From sequence record NC_018854.1: a stretch of 64,000 bases of DNA, one strand, 5' to 3'. Made by a program: the position numbers and the translations under genes. The stretch comes from Escherichia phage ECBP1. The notes beneath the pieces are model-generated. The model made no database searches and was not told the DNA's origin. It worked only from the letters and a program-made list of their open reading frames with translations. Shown in pieces: positions 1 through 64,000 of this stretch (the first letter of the stretch is position 1; each line of letters starts with the position of its first letter).

Positions 1-2
1 CT

Positions 3-173
3 AAGGAAGTAATGGAGTTAGTGACCAAAGAAGGTAATAACTTCTCACTGGCTCACAAATATGACAAACGTGGGCGTACATATGCCTGTGGCTACCACAT
101 CAACTATCAGGGAACCAGTTACAACAAAGCTGTACTGGAGTTCGCTGATAAGGAGTTAGTAAATGAAGACTAA
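3..173 (+). CDS. 3' end of RNA polymerase II small-subunit gene (N4 gp15-like), truncated by window edge
   Basis: Open frame from window start to TAA at 171-173; translation ...DKRGRTYACGYHINYQGTSYNKAVLEF resembles the T7 RNAP 'DWRGRVYA..NPQG' region; sits directly upstream of the large-subunit gene. Confidence 0.5.
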   Translation, partial: KEVMELVTKEGNNFSLAHKYDKRGRTYACGYHINYQGTSYNKAVLEFADKELVNED

Positions 174-333
174 CATTGGCTCATATGAGCTATGGGTTAA
201 TGAAGAATGCGTTTACTCCGGTACATATGTGAAGTGCTTATACTTTGAAAAGCTTTACAAGCTTCAAAACCCTGAGAGTAAAACCATTATTTATAAACTA
301 TCTGCCGACGTAGTAACTGGCTAATCCATCCAA
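163..333 (+). CDS. small hypothetical protein (56 aa) between the two RNAP subunit genes
   Basis: ATG overlapping the upstream stop, 56 codons; not in ORF track (below length cutoff); no recognisable motif. Confidence 0.2.
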
Positions 334-381
334 TAAGCAGGCTCTCCATAGTGGGGAGCCAAGAAGCAAAAGGAACATAAA

Positions 382-1599
382 ATGCAACTGTTAACCGCTA
401 AACAATACCTGAAAGTAGATATCGCCAATAACTATGGTCTGGATAAAAAGACATGGGATGAGCGTATTGCCTGGTTCGATGAGAACGAAGCTAACCTGCT
501 TAATCTGGTAGATGAAGCTGAAGATTCTGCACTGTTCTATGCTGGTGTAAATGCATGGAAAGATATGAAAGCAGGTAAGCCTATTGGTTATGCCGTAGCT
601 CTGGATGCTACATCATCTGGCTTGCAATTACTGGCTTGTCTGACGGGTGACCGCTCTGCTGCTGAACTGTGTAACGTAGTTAATTACATGGGTGAGAATG
701 GTAAGCCATTACGTCGTGATGCTTATACAGTCATCTATCACAAGATGTTGGACATCCTTGGTGAAGCATCTCGTATTAAACGTAGTGACACTAAGCAGGC
801 AGTTATGACTGCGTTCTACGGCTCAGAAGCCAAGCCTAAAGAAGTATTCGGTGAAGGTATTCGTCTCAAGACTTTTGAGAATGTAATGGAAACTGTTGCT
901 AGTGGTCCTTGGGCATTGAACAAGTTCTTACTGCAATGTGGTAATCCAGATGCCAACCGTTACATATGGATACTTCCTGACAACTTCCACGCTGTCATTA
1001 AGGTCATGGTTCCAGAAGTACAGACTGTTAACTTCTTAGGCAAACCGTTCGACATTACTCGTATGGTTCAGGGTACTGAAGAGAAGACTCGTATGCTCTC
1101 TGCTAACATCACCCACTCTATTGATGGGATGGTGGTACGTGAGATGCTGCGTCGTTGTAACTTCGACCGTGACTTAGTGGAAGCTGTGCGAGAACTCTGC
1201 GATGAAGGTCCATCAGAATATGGGGAGATTGCAGGTAATCTGGAGAAGGTACAAGAGCTATGGAGCCATTATGAGAAGTCTGGCTTCTTATCTTTATCCA
1301 TCCTGGACTATCTTGACCCATGTACTATTGCTTATGTAGACCGTCAGGTAGTAGCAGATATGATTGACACTCTGCCTAAGAAACCATTCCCTGTAATGAC
1401 TGTACATGACTGCTTCCGTTGCCATCCTAACTACGGTAATGACCTGCGTCGTCAGTACAATCAGATCCTGTCTGATATTGCTAAGAGTGACCTACTGGGC
1501 TTCATCCTGTCTCAGGTACTGGGGCAAGAGTTCTCTGCTGGTAAGCTGGATGACAGCCTCTGGCAGGACATTCTTGAAACAGACTATGCGTTGAGTTAA
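382..1599 (+). CDS. RNA polymerase II large subunit (T7-like single-subunit RNAP catalytic half, N4 gp16-like)
   Basis: 405 aa; 'GKPIG', 'DATSSGLQ' (cf. T7 'DGSCSGIQH') and C-terminal 'VHDCF' (motif C-like HD) in T7 RNAP order. Confidence 0.8.
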   Translation: MQLLTAKQYLKVDIANNYGLDKKTWDERIAWFDENEANLLNLVDEAEDSALFYAGVNAWKDMKAGKPIGYAVALDATSSGLQLLACLTGDRSAAELCNVVNYMGENGKPLRRDAYTVIYHKMLDILGEASRIKRSDTKQAVMTAFYGSEAKPKEVFGEGIRLKTFENVMETVASGPWALNKFLLQCGNPDANRYIWILPDNFHAVIKVMVPEVQTVNFLGKPFDITRMVQGTEEKTRMLSANITHSIDGMVVREMLRRCNFDRDLVEAVRELCDEGPSEYGEIAGNLEKVQELWSHYEKSGFLSLSILDYLDPCTIAYVDRQVVADMIDTLPKKPFPVMTVHDCFRCHPNYGNDLRRQYNQILSDIAKSDLLGFILSQVLGQEFSAGKLDDSLWQDILETDYALS

Positions 1600-1606
1600 T
1601 AAACTA

Positions 1607-1639
1607 GCCTCATTCCTTCGGGAGTGAGGCATATTTTTT
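1607..1639 (+). terminator. intrinsic terminator after RNAP II gene
   Basis: GCCTCATTCC-ttcg-GGAGTGAGGC stem-loop followed by ATATTTTTT. Confidence 0.7.
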
Positions 1640-1656
1640 GCTTGGAGGTAACAACT

Positions 1657-1839
1657 ATGCTAATCCCTTTTGAAGTAATCTCTCAGTTAATACTGATAGT
1701 TTTATCTGTACTGGTTCTGTCTACAATAGTTCATGCCCACAAATCTAAGTTTGCTTATTACTACTATGGAGCATACTCACTAGGCTGCTTTGTAATGGCA
1801 GGATGGATAGCTTTTGCTATCTACTGTGTAAACAACTAA
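1657..1839 (+). CDS. small membrane protein (about 60 aa, two hydrophobic segments)
   Basis: ATG at 1657 preceded by GGAGG; track ORF start at 1624 lies inside the upstream terminator so internal start preferred; hydrophobic LILIVLSVLVL and FVMAGWIAFAIY. Confidence 0.5.
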   Translation: MLIPFEVISQLILIVLSVLVLSTIVHAHKSKFAYYYYGAYSLGCFVMAGWIAFAIYCVNN

Positions 1840-1866
1840 CCCTCCTAACGGAGGGTTTATTTTTTT
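1840..1866 (+). terminator. intrinsic terminator
   Basis: CCCTCC-taac-GGAGGG followed by TTTATTTTTTT. Confidence 0.7.
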
Positions 1867-1913
1867 ACATGTCATGTATACTAACTCTGCTATTTACTTA
1901 TGAGGAAATTGAT

Positions 1914-2747
1914 ATGCCAACTTTGAAAGTAGGTTTTAACAAAACCACTAATGTTGCAACTGTACTGGATGCCAGTGGTTCTATCCCAGGTGGTTCCGTA
2001 GAAGTAGGAACCTTTGTACACCCAGATGCCACTTACCCTGATAGCTTAGTTATCTTCCATGGTGTTCGTGACCTGCTGTATAAACGCTCTGCTAAAGATC
2101 CTTCTAAAGAAGGCTTCTGGCCTAACAACATCGTGGATATGCAGTCTATCTCTATTGATATGAAAGCTACTCCACGACTGACTATTGCTACCAAACTGCC
2201 TCGTGTAGTCTCTACTATCGAAGGTGAAGACATCAACTGGCACGTTGATGTAGCAGGTGGGAAAGCACCATTTACTTATAAATGGCAATTCAAAGCTGAT
2301 ACTGCTGGAGCAGCATTCGCTGATATTGATTCAGGTGAGAACGAATCCGCTGCTACTGCAACACTGACTCTTAATGACGTAACAGCTACTTCTGCTGGTA
2401 CTTACAAAGTGATTGTTACTGATGCTAATGGAACCACGGTAGAGGATGAGTCACTATTAGCTGTAGGCTATTACGAAGCAAGTTCACTGGTAGCTACTCC
2501 TGATTCGCTGGCTCTGTCTGTTGCTGCTGATACAACTGCTGGTAAGACTGTAACAATTGTTGCTATGCCTGTTGGTTCATCTTCTGGTGCTTTATCTATC
2601 AAGACTGCTCCAGATTCTGGTCGTGCTACGGCTACCATTGCTGGTAACGTACTGACAGTTAAGCCAGTGGCTGCTGGTGATACTACTTCTGTAGTAGTTA
2701 CCAATGGTACGGTAGATATAACTATCCCTGTTACTGTTGCAGAATAA
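1914..2747 (+). CDS. Ser/Thr/Ala-rich beta-rich (Ig-like) protein; possible capsid decoration protein (N4 gp17-like by position)
   Basis: ATG at 1914 with upstream GAGG; repeated T/A/V-rich stretches (TATLTLNDVTATSAGTYKVIVTDANGT) typical of Ig-like folds; located just after RNAP II genes. Confidence 0.45.
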   Translation: MPTLKVGFNKTTNVATVLDASGSIPGGSVEVGTFVHPDATYPDSLVIFHGVRDLLYKRSAKDPSKEGFWPNNIVDMQSISIDMKATPRLTIATKLPRVVSTIEGEDINWHVDVAGGKAPFTYKWQFKADTAGAAFADIDSGENESAATATLTLNDVTATSAGTYKVIVTDANGTTVEDESLLAVGYYEASSLVATPDSLALSVAADTTAGKTVTIVAMPVGSSSGALSIKTAPDSGRATATIAGNVLTVKPVAAGDTTSVVVTNGTVDITIPVTVAE

Positions 2748-2797
2748 GGGTATTCTTTGTTTGGGGTTATAAACCCTGAGATAAAACCCTCAAGTTT

Positions 2798-2827
2798 GAC
2801 CTCCCTATTGAAGGGAGGTCTTTTTTT
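2798..2827 (+). terminator. intrinsic terminator
   Basis: GACCTCCC-tattgaa-GGGAGGTC followed by TTTTTTT. Confidence 0.7.
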
Positions 2828-2852
2828 GACTTAAGCATCCTGGAGCCAGGAA

Positions 2853-3041
2853 ATGTACAAAGAAATTGCATTCTTCTCATTCTTATTAGGTGGTTTAATA
2901 GGTGCAGGATTTGTAGCTATTTCTAATACCTACTTTGGTTCTACTCCAAATTCTGTAACGCAAACCCTCAAGCATGAATGTGAATTGAATATTCCTCGTA
3001 ATCAAAACTGTGTAATGCAGTTCGTACCGGAGAAGAAATGA
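2853..3041 (+). CDS. hypothetical small membrane protein
   Basis: 62-aa ORF; hydrophobic N-terminus FFSFLLGGLIGAGFVAI; stop overlaps next start. Confidence 0.4.
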   Translation: MYKEIAFFSFLLGGLIGAGFVAISNTYFGSTPNSVTQTLKHECELNIPRNQNCVMQFVPEKK

Positions 3042-3298
3042 ATATCCACAATCTACATTTGGTTGAGAAACTGTATGAAGAATACAACAACAACCGACAA
3101 CAATTAGCTAGTTTGAAGAAGTCACCACATATGGTGAAAGTATCATTCAATGGTACGGATTTAGGACCACAAGCCCGTACAAGAATACTTCCTGGACTAC
3201 TGTCCTTTTATCAAAGGAGGGTTGCTGTTTTAGAGAAACGCTTTGAACATTTAGGTGTAGATTTATCACCACTTCCAGATGAAGGAGAAGAGGGATGA
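3038..3298 (+). CDS. hypothetical protein
   Basis: 86-aa ORF in tightly coupled (ATGA-overlap) gene series. Confidence 0.4.
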   Translation: MNIHNLHLVEKLYEEYNNNRQQLASLKKSPHMVKVSFNGTDLGPQARTRILPGLLSFYQRRVAVLEKRFEHLGVDLSPLPDEGEEG

Positions 3299-3504
3299 AA
3301 GTAACAAATCGTTCTGAGAACAATGAGGTAACTTTCGGTGATGTGGAGCCTGCTAATGGTTTTATTTATAACCAGACAGTGTGTTTAAAGATTCACTTAC
3401 CTGATGGTAAACCTGCTGCTGTTGCTGTAGAAACTGGTAAATCATTCTGTCTATCTGCAAGTACATTCGTAACACCAATAAACCTGGAAGGATATTACCT
3501 TTGA
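3295..3504 (+). CDS. hypothetical protein
   Basis: 69-aa ORF, start overlaps upstream stop. Confidence 0.4.
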   Translation: MKVTNRSENNEVTFGDVEPANGFIYNQTVCLKIHLPDGKPAAVAVETGKSFCLSASTFVTPINLEGYYL

Positions 3505-3686
3505 AATTAACACAGTCCCAAGCAATCTTCCTTCGTATGGTTCAAGGTGGCTCTGCCACCAGCAACCGTAATAACAAAACCGCACAGTCTCTTAAGAAGC
3601 TGGGCTTAGTACAGTTCAATGCTGGTCTTGGGTGGTCATTAACCCCTATCGGTGTACTTAAACTCAATGAATTAAAAGGTAACTAA
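3501..3686 (+). CDS. hypothetical protein
   Basis: 61-aa ORF, start overlaps upstream stop. Confidence 0.4.
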   Translation: MKLTQSQAIFLRMVQGGSATSNRNNKTAQSLKKLGLVQFNAGLGWSLTPIGVLKLNELKGN

Positions 3687-4016
3687 ATGAAAACTTTATT
3701 TAAAGGTATTGCAGTAGCTGCACTGATAGCTTTGGCTCCAAATGCACAAGCTATTGAACCAGAACCAATTTTGGAAGGTGCTCAGGCTTATCTGGACAAC
3801 ACCCATGATGAGTTCGGACAAGGATTCTTCATGGGCAGTATGATCTCTTACATCGAGAACACAAATAACTGTGTTCCAGATGGTATGAAGTATTCAGACA
3901 TTCTACCTAAGATTGCCAAAGTAGTTATTTATGACTCTGCAATCCTCAAACTGAAGAATACATCTCAAATTGTTGTGTACTCAGTACACAAGGCGTATCC
4001 CTGCACTAAATCTTAA
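3687..4016 (+). CDS. secreted/periplasmic protein with cleavable signal peptide
   Basis: N-terminus MKTLFKGIAVAALIALAPNAQA has n/h/c regions and AxA cleavage motif. Confidence 0.5.
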   Translation: MKTLFKGIAVAALIALAPNAQAIEPEPILEGAQAYLDNTHDEFGQGFFMGSMISYIENTNNCVPDGMKYSDILPKIAKVVIYDSAILKLKNTSQIVVYSVHKAYPCTKS

Positions 4017-4050
4017 TCAGTAATCCCATTAGCTTTAGGAGAGTAAGTAA

Positions 4051-5103
4051 ATGGCAAGCATTGACTCCTTGACTGTATGTAATTCACGTCAAGCTCGTAA
4101 CTTTATTATTCGTGCCCTGAAAGCAGGTAACGTACCATTCCTGACTTCATCACCTGGCATGGGTAAATCTGCAATCATTCGTTCTATTGCAGAAGAATTT
4201 GGTATGAAGTTGATAGATCATCGTCTGTCTACTTCTGCCCCAGAAGATCTTTCTGGTCTACCATTCCGTAATGGTGACCGTGCAGAGTTTATTCCATTCG
4301 CTGATTTATTCCCTATTGAAGGGGATGAAGTACCAGAAGGTTATAATGGCTGGCTCCTGTTCCTTGATGAGTTCAACTCAGCTAAGAAAGAAGTAGTAGC
4401 TGCTGCATACAAACTAATTCTCGACCGTATGACTGGTCAGAAAAAACTTCATCCTAATGTGATGATTGTCTGTGCTGGTAACAAAGCTACTGACCGTGCC
4501 ATTGTTAATCCTCTGGGTACTGCAATGCAGTCTCGTGTGGTTCACTTTGAAATGGAACTTAACTTCGACATCTTTGTTGAAGATGTAATGATTCCTCAAC
4601 AATGGGATGAACGTCTGGTTGCATTTCTACATGCTAACCCAGGTTATCTGCATGACTTCGACCCAGCCCATAAGAACAAAACATTCTGTTGCCCTCGTAC
4701 TTGGGACTTTGTTAACAAAGACCTTAAGAATCAGCCGGAAGGTGCTCTTCCTGATGAAGATTCTATCTACTATGCAGGTCACGTTACTGCTGGTAAGGCT
4801 ACAGAATTTGTTCAGTTTACCCAGGTATATAATCGTATGATTACGATTGAGAAGGTAGTCAAAGACCCTATGGGTTGTGCACTACCAGAAGATAACAACC
4901 TGTGTTGGGCTACCGTTAACCATCTAGCTAACAAAACTACTGAAGAGAACTTCGCTGATGTTCTTCAGTACATCGAACGCTTTAAAACGTTCACCCATAA
5001 GATTCTGTACTTCCGTACAGTAGGCAGAACATTACCAGAACTTCAGGCTACTCCTGAATGGCGTAAGGCTGCTGCTAATATCTCTCGTTACATTCACGGA
5101 TAA
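4051..5103 (+). CDS. AAA+ ATPase, MoxR-like
   Basis: Walker A SSPGMGKS, Walker B LFLDEFN; 350 aa; immediately followed by vWA partner. Confidence 0.8.
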   Translation: MASIDSLTVCNSRQARNFIIRALKAGNVPFLTSSPGMGKSAIIRSIAEEFGMKLIDHRLSTSAPEDLSGLPFRNGDRAEFIPFADLFPIEGDEVPEGYNGWLLFLDEFNSAKKEVVAAAYKLILDRMTGQKKLHPNVMIVCAGNKATDRAIVNPLGTAMQSRVVHFEMELNFDIFVEDVMIPQQWDERLVAFLHANPGYLHDFDPAHKNKTFCCPRTWDFVNKDLKNQPEGALPDEDSIYYAGHVTAGKATEFVQFTQVYNRMITIEKVVKDPMGCALPEDNNLCWATVNHLANKTTEENFADVLQYIERFKTFTHKILYFRTVGRTLPELQATPEWRKAAANISRYIHG

Positions 5104-5107
5104 AACA

Positions 5108-6283
5108 ATGAACCAATTTCCTCAGCACACACTTAGTGATGAACAACTCATGCGCGAATATGACCGTATTCAGGCGCAGGCGTTTCTCGGACGCAGTGCT
5201 GCCTTCTTTGGTTCATTACTATGTAGTCTTAAATTCTCATGGAAACGTGAGGATTGTCCCACTGCATGTACTGATGGGATAGAACTCCATTTCAACCCAG
5301 ACTTCTTTATCTGGATGTGTCCAGATGCAAGGGAAACAGTATTAATGCATGAACTATGGCATGTGGCATATCTACATGACATCCGTCGTGGAAGCCGTGA
5401 CCCGGAAGTCTGGAACCAGGCATGTGACCACTTCATTAACCTTCAGTTAGAGGAGGATGGTTACAAGTTCACTGGTATTAATGAAGGCATTTGCAAAGAC
5501 CCTCAATATAAAGGATGGGTCGAAGAAGACATCTACGATGACCTGATGAAGAACCCTCAGAAAAGGCAGAAGCCGTCAGGGGGTGCTGGAGCAGGTCTTG
5601 CTGGCGACATGAAATCCCCCACTTCGGGACAGTCCCAGGGTGCTGTCGTCAACAACGTAGTACGTGCAATGCAGAGCCAGAAGATGGCTGGTGGAACAAT
5701 GCCCGGTAAGGGTGCTGGTCGTATGGAAGAGGTTATTACCCAATTCCTTAAACCAGTGGTTCCATGGCAAGAAGTACTCATGAACTTCTTTACCGACATT
5801 GATGACACTCACTATACGTGGGCCAGACCTAACCGTCGTTACACTGACATTTATCTACCTTCCCTGGAAGATGATGAAGGACGTCTACGACACCTAGCCT
5901 ACTTTGAGGATGTATCTGGTTCTATTAGTAGTGCTGACTCTCTGCGTTTTAACTCAGAGGTTGCCTACGTTAAGAGTCAATTCAATCCTAAGAAGATGAC
6001 CCTAATCACCTTCGACGATGTTATCCAGGAAGAAATAGACATCACTGAAGAAGATACTTTCGAAGAGATTAAGATTACTGGACGTGGTGGTACAAACCTG
6101 GAACCAGTACGCGAATGGATTATTAAGAATAAGCCAACCGCTGCAATCATATTCTCTGATATGTATGTTCGTCCAATGGAAGAATTGCCATTTGATATTC
6201 CTATCATCTGGTGTGTTCTGAATAATCCTAATGCTACCGTACCTTTTGGGGAGGTAGTTCATATCCCTAAAGGAATGAAATAA
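5108..6283 (+). CDS. vWA-domain protein with N-terminal HExxH putative metallopeptidase-like domain (MoxR partner)
   Basis: 'MHELWHVAYLHD' HExxH motif; Gly-rich linker; C-terminal vWA-like region; canonical pairing with upstream MoxR ATPase. Confidence 0.7.
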   Translation: MNQFPQHTLSDEQLMREYDRIQAQAFLGRSAAFFGSLLCSLKFSWKREDCPTACTDGIELHFNPDFFIWMCPDARETVLMHELWHVAYLHDIRRGSRDPEVWNQACDHFINLQLEEDGYKFTGINEGICKDPQYKGWVEEDIYDDLMKNPQKRQKPSGGAGAGLAGDMKSPTSGQSQGAVVNNVVRAMQSQKMAGGTMPGKGAGRMEEVITQFLKPVVPWQEVLMNFFTDIDDTHYTWARPNRRYTDIYLPSLEDDEGRLRHLAYFEDVSGSISSADSLRFNSEVAYVKSQFNPKKMTLITFDDVIQEEIDITEEDTFEEIKITGRGGTNLEPVREWIIKNKPTAAIIFSDMYVRPMEELPFDIPIIWCVLNNPNATVPFGEVVHIPKGMK

Positions 6284-6789
6284 TGGTTGTTAATGGTAAT
6301 TCTCTATATCGTTCATCTCAGTTGCTGGATGTCCCAGACCGTAAGATATCCGAGCATGGTGTAAGCTATGGATTAGGTGAAGCTGGTTATGATATTCGTA
6401 TCAAACAGGATATTACCTTCTATCGCTTATTTGGGTTGATTCCAATGGTGAAAGTCGTTGATGGAGGTCAAGTATCACGCCATCTAGGTAAGTTCGCGTT
6501 GGCATCTGCAATTGAGAAGTTCAACATGTCCCCATCCTGTGTAGCTATCGTTCACGATAAGTCTACATGGGCAAGACGTGCATTATCTGTGTTCAATACC
6601 GTAATAGAACCAGGATGGAAAGGGTATTTGACTCTTGAACTGGTCTATCATGGTCGTAAGAAACTACATATCCCGGCTGGTGCTGGGATAGCTCAAGTAT
6701 TATTTCATCTGGTTCAGGAACCTGCTAATTACAATGGCAAGTATATGAACCAGGAAAACAAACCAGTGGCTGCTAGACCTTCAAAATAA
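6283..6789 (+). CDS. dCTP deaminase / dUTPase-family enzyme
   Basis: 'GLGEAGYDIRI' and 'IEPGWKGYLTLELVYHG' match dCD/dUTPase signature motifs. Confidence 0.6.
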   Translation: MVVNGNSLYRSSQLLDVPDRKISEHGVSYGLGEAGYDIRIKQDITFYRLFGLIPMVKVVDGGQVSRHLGKFALASAIEKFNMSPSCVAIVHDKSTWARRALSVFNTVIEPGWKGYLTLELVYHGRKKLHIPAGAGIAQVLFHLVQEPANYNGKYMNQENKPVAARPSK

Positions 6790-6819
6790 AAGGCTATCCG
6801 GCTTAATCAAGGAAACAAC

Positions 6820-7029
6820 ATGTCAGTATTTCAAGTAACTCATGCAACCTCAAATCTACGTTTAACCATTAATGCTGCAAATGTAGTTGCAGTGGAACAG
6901 ATTCCACTGTCTGATTGTGCACGTATTACGCTTGTAAATGAAGGTACTTTGGATACCAAAGAAAGCTATCGTTCAGTACGCAATTACCTGAAAAAAGCTC
7001 TTGCTCCTGCAAGCAAAGACGCTGAGTAA
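6820..7029 (+). CDS. hypothetical protein
   Basis: 69-aa ORF followed by weak stem-loop. Confidence 0.4.
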   Translation: MSVFQVTHATSNLRLTINAANVVAVEQIPLSDCARITLVNEGTLDTKESYRSVRNYLKKALAPASKDAE

Positions 7030-7102
7030 GTAGCTGCCTAAATAGCCCAGCATAGTTGGGCTATTTGAGAAGAAACTAACTCAACCTCACATAGGAACCA
7101 TC

Positions 7103-7345
7103 ATGGAATCTTTAGCAGCAATCCTTGTTTTCTTATTCATATTAGCTGTATACCTTATCCCTACTATCATTGCTTTTGCACGAGGCCATGCCTCTAAGTG
7201 GGGTATTGGTGTACTCAATATCGTATTAGGCTGGTCATTAGTATTCTGGGTAGTAGCACTGATTTGGGCACTGTCTAATAAAGGTCAGAATCAAGTTACA
7301 AACGTAACTGTTGTTCAAACCAATAGTGGCAGTAAAACAGAGTAA
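7103..7345 (+). CDS. small inner-membrane protein, Imm-like (superinfection-immunity family candidate)
   Basis: Two TM segments; 'YLIPTIIAFARGH...GWSLVFWVVALIWAL' resembles superinfection immunity protein family. Confidence 0.45.
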   Translation: MESLAAILVFLFILAVYLIPTIIAFARGHASKWGIGVLNIVLGWSLVFWVVALIWALSNKGQNQVTNVTVVQTNSGSKTE

Positions 7346-7419
7346 CTAACCTAAGCATCATTGCATAGTGGTGCTTGTGGAAGTTACTTCCAGCTCATTG
7401 CTTATCCATCTCCTAACCC

Positions 7420-7450
7420 AAGCCCACCTAACCCGTGGGCTTTTTTATTT
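7420..7450 (+). terminator. intrinsic terminator
   Basis: AAGCCCAC-ctaaccc-GTGGGCTT followed by TTTTTATTT. Confidence 0.7.
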
Positions 7451-7462
7451 ACAGGTACTCTT

Positions 7463-7849
7463 ATGTCAAGCAGACAAAATGGTAAGTCTATCCTGCAAGG
7501 ACTGGACTTAAGTAAGCTGGAACAAACTGCAATGCTTACTTTAGGTAAAACCATACATGACCAAGTGGAAATGGATGGGATTAGTTCTGATGTCTATGCA
7601 AAAATGCAGGCTCTTATTCAGAAAGGATGGCCCAGCAGAGTATTTAATATACCTACATACATTCCCCCAGAACCCCATCTGAAATCTAAGGTAGACCGAA
7701 TCATAGATAAGTTCTGGCTTAACCCATGTGGAGATGACATGCATCTTTACCTGGCTCAAATACAAAAGAATCCTCGTACTAAGGATGTGTTTAAAAGTAA
7801 GAGCACTACCCATCACTACCCATGGTATAGAAGGGGTAGTAAATACTAA
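7463..7849 (+). CDS. hypothetical protein
   Basis: Internal ATG chosen because track start 7361 precedes the terminator; 128 aa. Confidence 0.45.
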   Translation: MSSRQNGKSILQGLDLSKLEQTAMLTLGKTIHDQVEMDGISSDVYAKMQALIQKGWPSRVFNIPTYIPPEPHLKSKVDRIIDKFWLNPCGDDMHLYLAQIQKNPRTKDVFKSKSTTHHYPWYRRGSKY

Positions 7850-8292
7850 TGCGTATCCCATTCCTAAGAAAAAGGGAACGAAATCCTGTTCTTTATAATA
7901 AAGGCATAGAGGATGAGTATGAACTCAACCGTAAAGCTCGTTCCTACACAACAAAACTATTCATGGGGACTAACAACCCTGATAGATTATTGGACTTTGT
8001 TTTTGAACAAGTCTTTATCATATACAGCTTAGCTATGTCTGCTGGTTCACGAGAAGTAAGTGATAAGGCAAGACATGCTCTCTGTATGCTCCGTAAAGAG
8101 TATGAAGCCCTCATGTATGAAGACTTGTACTCCTTTAAAGAAGAAACCGCTGTAGCATGTTCTGTGGCTCTTACTGAAGGTGTAGCAGTATTACAAGAAC
8201 TACCCCGTAGTGAGTTTAAGCTGGTATACGTTCAGGTTAAGAGAATCACAGAGACAAGAAGTGGTATCACTAACTATCTAAGGTCATTCTAA
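7849..8292 (+). CDS. hypothetical protein
   Basis: 147-aa ORF with overlapping start/stop junctions. Confidence 0.45.
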   Translation: MRIPFLRKRERNPVLYNKGIEDEYELNRKARSYTTKLFMGTNNPDRLLDFVFEQVFIIYSLAMSAGSREVSDKARHALCMLRKEYEALMYEDLYSFKEETAVACSVALTEGVAVLQELPRSEFKLVYVQVKRITETRSGITNYLRSF

Positions 8293-9236
8293 TGATTAAG
8301 GCATCAGTAATTGCAGATTCCGTTCATCCAGAAACAGGAACCCGTATCACAACCTTTGAATTGGTTTATCCCCGATTCATTCACAGTGAGTTTATGACTC
8401 ACCGTGTATTCAACCGCAATGCTTCAAGTAGCCGTGCTATTCCTACCTCTAAGTTAATCGAACAGGTTCGCAATGAACCAGTGATGCCAAGTCACTGGGG
8501 CAAGAACCAGAAAGGTATGCAAGCAGATGGAGAACTCACTCCTATGGAGATTGAGGATGCTAAGTTTATCTGGGATAACGCTGCATCTGCTGCTGCTGTG
8601 TATGCTGAACAGCTACGCCGTGGGCAAGTACATAAACAGATTGTTAACCGTATTCTGGAACCCTTCACACATATCCGTGTAGTGGTAACCTCAACTAGCT
8701 GGGCTAATTTCTATGGACTGCGTGACCACAAAGATGCACAACCGGAGATTCGTGAACTGGCTCAAGCAATGCGTAAGGCACATGAAGAAAGCACACCAAG
8801 AGCATTACCGTATGGGCAATGGCATTTGCCATATATTGCTCATATTGACCGTGTTGGGGCTTACAATTTCTGCAAACGTAATCGAATTACACGCGATGAA
8901 CCAAGTGATGCAGAAGTGCATGGACTACTTCTCAAGGTAAGTGCTGCACGCTGTGCTCGTGCTTCCTATAACAACTTTGAGGGACGTCCCTCTACTATCG
9001 AAGAAGATCTTGGCTTATTCGCTAAGTTAGTGGAAAACCAACCTATTCATGCTTCACCAACGGAACATCAAGCTACGCCTATGAACCTTGGTGAGAAGTA
9101 TGTGAATAACATGAACCCAGTTACCTGGGAACAAGGTGTTACATCCATGGATAAAGAAGGGAATCTGTACTCAGGTAACCTGCTCCACTTTATCCAATTC
9201 CGTAAATTAATTCCTGGTGAGACTATTACTGAATGA
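8292..9236 (+). CDS. thyX: flavin-dependent thymidylate synthase ThyX
   Basis: ThyX signature 'RHRVFNRNASSSRAIP' (RHRxxxxxxxSxR) and overall length 314 aa. Confidence 0.85.
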   Translation: MIKASVIADSVHPETGTRITTFELVYPRFIHSEFMTHRVFNRNASSSRAIPTSKLIEQVRNEPVMPSHWGKNQKGMQADGELTPMEIEDAKFIWDNAASAAAVYAEQLRRGQVHKQIVNRILEPFTHIRVVVTSTSWANFYGLRDHKDAQPEIRELAQAMRKAHEESTPRALPYGQWHLPYIAHIDRVGAYNFCKRNRITRDEPSDAEVHGLLLKVSAARCARASYNNFEGRPSTIEEDLGLFAKLVENQPIHASPTEHQATPMNLGEKYVNNMNPVTWEQGVTSMDKEGNLYSGNLLHFIQFRKLIPGETITE

Positions 9237-9472
9237 AAAAACTAGCTCTATACGCAATGCTAATTAGTACCCTACTAACACTGACCTACGCATACAAAGT
9301 TGCCTTTGTCGTAGAAACAGATATGCAGTTCATTCGAGCTAGTATTCTGTTCTTTGTAAGCGAGATTGGTTTATGGTGTGTTTACTACTTTGCTCGTGAC
9401 TACGAAGCAATTCGTGAGCAAGAAGAAGTGAAAAAACAAATGATACGATTTGTAGAACAAAATCGTAAGTAA
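9233..9472 (+). CDS. hypothetical membrane protein
   Basis: Two hydrophobic segments (LALYAMLISTLLTL, ILFFVSEIGLWCVYYF). Confidence 0.45.
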   Translation: MKKLALYAMLISTLLTLTYAYKVAFVVETDMQFIRASILFFVSEIGLWCVYYFARDYEAIREQEEVKKQMIRFVEQNRK

Positions 9473-9477
9473 ACCTA

Positions 9478-9504
9478 AGACCTCCTCCGGGAGGTCTTTT
9501 TTTG
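9478..9504 (+). terminator. intrinsic terminator
   Basis: AGACCTCC-tccg-GGAGGTCT followed by TTTTTTT. Confidence 0.75.
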
Positions 9505-9532
9505 GTTTCAATTAACTCTTTCAGGAGGGCAT

Positions 9533-9745
9533 ATGCCTGCTAAATACCGTATCAAAGACACACCCGTAATGTGTGAGGGTGAGAAGGGCGACATTGTATA
9601 TGCCTGTATCCAGGATGATTTCAATGCTGCTCAGATGCTAACCCAAATGACAAATACACTGCATGTGTCAGTAACACTGGACCCTACCGGTGACTATCCA
9701 TGCTTCCCTATTCCTGCCCATAACCTGGAGCAAATCCATGATTAA
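9533..9745 (+). CDS. hypothetical protein
   Basis: 70-aa ORF with GGAGG-like RBS upstream. Confidence 0.4.
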   Translation: MPAKYRIKDTPVMCEGEKGDIVYACIQDDFNAAQMLTQMTNTLHVSVTLDPTGDYPCFPIPAHNLEQIHD

Positions 9746-10064
9746 CCCTGAAGTAATTCATAGTAAAACCGGTAAGGCTGTCCCACTCAGTGAGATTGCA
9801 GTAACTGGTGATATTGCTGCTTGTCCAGCTAACATTGCCTCTCTATGCATATGCATCGCTGCACTAGCAGAGGAACGTAAGTTATGGCTGGAACCAAGCA
9901 AGGAAATGATTCAGGCTGGTTTAGCTGAAGTACAAAACACGTTAGATAACTGGGAAGAGAACGGCCCACTACCATATGGAACGGTCAACGATATAACAGA
10001 TGACATGGCATCAGATATGGCTGTGTTTGTATTACAAGCAATGGCAGGTAAACGCAATGGCTAA
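9738..10064 (+). CDS. hypothetical protein
   Basis: ATG at 9738 overlapping upstream stop (ATGATTAA); about 108 aa. Confidence 0.4.
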   Translation: MINPEVIHSKTGKAVPLSEIAVTGDIAACPANIASLCICIAALAEERKLWLEPSKEMIQAGLAEVQNTLDNWEENGPLPYGTVNDITDDMASDMAVFVLQAMAGKRNG

Positions 10065-10248
10065 TGTAAATATCGCCTCAGAGAAAACGTATAGCATTCA
10101 GATTAATGGTTTAACCGAGTATCAGGTCTTATTCCTAATGAATGCTTTTCAAAATAGTCCTGTAGGTCACCATCCTAATGATGAACCACGGGAAGAAGCT
10201 GAACTTCGTAAAGCTATTTTTGATAAGTGTAAACAAGTTCTAATGTAA
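10057..10248 (+). CDS. hypothetical protein
   Basis: ATG at 10057 overlapping upstream stop; 63 aa. Confidence 0.35.
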   Translation: MANVNIASEKTYSIQINGLTEYQVLFLMNAFQNSPVGHHPNDEPREEAELRKAIFDKCKQVLM

Positions 10249-10275
10249 GCAACATTTAATCTGGAGAGTAAATAA

Positions 10276-12843
10276 ATGTTAGTTGCAGATACCAACGAAA
10301 TAGCTACCTCAGCGACACTGGGTGGCAAAGAAACAATTGCCTTTGGCATCTCAGATGACTCGGCATTCTTCCATGTATTAAGTACTTCCCTGTATAACAA
10401 TCCTACTCTGGCAGTAGTTCGTGAGACTATATGTAACAGCTGGGATGCTCATATTGAGGCAGGTAAAACTGATACCCCTATTCGTATCACCATTGATACA
10501 GACAACTTTATTACCTTCCGTGATTACGGTAGTGGTATTCCAGATGAACTCATTGGTTCCATTTATGGTGTCTATGGTGCATCTACTAAGAAAGCCAACA
10601 TTAGTGTTACTGGTGGCTTTGGTCTGGGATGTAAATCTCCATTCGCTTATACAGATAGCTTCCAGGTTACTTCATGGAACCAAGGAAAGATGTCTGTATA
10701 TAACGTAGCTAAGGCTGCGATTGAGAATGATGGTAAGCCGGGTATTGTCCCTATTGTTACCAATATACCTACTGAGGAATCCGGTCTGGAAGTTAAATTC
10801 CAGTTAGGCAAACATGATTTAAATACCTTTATTCATTACATCAAGTCAATCGTATTTAACGGTGAGATTAAAGCTGAGCTTAGTATCCCTAAACTCGTTA
10901 AAACAGAAGAAGGTAATAGTATTCAACAAGGTGACTACACTTTACTGAATACGCTGGGCATGTCATTTGAACCTGGTTCATATGATATGTCTGATAGATG
11001 GTATCAGGGCTATATGGGTAGCAGTAACATATACGTTCGCTACGGTAATGTAATGTACCCAATTGTATCCAGCCCAGCTAGTGAAGAAGCTGTAGGTCTT
11101 ATCCTCAACTTCATGAATATTATTGGTGCTGGCAATTTAGTAGTTCAGGCTGCACCAGACACCTTAGCTATTGCTCCTAGTCGAGAAACACTGTCTAACC
11201 AGAAGTTAACCGACGATGGTATTACTACTCTATGCGTAGATTTAGTAGACCGTATGGAGAAAGAGATTAAGGCTAAGATTCCTGAAGCCATTAAGCAGGT
11301 TGAAGAATATGCCTCTAAATCCTCTACTCGCTTTTGGGAATATCCATCTTTCTTGGGTGCTGTTACAGATAGAACTGTTCAACGCTATATGTCTTCTAGT
11401 TTATGGACTAAACAACGTAAGCATCACATAAAGCACTGGCGTAACTTATCCAATAAGGCGTTATTAGCTCGTCCTGAATATGCAGGTCTTAAGAAGCTGT
11501 ATGGTAAGGCTATGCATGCTCTTAAGGATACTCGTGAGGAAAGTACATACTCCCCATTCTCAGAATTAGTATATCGCCATCTGCATTTACCTCGGCTTGC
11601 TGCTTTAAAAACCTCTGGTATTAAGTGGTCTGGTTACATAATGAATCAAGGCAACCGTGTTGACTTGGTAAAAGGTAAACTTACTGACTACTTTAGGATA
11701 TACAATAACTCTCACCAAAGTATTGGCATATTTACTACCAAGAACGTTGTAGTTACCCGACGTTTATCTGACTGTGCAGACTCTTTCTCATACTTCCCTG
11801 AATACAATCGAGGTGACCTGGAGCGTACAGCTTTTGTTCATGTCGTTGGTCCTAAGAAAGGTGCAGCAGAGGAAGCTGTAGCTAAGTTCACTGCTATGGG
11901 TTATCGGGTGATTGACCTTACTCAATATAATGAGTGGGACAAACCAACTAACTTCCGCAGGGAACAAGCTAAGATAGCTGCTGAGAAACGAGCCAAGACA
12001 ATAGCTGCCAATAAAACCAAAGCAGGTGGTAAAACCAATGCTCTGATTTCATTGAATGCAGTTCTTGGTGCTACCCAGGTACGTAATAAAAATGGGGATT
12101 GGGAACCCAGGCCGTATATTCAGAAAGAATTTGCTGACCCAAGTCGTCATGAGAAATATGGTTTCGTTGAGATAGAACAGCCTAAGTACTACGTACTAGC
12201 CAATCAGGTTGGTTCTGGTAGTCCTGTAACTGCTCGAATTGGAACCATGTGGAAATGGTATGAGTTGCCTGATGAGATGAAAGCAGAGACTGTTGTCTGT
12301 CGTAATCAAATCGAAGCTAACAAGGCCAAACGACGAGGTGCTATCCACATTGATGATGTTCGCTTTAGTGAATTGATGTCTGTTATTACCAGCAAAGGCT
12401 TCAAGAAATATGTTACTGAACATCGCATCGGTATTCTTGAATACGTAGGACTGGATGACAGGGAATACTGGGAAATTCTAGACATACTGGGTCTAACCTT
12501 CAAACCCTTACAGAATCTGATTTTCAAACCAGAGTATGAATGGGCATATGACTTTTTACGAAATCGACCACACGACAACAAAGAAAAACTTGTTGAAATG
12601 GGTTGTATTAAGTCAGTTGATGACTTAGAGCCATATGTAAAACTGGTTAATCCCCGTAACCATAAGTACTTTAAAGTACTTAATGATTACAAAGAATTAT
12701 TCAGTTATAGCTGGAATAAAAATGACATCCTACAGACGCTGGACTTAGGTAGTTTGGTCAAACACCTTAAGAAGAATCCAGAGGATATTCCTGGGTTTAA
12801 GTCCCTCTACCGTAATCGTCTAAATAAACTGAAAGGTAACTAA
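10276..12843 (+). CDS. rIIA: rIIA-like protein with N-terminal GHKL (histidine kinase/HSP90-type) ATPase fold
   Basis: GHKL boxes: 'ETICNSWDAH' (N box), 'RDYGSGIP' (G1), 'GGFGLG' (G2); 855 aa; followed by rIIB-sized partner as in T4/N4. Confidence 0.65.
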   Translation: MLVADTNEIATSATLGGKETIAFGISDDSAFFHVLSTSLYNNPTLAVVRETICNSWDAHIEAGKTDTPIRITIDTDNFITFRDYGSGIPDELIGSIYGVYGASTKKANISVTGGFGLGCKSPFAYTDSFQVTSWNQGKMSVYNVAKAAIENDGKPGIVPIVTNIPTEESGLEVKFQLGKHDLNTFIHYIKSIVFNGEIKAELSIPKLVKTEEGNSIQQGDYTLLNTLGMSFEPGSYDMSDRWYQGYMGSSNIYVRYGNVMYPIVSSPASEEAVGLILNFMNIIGAGNLVVQAAPDTLAIAPSRETLSNQKLTDDGITTLCVDLVDRMEKEIKAKIPEAIKQVEEYASKSSTRFWEYPSFLGAVTDRTVQRYMSSSLWTKQRKHHIKHWRNLSNKALLARPEYAGLKKLYGKAMHALKDTREESTYSPFSELVYRHLHLPRLAALKTSGIKWSGYIMNQGNRVDLVKGKLTDYFRIYNNSHQSIGIFTTKNVVVTRRLSDCADSFSYFPEYNRGDLERTAFVHVVGPKKGAAEEAVAKFTAMGYRVIDLTQYNEWDKPTNFRREQAKIAAEKRAKTIAANKTKAGGKTNALISLNAVLGATQVRNKNGDWEPRPYIQKEFADPSRHEKYGFVEIEQPKYYVLANQVGSGSPVTARIGTMWKWYELPDEMKAETVVCRNQIEANKAKRRGAIHIDDVRFSELMSVITSKGFKKYVTEHRIGILEYVGLDDREYWEILDILGLTFKPLQNLIFKPEYEWAYDFLRNRPHDNKEKLVEMGCIKSVDDLEPYVKLVNPRNHKYFKVLNDYKELFSYSWNKNDILQTLDLGSLVKHLKKNPEDIPGFKSLYRNRLNKLKGN

Positions 12844-12847
12844 TCTG

Positions 12848-14896
12848 ATGAAAATCGAACTGATTTCTATCATCGCACTGGCAGTTGACAGTCGTAACCT
12901 TACATTGTGGAAGCCCGATGGCTCCACGATTGTATATCCTCAGAGCGACCCACGGGTTGCTCGCATTGTATCTGAAGCTCAAACTAAAGGTCTGGGAACT
13001 ACCAAAGACCAAATAGAAGTAAACATCGCACCAGAAGTAAACCTGCGTACTGAATATCTGGAAGCAGAGAAGAACACTAACGGATTCGTCCGTTTCTTCA
13101 AGGTAGCTAAAGCTAAACTCAAAGAGTTCTTTCAGGATGGTACAGGTGTTCCACCTGACCGTATTATTTCTGATATTAAGCTGGGTAATCCTACTAAGAC
13201 ACTGGTGTCTAAAGCTATGGATACCTTTCTGGCTGTACAGGCCAATGAACCAGAAGTAACTGTAACAGATGGTTGTTATGACAAACGTGACAATCTGATG
13301 TGGGTTACTGGCTGGGACAAAGACCATAACCATCCTGCACTGGTTCGTTTTATTAACGACGTAATGGGTTGTGGGTATGAATATACTAACACCATGCTCA
13401 AACAGGAATGGCCTGTTGCAGTTCGTGCAGTATCTGATGATGAAATGGGTGAGTTTGCTAAACAAGCCGAACACATCAAAGGGGTTCATGTTGTATTCAC
13501 CAGTCGTAAACATACCCCACCACCTTACATTGAAGTAACTAAAGTTACGAACCAGGATAAGCTGGCTGCTGCCTCGGAGAAACTAGCTGCATTGGGTGCT
13601 ATTAGTACTGATGACGCTAACTTCCACACCGATGTGAAGGAAGATGAAGTGGTTGTTGCTGTTACCAACAATGGGGTTATCCCCGGAGTTGAGAACCTGC
13701 AACGTCACTTACGTCAGTCTGCCAAGCTGAAAGACTACAAGGGCTTTACTAAGTTCCTTGAACGTCTGGCTCCGGTTATTAAAGACCGTCTGCACTCAGT
13801 AGAAGACCTGATGAAGTTCATGGAAACTGCTGAACTGCCTATTGCCGATGATGGTTCAATCCTGTTCCTCAAACGCCTTAAGTCTAGTGGTATAGAAAAC
13901 GGTAAACGTGTATTCGTTGACTGTCACTCGGGTAACATTCGTCAATGGGTAGGCTGTAAAGTGCAGGTACGCGAAGACCTGGTAGACCCTGACCGTCGTC
14001 AGGATTGCTCTAACGGTCTGCACGTAGCATCCATGAGCTATCTACGTGGCTTCGGTGGTAATGTGACCATCCTTGGTAAAGTAGCACCGGAAGATGTATT
14101 TGCTGTTCCTCAGTACAGCACCAATAAAATGCGTGTATCTGCATATCATATTATTGCTGAACTACCGGAAGAGGAACGTAATAATGTTAATAATGGTATC
14201 TACCTGTCTAAGACAGAAGTAGGTAAGAAATTGCTTAATGATGCCATCGTTGGGAACCATAGCTCACCTACCACACTTATTATGGTTGGGGGTCATTATG
14301 GTACTAACCTCAAATACACTAATCTCACATCTGGTTCTGTAGAACAATTCCGTACAGTTGCTAGCAAAGAAGCACTGAACATGGAAGAGTCACTGAATGA
14401 AGCTGTAGCTGCTGAACCAGTGAAGGCTACTGACCTTAAACCTGTTATTAAGAAGGCTCCTACTGTGAAAGAACAAATCCAGGAACTGGTCAAAGAGTTC
14501 CTTACTGCAACAACCCCAGAAGATAAGTTAGCTGCTGCTGACCTTCTGGTAGAACTGCGTGGTAAAGCTCGTAAGCCTTGGGCTGCATTCGATGTGGGTA
14601 ATGATGTAGTAGCTAAGATTGCTGATGTACGTGCTACCTATACAGCTAAGCCTATTGGTAAACCTAAAGCTGTTAAGCAGGATAAGACAGTTAAACCTAC
14701 TAAATCTAAGCCTGCTATTAATAGTACTAATGCCAACATCATCAGAGGTTATCTAGCAGATAGTGGTATGTCTGATTATCAGAAAGCCCACTCCATTCAT
14801 GACCTGAAACGTGCAGCTAAGAAGTCTTATGCTGCTATGGGTCTTACTGAAGAAGAGTGCAAAGCCATTGATAAGCTGAAGCACCACCTTAAGTAA
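12848..14896 (+). CDS. rIIB: rIIB-like protein (by position and size; weak sequence support)
   Basis: 682-aa ORF immediately downstream of rIIA-like gene; Lys-rich C-terminus. Confidence 0.4.
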   Translation: MKIELISIIALAVDSRNLTLWKPDGSTIVYPQSDPRVARIVSEAQTKGLGTTKDQIEVNIAPEVNLRTEYLEAEKNTNGFVRFFKVAKAKLKEFFQDGTGVPPDRIISDIKLGNPTKTLVSKAMDTFLAVQANEPEVTVTDGCYDKRDNLMWVTGWDKDHNHPALVRFINDVMGCGYEYTNTMLKQEWPVAVRAVSDDEMGEFAKQAEHIKGVHVVFTSRKHTPPPYIEVTKVTNQDKLAAASEKLAALGAISTDDANFHTDVKEDEVVVAVTNNGVIPGVENLQRHLRQSAKLKDYKGFTKFLERLAPVIKDRLHSVEDLMKFMETAELPIADDGSILFLKRLKSSGIENGKRVFVDCHSGNIRQWVGCKVQVREDLVDPDRRQDCSNGLHVASMSYLRGFGGNVTILGKVAPEDVFAVPQYSTNKMRVSAYHIIAELPEEERNNVNNGIYLSKTEVGKKLLNDAIVGNHSSPTTLIMVGGHYGTNLKYTNLTSGSVEQFRTVASKEALNMEESLNEAVAAEPVKATDLKPVIKKAPTVKEQIQELVKEFLTATTPEDKLAAADLLVELRGKARKPWAAFDVGNDVVAKIADVRATYTAKPIGKPKAVKQDKTVKPTKSKPAINSTNANIIRGYLADSGMSDYQKAHSIHDLKRAAKKSYAAMGLTEEECKAIDKLKHHLK

Positions 14897-14958
14897 TAGC
14901 CTGTTCAAATAGCCTCACTTATAATAAAGTGAGGCTATCTTTGAAGAGGAAATAAGCT

Positions 14959-15354
14959 ATGTCTAAAGTATTCAGAAGTAATCGCAAAGCAACTGATGAA
15001 GACATCATTCGTATGAATGCTGTTGGTCTGTCCCTCGCAACTATCGCTAAGACGTTGGGGGTTCACCCAACCACAGTCACTTTGCGATTGCGTTCTCTAA
15101 ACATTGAACCAGCCGACACACGTCGGACGTTCATGGAAAACGTATTACGACCTTTACCAACCCATGTGGCTGATTGGCTGTCAGAACAAGTTGGTCCTGC
15201 TTATGAGATTCGCTCATATGTAAGAGACTTGATTCTGGAGGCATATAATAATCGCCACCTTAACCAAGAGAGTGAGCATGACAAGTTCATCCGTTTGTAC
15301 GCTGGCAAATACGGAAGCCTGGTTCCGGAAAGCAGTAGCAAATCCAACAAGTAA
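14959..15354 (+). CDS. helix-turn-helix DNA-binding protein
   Basis: 'IIRMNAVGLSLATIAKTLGVHPTTV' is a typical HTH. Confidence 0.5.
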   Translation: MSKVFRSNRKATDEDIIRMNAVGLSLATIAKTLGVHPTTVTLRLRSLNIEPADTRRTFMENVLRPLPTHVADWLSEQVGPAYEIRSYVRDLILEAYNNRHLNQESEHDKFIRLYAGKYGSLVPESSSKSNK

Positions 15355-15739
15355 GAATATTAGTACCCAGATTGGTTGTCATCTGGAAGAAGTATGTGAA
15401 ATGTTAGATGAGTTGACCCCATCCTGTGAGGATAGTATGCAAGTATTAGCCGATGCACAGGCTGCTTTGAGTAAATTATCTCTGCTGATGAAAACAAATC
15501 ACATGGCTATTTTCCCAGCGAATAGCAATCGCTTAGCTTTGCTGGATTCACTGGCAGACCAGATTGTTACAGCAACTGGAGTCGGTACTTTTCTTGGGAT
15601 GAATGTCCCTGGAGCATTGGCTGAAGTCAATCGCTCAAACTATTCTAAGTTTGAAGATGGAGAACCTGTCTTCAATGGGAACATGAAAGTTATGAAAGGG
15701 AAAGACTACACTCCCCCGGATTTAACCCCTTACATCTAA
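15278..15739 (+). CDS. MazG-like nucleotide pyrophosphohydrolase (start uncertain)
   Basis: 'HLEEVCEMLDEL' EExxE-type metal motif; C-terminal 'NRSNYSKF...KGKDYTPPDL'; frame overlaps upstream gene by about 77 nt. Confidence 0.4.
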   Translation: MTSSSVCTLANTEAWFRKAVANPTSKNISTQIGCHLEEVCEMLDELTPSCEDSMQVLADAQAALSKLSLLMKTNHMAIFPANSNRLALLDSLADQIVTATGVGTFLGMNVPGALAEVNRSNYSKFEDGEPVFNGNMKVMKGKDYTPPDLTPYI

Positions 15740-15759
15740 CCCTCTACGGAGGGTTTTTT
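15740..15759 (+). terminator. intrinsic terminator
   Basis: CCCTC-tacg-GAGGG followed by TTTTTT. Confidence 0.7.
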
Positions 15760-15772
15760 ACTGGAGATTTTA

Positions 15773-17083
15773 ATGTTTTCCAAACCTACCAAAGCCCCAC
15801 TGAACAAGGGGCAAGAAGCGGTTGCGAAGGAGTTCTTCGACTTCCTGCTCGACCCTAATGCTACCGAATTCAATATTAGTGGCCCAGGGGGAACTGGCAA
15901 GACATTCCTGATGTCGCACCTCATTGATGACACTATGCCTGCATATATGGAAACTTGCTCCCTTATGGGAACCAAGCCCCTATATAACGAAGTTGTTATG
16001 ACTGCGACCACGAACAAGGCTGCTGAAGTTCTGGCTCAAGCTACTGGGCGTCCAACATCTACCTATCATTCCTTCCAGGGATTGATTGTTAAGAATGACT
16101 TTAAGACTGGTGAGGCTAATGTCGTACCGTCCAAATCATTCAATATTAAGAAGAACAAAATCATCTTCGTAGACGAAGCATCCATGATTGACCGTCAGTT
16201 ACTTAAGTATGCTCGTGAAGGTACTCACCAGTGCAAACTGGTATTTGTAGGCGATGCTTCTCAGCTTCTGCCTGTTAAAGAGAATAAGTCTCCAGTGTAT
16301 GCAGGTAATATCCCAACACACTATCTGACTGAACAGATGCGTACCGATGCACCGGAACTTAAAGCATTGCACCAGCAATTGCGTGATACGGTAGAAGGTA
16401 AGACAGGCTTCCTGCCTATTAAATGTATTCCAGGCATCATTGATTGGGTACAGGGGGAAGAGATGGAGAAACTGGTTCTCAGTCACTTCACTCAACCTAC
16501 TAATAGCCGTATTGTTGCTTACACAAATGACCAGGTTATTAATTACAATAACTACATTCGTGAAGCTAATGGCTACGTGGGTGAGTACTCCATTGGTGAA
16601 CAGCTAGTCTCTAACTCTGCTATTCGCTTAGGTGTGGATAATCGTCTGTCTATCGAGCAAGACGTAAAACTCATTGACCAGGATAGCAGTACTCGCATGA
16701 TTCCAGTTACAGATGACCTGGAACTGGAAGTTCGTGATAGTACTCTGGACCTTGGTTATGGTGGTATTGTAAGTGAAGTCCCAGTACCTACCGACCCAGA
16801 ATACTTCAACCGTTTGGTTAAGTGGCTAGGTAAAGAGAAGAACTGGGAACCCTACTTCCGTCTTAAAGAAACCATTCCAGACCTACGTGCTACTCATGCA
16901 TGTACTGTCCATAAATCACAAGGCTCTACTTACGACACAATCTTCATTGATGCAGATGACCTCTCAAGCTGTCGCCAACCTGATATGGTTGCCCGTCTGC
17001 TTTACGTCGCTGTGTCTCGTGCCCGTAAGCGAGTAGTGTTTTATGGCAATCTTGCCAGTAAGTATGGTGGTCTAACTTTCTAA
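15773..17083 (+). CDS. SF1 DNA helicase, Dda/RecD-like
   Basis: Walker A 'GPGGTGKT', Walker B 'IIFVDEASMID', C-terminal 'VHKSQGSTYD' RecD/Dda motif. Confidence 0.8.
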   Translation: MFSKPTKAPLNKGQEAVAKEFFDFLLDPNATEFNISGPGGTGKTFLMSHLIDDTMPAYMETCSLMGTKPLYNEVVMTATTNKAAEVLAQATGRPTSTYHSFQGLIVKNDFKTGEANVVPSKSFNIKKNKIIFVDEASMIDRQLLKYAREGTHQCKLVFVGDASQLLPVKENKSPVYAGNIPTHYLTEQMRTDAPELKALHQQLRDTVEGKTGFLPIKCIPGIIDWVQGEEMEKLVLSHFTQPTNSRIVAYTNDQVINYNNYIREANGYVGEYSIGEQLVSNSAIRLGVDNRLSIEQDVKLIDQDSSTRMIPVTDDLELEVRDSTLDLGYGGIVSEVPVPTDPEYFNRLVKWLGKEKNWEPYFRLKETIPDLRATHACTVHKSQGSTYDTIFIDADDLSSCRQPDMVARLLYVAVSRARKRVVFYGNLASKYGGLTF

Positions 17084-17093
17084 GGGAGGATAT

Positions 17094-17624
17094 ATGCCTC
17101 AGATTGGTTCAGCGACTATTGGTCAGGTTGCCAATAGCAGTGAGATAGTCAAACACCTGTTCTTAGCAGAACTGGTTCGTCTTGATAGTGTGTTAAACGG
17201 TATCATTGATAAGAACGACCGTATCAATGGTATTGATATATCGGCTGGATTTCTTTATCAAGGGGAGTTCTATCAGCGTTCTAATGCTGCCAGACCTCCA
17301 ACCTACGGTGAACGATTAACACTTAATCCAGAACTTTGGCCTGCAATGGACAAGTATCTGAAAGCCTCCAGTCGCCTGATTATGGAAGTACACCTTGTGA
17401 ACCAGACTGTATATCGCCTGGTTCGTGGTTGTATGTCCTATCAGGATGTACGTGATGCTTTACCTGAATGCCTGGTAGCCCAGGACCAGACTGGTAAGTA
17501 CAAGGAACTGCCACGTACTCGTGAAGCAGCCTGGACACTTGCTGGTGATCCTATGGCAATAAAACAGTATGAGAAGATTCTTCCCTCTATTGAGTACTAT
17601 GCAGCTTCCCATCTGATTTTCTAA
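17094..17624 (+). CDS. hypothetical protein
   Basis: 176-aa ORF between helicase and polymerase, RBS GGAGG upstream. Confidence 0.5.
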   Translation: MPQIGSATIGQVANSSEIVKHLFLAELVRLDSVLNGIIDKNDRINGIDISAGFLYQGEFYQRSNAARPPTYGERLTLNPELWPAMDKYLKASSRLIMEVHLVNQTVYRLVRGCMSYQDVRDALPECLVAQDQTGKYKELPRTREAAWTLAGDPMAIKQYEKILPSIEYYAASHLIF

Positions 17625-17633
17625 GGTAAGGCT

Positions 17634-20213
17634 ATGCGTTACATCACCTCTCAGGATACGGGTAAGTATCCTATTGCTATCCTCGGTCATCAAATCCGAA
17701 GGGAGGAGATGATTAAAACCTACCTGCTGCCTAATGACCTAAGCATGGAAGATTTCATCTTCATCGAACTTCATTCTGCCCCCGGCAAGAAGAAGACTCC
17801 TGCAAGGGAGATTAAGGAGTTCATACAGCAGGAGTTGCAACAAGTACTGGACGATGCAGAGACTCAATACATTATCTGTACCGATTCTGACTACTTCAAA
17901 ATACTGACTAAAGAAGCAAAAGCAGAGGCTAACCTCGGCTACGTTTGTGATTCAGTATGGGGTAAGCAGAAGGTTATCTATGCACCTAGCTACAGACAGG
18001 TCTTTTATGACCCTCCTGTAGTGAAATCTAAGATTGCTCAGGGTATGGATGCATTACTTAACCACATACGTGGGCAGTATGCAGAACCAGGTCAGGGAAT
18101 CATTGAGTTTGAGGCTTATCCAGATACCCCAGAGAAGATTAAAGCCTGGCTAGACCAGTTGCTTGAGATGAATAAGCCATTGGCTATAGACATCGAGGCA
18201 TTCGGTTTAAAGCACTATAACGCAGGTATAGGAACAATTACGTTCTGTTGGAGTAAGACACAAGGCATAGCCTTTAATGTGGACTACGAGCCGATTCCTG
18301 GAGCTACTGAAGCACCATACGGGCGTATCAACAGAAATGATGTTGTTCGAAATCTTCTTCGTGAGTTCTTCATTAAGTACACTCAACGGCAGATGTATCA
18401 CAACATTAGCTACGACGTGTATGTGCTTATCTATCAATTATTCATGGATAACCTGATTGATACAGAAGGCTTACTGCATGGTATGGAAATCATGCTACGC
18501 AACTGGGACTGTACTAAGTTAATCACCTACCTGGCTACTAACAGTTGTGCTGGTAATCACCTTAGTCTAAAAGACCAGGCTCAGGAGTATGCTGGTAACT
18601 ATGCTCAGGATGACATTAAAGACATTCGTCTTATTCCTAATGAGCAACTCTTACGTTACAACCTCATTGATGGTTTATGTACCTGGTACACCTATGAGAA
18701 ACACTGGGATACTCTCATTGCTGATGACCAACTAGATGTTTACAACAACATCTTTAAGCCAGCCTGTGAAGATATTATCCAGATGCAGTTAACTGGTATG
18801 CCCATGAATATGGATACCGTTAACCAAGTAGCTAAGGAGATGGAAACTGACAGGAACCAGGCTCTGAAAACTATTCGTGAGTCTAAGCTCATGAAGAACT
18901 TTACCCTGATGCTTCGTCAGGAATGGGTAGATGATAAGAATGCTAAGCTCAAGAAGAAGCAGGTAACACTTGCTGACTGTGATATCGAGTTTAATCCTAA
19001 CTCCGGTCCACAACTACAGAAGCTATTATTTGACTATATTGGCTTACCGGTTCTTGGTCTTACTAAGAGCAAGCAACCTGCTACTGACGGTGACACTATT
19101 AAAGCACTGCGTACACACACGCAGAGCGAAGATGTTAAGGAACTGCTCAATGCACTTATCGACTATAAGCTCGTGGATAAGATTATCACTTCATTCATCC
19201 CGGCTTTCCGTAATGCACAACCGGGACCAGATGGATGGCACTACCTATTCGGCAACCTCAATCTGGGGGGAACGGTTTCTGGTAGATTATCTGCCTCTGA
19301 GCCAAACCTGCAAACTATTCCGTCTGGCTCCAAATACGCCAAGAAGATTAAGAAATGCTTCGAAGCACCCCCAGGTTGGATCTTTTGTGGACTGGACTTT
19401 GCAAGCCTTGAGGACCGTATCTCAGCTTTAACTACTAAAGACCCTAATAAATTGCGTGTGTATACTGACGGGTTCGATGGGCACTCCCTCAGAGCTAAAT
19501 TTTATTTCGGCGAGCAAATGCCGGATATAGATGATTCTGTGGAAAGCATCAACTCTATTCAGAAAAAATATAAAGCCTTACGTAGTGAATCGAAAGCTCC
19601 CACTTTCTTATTGACTTACGGTGGGACTTATATGGGCTTGATGAAAAACTGCGGTTTCCCGGAAGGGAAGGCTAAGTTAATCGAATCCAGATACCATGAA
19701 ATGTATACGGTTAGTGATGCCTGGGTTCAAGCTAAGCTAGACGATGCTGCCAAAACTGGTTATGTTACTGCCGCATTCGGTTTGAGAGTGCGTACTCCTT
19801 TACTGGCTCAAGTATTACGTGGGACATGTAAGACTCCGTATGAAGCAGAAGCAGAAGGCAGAACTGCTGGTAATGCTTTAGGGCAAAGCTGGTGTCTACT
19901 AAATAACCGTGCTGGTTCAGAGTTTATGCGTAAAGTCAGAGCCAGTGAGTTCAGGTTAGATATTCGTCCTAGTATTCATATTCATGATGCTCAGTACTTC
20001 ATGATTCGTGACAACATGGATACTTTGCAATTCACGAACAAGCACTTGGTTGAAGCCGTTAACTGGCAAGACCATCCTGATATTGCTCACCCAGAAGTTG
20101 GTTTGGGTGGGGAACTATCCTTGTTTTACCCAACGTGGGCTAACGAGATTGAAATTCCAAATCACGCTACCCCAGAAGAAGTTCATCAAATAATTCAAAA
20201 GGCATTCGCATGA
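17634..20213 (+). CDS. family-A DNA polymerase with 3'-5' exonuclease domain
   Basis: Exo motif 'AIDIEAFGL'; pol motifs 'DFASLEDRISA' (A), 'KAPTFLLTYGG' (B), 'HIHDAQYF' (C); 859 aa. Confidence 0.9.
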   Translation: MRYITSQDTGKYPIAILGHQIRREEMIKTYLLPNDLSMEDFIFIELHSAPGKKKTPAREIKEFIQQELQQVLDDAETQYIICTDSDYFKILTKEAKAEANLGYVCDSVWGKQKVIYAPSYRQVFYDPPVVKSKIAQGMDALLNHIRGQYAEPGQGIIEFEAYPDTPEKIKAWLDQLLEMNKPLAIDIEAFGLKHYNAGIGTITFCWSKTQGIAFNVDYEPIPGATEAPYGRINRNDVVRNLLREFFIKYTQRQMYHNISYDVYVLIYQLFMDNLIDTEGLLHGMEIMLRNWDCTKLITYLATNSCAGNHLSLKDQAQEYAGNYAQDDIKDIRLIPNEQLLRYNLIDGLCTWYTYEKHWDTLIADDQLDVYNNIFKPACEDIIQMQLTGMPMNMDTVNQVAKEMETDRNQALKTIRESKLMKNFTLMLRQEWVDDKNAKLKKKQVTLADCDIEFNPNSGPQLQKLLFDYIGLPVLGLTKSKQPATDGDTIKALRTHTQSEDVKELLNALIDYKLVDKIITSFIPAFRNAQPGPDGWHYLFGNLNLGGTVSGRLSASEPNLQTIPSGSKYAKKIKKCFEAPPGWIFCGLDFASLEDRISALTTKDPNKLRVYTDGFDGHSLRAKFYFGEQMPDIDDSVESINSIQKKYKALRSESKAPTFLLTYGGTYMGLMKNCGFPEGKAKLIESRYHEMYTVSDAWVQAKLDDAAKTGYVTAAFGLRVRTPLLAQVLRGTCKTPYEAEAEGRTAGNALGQSWCLLNNRAGSEFMRKVRASEFRLDIRPSIHIHDAQYFMIRDNMDTLQFTNKHLVEAVNWQDHPDIAHPEVGLGGELSLFYPTWANEIEIPNHATPEEVHQIIQKAFA

Positions 20214-20515
20214 CCAAAAGTACTAAAGAAACTGTTGTCAGAAAATATCATTGGATGGTAGCAGCACAGGTAGTATTCCAACTTCCTAAAGTGGATGATG
20301 GTTCCCTGCTTACCATGAACACAATGTTGCTCACAGATGAACCTTACGTGACCTATAAAGATTTGGCTCGTGCCAATCACTCTCTGAAAATCAGTCTGGA
20401 CCAGCGTTTCGACACTTCAGTTGACTTGAAAGACATCGTTTATCTGTCTCTTAGCAACCTGGGTCTGATGTCTGAACCAGAGTTCCAGGCAAACATGATT
20501 CCCAAGGAGAAATAA
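20210..20515 (+). CDS. hypothetical protein
   Basis: 101-aa ORF overlapping polymerase stop. Confidence 0.45.
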   Translation: MTKSTKETVVRKYHWMVAAQVVFQLPKVDDGSLLTMNTMLLTDEPYVTYKDLARANHSLKISLDQRFDTSVDLKDIVYLSLSNLGLMSEPEFQANMIPKEK

Positions 20516-20991
20516 TGGCTAAGCTCTCCGGTGGATTGAATAACTGGTATGTAGTACCAGTTAAGCACCCTCAACGGAAAGAGCAAGAGCCATACCAAGC
20601 AGAGTGTGAGGATATTATCCAAGCACTGGGCATGACCTTCGATGAAGGTTGTGCCTTTAAAGCTCTATGGCGAAATGCTGCTGCCCGTATGGGTAATGGT
20701 AAACCTGGAAACACTGCTGTTTACGATGCAGAGAAGCTGGTTCATTATGCTAATCGTATTCTTGCTAAGGAGAAGTTAGCTAGTGAGTTATTTCCGGATC
20801 CTGCTACGAATGTAAATACCGTTGGTAGTTATTGGCACCATACAAACAATGGTAAACCTCACTTCACTAAAGAATTTTCATTCATTGAGATTGTTTATAA
20901 AGATGAACGAGATGAAATTTACTCGTATAACTTCAATCAGCTAAGTGAAATTAAGTGGAACTGGGTTCACAGATACAGGATTACTTACTAA
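20515..20991 (+). CDS. hypothetical protein
   Basis: 158-aa ORF. Confidence 0.45.
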   Translation: MAKLSGGLNNWYVVPVKHPQRKEQEPYQAECEDIIQALGMTFDEGCAFKALWRNAAARMGNGKPGNTAVYDAEKLVHYANRILAKEKLASELFPDPATNVNTVGSYWHHTNNGKPHFTKEFSFIEIVYKDERDEIYSYNFNQLSEIKWNWVHRYRITY

Positions 20992-21056
20992 TGAAGATAA
21001 CCAACAACCATGATGTATCACTGGCCCTGGCTGTATGGCTATTGCATGACGAGTAA
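20991..21056 (+). pseudogene. 21-codon remnant duplicating the 5' end of the gene at 21557
   Basis: MKITNNHDVSLALAVWLLHDE* versus downstream MKLTNKHDVSLALAVWLVTDD... (17/21 identical); sits immediately upstream of the HNH gene. Confidence 0.5.
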
Positions 21057-21062
21057 CTAATT

Positions 21063-21560
21063 ATGAAACAGAGGATTGCCCATGACAGGCTTTTACAGCT
21101 TGTTAGTTATGACCCTATTTCCGGGATTTTTACTCGTAGGAATACCGGAAAGGTATCTGGTTACCTAATGAAGAGTGGTTACGTTCAACTCCGTGTGGAT
21201 AGTGTGTTGTACTATGGGCATATCCTTGCATGGTTCTATGTGCACGGTGTATGGCCTACGGATAGAATTGACCATAAGGACAATATTCGCCATCACAACT
21301 GGATAGATAACCTCAGAGAAGCGACCCACAAGCAGAATAACCAGAGTGCTGTTTTATCTAAAACAAACACATCTGGATTTAAGGGGGTATCCTTTTCAAA
21401 GAATTTAGGTAAATACAGAGCAACTATTTGGGTTAACAGTAAACCAATTACATTAGGTTTTACAGATGACCCAAGAGAAGCTGCTGTTCTCTATGATGAA
21501 GCTGCTATAACTCATTATGGTGAGTTTGCTAAAACTAATAAGCAATTGGGACTGTTATGA
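21063..21560 (+). CDS. HNH homing endonuclease with AP2-type DNA-binding domain
   Basis: 'IDHKDNIRHHNWIDNLREATHKQNNQ' HNH_3 motif; 'FKGVSFSKNLGKYRATIWVNSKPITLGF' AP2 domain. Confidence 0.75.
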   Translation: MKQRIAHDRLLQLVSYDPISGIFTRRNTGKVSGYLMKSGYVQLRVDSVLYYGHILAWFYVHGVWPTDRIDHKDNIRHHNWIDNLREATHKQNNQSAVLSKTNTSGFKGVSFSKNLGKYRATIWVNSKPITLGFTDDPREAAVLYDEAAITHYGEFAKTNKQLGLL

Positions 21561-22537
21561 AACTTACCAACAAACACGACGTTAGTCTTGCACTAGCTGT
21601 ATGGCTTGTAACGGATGATTATGATTATGTAGACAATCCTAAGTATCTGTCTGTTACTACCTTGCTTAAGCCCATTAAGCAAATAGTCATGAAGCATCGT
21701 GTAGATCTTAGTGACCAGTCAATTGATGTTATGGATTTCGTCTCCACATCAATGGGTACTGGTTTACATGATTCTATCGAGAAGGCCTGGAAGCTGGGTC
21801 ATAAGACTGCATTGAAAAAGTTGGGTTATCCTCAACGAGTAATTGATGCAGTAGTCATTAACCCAACCAAAGCAGACTTTGATGCTAACCCTGACCTTAT
21901 CCCAATCTACATTGAACAGCGTGGAACCAGGATAGTTAAGGGTTGGACTATCGGTGGTAAGTTCGACATCGTAACAGAAGGTCTGCTGCAGGACTTTAAG
22001 TCTACCTCAACCTATTCCTGGGTTGCTGGTTCCCGTGATGATGAACATAAGATGCAAGGCAGCTTGTATCGTTGGATTCACAACGACATCATTACCGAAG
22101 ATGTAATCCGTATTAACTACATCTTCACTGACTTCATGAAACACATGGCTAATAGCAATCCGAACTATCCTGCTAATCGTATTATGCATAAGGATATTCC
22201 GTTGCTATCTGTCGAGAAAACTGAACGTTGGGTAGAAGAGAAGATTCACCTCATTGAAAAGTACTGGAATGCACCTGAAGAGGAAATTCCTGAATGTACT
22301 GATGAGGAGTTGTGGCGAACAGAGCCACAGTTCAAATACTTCTCTGATGCTTCTAAGGTAGATGTACCTGGAGCCAGAAGTACCAAAAAATTTGACGATA
22401 TGGCATCTGCTCGTATCTTCATGGCTGAAAAAGGTGGCAAGGGTGCTATCAAGGTCGTGGAGGGGCAGGTTAAGCGTTGTCTATACTGCCCTGTCGCGTC
22501 CATTTGCAAACAAAGAGAGAGATATTTTCCATCATGA
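21557..22537 (+). CDS. putative PD-(D/E)XK-family nuclease
   Basis: 'GGKFDIVTEGLLQDFK' D...E.K-like motif; C-terminal Cys pair 'CLYCPVASIC'. Confidence 0.4.
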   Translation: MKLTNKHDVSLALAVWLVTDDYDYVDNPKYLSVTTLLKPIKQIVMKHRVDLSDQSIDVMDFVSTSMGTGLHDSIEKAWKLGHKTALKKLGYPQRVIDAVVINPTKADFDANPDLIPIYIEQRGTRIVKGWTIGGKFDIVTEGLLQDFKSTSTYSWVAGSRDDEHKMQGSLYRWIHNDIITEDVIRINYIFTDFMKHMANSNPNYPANRIMHKDIPLLSVEKTERWVEEKIHLIEKYWNAPEEEIPECTDEELWRTEPQFKYFSDASKVDVPGARSTKKFDDMASARIFMAEKGGKGAIKVVEGQVKRCLYCPVASICKQRERYFPS

Positions 22538-24687
22538 GTATTGACCTGACCGGAGTCACTCACCACCCTGCAATTGAAGAAATTGTAGACGTGCTGTGTA
22601 ACAAGACACAAAACAACGACAGAGGATTCTTCCGTGTCGAAGTAGCCTACTTCCTGGCTAAAATGGCATCCTGCATGGGTGCAACCATTGTCACTAAAGA
22701 CCGTGGTGACTTACCAGTCAACATTTACGCTATGGCATTAGCAACGTCTGGCTTCGGTAAAGGTCACTCGGTAAATATTATTGAAGACGGCTTCATGACT
22801 GGCTTCCGTAAACGTTTTATGGAAGACACCATGCCCGTCATTGCAAATGACCGTTTATGGAAGATTGCTAACGAACGTGCTGCTCGACAAGGTACAGACC
22901 AGAATGATGAGTTTGATAAAGTCGAAGCAGAGTATAAACGTGCTGGAGCATATCCGTTTACGTTTGACTCTGGTACTCCACCAGCAGTTAAACAGCTACG
23001 ACATAAGCTGTTAATGGCTGGGTGTGGTTCAATCAACCTACAGATTGATGAAATTGGTTCAAACCTGTTGGCTAACACGGATGTATTAACTCTGTTCCTG
23101 GAATTATATGACCAGGGTAAGGTTAAACAGAAGTTAACCAAGAACACTGCTGAAAGTGTTCGTGGTGAAGAACTGGATGGTAAGACTCCAGCTAACCTGT
23201 TGCTGTTTGGCACGCCAAGTAAGCTACTAGATGGTGGTCAGACCGAAGACCAGTTCTATGACTTTCTGGATACAGGGTATGCACGTCGTTGCTTATTTGC
23301 CATTGGGCATTTAGATAAACGAGCACATGCAACAATGTCCCCAGAAGAAATCTACCGTAACCTGATTAAGCAGGATAACGTACAGTCTCTGGGTAAGTGG
23401 GCTAATCACTTCCACAGTCTGGCTGATCCAAACTTGTTCGGCTTTAAGATGGTTGTAGAAGATGCTGTGGGTATTGCTCTGATTACTTACAAGATCGATT
23501 GTGAGAAACAAGCAGAAGCTATGGCTGACCACGAAGAAATTCGTAAGGCTGAAATCTCCCACCGTTACTTTAAAGCTCTTAAGCTGGCTGGAGCACTGGC
23601 ATTTGTTGACCAAAGTTCATTCATTGAAATGTCTCATCTTAAACAAGCAATCTTGCTTGTAGAAGAATCCGGGGCAGCATTCCAGGGTATTCTCAATCGT
23701 GAGAAAGCCTATGTGAAGCTGGCTAAGTATATCGCTTCTGTAGGTAAAGAAGTGACTCATGCTGACTTACTGGAGTCGTTGCCGTTCTATAAGAGTGGCA
23801 ATGCAGCTCGTAATGAGATGATGACTCTTGCTACAGCATGGGGATACAAACAGCACATCATCATTAAGAAAACTTTTAATGAAGGTATTGAGTTCTTCCG
23901 TGGAGAGACTCTGAAAGAGACTGACATCAATGAGATGATAGTGGCCTATAGTGATAGCTTTGCTTATGACTACATTGGTGAACGTGTACCGTTCGACCAG
24001 TTGCATGTATTAACCCAAGCTCCCGGTATGCACTGGGTAAACCATCACATGAAGAACGGGCATCGTTCCGAAGAGAACGTTATTCCAGGATTTAACATGA
24101 TTGTTATTGACTGTGATGGTGGAGTACCACTGCATACGTGCCATGAACTGATGAAGGAATATAAGTTCATGACCTATACCACTAAACGTCATTCTGATGA
24201 AGAGAACCGCTTCCGACTGATTATTCCAATGAACTATGAGTTACACCTCGACACTGAGGAATACAAAGAGTTTATGAATAACGTTATGTCTTGGCTACCG
24301 TTCGAAACGGATGAATCTGCTAACCAGCGAGCCAAGAAATGGATGTCCTGTGAGACTGGTTCCTATCATTACAATCTTGAAGCAAATCTGTTGGACGTGC
24401 GTGACTTTATTCCTCGTACTAGTAAGAACGAGCAGTTCCAGAACCAGATGAAGGAAGTACAGTCGTTGGATAATCTGGAGCGTTGGTTCGCTAGTCGTAT
24501 TGCTACCGGTAATCGTAATAATCAAATGATTAAGTACGCACTGGCATTGGTTGACAGTGGTTGGGATTTTGCCCAAGTACAGCAAGCCGTCCACTCATTC
24601 AATAAGAAACTGGCTAATCCATTACCAGATGATGAATTGAATGCAACCGTAATGGTCACCGTGGCTAAACGCTTCGCTGGCAAATAA
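22534..24687 (+). CDS. replication protein, putative primase (AEP-like motifs in C-terminal half)
   Basis: ATG at 22534 overlapping upstream stop (ATGA); 'MIVIDCDGG' DxD and downstream 'KRHS' resemble primase-polymerase motifs I/II. Confidence 0.4.
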   Translation: MSIDLTGVTHHPAIEEIVDVLCNKTQNNDRGFFRVEVAYFLAKMASCMGATIVTKDRGDLPVNIYAMALATSGFGKGHSVNIIEDGFMTGFRKRFMEDTMPVIANDRLWKIANERAARQGTDQNDEFDKVEAEYKRAGAYPFTFDSGTPPAVKQLRHKLLMAGCGSINLQIDEIGSNLLANTDVLTLFLELYDQGKVKQKLTKNTAESVRGEELDGKTPANLLLFGTPSKLLDGGQTEDQFYDFLDTGYARRCLFAIGHLDKRAHATMSPEEIYRNLIKQDNVQSLGKWANHFHSLADPNLFGFKMVVEDAVGIALITYKIDCEKQAEAMADHEEIRKAEISHRYFKALKLAGALAFVDQSSFIEMSHLKQAILLVEESGAAFQGILNREKAYVKLAKYIASVGKEVTHADLLESLPFYKSGNAARNEMMTLATAWGYKQHIIIKKTFNEGIEFFRGETLKETDINEMIVAYSDSFAYDYIGERVPFDQLHVLTQAPGMHWVNHHMKNGHRSEENVIPGFNMIVIDCDGGVPLHTCHELMKEYKFMTYTTKRHSDEENRFRLIIPMNYELHLDTEEYKEFMNNVMSWLPFETDESANQRAKKWMSCETGSYHYNLEANLLDVRDFIPRTSKNEQFQNQMKEVQSLDNLERWFASRIATGNRNNQMIKYALALVDSGWDFAQVQQAVHSFNKKLANPLPDDELNATVMVTVAKRFAGK

Positions 24688-24743
24688 GCAAACAGGAGTC
24701 TTTCTTTGGTTTGAAGGACTCCTAAATTAAATGAGGAAAAATA

Positions 24744-25496
24744 ATGTCCGAAGTAATTCCCAATGATATGAACACTCAGCTAATCCTGATTGCAGGATTC
24801 TCAGCGAGTGGTAAATCAGCATCACTGCGTAACATCAGGAACCAGGAACGCTGGCTCTATCTGAACACTGAGGCAGGTAAACGTCTACCTTTCCGTAACA
24901 AGTTCAATACCTACAACATCGAAGACCCATACCAAATCTGGGAAGCATTTGATGTTGCATCTCCTGGTGGAGAAATGGCAGATGATGTTGATGGTATCAT
25001 CATTGACTCAGCAACTTTTATGATGGATATGCTGGAATCCCAGTATGTTCTGCCTTCTGCAAACACGCAAAAGGCATGGGGGGATTTTGCACAGTTCTTT
25101 AAGATACTGCTGCAACAAAAAGTCGTTAAGTTTGGTAAGCCAGTAATCATTACTGCTCATGCTAAAGACGAACTGGATGAAGCTGCTGGTGTGATGAAAA
25201 CGTTCATCCCAGTGAAAGGCTCTCTGAAGAATAACGGGCTTGAAGCCTACTTCTCTACAGTGGTTTACGCAGAACGTGTAGACATTAAAGAACTGGAGAA
25301 GTATGGAAACAAGATGCTTGAAATTACGGAGGAAGAACGTGATTTAGGCTATAAACATGTATTCCAGACCCGTCCAACCAAGAAGTCTGTTGGTAAACGA
25401 CTTCGTTCTCCTATGGGTATGTTCGATAAGTCCGAGACTTACATTGATAACGATGCCCAGAAACTCTTAGACCACCTGGCTGAATACTACGCTTAA
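24744..25496 (+). CDS. P-loop NTPase (replication/recombination-associated)
   Basis: Walker A 'GFSASGKS'; Walker B-like 'GIIIDSA'. Confidence 0.5.
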   Translation: MSEVIPNDMNTQLILIAGFSASGKSASLRNIRNQERWLYLNTEAGKRLPFRNKFNTYNIEDPYQIWEAFDVASPGGEMADDVDGIIIDSATFMMDMLESQYVLPSANTQKAWGDFAQFFKILLQQKVVKFGKPVIITAHAKDELDEAAGVMKTFIPVKGSLKNNGLEAYFSTVVYAERVDIKELEKYGNKMLEITEEERDLGYKHVFQTRPTKKSVGKRLRSPMGMFDKSETYIDNDAQKLLDHLAEYYA

Positions 25497-25535
25497 GCGT
25501 TTGTCTGGTTGTTAATCACTTATTAGGAAAATCAT

Positions 25536-26339
25536 ATGTCATTGTTCAGTAATCTGAAAGAAAAAACCAAAAACGTTGAAGCTGCTAAAGACTCTCTAGG
25601 TGGTGGTGGCTTCGGTGCAAAAGAAACCGATATCTACACTGGTACTGTAAAAGTAGCTTACGTAGGCAAAGCTGATTCTGGTGCAGACTGGATGCAGTTA
25701 ATTATTGAAGACCTGAAAAACTCTGATGGCGTGCCTGCTGGCGAGTTCCGTGCTCAGGTGTACTTCACTTCTGGTAATGCTAAAGGCAACAAGCCGACTT
25801 ACGAGAAAAATGGTAAAGAGTACTTCCTGCCTGGCTACACTGTCATTAACGACATGATGCTGATGGCTACTGGTACTGAACTGCCTGAAGCAGACTTCGA
25901 AGAGAAGATTGTTAAAGTCTACGACTACGACGCTAAAGCAGAAGTTAATAAATCTGTCATGGTTCCAGTTGACCTGGTAGGCCAGACTGTTACCTTCGCT
26001 CTGGAAAAAGTTCTGGAAAACAAGCAGGTTAAAGGCGACAACGGTTATGTAGACTCTGACGAAACTCGTGAAGTAAACGAGATTCAGAAAGTGTTTCACC
26101 CGGAACTGCTGGTCACAGTCGTCGAGGCTCAGGAAGCAGAGAAGGCTGAAAAAGAACTAACCCCAGAACTGGCTGTATTCTATGCAGCATGGCTGGAAAA
26201 GAACAAAGGCAAAACTCGTGACAAGACTAAGAGTTCTGCTGGTGGTAATGGTAAAGGTGGCTTGCCTCCTAAACCAGGTGCAGGTGCTGGCACGGGTACT
26301 GCTCCTGCTGGTGGTAAATCACTGTTTGGTAAACGTTAA
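25536..26339 (+). CDS. single-stranded DNA-binding protein (N4 gp45-like by size and position)
   Basis: 267 aa, Gly-rich N- and C-termini; gene order matches N4 SSB location. Confidence 0.5.
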   Translation: MSLFSNLKEKTKNVEAAKDSLGGGGFGAKETDIYTGTVKVAYVGKADSGADWMQLIIEDLKNSDGVPAGEFRAQVYFTSGNAKGNKPTYEKNGKEYFLPGYTVINDMMLMATGTELPEADFEEKIVKVYDYDAKAEVNKSVMVPVDLVGQTVTFALEKVLENKQVKGDNGYVDSDETREVNEIQKVFHPELLVTVVEAQEAEKAEKELTPELAVFYAAWLEKNKGKTRDKTKSSAGGNGKGGLPPKPGAGAGTGTAPAGGKSLFGKR

Positions 26340-26893
26340 TGAAAATCCCAATTGTCGGTGCAGACATTAGTCTCCGCAATTGGGGTTTAGCTCGTGGGAT
26401 GCTGGACATTGAGTCCGGCGTCTTCGAGCAGGTCGAACTTAAACTGGTTCAAACTGAAGTTGACCACAACAAACAAGTTCGAACCAACTCCAAAGATATA
26501 CAAGCCGCTCACGATTTGTTTCTTGGTTGTGAGGAATGGTTACGGTCTGCTAAAGCAGTATTCGTAGAAGTACCAGTAGGCTCTCAGTCTGCTAACGGTA
26601 TGAAATCCTATGGCGTATGCGTAGGATTAATAGGTGCATTTCGTGCATTGGGTTGTCCAATCTTTGAAGTATCCCCAATTGAAAACAAACTTGCACTGGT
26701 CGGTGATAAAACTGCATCTAAGGACACGATGATTCGTGCTGCTCATGCCATCTATCCTGAAGCCAACTGGCTCACAGATAAGAAGGGCAAACTTCTGAAT
26801 AAGAATGAGCACTTAGCTGATGCAATCGGTGCAATCCATGCTGGTGTAAATCTCCCAGCTTTCCAAAACCTCCTTAATTTAATAAAGGCATAA
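26339..26893 (+). CDS. RuvC-like Holliday junction resolvase
   Basis: N-terminal 'IVGADISLRNWG' and C-terminal 'EHLADAIGAIHAG' resemble RuvC catalytic motifs. Confidence 0.45.
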   Translation: MKIPIVGADISLRNWGLARGMLDIESGVFEQVELKLVQTEVDHNKQVRTNSKDIQAAHDLFLGCEEWLRSAKAVFVEVPVGSQSANGMKSYGVCVGLIGAFRALGCPIFEVSPIENKLALVGDKTASKDTMIRAAHAIYPEANWLTDKKGKLLNKNEHLADAIGAIHAGVNLPAFQNLLNLIKA

Positions 26894-26894
26894 C

Positions 26895-27335
26895 ATGCAA
26901 ATCATTTTGAACCAGTCCGAAGTAGAAGCTGCTGTACAGGCTTATGTCGATGATCAAATCAATCTTGCTGGTGACATCAATATTGTCATCAATGCAGACG
27001 GTACAGCTTCCGTTGGTATCAACGAAGAGGTTCATGAAGATACTCCACCCGTGGGAGTAGAGAAGAAAACTCGTCGTTCTCGTAAGAACCCACAGGAAGC
27101 TAAACATCGTCCGGTAGAACCAGAGCCGGAAGAAGTAGTTGAAGAGGTAAAGGTAGAAGAAACCCAGACCTCTACTGGTGGTCAGAACGAGAGTTCTACG
27201 CCGGAACCTGAAGAAGAAGCAGTATCTGAACCAGAAGCACAAGAAGAAGTTGTGCAGGAAGAGGCTAAGGCTGAAGAACCAGCAGAGAAACCTGCTACTA
27301 AGCCTTCACTGTTCGCTGGCCTTAAACGTAGTTAA
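26895..27335 (+). CDS. highly acidic Glu/Pro-rich protein
   Basis: 146 aa with long 'PEPEEVVEEVKVEE...EPEAQEEVVQEEAKAEEP' tract. Confidence 0.45.
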   Translation: MQIILNQSEVEAAVQAYVDDQINLAGDINIVINADGTASVGINEEVHEDTPPVGVEKKTRRSRKNPQEAKHRPVEPEPEEVVEEVKVEETQTSTGGQNESSTPEPEEEAVSEPEAQEEVVQEEAKAEEPAEKPATKPSLFAGLKRS

Positions 27336-27566
27336 TCTGGTAGGTGGCTCAGAAGCTGCTGCTAGGTGTGGTAGTGTTTATAGTCCTGATGCTACTACTG
27401 GTCAGGATTATAGACGTGTCGGCTCCATACATAGCTTTTATCATCACTGTCATTATCCTGTGGAAATGCAGTGGTAAACACGGTGGTGACAAGCCGCCAG
27501 AGTAACAACAACCGAACCAGTGTGCAGGAATACTCTCCCCTGTGCATTGGTTCAACTGAGGCTAAT

Positions 27567-27737
27567 ATGAACAAATTTACTATTCACTGGCTCAATGGAA
27601 AGGTTAGTTCTTTCATGGGTGGAGAACCCGTTGAAGGAAAGAAAGCATTTCACATTGAATCGGAAGGATGCAAAATCTTAGTACCGTATGCTTGGTATAA
27701 AGAAGGTGAAGTAGAAGCATTAAAAAAGAGTAGTTAA
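27567..27737 (+). CDS. hypothetical small protein
   Basis: ATG with GAGG RBS; 56 aa. Confidence 0.3.
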   Translation: MNKFTIHWLNGKVSSFMGGEPVEGKKAFHIESEGCKILVPYAWYKEGEVEALKKSS

Positions 27738-28155
27738 TATCGTGAAGGGTTCTGTTAGAATCCTTTGAGATAGGAACTCCTATCATAACCTTTCTTATCT
27801 TAATCTTTGCCGTATGGCACTGACGCTAGGGTTTATGCCCATCCGTCAGGTAGACTATTTTAAGAATGGGTTATCACAGAAAATGTAAAGCAACATTCGG
27901 GTTAATCAATGGCCTCTCCCTATAGGGGCCATTTCTGAATGATAGGCTATATCCCAAAGGTTAGTATCTTTGGGATAAGGCTTCAGATCCCTTATCAAAC
28001 TAACCTCTCAATGTTGAGCATTTTAATCACATAAGCCCCTATATGGGCTGGGTTAAATGTCGGATAGCATAGCTACCTACAGCATCGAATTGTTAGGTCT
28101 TACATGCAACATAGGGTATAAAGGGAGGACTCGTCCCCTCCCTCCTATTATAATG

Positions 28156-28225
28156 GTCGAGGTAGCACGTAGGCATGTGCAGATGGTCGCTACTTCTCTC
28201 GCTGGTTCGAATCCAGCCCCCGACC
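28156..28225 (+). tRNA. tRNA-like element, probably degenerate tRNA
   Basis: 7-bp acceptor (one A-C mismatch), U8-A9, D-arm GCAC/GTGC, canonical T-arm GCTGG-TTCGAAT-CCAGC; anticodon stem pairs poorly. Confidence 0.3.
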
Positions 28226-39700: not shown

Positions 39701-41427
39701 TGAATAGCTTCTACACGGTTAGTGGAACCAGAAACAGCTTCACGGATTGCTGGGTTAGTTTGTTCCAATTCTACCGGGTCAAACTTCATTGCTTGAGTTA
39801 AGTCAGCAGCATACTGGGTAGCAGCAGCTTTCTCTTCTGGAGAAATATCCATTGCATCCACTGCTTCCTGAACAGTTGCTTGAGCTTGTTCTGCCTGAGC
39901 AGTAGCTTCTTGTGCAGCAGCGTTAACCGTAGCATCAGATACGGGGGATGCTTGTTCATTACGCTTAGCAACTTCTTCCCCACGTTGAACCAGGATGTTA
40001 GTAATAGGAGAAGCTACTTTTGCTAGTGCCTTACCAGCCAAAGAAGCACCAGCCAGGGTAGTACGTACAGCAGGACCAACGGCAGCACCAGCAGCCTTAA
40101 CAGTTGCACCAGGAGCTTGAGCAACTCCAGCAGAACCGAAGCCATACAATGCACCAAGACCGGTTTGTTCACCCACACCTTTAAGCAAATCACGCTTAGC
40201 ATCTACATTACCTTGAATTGCCTTGTTCTGTGCAAACTGACTTGTACCAGACTGGATACCTTCTTCTACAGTCTCACGCAGCATGTTAGAACCAGCACCA
40301 GCCAGTGAACCTACCTTAAGTGGATTAAGTTCAAACTTGGATACCAGTGGACCAGTAAGAGCAGCAACCGGAGCAGTTAAGCCAGCAGCAGTAATACCCG
40401 TTTCAGATGCAGTCTGGCGACGTGCTTCTTCAGGAGATAAACCGTCTTTAATATGCTGTTGGTATACAGGAGATTTAGCAGCCAATTCACTGAATGGCAT
40501 TTCCATAATTTCATTAGCAGTCTGTTGGTATGCACCACCAGCTTCCATACCACCAATTGCTATAGCAGGTGCAGCAACACGACCAGTAGCTAATGCAGTA
40601 CGTGCAGGACGTGAACCTAACTCAGCAGCTAAGGTAATGCCTTTAACAGCTTTATCACCACCTACCATTACTTTACCGAGTGCAGATACACCACGAATCA
40701 ATGGACCGCCGGTAAAGAGAGAACCAACACCCTCAGCCAGACCATCAGTAGCAGCCATGCCATTGGACAAGGTGTTAGCAACAGAATCGTAAGCATCTCG
40801 ACCAATGCGAGACAGGGAAGCAACGAGATCACTTTCTCCTTTAGCAATATCCTGCTTATAGAGTTTCTCGTTTTCCTGTGCAGATATTACGTTCTGGTTC
40901 TGTACTACATTACGACGAGCATTTAATGCATCAGACTGTAGGTTGTGTACACCTTTATTCAACCAGTCAAGACCGGAAGCAATGGTTGCCCCGGCATTAT
41001 CATTGACCAAGCCTGTACCAAGAGCAGCAATGCCCCCAAGAGTATTAGCAACACCAAGACCAACACCAGAAAGGGTATCACCAAGTGCTTCACCATATGT
41101 ACGACTCTTAGTTAAATCACGACGAACAGCATTAGCTGCATTGACACGAGCATTGAGAATGTCCATTCCTTGCTCATTGCCATACTTGTTTATGATTTCA
41201 AGAGGAGAGGCATTAGTAAAATCTGCCTGAAAAGAACCTGGGTCAAATGCACCAGCACCTAAGTTACCAGCACGGCCTGCCTGTAATTGGTAAGCGTTCT
41301 GTGGGGTTAGTTGGAAGGGGCTTTGCCCTTGTTCAGCTTGTTTCCGAGAGGTTGCAGTAGAGACATCGACTTGCTTAGCAGTAGTGATGCTGTCTGCGAA
41401 ACCTGCCAGACGGTCAAATGTTGACAT
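30715..41427 (-). CDS. giant virion-encapsidated RNA polymerase (N4 gp50-like vRNAP)
   Basis: About 3570 aa single ORF; central region has T7-like RNAP-type motifs ('YVEADGVTNGPINAMVLM', 'KNPLTITIYGSGARGIAGK'); start taken at ATG 41427 (track start 41445 is TTG). Confidence 0.8.
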   Translation of the reverse strand: MSTFDRLAGFADSITTAKQVDVSTATSRKQAEQGQSPFQLTPQNAYQLQAGRAGNLGAGAFDPGSFQADFTNASPLEIINKYGNEQGMDILNARVNAANAVRRDLTKSRTYGEALGDTLSGVGLGVANTLGGIAALGTGLVNDNAGATIASGLDWLNKGVHNLQSDALNARRNVVQNQNVISAQENEKLYKQDIAKGESDLVASLSRIGRDAYDSVANTLSNGMAATDGLAEGVGSLFTGGPLIRGVSALGKVMVGGDKAVKGITLAAELGSRPARTALATGRVAAPAIAIGGMEAGGAYQQTANEIMEMPFSELAAKSPVYQQHIKDGLSPEEARRQTASETGITAAGLTAPVAALTGPLVSKFELNPLKVGSLAGAGSNMLRETVEEGIQSGTSQFAQNKAIQGNVDAKRDLLKGVGEQTGLGALYGFGSAGVAQAPGATVKAAGAAVGPAVRTTLAGASLAGKALAKVASPITNILVQRGEEVAKRNEQASPVSDATVNAAAQEATAQAEQAQATVQEAVDAMDISPEEKAAATQYAADLTQAMKFDPVELEQTNPAIREAVSGSTNRVEAIQKMADLVNTAEDPNVQMEAAIQMYDNIMSMDSFINRDPGALANLEQDSPAAAIVDQFSGLMANVQNTPKVLRAFRAIHSMIQEQAEAGKLKATEEANQAQANNIAMAADVSPEVLDADSVNMVLKHASEGKITLGNRQRAALQSAAALLQGAREFDAKAEELGLRPQDIVSKQIKTDESRSNEGQYSALQHAKRIRSAYNSGNFDLASAYLSDFMKFAQHMQNKVGALNEHLISGNADKNKSVHYQALSPSREWVRSRTGLGVNPYDTKSVKFAQQVALEAKTVADIANALATAYPELNVSHVKVTSLDSRLNKPAAQVVKEFRQGGLDATQSQQTNEPVNQVDETPALVQEDTTTVQPKDKPVVENKTAPTKETSPKAEEVSTTESERDAYVKENTISQETLNKNGDRRESPWLFADGTVVGSNGDHISLSDVFGHDGYRDMSLDTGAIRSTFYKGSEQPFVSLQLFDNQKLTAEQFNTVQSFVEANNALIQIGVDTSERNTNNVEKEEVSLAQLKADYTVGGKPLSEMETVFPVYNNDKTPNQFLKAFSLPEEPKSRTIGSESPLTDVKKALSSAARFEAFTQKENNALTSDVIKRYQDLFEFGETLKTTLSDRLAKFLANKNVGKRFAEGTEANRWVGGKLLNIVEKDGDTFKFNDQLLETAVLAGLQWRLTATQNAAVKDMKDVAAITGVEASLLPEGILADFENAQTLVEATNSLAQKIESYWGLNRNPNAPLGYTKGIPMAMATEILSSLIEMGEVKESMLDVSEIDPESNKTVGLYTIEKLDDNDAINKFPTAIEETVLLEPVEKLYLGDDIPSVAQTQLRNPAVKNTPEQKAALKAEQATEFRVHMPMVNFYEALGCDNILELMGAGALNPELLNVNTAKSLEGKNLSVSMAYDSLFGVINQIKEQENGLDTPIHYGYNMTRVGRMQMLGKNNPQSSKLVREAILPTFSTIDLSNENSQTFSDFQLGLAQALGIKVHKMSREVMSDELTKALEGKLKPAVDMMVEFDKSGHLPADAVDILKTSLGSDKSFVALMALMEYARYLNSDDRTNFNTPLYVEADGVTNGPINAMVLMTGGKFTPDWIKNTAKGGLFFGKAGKTMNEHHSHEDSVDLYEASTNGLQQALNELRSTYRNNVPVMNQMNHLQKLMDLFIKDFNLNEDGTLDLKRGIAKNPLTITIYGSGARGIAGKMVSAITDVIYERFSDVLQARAADPSISPAMAMFGKEAASEADAQAMLDTFLTSMEALTGNVPVMRKGELSIQQVDGALTGKLDPQKFTVSGNALKNLQENMLHLFVEPMRTGIRNTVGEGLMYSTENLQKATQIQSLVLQDMFQQRVQEKLAEKEKDPTWKKGDFLTQKELNEIQESLSPLAPMIETGSQTFYIAGSENTDVANQVLATNLDDRMRVPMSIYAPSQAGVAGIPFMTIGTGDGMMMQTLSTMKGAPKNTLKIFDGMNIGINDITDASRKANEAVYTSWQGNPIKNVYDSYAKFMKNVDFSKLSDKTKQAIAKSALEYDQREGATDDLLRVGAEQIERNLRNIALGVDIRHKVMNQVQVTVDQMAAVGAPYVNDGKISLEGLTVDQQVAKLNELFDAELNKRRDAVRAAKAEPAKEVPAMEQVGRVLKSGVRLLSNTAITKLAKEMSPEQQAVLKEVQKSLAAKDYKVVYGTPSQLDAYAIEKNITRPAPEDIEAAEAGNAYGWTNFDDKTIYLVTPSLETLVHELVHASTFESVLAHYEGTPNEAVQNIEDLMNQFRTLDVKNEPPAVREAYADALNTINGHLSNGFIEPAMAKAAALNEYMAWGLTNRELIGKQKKTTALKAMVQAVYEAIKRLVFGRKKAPANADDMFSGLLFNSAVVMRGQAPTAAVAKDTTLFHNKAYGDNTRLEELGKTFDKLITDYIGSEPVQQVIRKGKFSDAVVNATKVTRDVQAHGFTMNMQEQRLFTNIVAALATEAAINPAAMARAQEYYTHVTKNLTVEAFMADPDSTNPADRYYAQQKFDTIMGANNIEFDAQGRSSLLPTFVGLAMVSEEVRKVLADIPVMKADKKSGNTVDAMLTNIGTAAMASLNARVAGDTKATNVQEGMDALAQTIMQTSLNAESFYDSVATPTGNAIDRANQYLVDSIDALSTRALEGAREIAANTKNPLVKGAVHAAQLVAAIATEKNGAIVAEGVMAAMNQGKVWQPFHDLVNDIIGRTKSNASVYDLIKAVRAQVQADRQQFREHLPTTIASKFSRKLTNEEWKAMHTGMGKTDLAVLRDTMSLDEIRDLLTDQKIVDREVNKLEADLQKQAGRNWPLINRKSKQLAQYMIKGTVGNNLLRNATAISRLLGERKTTRSVVDVAQLDKLITLYALEAMNKTDREMLSSLAQTEIEGMDFATSYLVGQRKDEMAKAKSDSRATLNQYKGYIPSENKQGVNLIVAEDSQFADLIEKSYVRLGTYQGSSANRGPARSYYFAPVQAQAPFSQGILQNVRNTAGGVDLGTGFTMGTMVAGRITDKPSVDRITKALARGERGNEPLLPVYDANGNVVAYEQSIDPNMLKHIEGENHLARAIGVWRGRQVEEAKAQRFNDMLIENLHSMYENDIKMSASNKSQYVNLLGSKLDPVTADALKLMNSETRQKAESLFGPGELWVRRDMLNDALGYRAASVGDAWSGNSRWSPETLDTFKKAMLGVFGNRAYKYVMGGENLVQNLVKEAKTLIVVKSVVVPAVNFLANLYQMVARGVPVKNIAKSISQKTAEINQYLKSRLRQVDAEAELRAATNPNQIRKLKAEIQSISDSHKRLSIWPLLEAGEFSSIADAGIGRDDILITEGKLHEYMEKLADKLPKSVRNAGRYALITKDTALFQGIQKTVEYSDFIAKAIIYDELTQRKGKTREEALGRVTEEFINYDRLPGRFRGYMESVGLMWFYNFKIRSAKVAVSMIRNNPVHAAMAMLAPTPTMFGNVGLPIQDNIFSIAAQGNLGYSFGFGQGLRAHNLNPWLNLTN

Positions 41428-41490
41428 AGCATGATTCCTGTTCAAACTTATATCGTATAAGAAGATTCACTGTACAGTAAGTGAATGTAA

Positions 41491-41512
41491 GAGAAAAGCC
41501 CCGGATGGGGCT
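41491..41512 (-). terminator. minus-strand intrinsic terminator upstream of vRNAP gene
   Basis: AGCCCC-ggat-GGGGCT with T-run on minus strand (TTTTCTC). Confidence 0.5.
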
Positions 41513-41530
41513 TTATTAGTATGTAAGATT

Positions 41531-43477
41531 TTATCGAGGTTGCATATAGGGAGGTAAACCCTCTGCTAATTTTCGATAACGTTTAGCTCGTTCTTCATCT
41601 TCACGACTACGTTCACGTTCTACTGAAGCATTAGAACGGAAGTTCTGTGGAACCAGATTTCCCTGGTCAGCTACCACAGTATTAACAGCAGCATCTAATG
41701 CAGCTCGTGCCCTTGCTAACTCAGCCTCACGAGCAGGGATAGTAGCAGCAAGCCCGCTTTGCCCAGCAGCTACACGACGACGAGTATCAGCAAGTAAGGC
41801 TTCTGCTTGTGTTACCTGGTTCTGAGCATTAGCAATATTACCCTGTACCTGGGTAAGAACATTATCACGAGCAGTAGCTTCAATGCCTTCCCCACGACGT
41901 ACTGAACGTGCTAGTTCTCTGGCAACGGTATCATCAATACGAATACCTCCACCACCTTCATTGGAGATGAACGGATTAAGTGCATCAAGTGCTCGACTAA
42001 TCATACCTTCCGGTACGTTGGTAGTAGACTGCTTAAGAATCTCAGCAGCTACAGCAGGAGACTGCCCGGATTCTTGCATAACATCATTGAGTCGAGCAAT
42101 CATCCATCCTTTTTCAGAACCTTTAAAAGCATCCTTAAGAAGACGGTCTGCTACTTCACCAATAGTAGAGTTGTCACGTAATGCACGAGCATAATTAGCA
42201 GTAATGGTTCCAGTGTTATCTTCAGACTGACGTGCAGCAACTGTATTGCCTGCCATGTTTGAGACTACTTGCTGAGTCTGTAACTGATCAAGGGGTGCTC
42301 CTACTTCTGCCTGTGCAATTAACTGGCGTGCTTCACTCCACGGCATATCCTTATAACCACCTACACCTAAGTCAGGCAATGCAGCCCAGGTCTTAGAAAG
42401 GTTACCATTCTTACGGTCATTGAAGATTGCTTCTGCTATTTTGTCCTGTACTTCAGGAGTCATTTGCTGATTACGCCAATCTGAACCAAGCACTTTAGGG
42501 GCATAGTCTTCCAGAGTAGCTTTATTAATCTGAAATGCACCTACAGGAGAATGACCTTGTGACGGGTTATTAATCATACTCTGTTGATGATTAGTAACCT
42601 CACCTAGTGTCATCTCAGTAATAGGCTTATCAGTAGCAGCAAAGGTATAGGTTGCATCATAAGGAGAACCAGAACGAGTACCAGCAGTTCCCGGAGCAGA
42701 GCCAGAAGGAGACGTAGCGTAAGTACCTGGGAATCTCTGGTTTACACCTCGCATGATTGCAGCACGTACACCTGGAGAAGCATTCTGCATAGCAGACTCT
42801 GCCAATGTAAGAGCATCCATAGGAGTGGAAGCACTACGGAAAATATCCGTCAGTATACCGGATGCAGCTTGTGAATCAGCATCATTACGTTGAGCCACAC
42901 CCAAATCAAAGCGGTTCTGTGCTTGGTTAATAGCCTGACCACCTTGCCCTTGAAGACGGCTCAGCATATCCAGTTGTTGGTCGGCAGGGAGTGCAGATAA
43001 TGCATCACGGGTTTGGTCCAATGCAGTATTAATACGGTTCTGGTCACCAGACTGATAAGCCTCAGACAATAAACGAATAGCTGGAGAAGCATTATCTAAT
43101 GCAGAGTCAGTATTCTGTAAACGACCAAAACGATAAGCATTGTAGTCATTAATTCCCTGCTGACCTTGTTGAGTCAGAAGAGTACTTGCTCGCTCATCCA
43201 GATTCTGCAGGGTATGTTGGTTTACGAGTGAAGGGTCAACCCCCTGGAACAATGCACCGGATGCCAGAGCATTACGATACTCAGTAGGGTCTTGATACTG
43301 CATAGCATTCATCATGACGGCATTGCCAGCCTCCTGCTTGGCAGCGTTCTGGAAGTTACCCAGTGCATCACTTAAGCCGGAGGTGGCGTTACCAATCATG
43401 TTGCCAAATGTGCGAATGCTGTCACCAACTCCAGAGAAGTTAGGTGCATCAACATTACGCCATGTAATTTGAGCCAT
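41531..43477 (-). CDS. virion internal protein (N4 gp51-like position)
   Basis: 648 aa, Gln/Ala-rich, between ejection-protein genes and vRNAP. Confidence 0.45.
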   Translation of the reverse strand: MAQITWRNVDAPNFSGVGDSIRTFGNMIGNATSGLSDALGNFQNAAKQEAGNAVMMNAMQYQDPTEYRNALASGALFQGVDPSLVNQHTLQNLDERASTLLTQQGQQGINDYNAYRFGRLQNTDSALDNASPAIRLLSEAYQSGDQNRINTALDQTRDALSALPADQQLDMLSRLQGQGGQAINQAQNRFDLGVAQRNDADSQAASGILTDIFRSASTPMDALTLAESAMQNASPGVRAAIMRGVNQRFPGTYATSPSGSAPGTAGTRSGSPYDATYTFAATDKPITEMTLGEVTNHQQSMINNPSQGHSPVGAFQINKATLEDYAPKVLGSDWRNQQMTPEVQDKIAEAIFNDRKNGNLSKTWAALPDLGVGGYKDMPWSEARQLIAQAEVGAPLDQLQTQQVVSNMAGNTVAARQSEDNTGTITANYARALRDNSTIGEVADRLLKDAFKGSEKGWMIARLNDVMQESGQSPAVAAEILKQSTTNVPEGMISRALDALNPFISNEGGGGIRIDDTVARELARSVRRGEGIEATARDNVLTQVQGNIANAQNQVTQAEALLADTRRRVAAGQSGLAATIPAREAELARARAALDAAVNTVVADQGNLVPQNFRSNASVERERSREDEERAKRYRKLAEGLPPYMQPR

Positions 43478-43489
43478 GATGGTTTCCTA

Positions 43490-43954
43490 TTAACGAGTTA
43501 GCTTATTAGCTGCAATGTAAGCATCAGCTGAAGACTGGTCACGGTTCTCTGCAACAGCACGACTACGAGCACGGTCTTCCAGTGCAGTGTTATAAGACTT
43601 AATCTGGTTGTTCAGGTTAGTGTTAGTAACACTCTTAGCAAAGTTCAACTGGTCTTTGGCTAACTTATTGGCCTGGAAACCACTATAGATACCAGCTAAG
43701 GAACCAAGTGCACCGAGTCCTAGTTGGAAGGTGGGTACATTCATACCCAACTGATTAGCTGAACCAGACAAGAAGGAAGTAGGGGAGGCTACTCCTGTAC
43801 CTGCATTCATACCAATAGCTGCACCCGGATTGTAGTTCATAGCTGGGGTATTAAAATTCTGATTGTTATTAGACATCCAAGACATAGCAGCTGGCTGTGG
43901 GGTTTGGTTGCCTGTTAAGAATGACAAATCCATAGGGATTCTCCTGTTAAACAA
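43490..43954 (-). CDS. virion protein (N4 gp52-like size)
   Basis: 154 aa; Gly/Asn/Gln-rich. Confidence 0.4.
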   Translation of the reverse strand: MFNRRIPMDLSFLTGNQTPQPAAMSWMSNNNQNFNTPAMNYNPGAAIGMNAGTGVASPTSFLSGSANQLGMNVPTFQLGLGALGSLAGIYSGFQANKLAKDQLNFAKSVTNTNLNNQIKSYNTALEDRARSRAVAENRDQSSADAYIAANKLTR

Positions 43955-46601
43955 GGTCAGTATTAAGAGTCATATCAGAGTAGCTTCCAATCATGTTTAA
44001 AGACATGTCAGCTATATCCGAACCAGTCATGAGAGTACGTGAGAGGAAAGAATCCATCGACTCCATTGACACAAATTGCATAGGGTCAATTACACCCTGC
44101 CCAGCAGTACCAAACATCTCTTCATACTGCTTATTGATTGCCATCATATCAGTATTGTACTGCTGCATTACTTTCTCTGCTTTCTGAATAGTAGCAGCCG
44201 TAGATGCATTAATATACTGGCTAATACCATTACCTACTGAACTGGTAAGCTGCATGATGTTCTGAGCATTCATCATTTCACTGGCTAAGGTAGATAAGGA
44301 TGAACCAGTAGATAGAGCAGTACCAACATTCATAGCTACCATTGAAGCAACAGCAGTAATGATAAAACCTAGCTTATCACCAAAGAGTGAAGTGGATACT
44401 TTAGTGATAATAGATACCAGAATCATTGCAGCAATGGCGTTTGCTACAGCACCTACTATTACAGCAGCTAATCCAACAAAACCGAGTGACGCCCCAACTG
44501 CTCCATATGCCCCAAGTATACCTGCACCACCAGTACCCATAGTGAATACGGATACAACGACAGCAACCACAACAACCACAATCTTAAAGGCAGATGTTTG
44601 ATACCACTTCTGCTTAACCTTCTTATATGAGTTCATCACTAAGTAGGAGCAGGCAGTGGATAGCTGAGTACTTCGAATCAGTGACATTGAACGATAGATG
44701 TTAGTATGTAGTGGAATAATGAACCCACTCTCCTCTGCATCACCCATTGCTTCGGCAACATCAATATGCACTGACTTATTCTTATATACCCTGTTATTGT
44801 GATTTAGACCCAGTACTCTAAGTTTACGGTAAGTGTTATTACCATCCTGCCAAAGCAGTTCATACTCCTGCATAGAATAGAATGTAGTGGTAACCTCTAA
44901 CTTCTTAGCTGAACCGGAGTTACTAGCAGTTCGTATGTTCTTGCGAGTAAGAGTTATATCCCCTGCATACCTGGCTCGAAGTTGTCCTTGCTTAGCACCA
45001 GACCATGCTTGCCCTGAGTGGGTAGTTTCAGATACGTAATTCCAACCAATGGTCATGTCATACTTGTAATGCTTATTACTATGTACCCTAAATTCTCTCT
45101 TAGGTATGACTGGGTATTCTGGCAGTGGTGGAGGAGTTCCAATAGTGTGCCCTTCAGTCCTATTCCACCATTCTACATATGCATCAACTGCATCATTAGC
45201 TGCCTGATAACCTGCAATCACTGCCTCCAAGGTTGGATAGGTTGGGTCAGGTGGGAATGCTTCAGTAGCCATCTGAAAGAAACGGTAGATGTATTCCTTA
45301 GCAGTATCTTCAGGAGTATTAAGAGATACGCCAAATGTGCCATAAATGTACTGAATATCACCTATATCATCATTCTTCTTAAGCTCTGTTACTACCTTAT
45401 CAATTTTTCCACCGGTAGCTTTATAAAGAGCTTTCTTACAGTATGGATAGATTGGGTCATTCTCTACCCATTGTTTATCGTTCCTGATTGGAATAAATGG
45501 ATAGAATCGATTATCGGTAGCCTCAGTATCGAACAGTGAGTCTAGTGCAACGTTACCAGAGTTCTGCTTATAGATAAGCATCTTAGGTGTACCAACAGCA
45601 GTCATCTCTGTATCTGTACGAGTAGTCTGGGAGGAATACTTACGAACCAGTGTCTCTGTGGTTGTAGTAATTGTATCAGTACGAGTAACACCACCACCTA
45701 TATCAACTACGTTGGTAGTTACAGTAGTGCTGGATTGAATCTCACCAAACTTTTTATGAGTCATTACCCTGTCAGATACAACTACAGTTACATCATCGGG
45801 TTTCTCAGTGAATCCTTTACGGTAAACCTTAACGTAAGAGTTCCAGTTATCCACACTTGGTTCAGTGACAGTATTGTCTTCATCTGGTCTACCATCAGAG
45901 TAAACAGAGTGAGTATGTATGGTCTTAGTAAGGTTAGTTGTATTAGCTGTTGTATCACTTGATATGGTAGTCCATAGCAAAGTGGAAGGTAAGTCACCCT
46001 CACTATCATAGACAGTAGTCGGTCCTACTACCGGTGGATTGGTAGAGGGAGATTTATAGAAAGAGTAATCAGCATAGAGATACAAAGCACCTGGTTCAAA
46101 GTTAGTAGGTGTGAATTTAATAGTAGAACCACCATCCAGGGAGGTCATAGTAATTTCATTAGTATCTTCATTGATGTCTATGTCGAATCGTTCCATGATT
46201 CGACTAGGAGCATTTTCATAAAGATATTGGGCACACCATTGCTCAAAGTCAGCAAAGCCAATTTCTGCTGCCTGAACATAGACAGACTCTCCAGCAGGTG
46301 GTGTAATTTGACCCTCTATAACAGTAGGGTCAATCTTAGCCAATACACCCAACGAAGAACCAGCCATACCAACTTCTGAATCATAGTGGTTCTTACTCCA
46401 GCTGGAGAACAATCGCATACGAATACCAGGTCCATTCAGATAACTATCAGAGATAGTGTCTGCCATAGTGAATCCTGTATTGGAAACAATGTTACCGATG
46501 ACTACAGTCTTCATATAGTTAGGACGTTTGTGTATATCCCCTGCCATGTTATAGACAGAGGATGCTACGTATACTTTAGTCTTCCCACTGAATAAGCCCA
46601 T
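43947..46601 (-). CDS. large virion protein with long hydrophobic segments (putative ejection/channel protein)
   Basis: 884 aa; C-terminal 'KIVVVVVAVVVSVFTMGTGGAGILGAYGAVGASLGFVGLAAVIVGAVANAIAAMILVSIITKV'. Confidence 0.45.
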   Translation of the reverse strand: MGLFSGKTKVYVASSVYNMAGDIHKRPNYMKTVVIGNIVSNTGFTMADTISDSYLNGPGIRMRLFSSWSKNHYDSEVGMAGSSLGVLAKIDPTVIEGQITPPAGESVYVQAAEIGFADFEQWCAQYLYENAPSRIMERFDIDINEDTNEITMTSLDGGSTIKFTPTNFEPGALYLYADYSFYKSPSTNPPVVGPTTVYDSEGDLPSTLLWTTISSDTTANTTNLTKTIHTHSVYSDGRPDEDNTVTEPSVDNWNSYVKVYRKGFTEKPDDVTVVVSDRVMTHKKFGEIQSSTTVTTNVVDIGGGVTRTDTITTTTETLVRKYSSQTTRTDTEMTAVGTPKMLIYKQNSGNVALDSLFDTEATDNRFYPFIPIRNDKQWVENDPIYPYCKKALYKATGGKIDKVVTELKKNDDIGDIQYIYGTFGVSLNTPEDTAKEYIYRFFQMATEAFPPDPTYPTLEAVIAGYQAANDAVDAYVEWWNRTEGHTIGTPPPLPEYPVIPKREFRVHSNKHYKYDMTIGWNYVSETTHSGQAWSGAKQGQLRARYAGDITLTRKNIRTASNSGSAKKLEVTTTFYSMQEYELLWQDGNNTYRKLRVLGLNHNNRVYKNKSVHIDVAEAMGDAEESGFIIPLHTNIYRSMSLIRSTQLSTACSYLVMNSYKKVKQKWYQTSAFKIVVVVVAVVVSVFTMGTGGAGILGAYGAVGASLGFVGLAAVIVGAVANAIAAMILVSIITKVSTSLFGDKLGFIITAVASMVAMNVGTALSTGSSLSTLASEMMNAQNIMQLTSSVGNGISQYINASTAATIQKAEKVMQQYNTDMMAINKQYEEMFGTAGQGVIDPMQFVSMESMDSFLSRTLMTGSDIADMSLNMIGSYSDMTLNTDLV

Positions 46602-46602
46602 A

Positions 46603-47445
46603 TTAGTTCAGCCCGTTGTTAGTCTTCAGCTTGGTCAAAATGGTATCAATACTTGCGTTAGTGAAACCATTAGGAGGATTCAAGCCTTCATCAATAGTCT
46701 TCTGTGTAATCCATGCATCAGTAAACAACTTAGATGCTTTGACTTCTGCATCACGTTGGTAAGAAGTAATCTGTTGAGAGTACAACTCTTTCTGTTTACC
46801 TACAGAACCAGTAACAGTAGCACCATCACTACGAGTATCCAGTGTCTGTGCACGTTGTGCTTCTGTCTGCTCAGTAAGCAATTTAAGCTGTTGAGGTAAC
46901 ATCTGATTAGCATTAAACAATGCAGCACAATACGTCTCAGACTCAGTAGCAATCTTCATCTTAGTAAGAGCGTATTCACTCTTAGCAGACAATGCCTGAA
47001 TCTTAGCCAGTACAAACTGAGCCTTAGAAGTAGCCAGTTGAACACGAGCAGTAACTGCCTGAATCTGTGCCATAGCAGCAGCCCAGTATGCCTGGTCACG
47101 TCCAAGTAAGAACTGAACAGCATTACTCATGCATGATTCCATCATAGCAATGTATGCTTTGGTATATTCACCACCAGTAATACGGTTAGCTTTAAACTCA
47201 GCTTTAAGGTGATTGTGAGCAGATTCCATTAATGCATCAAACGTACCACTGCCTCCTACTTCACGGGTAGTAAGAGATTCATTGGTTATTTTAGTAATAG
47301 CCCCAAAGATTGGAGAATCATCTCCACCAGGGATATCCCATTCAGGACCAGACATATCAATATCAGGAAGGGTAAAGTCATCACCCTTAGTTAACTCTTC
47401 TAGGAGTCGGTTAGCTTCTACCTCAGCAGAACAAGACATAATCAT
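46603..47445 (-). CDS. virion structural protein
   Basis: 280 aa, coiled-coil-like Ala/Gln-rich centre. Confidence 0.4.
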
Positions 47446-47515
47446 TCCTCTTGGTTCAAAAAGAAACGGCCCACGGAGTTACCCCAGTGAGCCGTGTTGA
47501 ACTGTAGCTTATACG

Positions 47516-48157
47516 TTAATCGTTAAGGCTACCAGCAGCAATCTGTGCTTGAGCCAGCTGAGCCAATTCAGCTTCAGTCAACGGAGGCAGTACTTCAATG
47601 GAGAACTCACGTGCTTCTGTTGCACGAATGTCCGGTAAGCCATTCTTACCTTTACGAGTAGTAATGTTAATGAACTTACGTTCTTTAAGGAACTCGTAGA
47701 TACAGTACGGAATATGATAACCATTGTCGGTTACTTCACCGAACGGAACAAACTTACGTACAGTACCCATATATTCGTTAGCTACGGTGATAATTTCACC
47801 CGGCAGGTCTTTCTTCTTAGGGTCAAGGTTCTGGATACGTACACGAATCAGTCGAGTCTGTTCTGCACGAATCTTCTGACCCAGGGTCATCTTCTTAACA
47901 CCAGCTTCCTGCTTAGCACCCAATGGGTTAACAGCAGCTTCTTCTACTACTGGTTCATCTTTTACTTGTGCAGCTTCAATCTTCTCACGAAGCTTTTCAA
48001 CGGAAATGTTGTTAGAGAACTTAATATTCATCAACGTTGCACGTTGCTTAAGAACTTCAAGTTCGCTAGGCATTGCAATATCGTTAACGGTATCTTCGTT
48101 GCCCTGTACGTTCACTTCTACGTCAGTGGTCGGTTTATCGTTAATGCTCATGTTCAT
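47516..48157 (-). CDS. head-associated protein, unknown function
   Basis: 213 aa, directly downstream of capsid gene on minus strand. Confidence 0.4.
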   Translation of the reverse strand: MNMSINDKPTTDVEVNVQGNEDTVNDIAMPSELEVLKQRATLMNIKFSNNISVEKLREKIEAAQVKDEPVVEEAAVNPLGAKQEAGVKKMTLGQKIRAEQTRLIRVRIQNLDPKKKDLPGEIITVANEYMGTVRKFVPFGEVTDNGYHIPYCIYEFLKERKFINITTRKGKNGLPDIRATEAREFSIEVLPPLTEAELAQLAQAQIAAGSLND

Positions 48158-48224
48158 ATTTCCTGTGGTTCATTTAGTTTTATTAAGAGGGGGACTTATG
48201 TCCCCCTTGTTTTATTTCGGACTA

Positions 48225-49427
48225 TTACAGAGGAGCAACAGTCTTAATCAGAGCCAGACGTTCTGGACGTTTAACCAGGATACCATAGTACCACTTGATA
48301 GAACTGAAGCCAGTTTCGCCATACGGGTCATTACGGTCAGCAGTTTCTTTACCCGGCATCTTAGTCATGATGGTGAACTTAACAGACTTACCATCAGTCT
48401 GGAAGCCAATGGTAGAGAAGGAGTCATCACCAACTACCAGCATCGGGAATACGTCGTAGTGTTCCTGACCAGATACCATAGAGGTACGGTAACCCGGGTT
48501 AGTAGTAACCTGAGCACCAGCACCTGCCCAATGCAGCATCTCTGGAACCTGGATGATACGGAACTTATCAATACAACCAATTTCACCATTCATCAGAGTA
48601 CCAGCATCAGCATAGTGCTGAACTTCGATGAATGCTTTATTACCAAACAGGTCTTTCATCGCTTTCAGTTCTGGAACCAGTTCAGAACCAACGTACATTA
48701 CACGAGTACCACCGAGTACTTTGGTATCTGTCAGTTTAGAACCAGTGATGATAGTAGTCTGGGTCGGGGTACGGTTCTCAGTAAGAATCTGGTCAAGACG
48801 CATCAGGTTCTTATAAGAAACTACAGACGGGGTAGAACCTTCACCAGTAATGGTAGCATCAGAGACGGCAGCACCTGCATACAGTACAGTACCAGCAGCA
48901 GCCAGCAGGTCTTTCTGGAGAACAGCTTCAGTCAACTGTACAGCACCGTTCATCAGTTCACGAGACAGGTGTTCTTTCAGTTGGTCATCAGAATCAAAGT
49001 CCAGGGACTCTTGAGTAAATTCGTAGAAGAAGCCGAATTTATGAATAGAGCCTTCACGAGCCAGACGAGTAAAGCCTACACGGTTAACACGACCACCATT
49101 CTCTGACAGCAGAGGCAGTTTAGAAGTGATGTTACCAACGTCTTTGGAAGAGCCATAAAGGTTACCGTTAACGATGGTAGCACCATTAGCATCAATACCC
49201 TGGTCGTTAATGTTCTTATCGTCGAGCAAAGGAACATACTCGTACACCTTAACAGTCTTACCGTAGTTCTTCGGCATGTTAACGGTGTTAGCCAGAGGCA
49301 TAAAATACTGGTCTTTACGAGACTGAATAATAGCCTTCTTCAGCCAGTAATAGGTATTCATCTGGTCGGAACCAGCACCATCAATGCTAGATTTCTGACC
49401 GTCAATTGGAGCGTTATAGTTTAACAT
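48225..49427 (-). CDS. major capsid protein (N4 gp56-like)
   Basis: 400 aa, matching N4 MCP size, downstream of scaffold-like gene; strong RBS. Confidence 0.6.
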
Positions 49428-49443
49428 ATCATCTCATTCCTGT

Positions 49444-50664
49444 TTAAAGACTACCCGGTACTGGGAGTTTAGCGAAATCTTCATCACTCATAGCGAGTGG
49501 GTTTACAATAGGCGTTGCTTTACGTGTAGCAGCCCGATTAAGGGAAGCTGCTTTAGCTTGCTCACTGTTAGCCAGAGTCTGCTTAGGTTGTGCTACACGC
49601 ACTACCGGCTGAACTGCTGGTTTAACTGCTTGTACTGGTTCAGGCTTAGACACTTGGTTAAATGCTCCCTGCTGTGCAAGAAGGTTACCAACGTAGTTAT
49701 AAGCCTGAATAAACGGAGTACCTACCGGAATCTGACCTAACACCTGAAGACGATTCACTTCATTAGCAATGGTGTCATAAATACCATTCTCACGCTGTTC
49801 GTGAATGGTGTGGAGTAAGCCACGATTCTGATAAAGAGCATCTTTACTGGCAGCATCCCATGTCGAGCTAATAACACCTAATGTAGCTTGTCCTTCTTGA
49901 GTAGACTTTAAGTCGTCAATTTCGGTTGCAAAATCTGCTTCGGTGTCTGTAACACGGTGTTTGCCACCCTGGTAGTTAATTTCCTCTTCCGGATTAAAGT
50001 CCAGAGGATCTGTACCAGAGTCTTTCAACAACTTTTTAATGGCTTCAGGATTCTTCTTATCCAGGTCAATCAGGAAAGAAAGTTTTTCCTCATCCATTAA
50101 ACCGTTGTTCTGTAACATCAGCATTACCTTACGGTACGGCTGAAGTTCTTGCATCTTACGAGTATAGTTAGCACCCATCTGCATCAGGCTAATGGCCTCC
50201 TCCGGTGAACGGGGAGTAATCATTTTGCCGTTAGCTTTAAAAGGAGCCATCAACTTCTCATAACCTTCCTTATAGTTGAAGTCAGCAGGCAGACCTTCAG
50301 ACTGTTTGCCTTCTTCTTTCTGTTCCTGGCCTGGTTCAGCAGTAGAAGGTTCAGCTTCAGTAATCGGCTTACCGTTACTATCAACTTCTGTGTCAACAAC
50401 TTTATCATCAACTTTATCAGAAGTTAAAGAATTTGCTGAATCATCTTCATCTGCGTCAGTTTCGGGGGAGGTTTCTTCGGTTGGTAGGTCTTCAACAGCA
50501 GGGGTGTCAATTTCTTCATCAGGAGTCTGTACGCCATTGGTTTCTGGGTTGTTCTGAGTGGAAGTATCTTCCTCAGCAATAATAGCTGGGGCTTCCATAT
50601 TCAGAATCTCATCATCCGACATTGCGAGAATGTCGGAAGCTGTGGTTGCAGCTTCCGTAGTCAT
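49444..50664 (-). CDS. putative scaffolding protein
   Basis: 406 aa, strongly acidic N-terminal half, located between portal and capsid genes. Confidence 0.45.
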   Translation of the reverse strand: MTTEAATTASDILAMSDDEILNMEAPAIIAEEDTSTQNNPETNGVQTPDEEIDTPAVEDLPTEETSPETDADEDDSANSLTSDKVDDKVVDTEVDSNGKPITEAEPSTAEPGQEQKEEGKQSEGLPADFNYKEGYEKLMAPFKANGKMITPRSPEEAISLMQMGANYTRKMQELQPYRKVMLMLQNNGLMDEEKLSFLIDLDKKNPEAIKKLLKDSGTDPLDFNPEEEINYQGGKHRVTDTEADFATEIDDLKSTQEGQATLGVISSTWDAASKDALYQNRGLLHTIHEQRENGIYDTIANEVNRLQVLGQIPVGTPFIQAYNYVGNLLAQQGAFNQVSKPEPVQAVKPAVQPVVRVAQPKQTLANSEQAKAASLNRAATRKATPIVNPLAMSDEDFAKLPVPGSL

Positions 50665-50683
50665 AGGAAATATCTCCGGTTAA

Positions 50684-51028
50684 TTATTCGTCTTCGGGTT
50701 CAGCACGAACTGCATCGAGTTCTTCTTCTACCTGAAGAATAACGTCAGCTTCATTTTCACCCATACGAATGGCGAGGTCGAGCCAACGACGTAAGTGACC
50801 AGCAGCTTGAGCCATGTTAAGTGCATCTGCACGGTTATTCGGTTCAAGCAGTGGGTCACCAGACTCCTGCACGTAACGTGCACAATCTTCTACACAGAAC
50901 TGTCGAAGGATTACTTTACGGAACAGTGGATTCTCCAGAAGTTTACGTACATCCTCTGCGTGTGCAACTGCACCTTTAGCAGCTTCCAGTCGATGTTCCA
51001 GTCCTGCGATTGTTGATTCTTTACTCAT
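50684..51028 (-). CDS. hypothetical head-assembly protein
   Basis: 114-aa ORF between portal and scaffold. Confidence 0.4.
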   Translation of the reverse strand: MSKESTIAGLEHRLEAAKGAVAHAEDVRKLLENPLFRKVILRQFCVEDCARYVQESGDPLLEPNNRADALNMAQAAGHLRRWLDLAIRMGENEADVILQVEEELDAVRAEPEDE

Positions 51029-51041
51029 GTGAAGGTCTGCC

Positions 51042-53312
51042 TTATAAGTTCATACCAAGAGCCGATGCTGGGTCTTGGCTAGGGTCATAAAATTGGGAAC
51101 TAAGAGAATAAGTCGGGTCTTGCTGTGCAGCTAAGTCACGTTCCTGTAAAGAGTTCCCGTTAGTCAAAGCGTTATATCCGACAGCAGCAGATATGTTGGG
51201 GGTAGTTTCACCTTCTTTAGTAGGTGTTGTCAACGCCTTAGTTATTTGAAGGTTCTGGTTTCCTTGAGATTGTGCTTTTTGTTTTTCCATATCACGAGCA
51301 TGTTTAGTACCAGATTCCTGTTCCAGATAATCCAGGTCTTTAAGGTCACCACTAGAAATAGCTTCTTTAGCCTTAGCATTATTGAGTGCAATCTTACTTT
51401 TCAACTCTTCATTCTCAAGCTGTGCTTTTTGAATTGCCAATTGCTTAAGCTGTTCTTCCATAGGGTCTGGTTGTGGTCGCCAGGTACGTAATTCATGAGC
51501 AAGGTCTGGCATACGCTTAAGTTCTGCAATTTTAGCTACGAGAGATAATGTAATAGTCTGGTCAACTGTATTACCTAACGTTTGAACCATGAAGCTCAAG
51601 TCCTGAGATTTCTGGTTATCAATTTCAGCAGTATTAATATCAACCTCAATATCGAAATTACCTTTAAGGTCTTCACGGTTAATTTCTACGTACTGTTCAT
51701 TGGTAATACGTACTACTTCCTTCTCAGATAAGAATACGGCATTCATTGCACAAATCTTAGTACCAATGTCTGCCATACCCTTAGCTAATCGACGAAGGAT
51801 TGCCATCTCACGTTTGGATGCTGCATCGAGTGCACCACGAATACCAGCAGCCACATCTCCATAAGCTGCACCAGTTACACCTCCAGAGAATGCTTTAACA
51901 CCAGTTAGTGCTTCTGCTTCCTGGTTCTGCATCTGAGTCATAACTATTGCCGACTGAGGTAACTCAGGGAACTTATGTTCCATAATGGCCTGACTAGGGT
52001 TGCCCTGCATTGGGTTATACTCATAGTCTTGTCCGTCATCATATCGACGTCGGTTCAGAGTATCTAACATCCCTTTAGGATAACCACGCTGCCCGTTTGC
52101 ACTTCGACCTAACAGGTCAATCATCCCACGCATAGTTGCACCAAGAATTGCTTGGTTATCTCCTAACAATTCTGCATCTGCTTCACCGTAGAGTTCACGT
52201 TTACGTGGCATGTATGGAACAACTACCAAAGGTAACTTACCATCAGGGAATGGGTTCTTCTCCATACGAATAAGAGTAGAACCAATCCAGGTAGCAACAA
52301 TCGGTTCCAGTGAACCATCATCATTAATGTCGTAAAATCCCCAGTATTCATAAGCGACTACTTTCTTACGTAGTGCATCTTTAAACTGGAAGTCACCAGG
52401 AGTTTTACTTTCATGGTCTGGGTCAGTCATAGGACTGGAACTTTCCCAGTCAATCTTATCCAAATTGTGATAACGGTCTTTGTTCTTCATGAGGTCTGCT
52501 TTGCACGTCTCAAACGAGATAACTGCATACAGAGCCTTGTCCAAATCACCATTACAACTCGGGTCAATAACTACGTTATTAGGATTAAGCATTTCAACAG
52601 TAGGTCTGTTAACCAGTGCCTTCTCTACCTCTACCTCAGTAACTCCAGTCTGGATTGCATAAGTAGCTTCTCCAGTTTCATTGAAGTAGTTAACAGCTTC
52701 CTTAATATCTTCCGGCATTGTTTCGTCATACTCACGGGGATTTTCTGCCTGAAGCTGTAAAGCCTGCTGAAGAATATCTGCTTGTTCCTGGTTCTCAATT
52801 GGATACAACTGGAAGACTGGTGTTTCTGTTTTAATCTTAACGGTCTTACGTTCCCAACCAATACGGGCAATACCAGTACCATCATCTACGACACTATGTA
52901 CGTAATCATCCACCAGTTTTACTTTATTAAGCTGGGTACGGAATTGGTAGTTAAGAACTAATTCATTCTGTCGTGCAGCTAACTCATCCTCAAAAGTAAC
53001 AGGGGTTACCTTAAAGAGTTTATTAGATGAGAGAAATGGTTCAGATAATGGTGCATAACGCCACTCTGCCTGACGGCGAACCAGTCTAGGTTGGACTTGT
53101 GAGCGTCCTTTAACCTTTGGGGGTTTAGCCTTGCCTTTGACTTCCATCAAGTCATTCCACTCACGAATCTGAGCCATGATTGCATCGTGAGCAGGTTTAG
53201 CTGATTCCAAATCACCCTTCAGTAATTGGATACTTGGTTCCTTCTTCCAGTCCGTTAACTTCTCTGATTGAGCCGGGTCTGGTAAAGGCTTAAAAGTGTC
53301 TTGGTGTTCCAT
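51042..53312 (-). CDS. portal protein (N4 gp59-like)
   Basis: 756 aa (N4 portal about 760 aa); position upstream of scaffold/capsid. Confidence 0.6.
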
Positions 53313-53314
53313 AG

Positions 53315-53821
53315 TTATTCCTGTTCAAAAAGTTTACGGTCAGCCTGAATCTGTTTACCCAACTCAATTAGTTGGCTGTCACGGAGTCTAACAGTTGCCC
53401 GGAGTTCTTCAACCAAACGTCTGCCTTCTTCAAGACTGTTGTCGAGTCTGGCTGCATGGCTTGCAAGACTTCTGCACTCAAAGGTTCCGGCTTCGGCTTG
53501 ACGTTTATATACCGATGCTCGTCTTTCAGACTGTTGCATCCGGCTGTCATAATCACTGCTAACGCGAGCAAGCTCGCTTGCGTAATTACTCTCAGCCGTC
53601 TGCAACCGGGAAGTGAGTAACCCGACTTCGTAACTATGGTTTCTTTGGAGAGCATTGTATTTGTCCTGTAATTTTTGTAGTGCCTTCTGATCTTCAACCT
53701 TTTGGGCATCCCACTTCTTTTGAACAGTAGACTGTCCATTGGAATTACCCCAAAAGTAAATGGTGGCCCCGAGGACCACCACCAGAAGATAAGGCCAACC
53801 TTTAGAGATTAGCATCTTCAT
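53315..53821 (-). CDS. i-spanin (Rz-like)
   Basis: N-terminal TM '[16 protein letters not shown]' then coiled-coil periplasmic domain; start taken at internal Met. Confidence 0.55.
53368..53655 (-). CDS. o-spanin (Rz1-like lipoprotein) nested in +1 frame of i-spanin gene
   Basis: Signal peptide + lipobox-like '[12 protein letters not shown]' then Pro-rich mature region; fully embedded in i-spanin ORF. Confidence 0.45.
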   Translation of the reverse strand: MLSKETIVTKSGYSLPGCRRLRVITQASLLALAVIMTAGCNSLKDEHRYINVKPKPEPLSAEVLQAMQPDSTTVLKKADVWLKNSGQLLDSVTAN

Positions 53822-54437
53822 TACATGCCTCCAGTGGCACATTGCCTATTCGGTTAGCTACCCAACCATACGTAAAGTCTGGCATGTTTAATGAGGTGTA
53901 GTGGTTAAGTTGTTTAGCATCAAGTAACTTAATCATTACCTGACATGCTGCAACTTTGCCTCGTTTTTTCTGTAATGCTTTATATGCATTAACAGTACTT
54001 GTACCGACTTTACCATCAACCTGTATTTTAGGGTAGTCTTTGCCATCACGGGACATTTCATTAAGAGATTGCTGCAACCACTTAGCCGGACGGGTTACAC
54101 CCGTATTAACACCAGCATCTACCAGCTTATGTGTTACAGCAGGAGATATATCAGCGAAGGCTACGAAGTTAGGCTTAAGTACGTAATCATCAATGTATAT
54201 CTCAGCAGCCATCTCTTTAGATAAACCCTTCATAGAACCATCCCAGCCATACTCAGTAGCCAGAACTTCTTTGTGAGATTTAGCTACAGCTTGGGTAATA
54301 CCATGATTGGTTTCACCACCTGGGTCACGAGGATTATTTACATATCCCCCTTCCATATAAAACACTGCCCCCAGGATAGCAGCGACAACTCCTCCCACTG
54401 CACCACCTTTCGTAGCAAGTTTCTGTTTAGCTTTCAT
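53802..54437 (-). CDS. endolysin: GH108 N-acetylmuramidase with possible N-terminal SAR signal-anchor
   Basis: 'EGGYVNNPRDPGGETNHGIT' GH108 signature; Gly/Ala-rich weakly hydrophobic N-terminus 'KGGAVGGVVAAILGAVF'. Confidence 0.75.
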   Translation of the reverse strand: MKAKQKLATKGGAVGGVVAAILGAVFYMEGGYVNNPRDPGGETNHGITQAVAKSHKEVLATEYGWDGSMKGLSKEMAAEIYIDDYVLKPNFVAFADISPAVTHKLVDAGVNTGVTRPAKWLQQSLNEMSRDGKDYPKIQVDGKVGTSTVNAYKALQKKRGKVAACQVMIKLLDAKQLNHYTSLNMPDFTYGWVANRIGNVPLEACNEDANL

Positions 54438-54687
54438 GTGAATCTTCCTTTGATCGGAATCGTATTAATCTGCCTACAATATTTAAGGCAAACAGCGCGA
54501 TTGCAATATTGGAACCATGGGGAATATCTTCCAGGATGTGACGAGGTAATCCTGTCAGCATTGGTTGAATGATATCTATGGTAGAAAACATAATTAACCC
54601 GAGCGTACTAATCTGGATGGATGCCCACTTCCAGCATCTTTTCCAGTTAGGTACTAACTCTACTTTTCTTTTTAGCCTGCGAACCAT
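54427..54687 (-). CDS. putative holin (two TM segments)
   Basis: Hydrophobic 'WASIQISTLGLIMFSTIDII' and 'IAIALFALNIVGRLI'; adjacent to endolysin. Confidence 0.4.
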   Translation of the reverse strand: MVRRLKRKVELVPNWKRCWKWASIQISTLGLIMFSTIDIIQPMLTGLPRHILEDIPHGSNIAIALFALNIVGRLIRFRSKEDSHES

Positions 54688-55001
54688 GCGAATATCTCCC
54701 GTCTTGCAGCAGCCAATACACCAATAATTGCACCTGCCCCAGCCCACACCCACTTACCAAAAATTCCAGCACCAACAACTTTATGCTTAATGGTGATGAA
54801 CTCTTCAATAGTAGGTTCATTCTTAGCTAAGCTATCCTCCACATTTTTTAGTCTATTGCCTATGTCATTGATTGAATCCCGTAGTTCTACCAGAGTTTCC
54901 TCCAGCTTCTCACGATCCTGCCTGTCCCTTGTCTGGTTCTCAAACAGAGTCTTCAATCGTTCCTCCAGTCTGACTAGAAGCAGTTCACCTGATTCATTCA
55001 T
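54672..55001 (-). CDS. lysis-associated membrane protein (coiled-coil N-terminus, C-terminal TM)
   Basis: C-terminal 'VVGAGIFGKWVWAGAGAIIGVLAAA'; position at head of lysis cassette. Confidence 0.35.
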   Translation of the reverse strand: MNESGELLLVRLEERLKTLFENQTRDRQDREKLEETLVELRDSINDIGNRLKNVEDSLAKNEPTIEEFITIKHKVVGAGIFGKWVWAGAGAIIGVLAAARREIFAWFAG

Positions 55002-55211
55002 AAAATTACCGTAGTGATGTAGTTAGATTCCCCAACAGGGCCATATCATAAGATGACTCTTAGATAATACTTAGTATGATGGGATACATCCAGACATAGT
55101 GTCTGGTAGCAACCCATGGTGGATGGTATTCAGTTAGGTATGTTTAACATATCCGGGCAAGTAATTACCCTAACAGCAGTATCGGTTAGGGTAATGCAAA
55201 CAGTAACTCTA

Positions 55212-55237
55212 TATAAGAAAAGGCCCAAACTGGGCCT
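55212..55237 (-). terminator. minus-strand intrinsic terminator after tailspike gene
   Basis: AGGCCCA-aac-TGGGCCT with minus-strand T-run (TTTTCTT). Confidence 0.6.
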
Positions 55238-55246
55238 TAGTTTTAA

Positions 55247-57361
55247 TTAAATCAATCCGTAAACTGCATTGTGTATTACGACGCCCCCAACAACTGAAGA
55301 AACATTAAAATTAATTTCAGCTTTGTAGGCTCCTTGTGGAACGCAATCCACCAAAGCATAAAAGTTGAACGTGTTTACCACTGGGATGATATATCCTATG
55401 GAATCCGCAACAGCATTTCCTTGCTGGTCCAGGAATCTAATTGACGCCAGGGTGGTTGTTGTATTTTTAGCCCAAAAACCAAGCTGAAAATAACGACCCG
55501 GTTCACAATCAATGATTGTTTGAGTGAAGTTAGCTGCTGCATCTGCTGATGGTACAGATAAAACAAAAGAAGTTGTAAACATTAAATCGTTAGGAACATC
55601 GTTTGCTGTAGTAGCAGTGACAGCACCTGTTCCAGTTTGAGAGAGTGTCCAGTTAGATGTATTTCCAAACTGTCCTGAGCCATTGCTAATACTATTAATA
55701 TAAGGGCTTACAATGCTTCCTAGATTCCAGTTAGTTGTAATAAAGCCTGCACGAGGGAAGCACCCTCTAGACATTACTTTCTTGCTAGAGCCACCTATCA
55801 ACTGTCTTGTGGCAAATCCAGTAGCAATCGTTGTGTTACCGTAGAGGGGCAATGAGCAGTTATTTAAACTAACTACCCCGTCACCATTACTAGCAATAGG
55901 CACTGTACTGTAGCCTTCCGGAAGCAGAATAGTAGAATCTTTAATACTGAGGCGTGAGCTTCCACTCACAGTAAAGCCTACAAAGCTCTGCCCAGGTTGA
56001 TACTCAATATTACCGTTAGCAAATACTAGGGTAGCATTATCACTTAATGCCACTGCTGGATCGAAGTAGCCTGCCTTTTTACCTGCTGGTAATGAGCATG
56101 AATCAAAGATGAACTGCCCATTCTCAAAAGTAAATGGACCCCCATTATCAACCATCCAGCAGTGGTTGAATTTTATAACCTCACCAGTATTAGCCGGGGA
56201 ATTAAAGATTACAGAGTTAGTAAAACTGCGAGAAATAGTGCACTTATCAAATAGAATACGGTATGCATTATCTTTAAACTCAATACCTGCGGTAGATATA
56301 AACCCACAGTTAGATATACGTAATTCTGCTATCTCCCCTCCAGTACTACTACCCAAACACATCTTTCGAGTACCTTTACCTACAAAGGAAATACCTGTTA
56401 ATAGGGCAGTAGCATTAATGGCATCACGAGCTGTGTAATCCGTATTAGAGTTGATTATGGTTAAGTAATACTCTCCTGTTACACCTTCCAGTTCCGTAAG
56501 GGTACACTTATTAGCTCCTACTAAAGCCCCCTTAGCTACATCCAGTAAGATAGGTGTACTGATAGTCCCTGATGTAGGTACAAGACAATCGTAACCGGCA
56601 GAGTTTACCTTGTTAATGAATGGGGCAATATCCCCCGTACCAGTATAACCTGCATCATATACCGTAGCAGTACCTTCAAAGAACTTACGCTTCCAGACCA
56701 CACCTGCACCGGTGAAAGTTACAACTTCATCTACAGGAGTAGTATTAGGAACCGCAATCATAATACCCCCACCAACGGAAGAGCCTGAGTATGAATCTAG
56801 CATTACACTAGACCCTACTGTTGCTCCGACAGAAGCCAGGGCAGTTACGTCAGGTACACTACCAATTAAGGTCATACCATCCTGAGATGCCAACTGAGCA
56901 CGCAAATTAGGATCCGTTTGAGACTTCCAGTCCGTGTTGCCAACAGGGTTGGTCCCTTCAACAATAGTTACGGGTAGAGAACCTAAGTAGGTATAACCAA
57001 TACCATTATGCATCAAAAGCTCATTTCGAGTATTTACTACTAAGCCCGTAGTAAATGAATCAGATAAGCATACAAACTCTCTACGTGCAGCAGCCAGTTC
57101 ACCCAAATCAACTGTACCTGCTGAATGAACCAAGACTGCATGTTCACTGAGACTTACAGCAATGGTTCCTGCTGGAAGTACAGGCAATGAGTAAGCACGT
57201 TGAGTAGTCTTGTCATAAATGACTTTGTATCCACCCAAGTCTACTCCTACAGAAAAGTAGACCACTTCATTCTGCTTAATACCAAACTTACGGGCAATGG
57301 CTTGCTTGTTGGTAAGAATACCAGTGGAACCTTTACCGCCTTGACTGAACATCTCGTTCAT
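55247..57361 (-). CDS. tailspike/receptor-binding protein with predicted right-handed beta-helix (pectate-lyase-like)
   Basis: 704 aa; repetitive Gly/Asn/Thr/Ser-rich beta-strand pattern 'ISNCGFISTAGIEFKDNAYRILFDKCTISRSFTNSVIFN'. Confidence 0.5.
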   Translation of the reverse strand: MNEMFSQGGKGSTGILTNKQAIARKFGIKQNEVVYFSVGVDLGGYKVIYDKTTQRAYSLPVLPAGTIAVSLSEHAVLVHSAGTVDLGELAAARREFVCLSDSFTTGLVVNTRNELLMHNGIGYTYLGSLPVTIVEGTNPVGNTDWKSQTDPNLRAQLASQDGMTLIGSVPDVTALASVGATVGSSVMLDSYSGSSVGGGIMIAVPNTTPVDEVVTFTGAGVVWKRKFFEGTATVYDAGYTGTGDIAPFINKVNSAGYDCLVPTSGTISTPILLDVAKGALVGANKCTLTELEGVTGEYYLTIINSNTDYTARDAINATALLTGISFVGKGTRKMCLGSSTGGEIAELRISNCGFISTAGIEFKDNAYRILFDKCTISRSFTNSVIFNSPANTGEVIKFNHCWMVDNGGPFTFENGQFIFDSCSLPAGKKAGYFDPAVALSDNATLVFANGNIEYQPGQSFVGFTVSGSSRLSIKDSTILLPEGYSTVPIASNGDGVVSLNNCSLPLYGNTTIATGFATRQLIGGSSKKVMSRGCFPRAGFITTNWNLGSIVSPYINSISNGSGQFGNTSNWTLSQTGTGAVTATTANDVPNDLMFTTSFVLSVPSADAAANFTQTIIDCEPGRYFQLGFWAKNTTTTLASIRFLDQQGNAVADSIGYIIPVVNTFNFYALVDCVPQGAYKAEINFNVSSVVGGVVIHNAVYGLI

Positions 57362-57408
57362 ACGAACCTCTTTGTTTTTCTATTAAAGGTCACTTAGTGA
57401 CCCTTTGC

Positions 57409-58542
57409 TTAAATAATGTTAATTGGAATAAGGGAAACTGTAATGTTACCCGGAACGTAAGTGAGTAAATCCCCTACTACAGATTTAATTCTGACATTAG
57501 TTGGTAGTGTAGGGAGCTTGTATGACTTCTGCTGAGAAGCTACATACACAACCACTTTACCATTCAAGTAGGTAACAGTATCCGTATCTAAAATTATCTC
57601 AGAATCCCGTAAGTTGAATCCGCGAGCTACTTCCTGGATTGTTCTATCAGAAACATAAATTATTTCTTGATTGCCCCCAATAGTAATAATTACCCTATCA
57701 TCGGTTACAAGTGGTTCTGTCAGGAAGATTCTCTTATTCTCTGCATCGACAGTGTATGACTTATTGGGCAAACCTTTATACAATCTTGCCCCATTCTTAT
57801 ACACAGCAGGTACATCAATGAAAGCGAATGGGATATCTATAACCTGCTCACCTCCTACAGCATTACCAAAATTGTATAACCAGTTAACAACCTTCCAGTT
57901 ATCAATAGCAACAGTATCTGGGGAAGCAGGCACACCTGTAAGGAACATAATAACTTCGTCACCTTCTTCCAGTTCCTGAGCTAATTTAATCTCAGTATCA
58001 CCAGTAGAATATGTGAAACCCTTCCCATTGAGCTGTGTGAATCCCCCTACTGTAATAAAAGGTATGCCAACGGTATCAAACTCAACTGGTATAGAAGTTT
58101 CCCCTCCAGCAGAGGTATACCCAACAACTATATAGGTATTTGTATTAGTGGACTCACTACCACTTGAGGTCATGGATACTTGTACCCAGGAACCTGTAGC
58201 TGCCGGGTCATCCGGTATGATTCCAGATTTATCATCATCAACATATAAGTAGTCGGTAATGGTTCTTTTATTACTACGGTTCCTGCCATAAATGCGTGCA
58301 TACTTTGTTTTCAGAGGGAGTGATTTAAGTTCTATTTCAGACTGTACACCAATAACCATCCCGTACTGATTTAAGAAATCATACAGGAGTTTAAGATTAC
58401 CTAAGTTACAGTAGACAGTACGAACCACATGGTAAGCATTACCAAGTAGTGCATCTACCATTGGGTCATTAGAACTGTTCTGACAGTAAGGATTAGACCA
58501 ATCCTTCTTTGCATCAAAGGGGTTGTGTGCGTTCATCGCCAT
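57409..58542 (-). CDS. tail structural protein
   Basis: 377 aa between tailspike and terminase-proximal genes. Confidence 0.4.
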   Translation of the reverse strand: MAMNAHNPFDAKKDWSNPYCQNSSNDPMVDALLGNAYHVVRTVYCNLGNLKLLYDFLNQYGMVIGVQSEIELKSLPLKTKYARIYGRNRSNKRTITDYLYVDDDKSGIIPDDPAATGSWVQVSMTSSGSESTNTNTYIVVGYTSAGGETSIPVEFDTVGIPFITVGGFTQLNGKGFTYSTGDTEIKLAQELEEGDEVIMFLTGVPASPDTVAIDNWKVVNWLYNFGNAVGGEQVIDIPFAFIDVPAVYKNGARLYKGLPNKSYTVDAENKRIFLTEPLVTDDRVIITIGGNQEIIYVSDRTIQEVARGFNLRDSEIILDTDTVTYLNGKVVVYVASQQKSYKLPTLPTNVRIKSVVGDLLTYVPGNITVSLIPINII

Positions 58543-59243
58543 CCTCGTTGTTCAAATTTAGTTTCGGTAATTGAAATACTTCCATTAGCCAGATCGTAAT
58601 CAACAACCTCACCACAGATGCTTTCATATGTTTGCAGATACTCTGCTGCCTTAGCATTAGCTTCCGGAGTATTCAAACCAGTGTGGTAACGATAACCCAC
58701 CCAGTTATGAAGTGCCGTCATTAACGTATCTGCTAAGTCAACTTCCTGTTCTTCATCACCCGTAAGTACTGGGTGCTTAGCTTGATAAGTTACGTTAAGT
58801 GCCTCAAAGTGTCGAGGTCGCATACACTGAATAGTATCAGGCCGAGGGGTGAAAATTGCATGAGGATCTGAGTCGTCGTTCAGTCTACGTCGATTCCCTG
58901 AGTTATCAAACACATTTAGGATTTTAATAACGTCATCCTGGAAAGGTTTCATGAACCCATCCATGATGTATGGATATTGAATCTCAAGAGTAGGCTTAGT
59001 AAATCTGGAGTAAGCATATTTGGATTGAAGGGGATAATCAGTACGACCTTCCTTCATCTCCACAATGCAGCTATTAGTCCTCAGAGGGAAACGACTATGC
59101 AGTCGTACCAGTCCTTCATTAATAGCAGCCAATATCTCTGGCTTACTATCTGGTTCAATATCTAATCTGTCATCAGTGACTGCACCAGTACCTTTTAAGG
59201 TACTTAGTGCCAAGCCACGGTATACTTCCGATAATTTCTGCAT
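58533..59243 (-). CDS. tail/neck structural protein
   Basis: 236 aa, overlaps neighbours by a few nt. Confidence 0.4.
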   Translation of the reverse strand: MQKLSEVYRGLALSTLKGTGAVTDDRLDIEPDSKPEILAAINEGLVRLHSRFPLRTNSCIVEMKEGRTDYPLQSKYAYSRFTKPTLEIQYPYIMDGFMKPFQDDVIKILNVFDNSGNRRRLNDDSDPHAIFTPRPDTIQCMRPRHFEALNVTYQAKHPVLTGDEEQEVDLADTLMTALHNWVGYRYHTGLNTPEANAKAAEYLQTYESICGEVVDYDLANGSISITETKFEQRGWR

Positions 59244-59249
59244 GGTTCC

Positions 59250-60860
59250 TCACACAATGTATGAACGTAGGGGGTTAACACTATCTTCTTCTTCATCATC
59301 CCACATTGGGTCACCCTTATTATCCACCATAGTCATACCTGCTTGTGGTTTCCAAGGATTGAGATAACCCAGCATGGAGATAGTATCAATACAGTCATCC
59401 TTACCTTTGATTCCATTAATGGTAGCTAGTTTAATCTGGCCCATGAACAGACCCATAATAGTTGAATCTCTCAACTCTTCCGGGAAGTACATCTTACCAG
59501 CTTTGAACCATGGAACTACCAGGTTAAAGCGTGACAGCTTAGAGGTTACAGGACGTATACCCGGCTTACCACCTTCAGAAGATGCAAAGTTAAAGAAGAC
59601 ATTACGGTTAATCATTTCTTTCTGAAGGAGCGAAATGAATCCACCTTGCTGCCCTGTGATTTCGACACCAACGTTTTGTGGTTGGTATTCTTGAACCAGA
59701 CGGAACAGGTCATCAAAGTTTTTATCCATAAGCTGACGATTAGCCACACCATCAACCCAGAACCAATCTCCATTAGAACTATAAGCCCAAACTGATATGA
59801 CACTATAGTCACTGGTCTGTTTCTCCGATGTAGCAAAGTCAGTTGTAATATAATAGTTGTAGCAGGACTTCATCCTTAATAGTTGCTGTCTGCTATACCA
59901 TCTAATTTCACTATCCTGAACCAGTCTCTCATCTTCAGAGCTAATACGGAGCATAAGTTCCTGATAGAAGCCTGCCAGCTTACCCGTCTTAACTGCCATG
60001 TCATATTGGGCTTTGATGTAGTCGTAGGAGAAACGGTCATCCCATGCACCTTGAAATTCTTCCCTACTACAAGGGAACTTCTCACACACAGGCCATACGT
60101 TGACATCCCATGCACCAGACTCTACTGCTTCAATGATAATATCTTCCTTATTAAAGGGAGTACCATTGAAGATTACTTTACGACGGGTAGGATCAAGAGC
60201 ATGGTTCACACCTTTATAGACGGTATCCTTAATAGCTTCCATACTCGTCTTGGAGTTAGCATCACCATCACTAATCAAGTCATCCAGTACGCATAATGTT
60301 GGACGTTTACCATATATCTTCGTACCACGAAGACCTGTCTTAGCACCAAACAGCTTAACACCTAGACGATGTCCTTCTACATTACGAAACTCTAACAGGT
60401 TATCCGTAAAGGTAGCTTCAGGTATCCATTGCTGAAGGAACTCACTATTCTTGTAACGAAACTCAATGTTCTTACGTGCAGATTTAGCACCGTTATCCAT
60501 TGAGTCAGATACATAAATCATTCCTTCTACTTTACCCAGGCTTGGTAAATGCCCGAACACTGCCAGGAACAATGTAAAGTATTCCATGAATACAGCAGTC
60601 TTACCTGCACCACGGAAGCACAGATTAACTACATACTGGTTCGGGCTAATCATCTTATCCAACATTTTCAGGTGAACTGGAGGTGTTTTGTTGGATTCAC
60701 CCTCTTTACCATTAACCAACTTAATAAAGTTGGCAAAGGTAAGAGCAAACTGACTAGGAACATAGTTGGAAGAATTAAGGTGGGAGTAATCCACCTGGTC
60801 TAGCCATTCATCCAGTTCCTGCTTAATTAACTCAGACATCTGTAATGTCCTCATCTGCAC
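59250..60860 (-). CDS. terminase large subunit
   Basis: Walker A-like 'RGAGKTAVFMEY', Walker B 'LCVLDDLISDGD'; 536 aa with C-terminal nuclease-sized domain. Confidence 0.8.
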   Translation of the reverse strand: MQMRTLQMSELIKQELDEWLDQVDYSHLNSSNYVPSQFALTFANFIKLVNGKEGESNKTPPVHLKMLDKMISPNQYVVNLCFRGAGKTAVFMEYFTLFLAVFGHLPSLGKVEGMIYVSDSMDNGAKSARKNIEFRYKNSEFLQQWIPEATFTDNLLEFRNVEGHRLGVKLFGAKTGLRGTKIYGKRPTLCVLDDLISDGDANSKTSMEAIKDTVYKGVNHALDPTRRKVIFNGTPFNKEDIIIEAVESGAWDVNVWPVCEKFPCSREEFQGAWDDRFSYDYIKAQYDMAVKTGKLAGFYQELMLRISSEDERLVQDSEIRWYSRQQLLRMKSCYNYYITTDFATSEKQTSDYSVISVWAYSSNGDWFWVDGVANRQLMDKNFDDLFRLVQEYQPQNVGVEITGQQGGFISLLQKEMINRNVFFNFASSEGGKPGIRPVTSKLSRFNLVVPWFKAGKMYFPEELRDSTIMGLFMGQIKLATINGIKGKDDCIDTISMLGYLNPWKPQAGMTMVDNKGDPMWDDEEEDSVNPLRSYIV

Positions 60861-61521
60861 GTACTAGTTTAGAACCAGCAACCTCTTTGGTAGGTACACC
60901 ACTATTGATTGCATTAATTTGCTGCTCAGCTAATGCAGCAAGTGTTGCCTTGAGGTCAGTTAATCCAGAGTTCTCTCTCAAGTCCAGATTGATATTCGTT
61001 ACCTGGTCTTTTGGTTTAGCTAAGTGGGTAAGGATAGAGTTAGCTGCATCACATCTTACCTTCTCACTTGCTGCTGTAGTCATCAGTTCAACCTGAACAT
61101 TGATTGCCTTCTGATAATTATCCTGGTTCACAATCCACACTGGAACCAAACTTTGTTCCATGATGAGGTTAACTAACTTACCCCTGTGATAAGCAGATAC
61201 ATAAGCACTAATATCTTTCTCGCTGGTTCCTCGTGCAACAAGTTCTGCTTGTCGGTTAGGGAATGTCTTGAAGTAGGCTTCCTTATTGGAATAACCCATG
61301 TGTTTATAAGTCACATACTGAACTGCATTCATGTAGTCCTGTGTCTTAAACTTACCTTCCTTCATTACACCAGAGTAGGAGATAAAGTTTTCACGGAAGG
61401 ACTCAGCAACCAGTTGGTCTTGGGTTATGTTGTTGATCGTGTCTACCAACTCCTGGGTCACACTGTTTTTGAAGTTAGCAGGTAAGGCATTAACAATCTG
61501 CTGCTTAGTTAGTTCACTCAT
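60832..61521 (-). CDS. putative terminase small subunit (by position)
   Basis: 229-aa ORF immediately upstream of and overlapping the large terminase gene. Confidence 0.35.
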   Translation of the reverse strand: MSELTKQQIVNALPANFKNSVTQELVDTINNITQDQLVAESFRENFISYSGVMKEGKFKTQDYMNAVQYVTYKHMGYSNKEAYFKTFPNRQAELVARGTSEKDISAYVSAYHRGKLVNLIMEQSLVPVWIVNQDNYQKAINVQVELMTTAASEKVRCDAANSILTHLAKPKDQVTNINLDLRENSGLTDLKATLAALAEQQINAINSGVPTKEVAGSKLVRADEDITDV

Positions 61522-61692
61522 ACTTATCTCGCTACAAAGTTATGTCTATTAAAGAAGATTCTTTTCTTGGGGTGAGTTACCCCTTGAAGAAACGATACCA
61601 TACAGTTACACTTTAGTCATGATATAGAAAAAGTTCATGATACTAAATAGTATGTAATGTTCCGATGACCCTATTCCCAAAAGGAGTAACCT

Positions 61693-61983
61693 TTGAGAAT
61701 CTATATGAAAGCCCCAGACTCTAGTGACAAGTACTTCGAACTAGACCACACTAAGATTGGCTTCCTTTCAGATGATATTATCATTACACATGATGAAGAC
61801 ACCTACCATGAATTAGCTGGGATGATGCTGTTAGAGAATCGTCCAGGCATTAAAGTCTTAGAACCAAGAGAAACTTACTCTTTAGATAAAACAATTTCAT
61901 CTCTTGTGTTCTTCACAAAATTACCTCATAGTGTCTCCGTCAGGCGAAGCAAAGACAGTGTTCGGATGACGGTGACGATGTGA
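61693..61983 (+). CDS. small protein, member 1 of tandem paralog family
   Basis: TTG/ATG start after AGGAG; contains 'IIITHDEDTYHELAGMMLLEN'. Confidence 0.5.
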   Translation: MRIYMKAPDSSDKYFELDHTKIGFLSDDIIITHDEDTYHELAGMMLLENRPGIKVLEPRETYSLDKTISSLVFFTKLPHSVSVRRSKDSVRMTVTM

Positions 61984-62183
61984 TTAGTCATGCCGCCTAG
62001 TAGACAGTGGCGGTACTCGTAAAGAGTTAATAACTTCTACAGTCAGGGTTGCCCGGCTCCTTTCCTACCTAGTAGGCTAACGATACACATGTATCTAGGG
62101 TGATGAACTGACCCGTGATTGAAAACGGTAAGGGGTAGAGTCGAGAGGCTCTACCCCATTTCTTTTTCTGGAGGAATGCAATT

Positions 62184-62531
62184 ATGAGCATCTACGCTTT
62201 TGATATTGATATTACCGGAGTACTTCATAAGCAAGGACCTTATCTACTTGGGGAACCAGAAACAGTAAGTAAGTTCATTGCTCCCTGGCAATCTGTGTTC
62301 TTACCTAACTGTGAAGAGTCCCATGAGATTGTTGGCTGTCTTTTCTTATCAAACCTACAACTCAATACTGAGATACTTACCGAACCAAAGGTGTATGACC
62401 TCACTCGTTATGACGGATTCAATGAGTTCTTCCCTGGTATACGTTTCTATAAAATACCCGGTTGGGAATTGATAGTTGACCATAACGTCTTTAATAAAAC
62501 ACTTTCCATTTACTTCAGACCACTTTCCTAA
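62184..62531 (+). CDS. small protein, member 2 of tandem paralog family
   Basis: GGAGG RBS; contains 'VFLPNCEESHEIVGCLFLSN'. Confidence 0.5.
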   Translation: MSIYAFDIDITGVLHKQGPYLLGEPETVSKFIAPWQSVFLPNCEESHEIVGCLFLSNLQLNTEILTEPKVYDLTRYDGFNEFFPGIRFYKIPGWELIVDHNVFNKTLSIYFRPLS

Positions 62532-62548
62532 AGGAAGGAGAATCAATC

Positions 62549-62863
62549 ATGAAATTCATAATGACCATCCCCAGTTTTGCTGAAAGGGAGTCTATGTATA
62601 CAAATGACTTCTCTTTAGAAGAAGTCATGAATAGTAGCCCCCAACATGTAATCCTAGTTCCTACCTTAGAGGACTACCATGAAGTAAGGGGCCAGTTATT
62701 CTTAGCAGGTAATGACCGTAAGGTTGTATGTATTGTCCCACCTTCCGTCTACTCCTTTAGTGATGCATATGACGCTCTACCTTTCATGATGGTATCCGAT
62801 GAATACCAATGGGATAGTCGCCATAAGAATGAAGAATACCATTACTACTATGTAAGGAAGTAA
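62549..62863 (+). CDS. small protein, member 3 of tandem paralog family
   Basis: GGAGAA RBS; contains 'VILVPTLEDYHEVRGQLFLAGN'. Confidence 0.55.
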   Translation: MKFIMTIPSFAERESMYTNDFSLEEVMNSSPQHVILVPTLEDYHEVRGQLFLAGNDRKVVCIVPPSVYSFSDAYDALPFMMVSDEYQWDSRHKNEEYHYYYVRK

Positions 62864-62866
62864 GTT

Positions 62867-63181
62867 ATGCACTTCTTCGGTTTAAGTAGTCGTAGTACAT
62901 GTCCCCTTAATCTGGGAGTAGGTAAATCCCCCTGGTTGGGAATAAGTAAACCCATGACCATGTACTATGAACCCTGTAAAGAAGCAGATGAGTTCATAGG
63001 AACCTGTCTAATGTTAGGTGCACCTATTACCTTTATTAAGATAAATACTTCCATCGAAGTTCCAGAGGATGTCGCTGTATACATCTTCTCCTCCAGTGAA
63101 CCTATGGTAGCTACTACTCTTACAGGCAGACTCATTACCCTCTATCCTTCCTCATATTTATCTAGCGACGGAAGCTACTAA
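62867..63181 (+). CDS. small protein, member 4 of tandem paralog family (divergent)
   Basis: contains 'YYEPCKEADEFIGTCLMLG'. Confidence 0.45.
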   Translation: MHFFGLSSRSTCPLNLGVGKSPWLGISKPMTMYYEPCKEADEFIGTCLMLGAPITFIKINTSIEVPEDVAVYIFSSSEPMVATTLTGRLITLYPSSYLSSDGSY

Positions 63182-63465
63182 TGGTTATCAGTAAAATTTA
63201 TTCAGAGCTACCTGGGGATGAATACACCCACCATAAAGAATTAACTAACCTGGATGCTGATGTACTCATACTGGTTCCAGACGAACAGTCCTTGCATGAA
63301 CTACAAGGATTACTCTTCTTATACAATAAGAATTCGGAAGTACATCTACTTGAACCAGGAACACCGATGTCCTGGCAGGGTAGCTTCAGTCCTTGGCATC
63401 TCAATACGGACAAGTACATACTATCCTTCGAGGATAACACCCCAATCTATAAGGAAAGACAATGA
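63181..63465 (+). CDS. small protein, member 5 of tandem paralog family
   Basis: contains 'LILVPDEQSLHELQGLLFLYN'; start overlaps upstream stop. Confidence 0.55.
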   Translation: MVISKIYSELPGDEYTHHKELTNLDADVLILVPDEQSLHELQGLLFLYNKNSEVHLLEPGTPMSWQGSFSPWHLNTDKYILSFEDNTPIYKERQ

Positions 63466-63776
63466 AACTAAACACATCACCCTATCCGGTGCAGTTAGAA
63501 GTAGTACTCGACCGGGATACCTTCATTAAAAAGTACAAGAAACTTAAAGGGTATGAGCCAGATTTGGAAGGTTGTAAGGGGTATACTACATACTCTGATA
63601 ATAAGGTTCTTATGGGCATCTTCTCAGACCCCTTGCCAACGCTTATCCATGAAGTAAACCACTTCTGCTTATGGGTATTCGATTATATTGGTATGCCTAT
63701 AAACAGTAGTAATAGTGAAGCGTACTGTTACTACATGGATAGCATTCTTGAACAGGTACTGAAGAATGAACGTTAA
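63462..63776 (+). CDS. small protein, probable divergent member 6 of paralog family
   Basis: contains 'PLPTLIHEVNHFCLWVF', alignable with the PTL..HEV core of member 3. Confidence 0.45.
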   Translation: MKLNTSPYPVQLEVVLDRDTFIKKYKKLKGYEPDLEGCKGYTTYSDNKVLMGIFSDPLPTLIHEVNHFCLWVFDYIGMPINSSNSEAYCYYMDSILEQVLKNER

Positions 63777-64000
63777 ACTATTAGGTATGAAAGGTACTGA
63801 CTTACTGCACTATTCCTCTGAACCAGGGAAAGCAATCATTCACATTATGTCCTACGGAACCTCAACGCTAATAATGGAGCCAGGAGAGTTAGCAGACTTT
63901 GCACAGGGACATAAGCTAATTACTAACAGTAATGCAGAGATAGTTATCCTGCAAAATGGTGAGTCAGTATTCATACCATACGGTGATTATGCCTATGTAT
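63766..64000 (+). CDS. small protein, 3'-truncated by window edge; possible further family member
   Basis: ATG overlapping upstream stop; open to window end; 'LIMEPGELADFAQG' loosely fits family core. Confidence 0.35.
   Translation, partial: MNVKLLGMKGTDLLHYSSEPGKAIIHIMSYGTSTLIMEPGELADFAQGHKLITNSNAEIVILQNGESVFIPYGDYAYV

Follow-up and report, generated by a model that had tools for sequence, protein, structure and literature searches.

The DNA analysed here, called the window below, is a stretch of 64,000 nucleotides from Escherichia phage ECBP1 (sequence record NC_018854.1), an N4-like coliphage of the genus Gamaleyavirus in the Schitoviridae, which bears out the N4-like affinity that an earlier, sequence-only reading had given it. 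The array lies at the right genome end and reaches from the small terminase gene (TerS) to the end of the deposited record. It comprises seven plus-strand ORFs, all of them where that reading had placed them, with six complete ORFs of 94–115 aa and a cut seventh: gene A (ECBP1_0077; 61693–61983; 96 aa from a TTG start codon), gene B (ECBP1_0078; 62184–62531; 115 aa), gene C (ECBP1_0079; 62549–62863; 104 aa), gene D (ECBP1_0080; 62867–63181; 104 aa), gene E (ECBP1_0081; 63181–63465; 94 aa), gene F (ECBP1_0082; 63462–63776; 104 aa) and gene G (63766–64000), represented by the first 78 of ≈112 codons. The last 6796 bases of the window match the terminal bases of a 69,855-bp IMG/VR contig without a difference. 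Window and contig share the same end, and gene G is therefore cut by the end of the deposited record as well. Translation of gene A from the TTG codon gives MRIYM..., which fits the MR[LI][FY] N-termini of the gp70-like proteins of N4, KP8, JWAlpha, Axy24 and inbricus, and an AGGAG sequence is found 5 nt upstream of the start. The six complete ORFs have calculated pI values of 4.7–5.7. Genes A and B are separated by a structured RNA and an intrinsic terminator (61984–62167, plus strand); this division of A from B–G had been missed in the sequence-only reading.

Gene A matched gp70 of N4 (7.8e-19) and gene B matched gp71 (4.8e-8). These two uncharacterised N4 genes (YP_950548 and YP_950549) have the same position, orientation and layout as A and B, consisting of a gene, a gap of ≈200 nt with the RNA and terminator, and a second gene. 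N4 has two members of the family plus the tiny gp72, whereas ECBP1 has six members. A and B are thus the orthologues of gp70 and gp71, respectively, and represent the ancestral pair of the superfamily described below, of which gene A is the single-copy founding member. The homology to N4 implies that the family is older than the split between N4 and G7C. Although N4 has long served as a model of phage transcription, gp70–gp72 have had no assigned role; gp70 and gp71 now appear as paralogues of one fold family, which numbers at least six copies in related coliphages that therapy studies have used.

Sequence and profile comparisons indicate that six of the seven genes, all except F, form a tandem set of paralogues that belongs to one Schitoviridae-restricted superfamily of single-domain proteins of ≈90–135 aa with mildly acidic calculated pI. 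In an all-against-all comparison with phmmer and BLASTP, significant matches were found for the pairs C–E (7e-7), A–E (1.5e-6), B–C (7e-6) and A–C (3e-4). When the proteins were compared with the PHROG library of 38,880 families, each ORF fell into a family of its own: A into phrog_7213 (4.9e-41), B into phrog_9160 (1.1e-60), C into phrog_11661, D into phrog_12099, E into phrog_16338, F into phrog_1365 and G into phrog_12606 (4.1e-37). There were also cross-matches between families, from A to phrog_16338 (3.4e-4) and from C to both phrog_16338 (2.6e-3) and phrog_9160. Alignment of the family profiles with hhalign supported the kinship of A, B, C and E at P ≈ 1e-5.

D and the truncated G can be tied to the core only through intermediate homologues. 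When 390 six-frame segments of the window were searched with a superfamily profile built without G, that of G was matched at E = 0.003 and the next best one at E = 0.76, and the G family aligned to the superfamily with 91% probability in hhalign (P = 1e-6). A linking sequence, L014:5618–5932, matches both the E and G families. The A/B/C/E profile gave no direct match to D (E = 2.1), whose membership is supported only indirectly, through G (89% probability, P = 2e-6 over 80 columns) and through two metagenomic intermediates, L013:9288–9599 and L013:9596–9916 (6e-9 and 1.3e-7); in hhalign, D aligned to the superfamily itself with 43% probability (P = 2.5e-4). D is thus a weaker case than A, B, C, E and G. 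The core that the sequence-only reading had attributed to the whole array is consequently seen directly in A, B, C and E, by profile in G and at one remove in D, while F falls outside it, and the description of the array as a tandem paralogous family at a genome arm applies to A–E and G but not to F.

The P-x-x-E-[DE]-x-H-E-[LVI]-x-G motif originally taken to define this core is not universal. In an alignment of 18 sequences from the A, B, C and E families plus gp70 and gp71 of N4, the only invariant core residues were the His and the Gly. When the alignment was extended to 41 sequences, no core residue was invariant and the Gly alone was nearly so; the His was kept in most sequences, and the Glu and its acidic neighbours were usually present. 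The His is lost in D (EADEFIG) and G (ELADFAQG). Pairwise identities within the superfamily are 13–25%, and all that is common to all the paralogues is one Gly and a hydrophobic pattern. The shared core spans a strand-helix-strand unit, and in A, B, C and E the acidic-x-x-His-Glu stretch starts a long helix. A stretch so placed could be a metal or catalytic site, which would tell against a reading of these proteins as binders.

C is the one ECBP1 member of the superfamily for which a predicted structure was available, in the form of an AF2 model with a pLDDT of 86.9 and a pTM of 0.81. This model had no significant match in the PDB. Its matches in BFVD at E ≤ 0.1 were only small uncharacterised proteins, and those for which names were looked up all came from N4-like (Schitoviridae) phages, with several per genome. 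Among them, the E-like, G-like and gp71-like proteins of PhAPEC5, PhAPEC7, IME11, OLB145 and KP8 superimposed on C with TM scores of 0.5–0.78. Sequence-profile searches of the PDB with the superfamily and with the F family returned nothing relevant, and scans of all seven proteins against Pfam, NCBIfam and PADLOC, the last of which covers defence systems rather than anti-defence, gave no match. The family, sequence and fold searches revealed no homology of the array proteins to any named protein, nor was any similarity to a known anti-defence protein found. The earlier statement that no known fold or family could be recognised thus holds for the fold, as judged from the C model, but each ORF already has a place in a PHROG of unknown function, and A and B correspond to gp70 and gp71. 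PHROGs 7213, 9160, 11661, 16338, 12099 and 12606, all labelled “unknown function”, are kept as six unrelated families, and the common origin and shared predicted fold of their members were not found in the annotations or literature searched. Likewise, neither the family nor the RNA was described in the literature on gp70/gp71, N4 right-end genes, N4-like sRNAs or Gamaleyavirus variable regions.

An exhaustive search of 1.84 billion representative sequences with the superfamily profile yielded only 34 matches, all but one of which were 54–133 aa in length. (A 418-aa protein, P0078, which matched over five stretches, was dropped as a low-complexity repeat artefact.) Every member whose context was examined, in ECBP1, N4, metagenomic contigs, Axy24, inbricus, JWAlpha and KP8, belongs to a rightward cluster between TerS and the right terminal repeat or gp1; all four of the metagenomic contexts examined lay between TerS and gp1 of N4-like contigs, and KP8, JWAlpha, Axy24 and inbricus have members in the same layout. 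In all the Enquatrovirinae and Rothmandenesvirinae genomes examined, the gp70-like gene, the gp71-like gene and the RNA are found together at one and the same position. In contrast, sequence searches detected neither the family nor the RNA in four further Schitoviridae lineages with TerS and TerL, and E homologues are confined to Gamaleyavirus-like contigs. The presence of single gp70-like and gp71-like orthologues across two subfamilies would fit a conserved housekeeping role for at least those two, and speaks against a purely accessory one.

The copy number, which the sequence-only reading had proposed to compare across relatives, ranges from two in N4 through six in ECBP1 to ≈10 in a single metagenomic relative. 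Even near-identical phages differ by the gain, loss and exchange of copies; E is absent from IME11 and Mimir124, and E/F are replaced by a second G-like gene in some relatives. The family in ECBP1 has expanded to six fast-evolving copies that are exchanged between phages. The rapid divergence first noticed within the array is confirmed by comparison with its neighbours: median dN was 0.08–0.17 in the array genes against 0.009 in the terminase genes, and amino acid identity among Gamaleyaviruses formed a mosaic of 55–96% in the array against 97–100% in TerS. The ratio dN/dS was 0.15–0.32 in the array genes, with gene A at 0.32, against 0.03 in the terminase genes. The array genes thus evolve ≈10 times faster than the adjacent terminase genes, yet under purifying selection. 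The dN/dS values also indicate that all seven ORFs are coding, and their orthologues are conserved in 57 phage records. In these respects, the family evolves like a host-interaction module.

Small genes that act on the host or its defences are found at the genome ends of several phages, including 0.3 (Ocr) of T7, the pre-early region of T5 and the internal-protein and anti-restriction genes of T4. The ECBP1 array resembles these examples in that its genes are small, mildly acidic, non-structural, copy-variable, fast-diverging and lineage-confined. However, the T7, T5 and T4 examples are encoded in the part of the genome that is first into the cell, and their expression is immediate. The ECBP1 array, by contrast, is at the genome end that is last to enter (PMC4496689). 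Genome entry in N4 begins with the left end, and entry of the full genome needs middle transcription (PMC4496689); in LUZ7, middle-stage transcription was described for the right-end ORFan cluster (PMC9163698). The host takeover suggested by the sequence-only reading is therefore unlikely in the sense of an early function. The LUZ7 cluster, gp87–gp115, which we compared by its published description, is similar to the ECBP1 array in being a right-end block of numerous small genes without known function, on the strand that also bears the early and middle genes (PMC9163698). No sequence relationship was found between the array family and Litunavirus Pa2, the one other Pseudomonas N4-like phage examined, where the RNA is absent too.

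The intergenic region between gene A and the divergently oriented TerS gene on the minus strand (61522–61692) is more conserved than the flanking coding sequence. Nucleotide identity in this region is 93–100% among Gamaleyaviruses, 90–92% in three of four metagenomic relatives and 77% in the fourth (L032), and the mean column identity over six lineages, including N4, is 86%. Presumably, the region holds promoters. A scan of the array region for sigma-70 promoters returned fewer sites than shuffled sequences did, and none upstream of A or B. The intergenic region also carries a GC hairpin, GGGGT-N5-ACCCC (61569–61583), of which each locus has a single copy; its stem is conserved, while its loop varies. 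We considered this hairpin as an N4-type hairpin promoter or as a terminator, but neither fits, since the loop is 4 to 5 nt long and a U run is found before the stem rather than after it.

Comparative analysis of the gap between A and B points to a previously undescribed, strongly conserved, pseudoknotted RNA of ≈185 nt that ends in a terminator. The predicted structure starts with helix P1 (61992–61997/62009–62014) and an optional hairpin, P2 (62015–62027), with a pseudoknot formed by 62000–62004 and 62036–62040. A long-range helix, P3 (62042–62046/62108–62112 and 62051–62054/62098–62101), encloses an unpaired GGCUCCUUU box (62055–62063) and the helices P4 (62064–62076) and P5 (62082–62095), and is followed by P6 (62113–62128) and by the intrinsic terminator identified in a consensus scan (62132–62157, with a U tract to 62167). 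The RNA thus lies directly upstream of the terminator and the operon. The ribosome-binding site of gene B begins 3 nt past the U tract, and the order of terminator, ribosome-binding site and ATG is kept in all lineages.

Nucleotide identity among Gamaleyaviruses was 93–100% for the RNA compared to 79–92% for the coding sequence of A. A covariance model (R1) found exactly one copy of the RNA per phage, with N4, KP8, JWAlpha, Axy24 and inbricus included; the RNA thus occurs in Achromobacter and Pseudomonas relatives as well as in N4 and KP8. In the alignment analysed (A10), 97.7% of cells were paired, and 32 of the 47 pairs had changes on both sides. This level of pairing and covariation was reached by none of 500 shuffles, and slid controls paired at ≈42%. 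The pseudoknot, which was outside the model, was 96% paired, with three of its five pairs covarying. The minimum free energy z-score was −3.2. RNAalifold on a plain MAFFT alignment gave two helices only, and the full structure required model-based alignment. In two Schitoviridae subfamilies, the founding gene and the remaining array genes are separated by this covariation-supported RNA, whose location is constant.

The RNA has no Rfam entry, and only a few of the genome annotations listed include it. A search of the window region against Rfam 15 at E ≤ 1 gave nothing relevant, the sole match being a minus-strand mir-279 upstream of A (E = 0.23), and there was no Rfam match in the N4, Axy24 or inbricus loci. 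ARAGORN found no tRNA or tmRNA in 61400–64000, and the RNA had no match in the E. coli genome. In a search with filters off, no copy was present in Pa2, Piffle, Kuerle, RHph_X2_28B, Pollock or Pylas. We also considered a coding function for the gap, in which a 40-aa minus-strand ORF (62069–62191) is annotated in Mimir124. This was rejected because of strand-specific G-U pairs, compensatory changes and large insertions and deletions inside the helices.

With its folded domain, intrinsic terminator and ensuing operon ribosome-binding site, the RNA is similar in arrangement to riboswitches, protein-dependent attenuators and “put” of phage HK022, a processive antitermination RNA (PMC4496689). Unlike leaders that control terminators, it sits after a coding gene and not directly after a promoter, and it belongs to no Rfam family. 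No convincing alternative antiterminator pairing was found in the RNA. The CUCCUU box, which is unpaired in the consensus structure and resembles an anti-Shine-Dalgarno sequence, has the potential to base-pair with the terminator's 5′ arm, though its pairing there did not exceed that of shuffled boxes. In most lineages, the box paired with neither of its two candidate partners, the B ribosome-binding site and the terminator arm, better than composition-matched shuffles did.

The interpretation that we tentatively favour joins a paralogue array, gating of B–G by read-through, accessory binding proteins and a cis-acting RNA; taken together, these are plausible but somewhat short of probable. Gene A and the RNA would form one unit, and B–G a gated second unit. 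Judging from the spacing alone, synthesis of B–G would depend entirely on read-through of the terminator, since these genes start right behind it and the interval is too short for a promoter. Most likely, the RNA has a cis effect on this read-through, exerted through a ligand or protein, or by discrimination between the phage and host RNA polymerases. Expression would most likely occur in the middle phase, after entry of the right end, with the timing borrowed from LUZ7, a distant relative that seems not to have this family at the sequence level. The paralogues would be accessory rather than core proteins and, because only the one Gly and the hydrophobic pattern are kept among them, are most likely non-enzymatic binders, each with a different target in the host or its defences. 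The Gamaleyavirus Bas96 was reported to be resistant to restriction-modification, a trait that has not been tied to the array genes (PMC11990801).

A more ambitious version of this scheme, which we consider unlikely, holds that the pseudoknotted RNA and terminator form a new class of phage cis-regulatory RNA that times the production of a new-fold family of inhibitors of host defence or physiology. The RNA would then sense a metabolite or protein, or tell the phage RNA polymerase from that of the host. If true, this would reveal an unseen regulatory RNA in N4 and provide a role for its last uncharacterised genes.

Alternatively, the RNA could be a stable, trans-acting sRNA derived from the 3′ UTR of gene A and ending at the terminator, with the array simply located downstream, and with the CUCCUU box pairing to the Shine-Dalgarno regions of host or phage mRNAs. 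The RNA begins 8 nt past the stop codon of A and ends at a strong terminator, the typical make-up of a 3′-UTR-derived sRNA; the box is unpaired and anti-Shine-Dalgarno-like, and its pairing with the ribosome-binding site of B did exceed that of shuffles in L011, L013, L014 and Axy24. Putative phage sRNAs have moreover been reported in the N4-like phage LUZ7 (PMC9163698). However, a multi-helix junction with a pseudoknot over 185 nt is more elaborate than most base-pairing sRNAs, no target was found, the pairing was not above shuffles in the Gamaleyaviruses, and the abutment of terminator and B ribosome-binding site in every lineage suggests a coupling to B. A role in trans is therefore a doubtful, if respectable, possibility.

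It is distinctly unlikely, in our view, that the gp70-like and gp71-like proteins serve the phage's own middle or late programme, such as replication, concatemer processing, packaging (the terminase genes being close by) or binding to the neighbouring RNA, and that the extra copies are sub-functionalised duplicates not directed at the host. The invariable co-occurrence of both genes with the RNA in the Enquatrovirinae and Rothmandenesvirinae genomes examined, their location next to TerS/TerL and the replication-related role suggested by the LUZ7 authors for middle-expressed right-end ORFans (PMC9163698) are all consistent with such a role. It is less easily reconciled with a dN ten-fold above that of the terminase genes in a mosaic pattern, with the turnover of copies between near-identical phages, or with the four TerS/TerL-bearing lineages in which family and RNA went undetected, and the low pI values (4.7–5.7) argue against nucleic-acid binding.

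Another proposal, that the superfamily consists of enzymes or metal-binders acting through the acidic-x-x-His-Glu stretch, with D and G as inactive pseudo-enzymes, draws on the invariance of the His in the 18-sequence set, its retention in most of the 41 and the purifying selection on the members, and appears very unlikely. Finally, the notion that the similarity is due to chance or composition and that some ORFs are not genes, to which the pairwise identities of just 13–25% and the failure of the A/B/C/E profile to find D might lend some colour, is highly improbable overall and, for A, B, C, E and G, as good as refuted by significant reciprocal matches with several methods and independent databases, by the lack of any other window segment matching the profile, and by the dN/dS values and the orthologues in 57 records.

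ORF F encodes an unrelated HExxH protein that interrupts the array and is not a member of the superfamily: hhalign gave a probability of 0.9%, there was no HMM match, and the predicted topology differs. In word-indexed homologue searches with E and F, the matches were exclusively unnamed Gamaleyavirus-like proteins. No recognisable zincin fold or family profile match was found for F, which differs in this from the zincin-type HExxH metallopeptidases, but it resembles them in having an invariant HExxH on a long predicted helix after a small sheet. The “HEVNH” sequence of F, which had been aligned with the superfamily core, is the invariant HExxH of a separate family, in which H63, E64 and H67 are invariant, as is a SEAYCYY motif. 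E86 is also invariant and is located 22 residues downstream of the HExxH Glu, in the next predicted helix, making it a candidate metal ligand.

The array at the right end of ECBP1 is 84–90% identical to the right ends of Gamaleyavirus phages Bp4, PD38, IME11, PGN829.1, U1G, G7C and relatives. In annotated relatives, the cluster is flanked by the leftward small terminase (TerS) gene, a homologue of N4 gp69, and by the right terminal repeat; where a record was assembled as a circle, the early genes gp1 and gp2 come next. All seven ORFs listed in the sequence-only reading were found at the locus: A (61693–61983), B (62184–62531), C (62549–62863), D (62867–63181), E (63181–63465), F (63462–63776) and G (63766 to the window end), all on the + strand. 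Compared with 13 Gamaleyavirus relatives, the seven genes had a median dN of 0.08–0.17 and dN/dS of 0.15–0.32, versus 0.009 and 0.03 for the large terminase gene (TerL) and TerS. The seven are thus genuine coding genes, with proteins that change about ten times faster than those of TerL and TerS. The rapid divergence noted in the sequence-only reading was borne out, and the array is a fast-evolving, probably accessory family. Amino-acid identities are mosaic (59% for D in PGN829.1, 91% in PhAPEC5, with the opposite pattern for F), which indicates cassette exchange among Gamaleyaviruses.

Six of the seven genes, A, B, C, D, E and G, are paralogues, a conclusion that we hold with high confidence from profile comparisons; the claim of a tandem paralogous family thus stands for these six and fails for F. 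A, B, C and E were interlinked in an all-against-all comparison (phmmer, 7e-7 to 3e-4) and matched one another's families in the PHROG library of 38,880, and their family profiles aligned at P ≈ 1e-5. A superfamily profile was built from these four families and distant representatives, excluding G, and compared with 390 six-frame segments of the window of at least 50 aa. Apart from A, B, C and E, which match by construction, it picked out only G (E = 0.003); the next segment had E = 0.76. With fuller families, G aligned to the superfamily with 91% probability (P = 1e-6), D aligned to G with 89% (P = 2e-6, 80 columns) and D aligned to the superfamily with 43% (P = 2.5e-4). The E, G and D families are bridged by metagenomic intermediates, such as L014:5618–5932, L013:8973–9287 and L013:9288–9916. 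The proposed shared core, P-x-x-E-[DE]-x-H-E-[LVI]-x-G, lacks its histidine in D and G.

F, on the other hand, is not a paralogue, since it aligned to the superfamily with a probability of 0.9%, carries its own invariant signature (TLxHExNHFC...SEAYCYY) and has a different predicted topology. It is 100% identical to ECBP1_0082 and belongs to its own family, phrog_1365; a homologue lies within the cluster of Klebsiella phage KP8 (L036:6353–6685). The confident F model (pLDDT 92.2) has the order strand–helix–strand–strand–helix–helix, in which a long helix bears the invariant HExxH and the helix after it an invariant Glu. Searches for peptidase family or fold matches gave none that were significant. 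We describe F as an HExxH protein; to name it a metallopeptidase would be to infer an activity.

For C, an AlphaFold2 model from a 41-sequence superfamily alignment was also confident (pLDDT 86.9, pTM 0.81). Its predicted topology is hairpin–helix–strand–long helix–five strands, in which the conserved strand VILVP runs into a 13-residue helix with the E-D-x-H-E-x-x-G motif. Foldseek matches in BFVD (E ≤ 0.1) were solely small uncharacterised proteins; those with a name look-up all came from Schitoviridae phages (Escherichia, Klebsiella KP8, Achromobacter JW/Axy and Pseudomonas Zuri), mostly several per genome. Sequence searches of Pfam, NCBIfam, PADLOC and the PDB were empty. The earlier statement that no known fold or family could be recognised agrees with these results, except that the superfamily ORFs were already present as six separate PHROGs of unknown function.

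The array is not an orphan. A and B are homologues of N4 gp70 (7.8e-19) and gp71 (4.8e-8), according to both the PhAPEC5 annotation and our own searches; from these sequence relationships, gp70 and gp71 are ancient paralogues of each other. The superfamily was found with the same gene order in KP8, in Achromobacter phages JWAlpha and Axy24 and in Pseudomonas phage inbricus, and thus covers the subfamilies Enquatrovirinae and Rothmandenesvirinae; it was undetected by sequence in Litunavirus Pa2 and Piffle. When 1.84 billion representative proteins were searched exhaustively by HMM, just 34 matched at E ≤ 0.001, and 33 of these span 54–133 aa. (The remaining match was rejected as a repeat artefact.) Four matches were placed in their contig context, and all four lie between TerS and gp1 in N4-like contigs. 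The number of members detected was 2 in N4, 2–3 in inbricus, 2–4 in JWAlpha, 4–5 in Axy24, 5 each in KP8 and the metagenomic locus L011, 6 each in ECBP1 and L014, and about 10 in L013. A second G-like gene stands in for E in IME11 (L002:4670–5011) and for E and F in Mimir124 (L008:3176–3517). This replacement by a divergent paralogue is a cassette swap in clusters that are otherwise 85–90% identical.

The most novel element of the locus is a structured RNA with a terminator, common to N4, which the sequence-only reading had missed. The 200-nt gap between A and B (61984–62183) is 93–100% identical among Gamaleyaviruses, compared to 79–92% for the A coding sequence, and can be aligned to N4 and also to Axy24 and inbricus. 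It contains a pseudoknotted RNA of ≈185 nt on the + strand (61984–62167). The fold starts with a 5′ hairpin, P1, whose 11-nt loop contributes GUAGA to a pseudoknot with UCUAC 32 nt downstream. Next come hairpin P2, which is optional, and the long-range helix P3, which closes around an unpaired GGCUCCUUU box together with hairpins P4 and P5. Hairpin P6 comes after P3, and the fold finishes in an intrinsic terminator that has a GNRA loop and a U tract. A covariance model made from five sequences, with the pseudoknot omitted, found exactly one full-length copy per phage (among them N4, 33 bits; KP8, 38.9; Axy24, 37.5; inbricus, 39.7; JWAlpha, 31.4), always located between the gp70-like stop codon and the gp71-like RBS.

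In a 15-sequence alignment, 97.7% of cells at the 47 pairs held standard pairs, and both sides had changed in 32 of the 47. The covariation score was 0.422, compared to 0.129 for shuffled alignments (0 of 500 reached 0.422) and ≈0.048 for slid partners. The pseudoknot, absent from the model, was 96% paired, and three of its five pairs covary (U-A to G-U or C-G; A-U to G-C). We have high confidence in the structure as supported by covariation, and the frequent G-U pairs assign it to the + strand transcript. In L013 (7990–8000 region), the 3′ strand of P3a within P3, CUGAC, may alternatively pair with GUCAG within the 3′ half of P6, which was not seen in other lineages. A 40-aa minus-strand ORF lies over the RNA and terminator (62069–62191), and Mimir124 has its counterpart annotated as a hypothetical protein. 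Both the covariation of the RNA and the indels inside its helices suggest that this ORF is probably spurious.

Rfam had no match for the ECBP1 RNA or its N4, Axy24 and inbricus versions; the RNA is no tRNA and has no match in the E. coli genome. It is carried by 57 phage records, and nearly all of those listed leave it without annotation; what annotation there is consists of a "terminator" feature (PhAPEC5 and PhAPEC7), a small ORF that is probably spurious (Mimir124) and a misplaced label (one Klebsiella record). With filters off, no copy was found in Pa2, Piffle, Kuerle, RHph_X2_28B, Pollock or Pylas.

Upstream of A, the TerS–A intergenic region (61522–61692) is 93–100% identical among Gamaleyaviruses and largely kept into N4. 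It contains a direct repeat of TCATGATA and a unique GGGGT-loop-ACCCC hairpin (61569–61583) with UUCUUUUCUU and UUGAAGAAAC on its flanks; the region could not be assigned to a promoter class or given a role. Gene A likely starts at TTG 61693, as previously proposed, and not at ATG 61705, because AGGAG lies 5 nt upstream and the resulting N-terminus (MRIYM...) fits the MR[LI][FY] conserved in the gp70-like proteins of N4, KP8, JWAlpha, Axy24 and inbricus. The majority of GenBank relatives have the start annotated four codons further on, at the ATG, which gives 279-nt genes. At the B–C junction (62520–62550), B ends sooner in ECBP1 (115 aa) than in relatives (129–132 aa; L001:3677–4075 and others), where it extends through the RBS of C and overlaps C; in ECBP1, 17 nt separate the earlier stop from C. 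C carries an annotated 21-codon N-terminal extension in some relatives' records.

The order of intergenic region, A, RNA, terminator, RBS and B is preserved in every lineage. The B RBS lies 3 nt past the U tract, and B–G are tightly packed or overlapping. Because a promoter would not fit behind the terminator, B–G are presumably translated from read-through transcripts. A and the RNA would then form one unit and B–G a second, gated unit. The gate could be a fold responsive to a ligand or protein, or it could simply tell the phage T7-like RNAPII from host RNA polymerase, which serves N4 as its late enzyme (PMC4496689). Pairing of the CUCCUU box with the terminator arm or with the B RBS, as expected of an antiterminator or of RBS sequestration, did not exceed composition-matched shuffles in most lineages. 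The main rival to such a gate is that the RNA is a trans-acting sRNA derived from the 3′ UTR.

Our confidence in any function for the array or the RNA is low. We favour the superfamily proteins being diversified binders directed at host or defence targets, based on their small size, mildly acidic calculated pI (4.7–5.7), absence of universally conserved polar residues, rapid mosaic evolution, copy gain and loss, and restriction to one phage family. However, one gp70-like and one gp71-like gene are strictly retained beside the RNA, so this pair could instead have a conserved role internal to the phage. Host takeover, which the sequence-only reading named as typical of such loci, is unlikely in the immediate-early sense, because the left end of N4 enters the cell first and full entry requires middle transcription (PMC4496689), and the right-end ORFan block of LUZ7 is transcribed mid-infection (PMC9163698). 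Our best guess, by analogy, is middle-phase expression. Restriction-modification resistance has been reported for Gamaleyavirus Bas96 (PMC11990801), a trait that nothing connects to the array genes.

The 6796 terminal bases of the window are the end of a 69,855-bp IMG/VR contig. Since the window ends with the deposited record, G is cut by the record itself and not merely by the window. The 69,855-bp ECBP1 record lacks the remainder of G as well as the right terminal repeat present in relatives such as Mimir124 (L008:3968–4370), and thus appears to be truncated or opened at an arbitrary point. At the other side of the cluster, three Schitoviridae, Rhizobium phage RHph_X2_28B (L020:2137–3280), Escherichia phage Pollock (L021:3364–3693) and Klebsiella phage Pylas (L022:4045–4703), have 4–6 clustered tRNA genes directly past the small terminase gene, where ECBP1 has gene A followed by the structured RNA.
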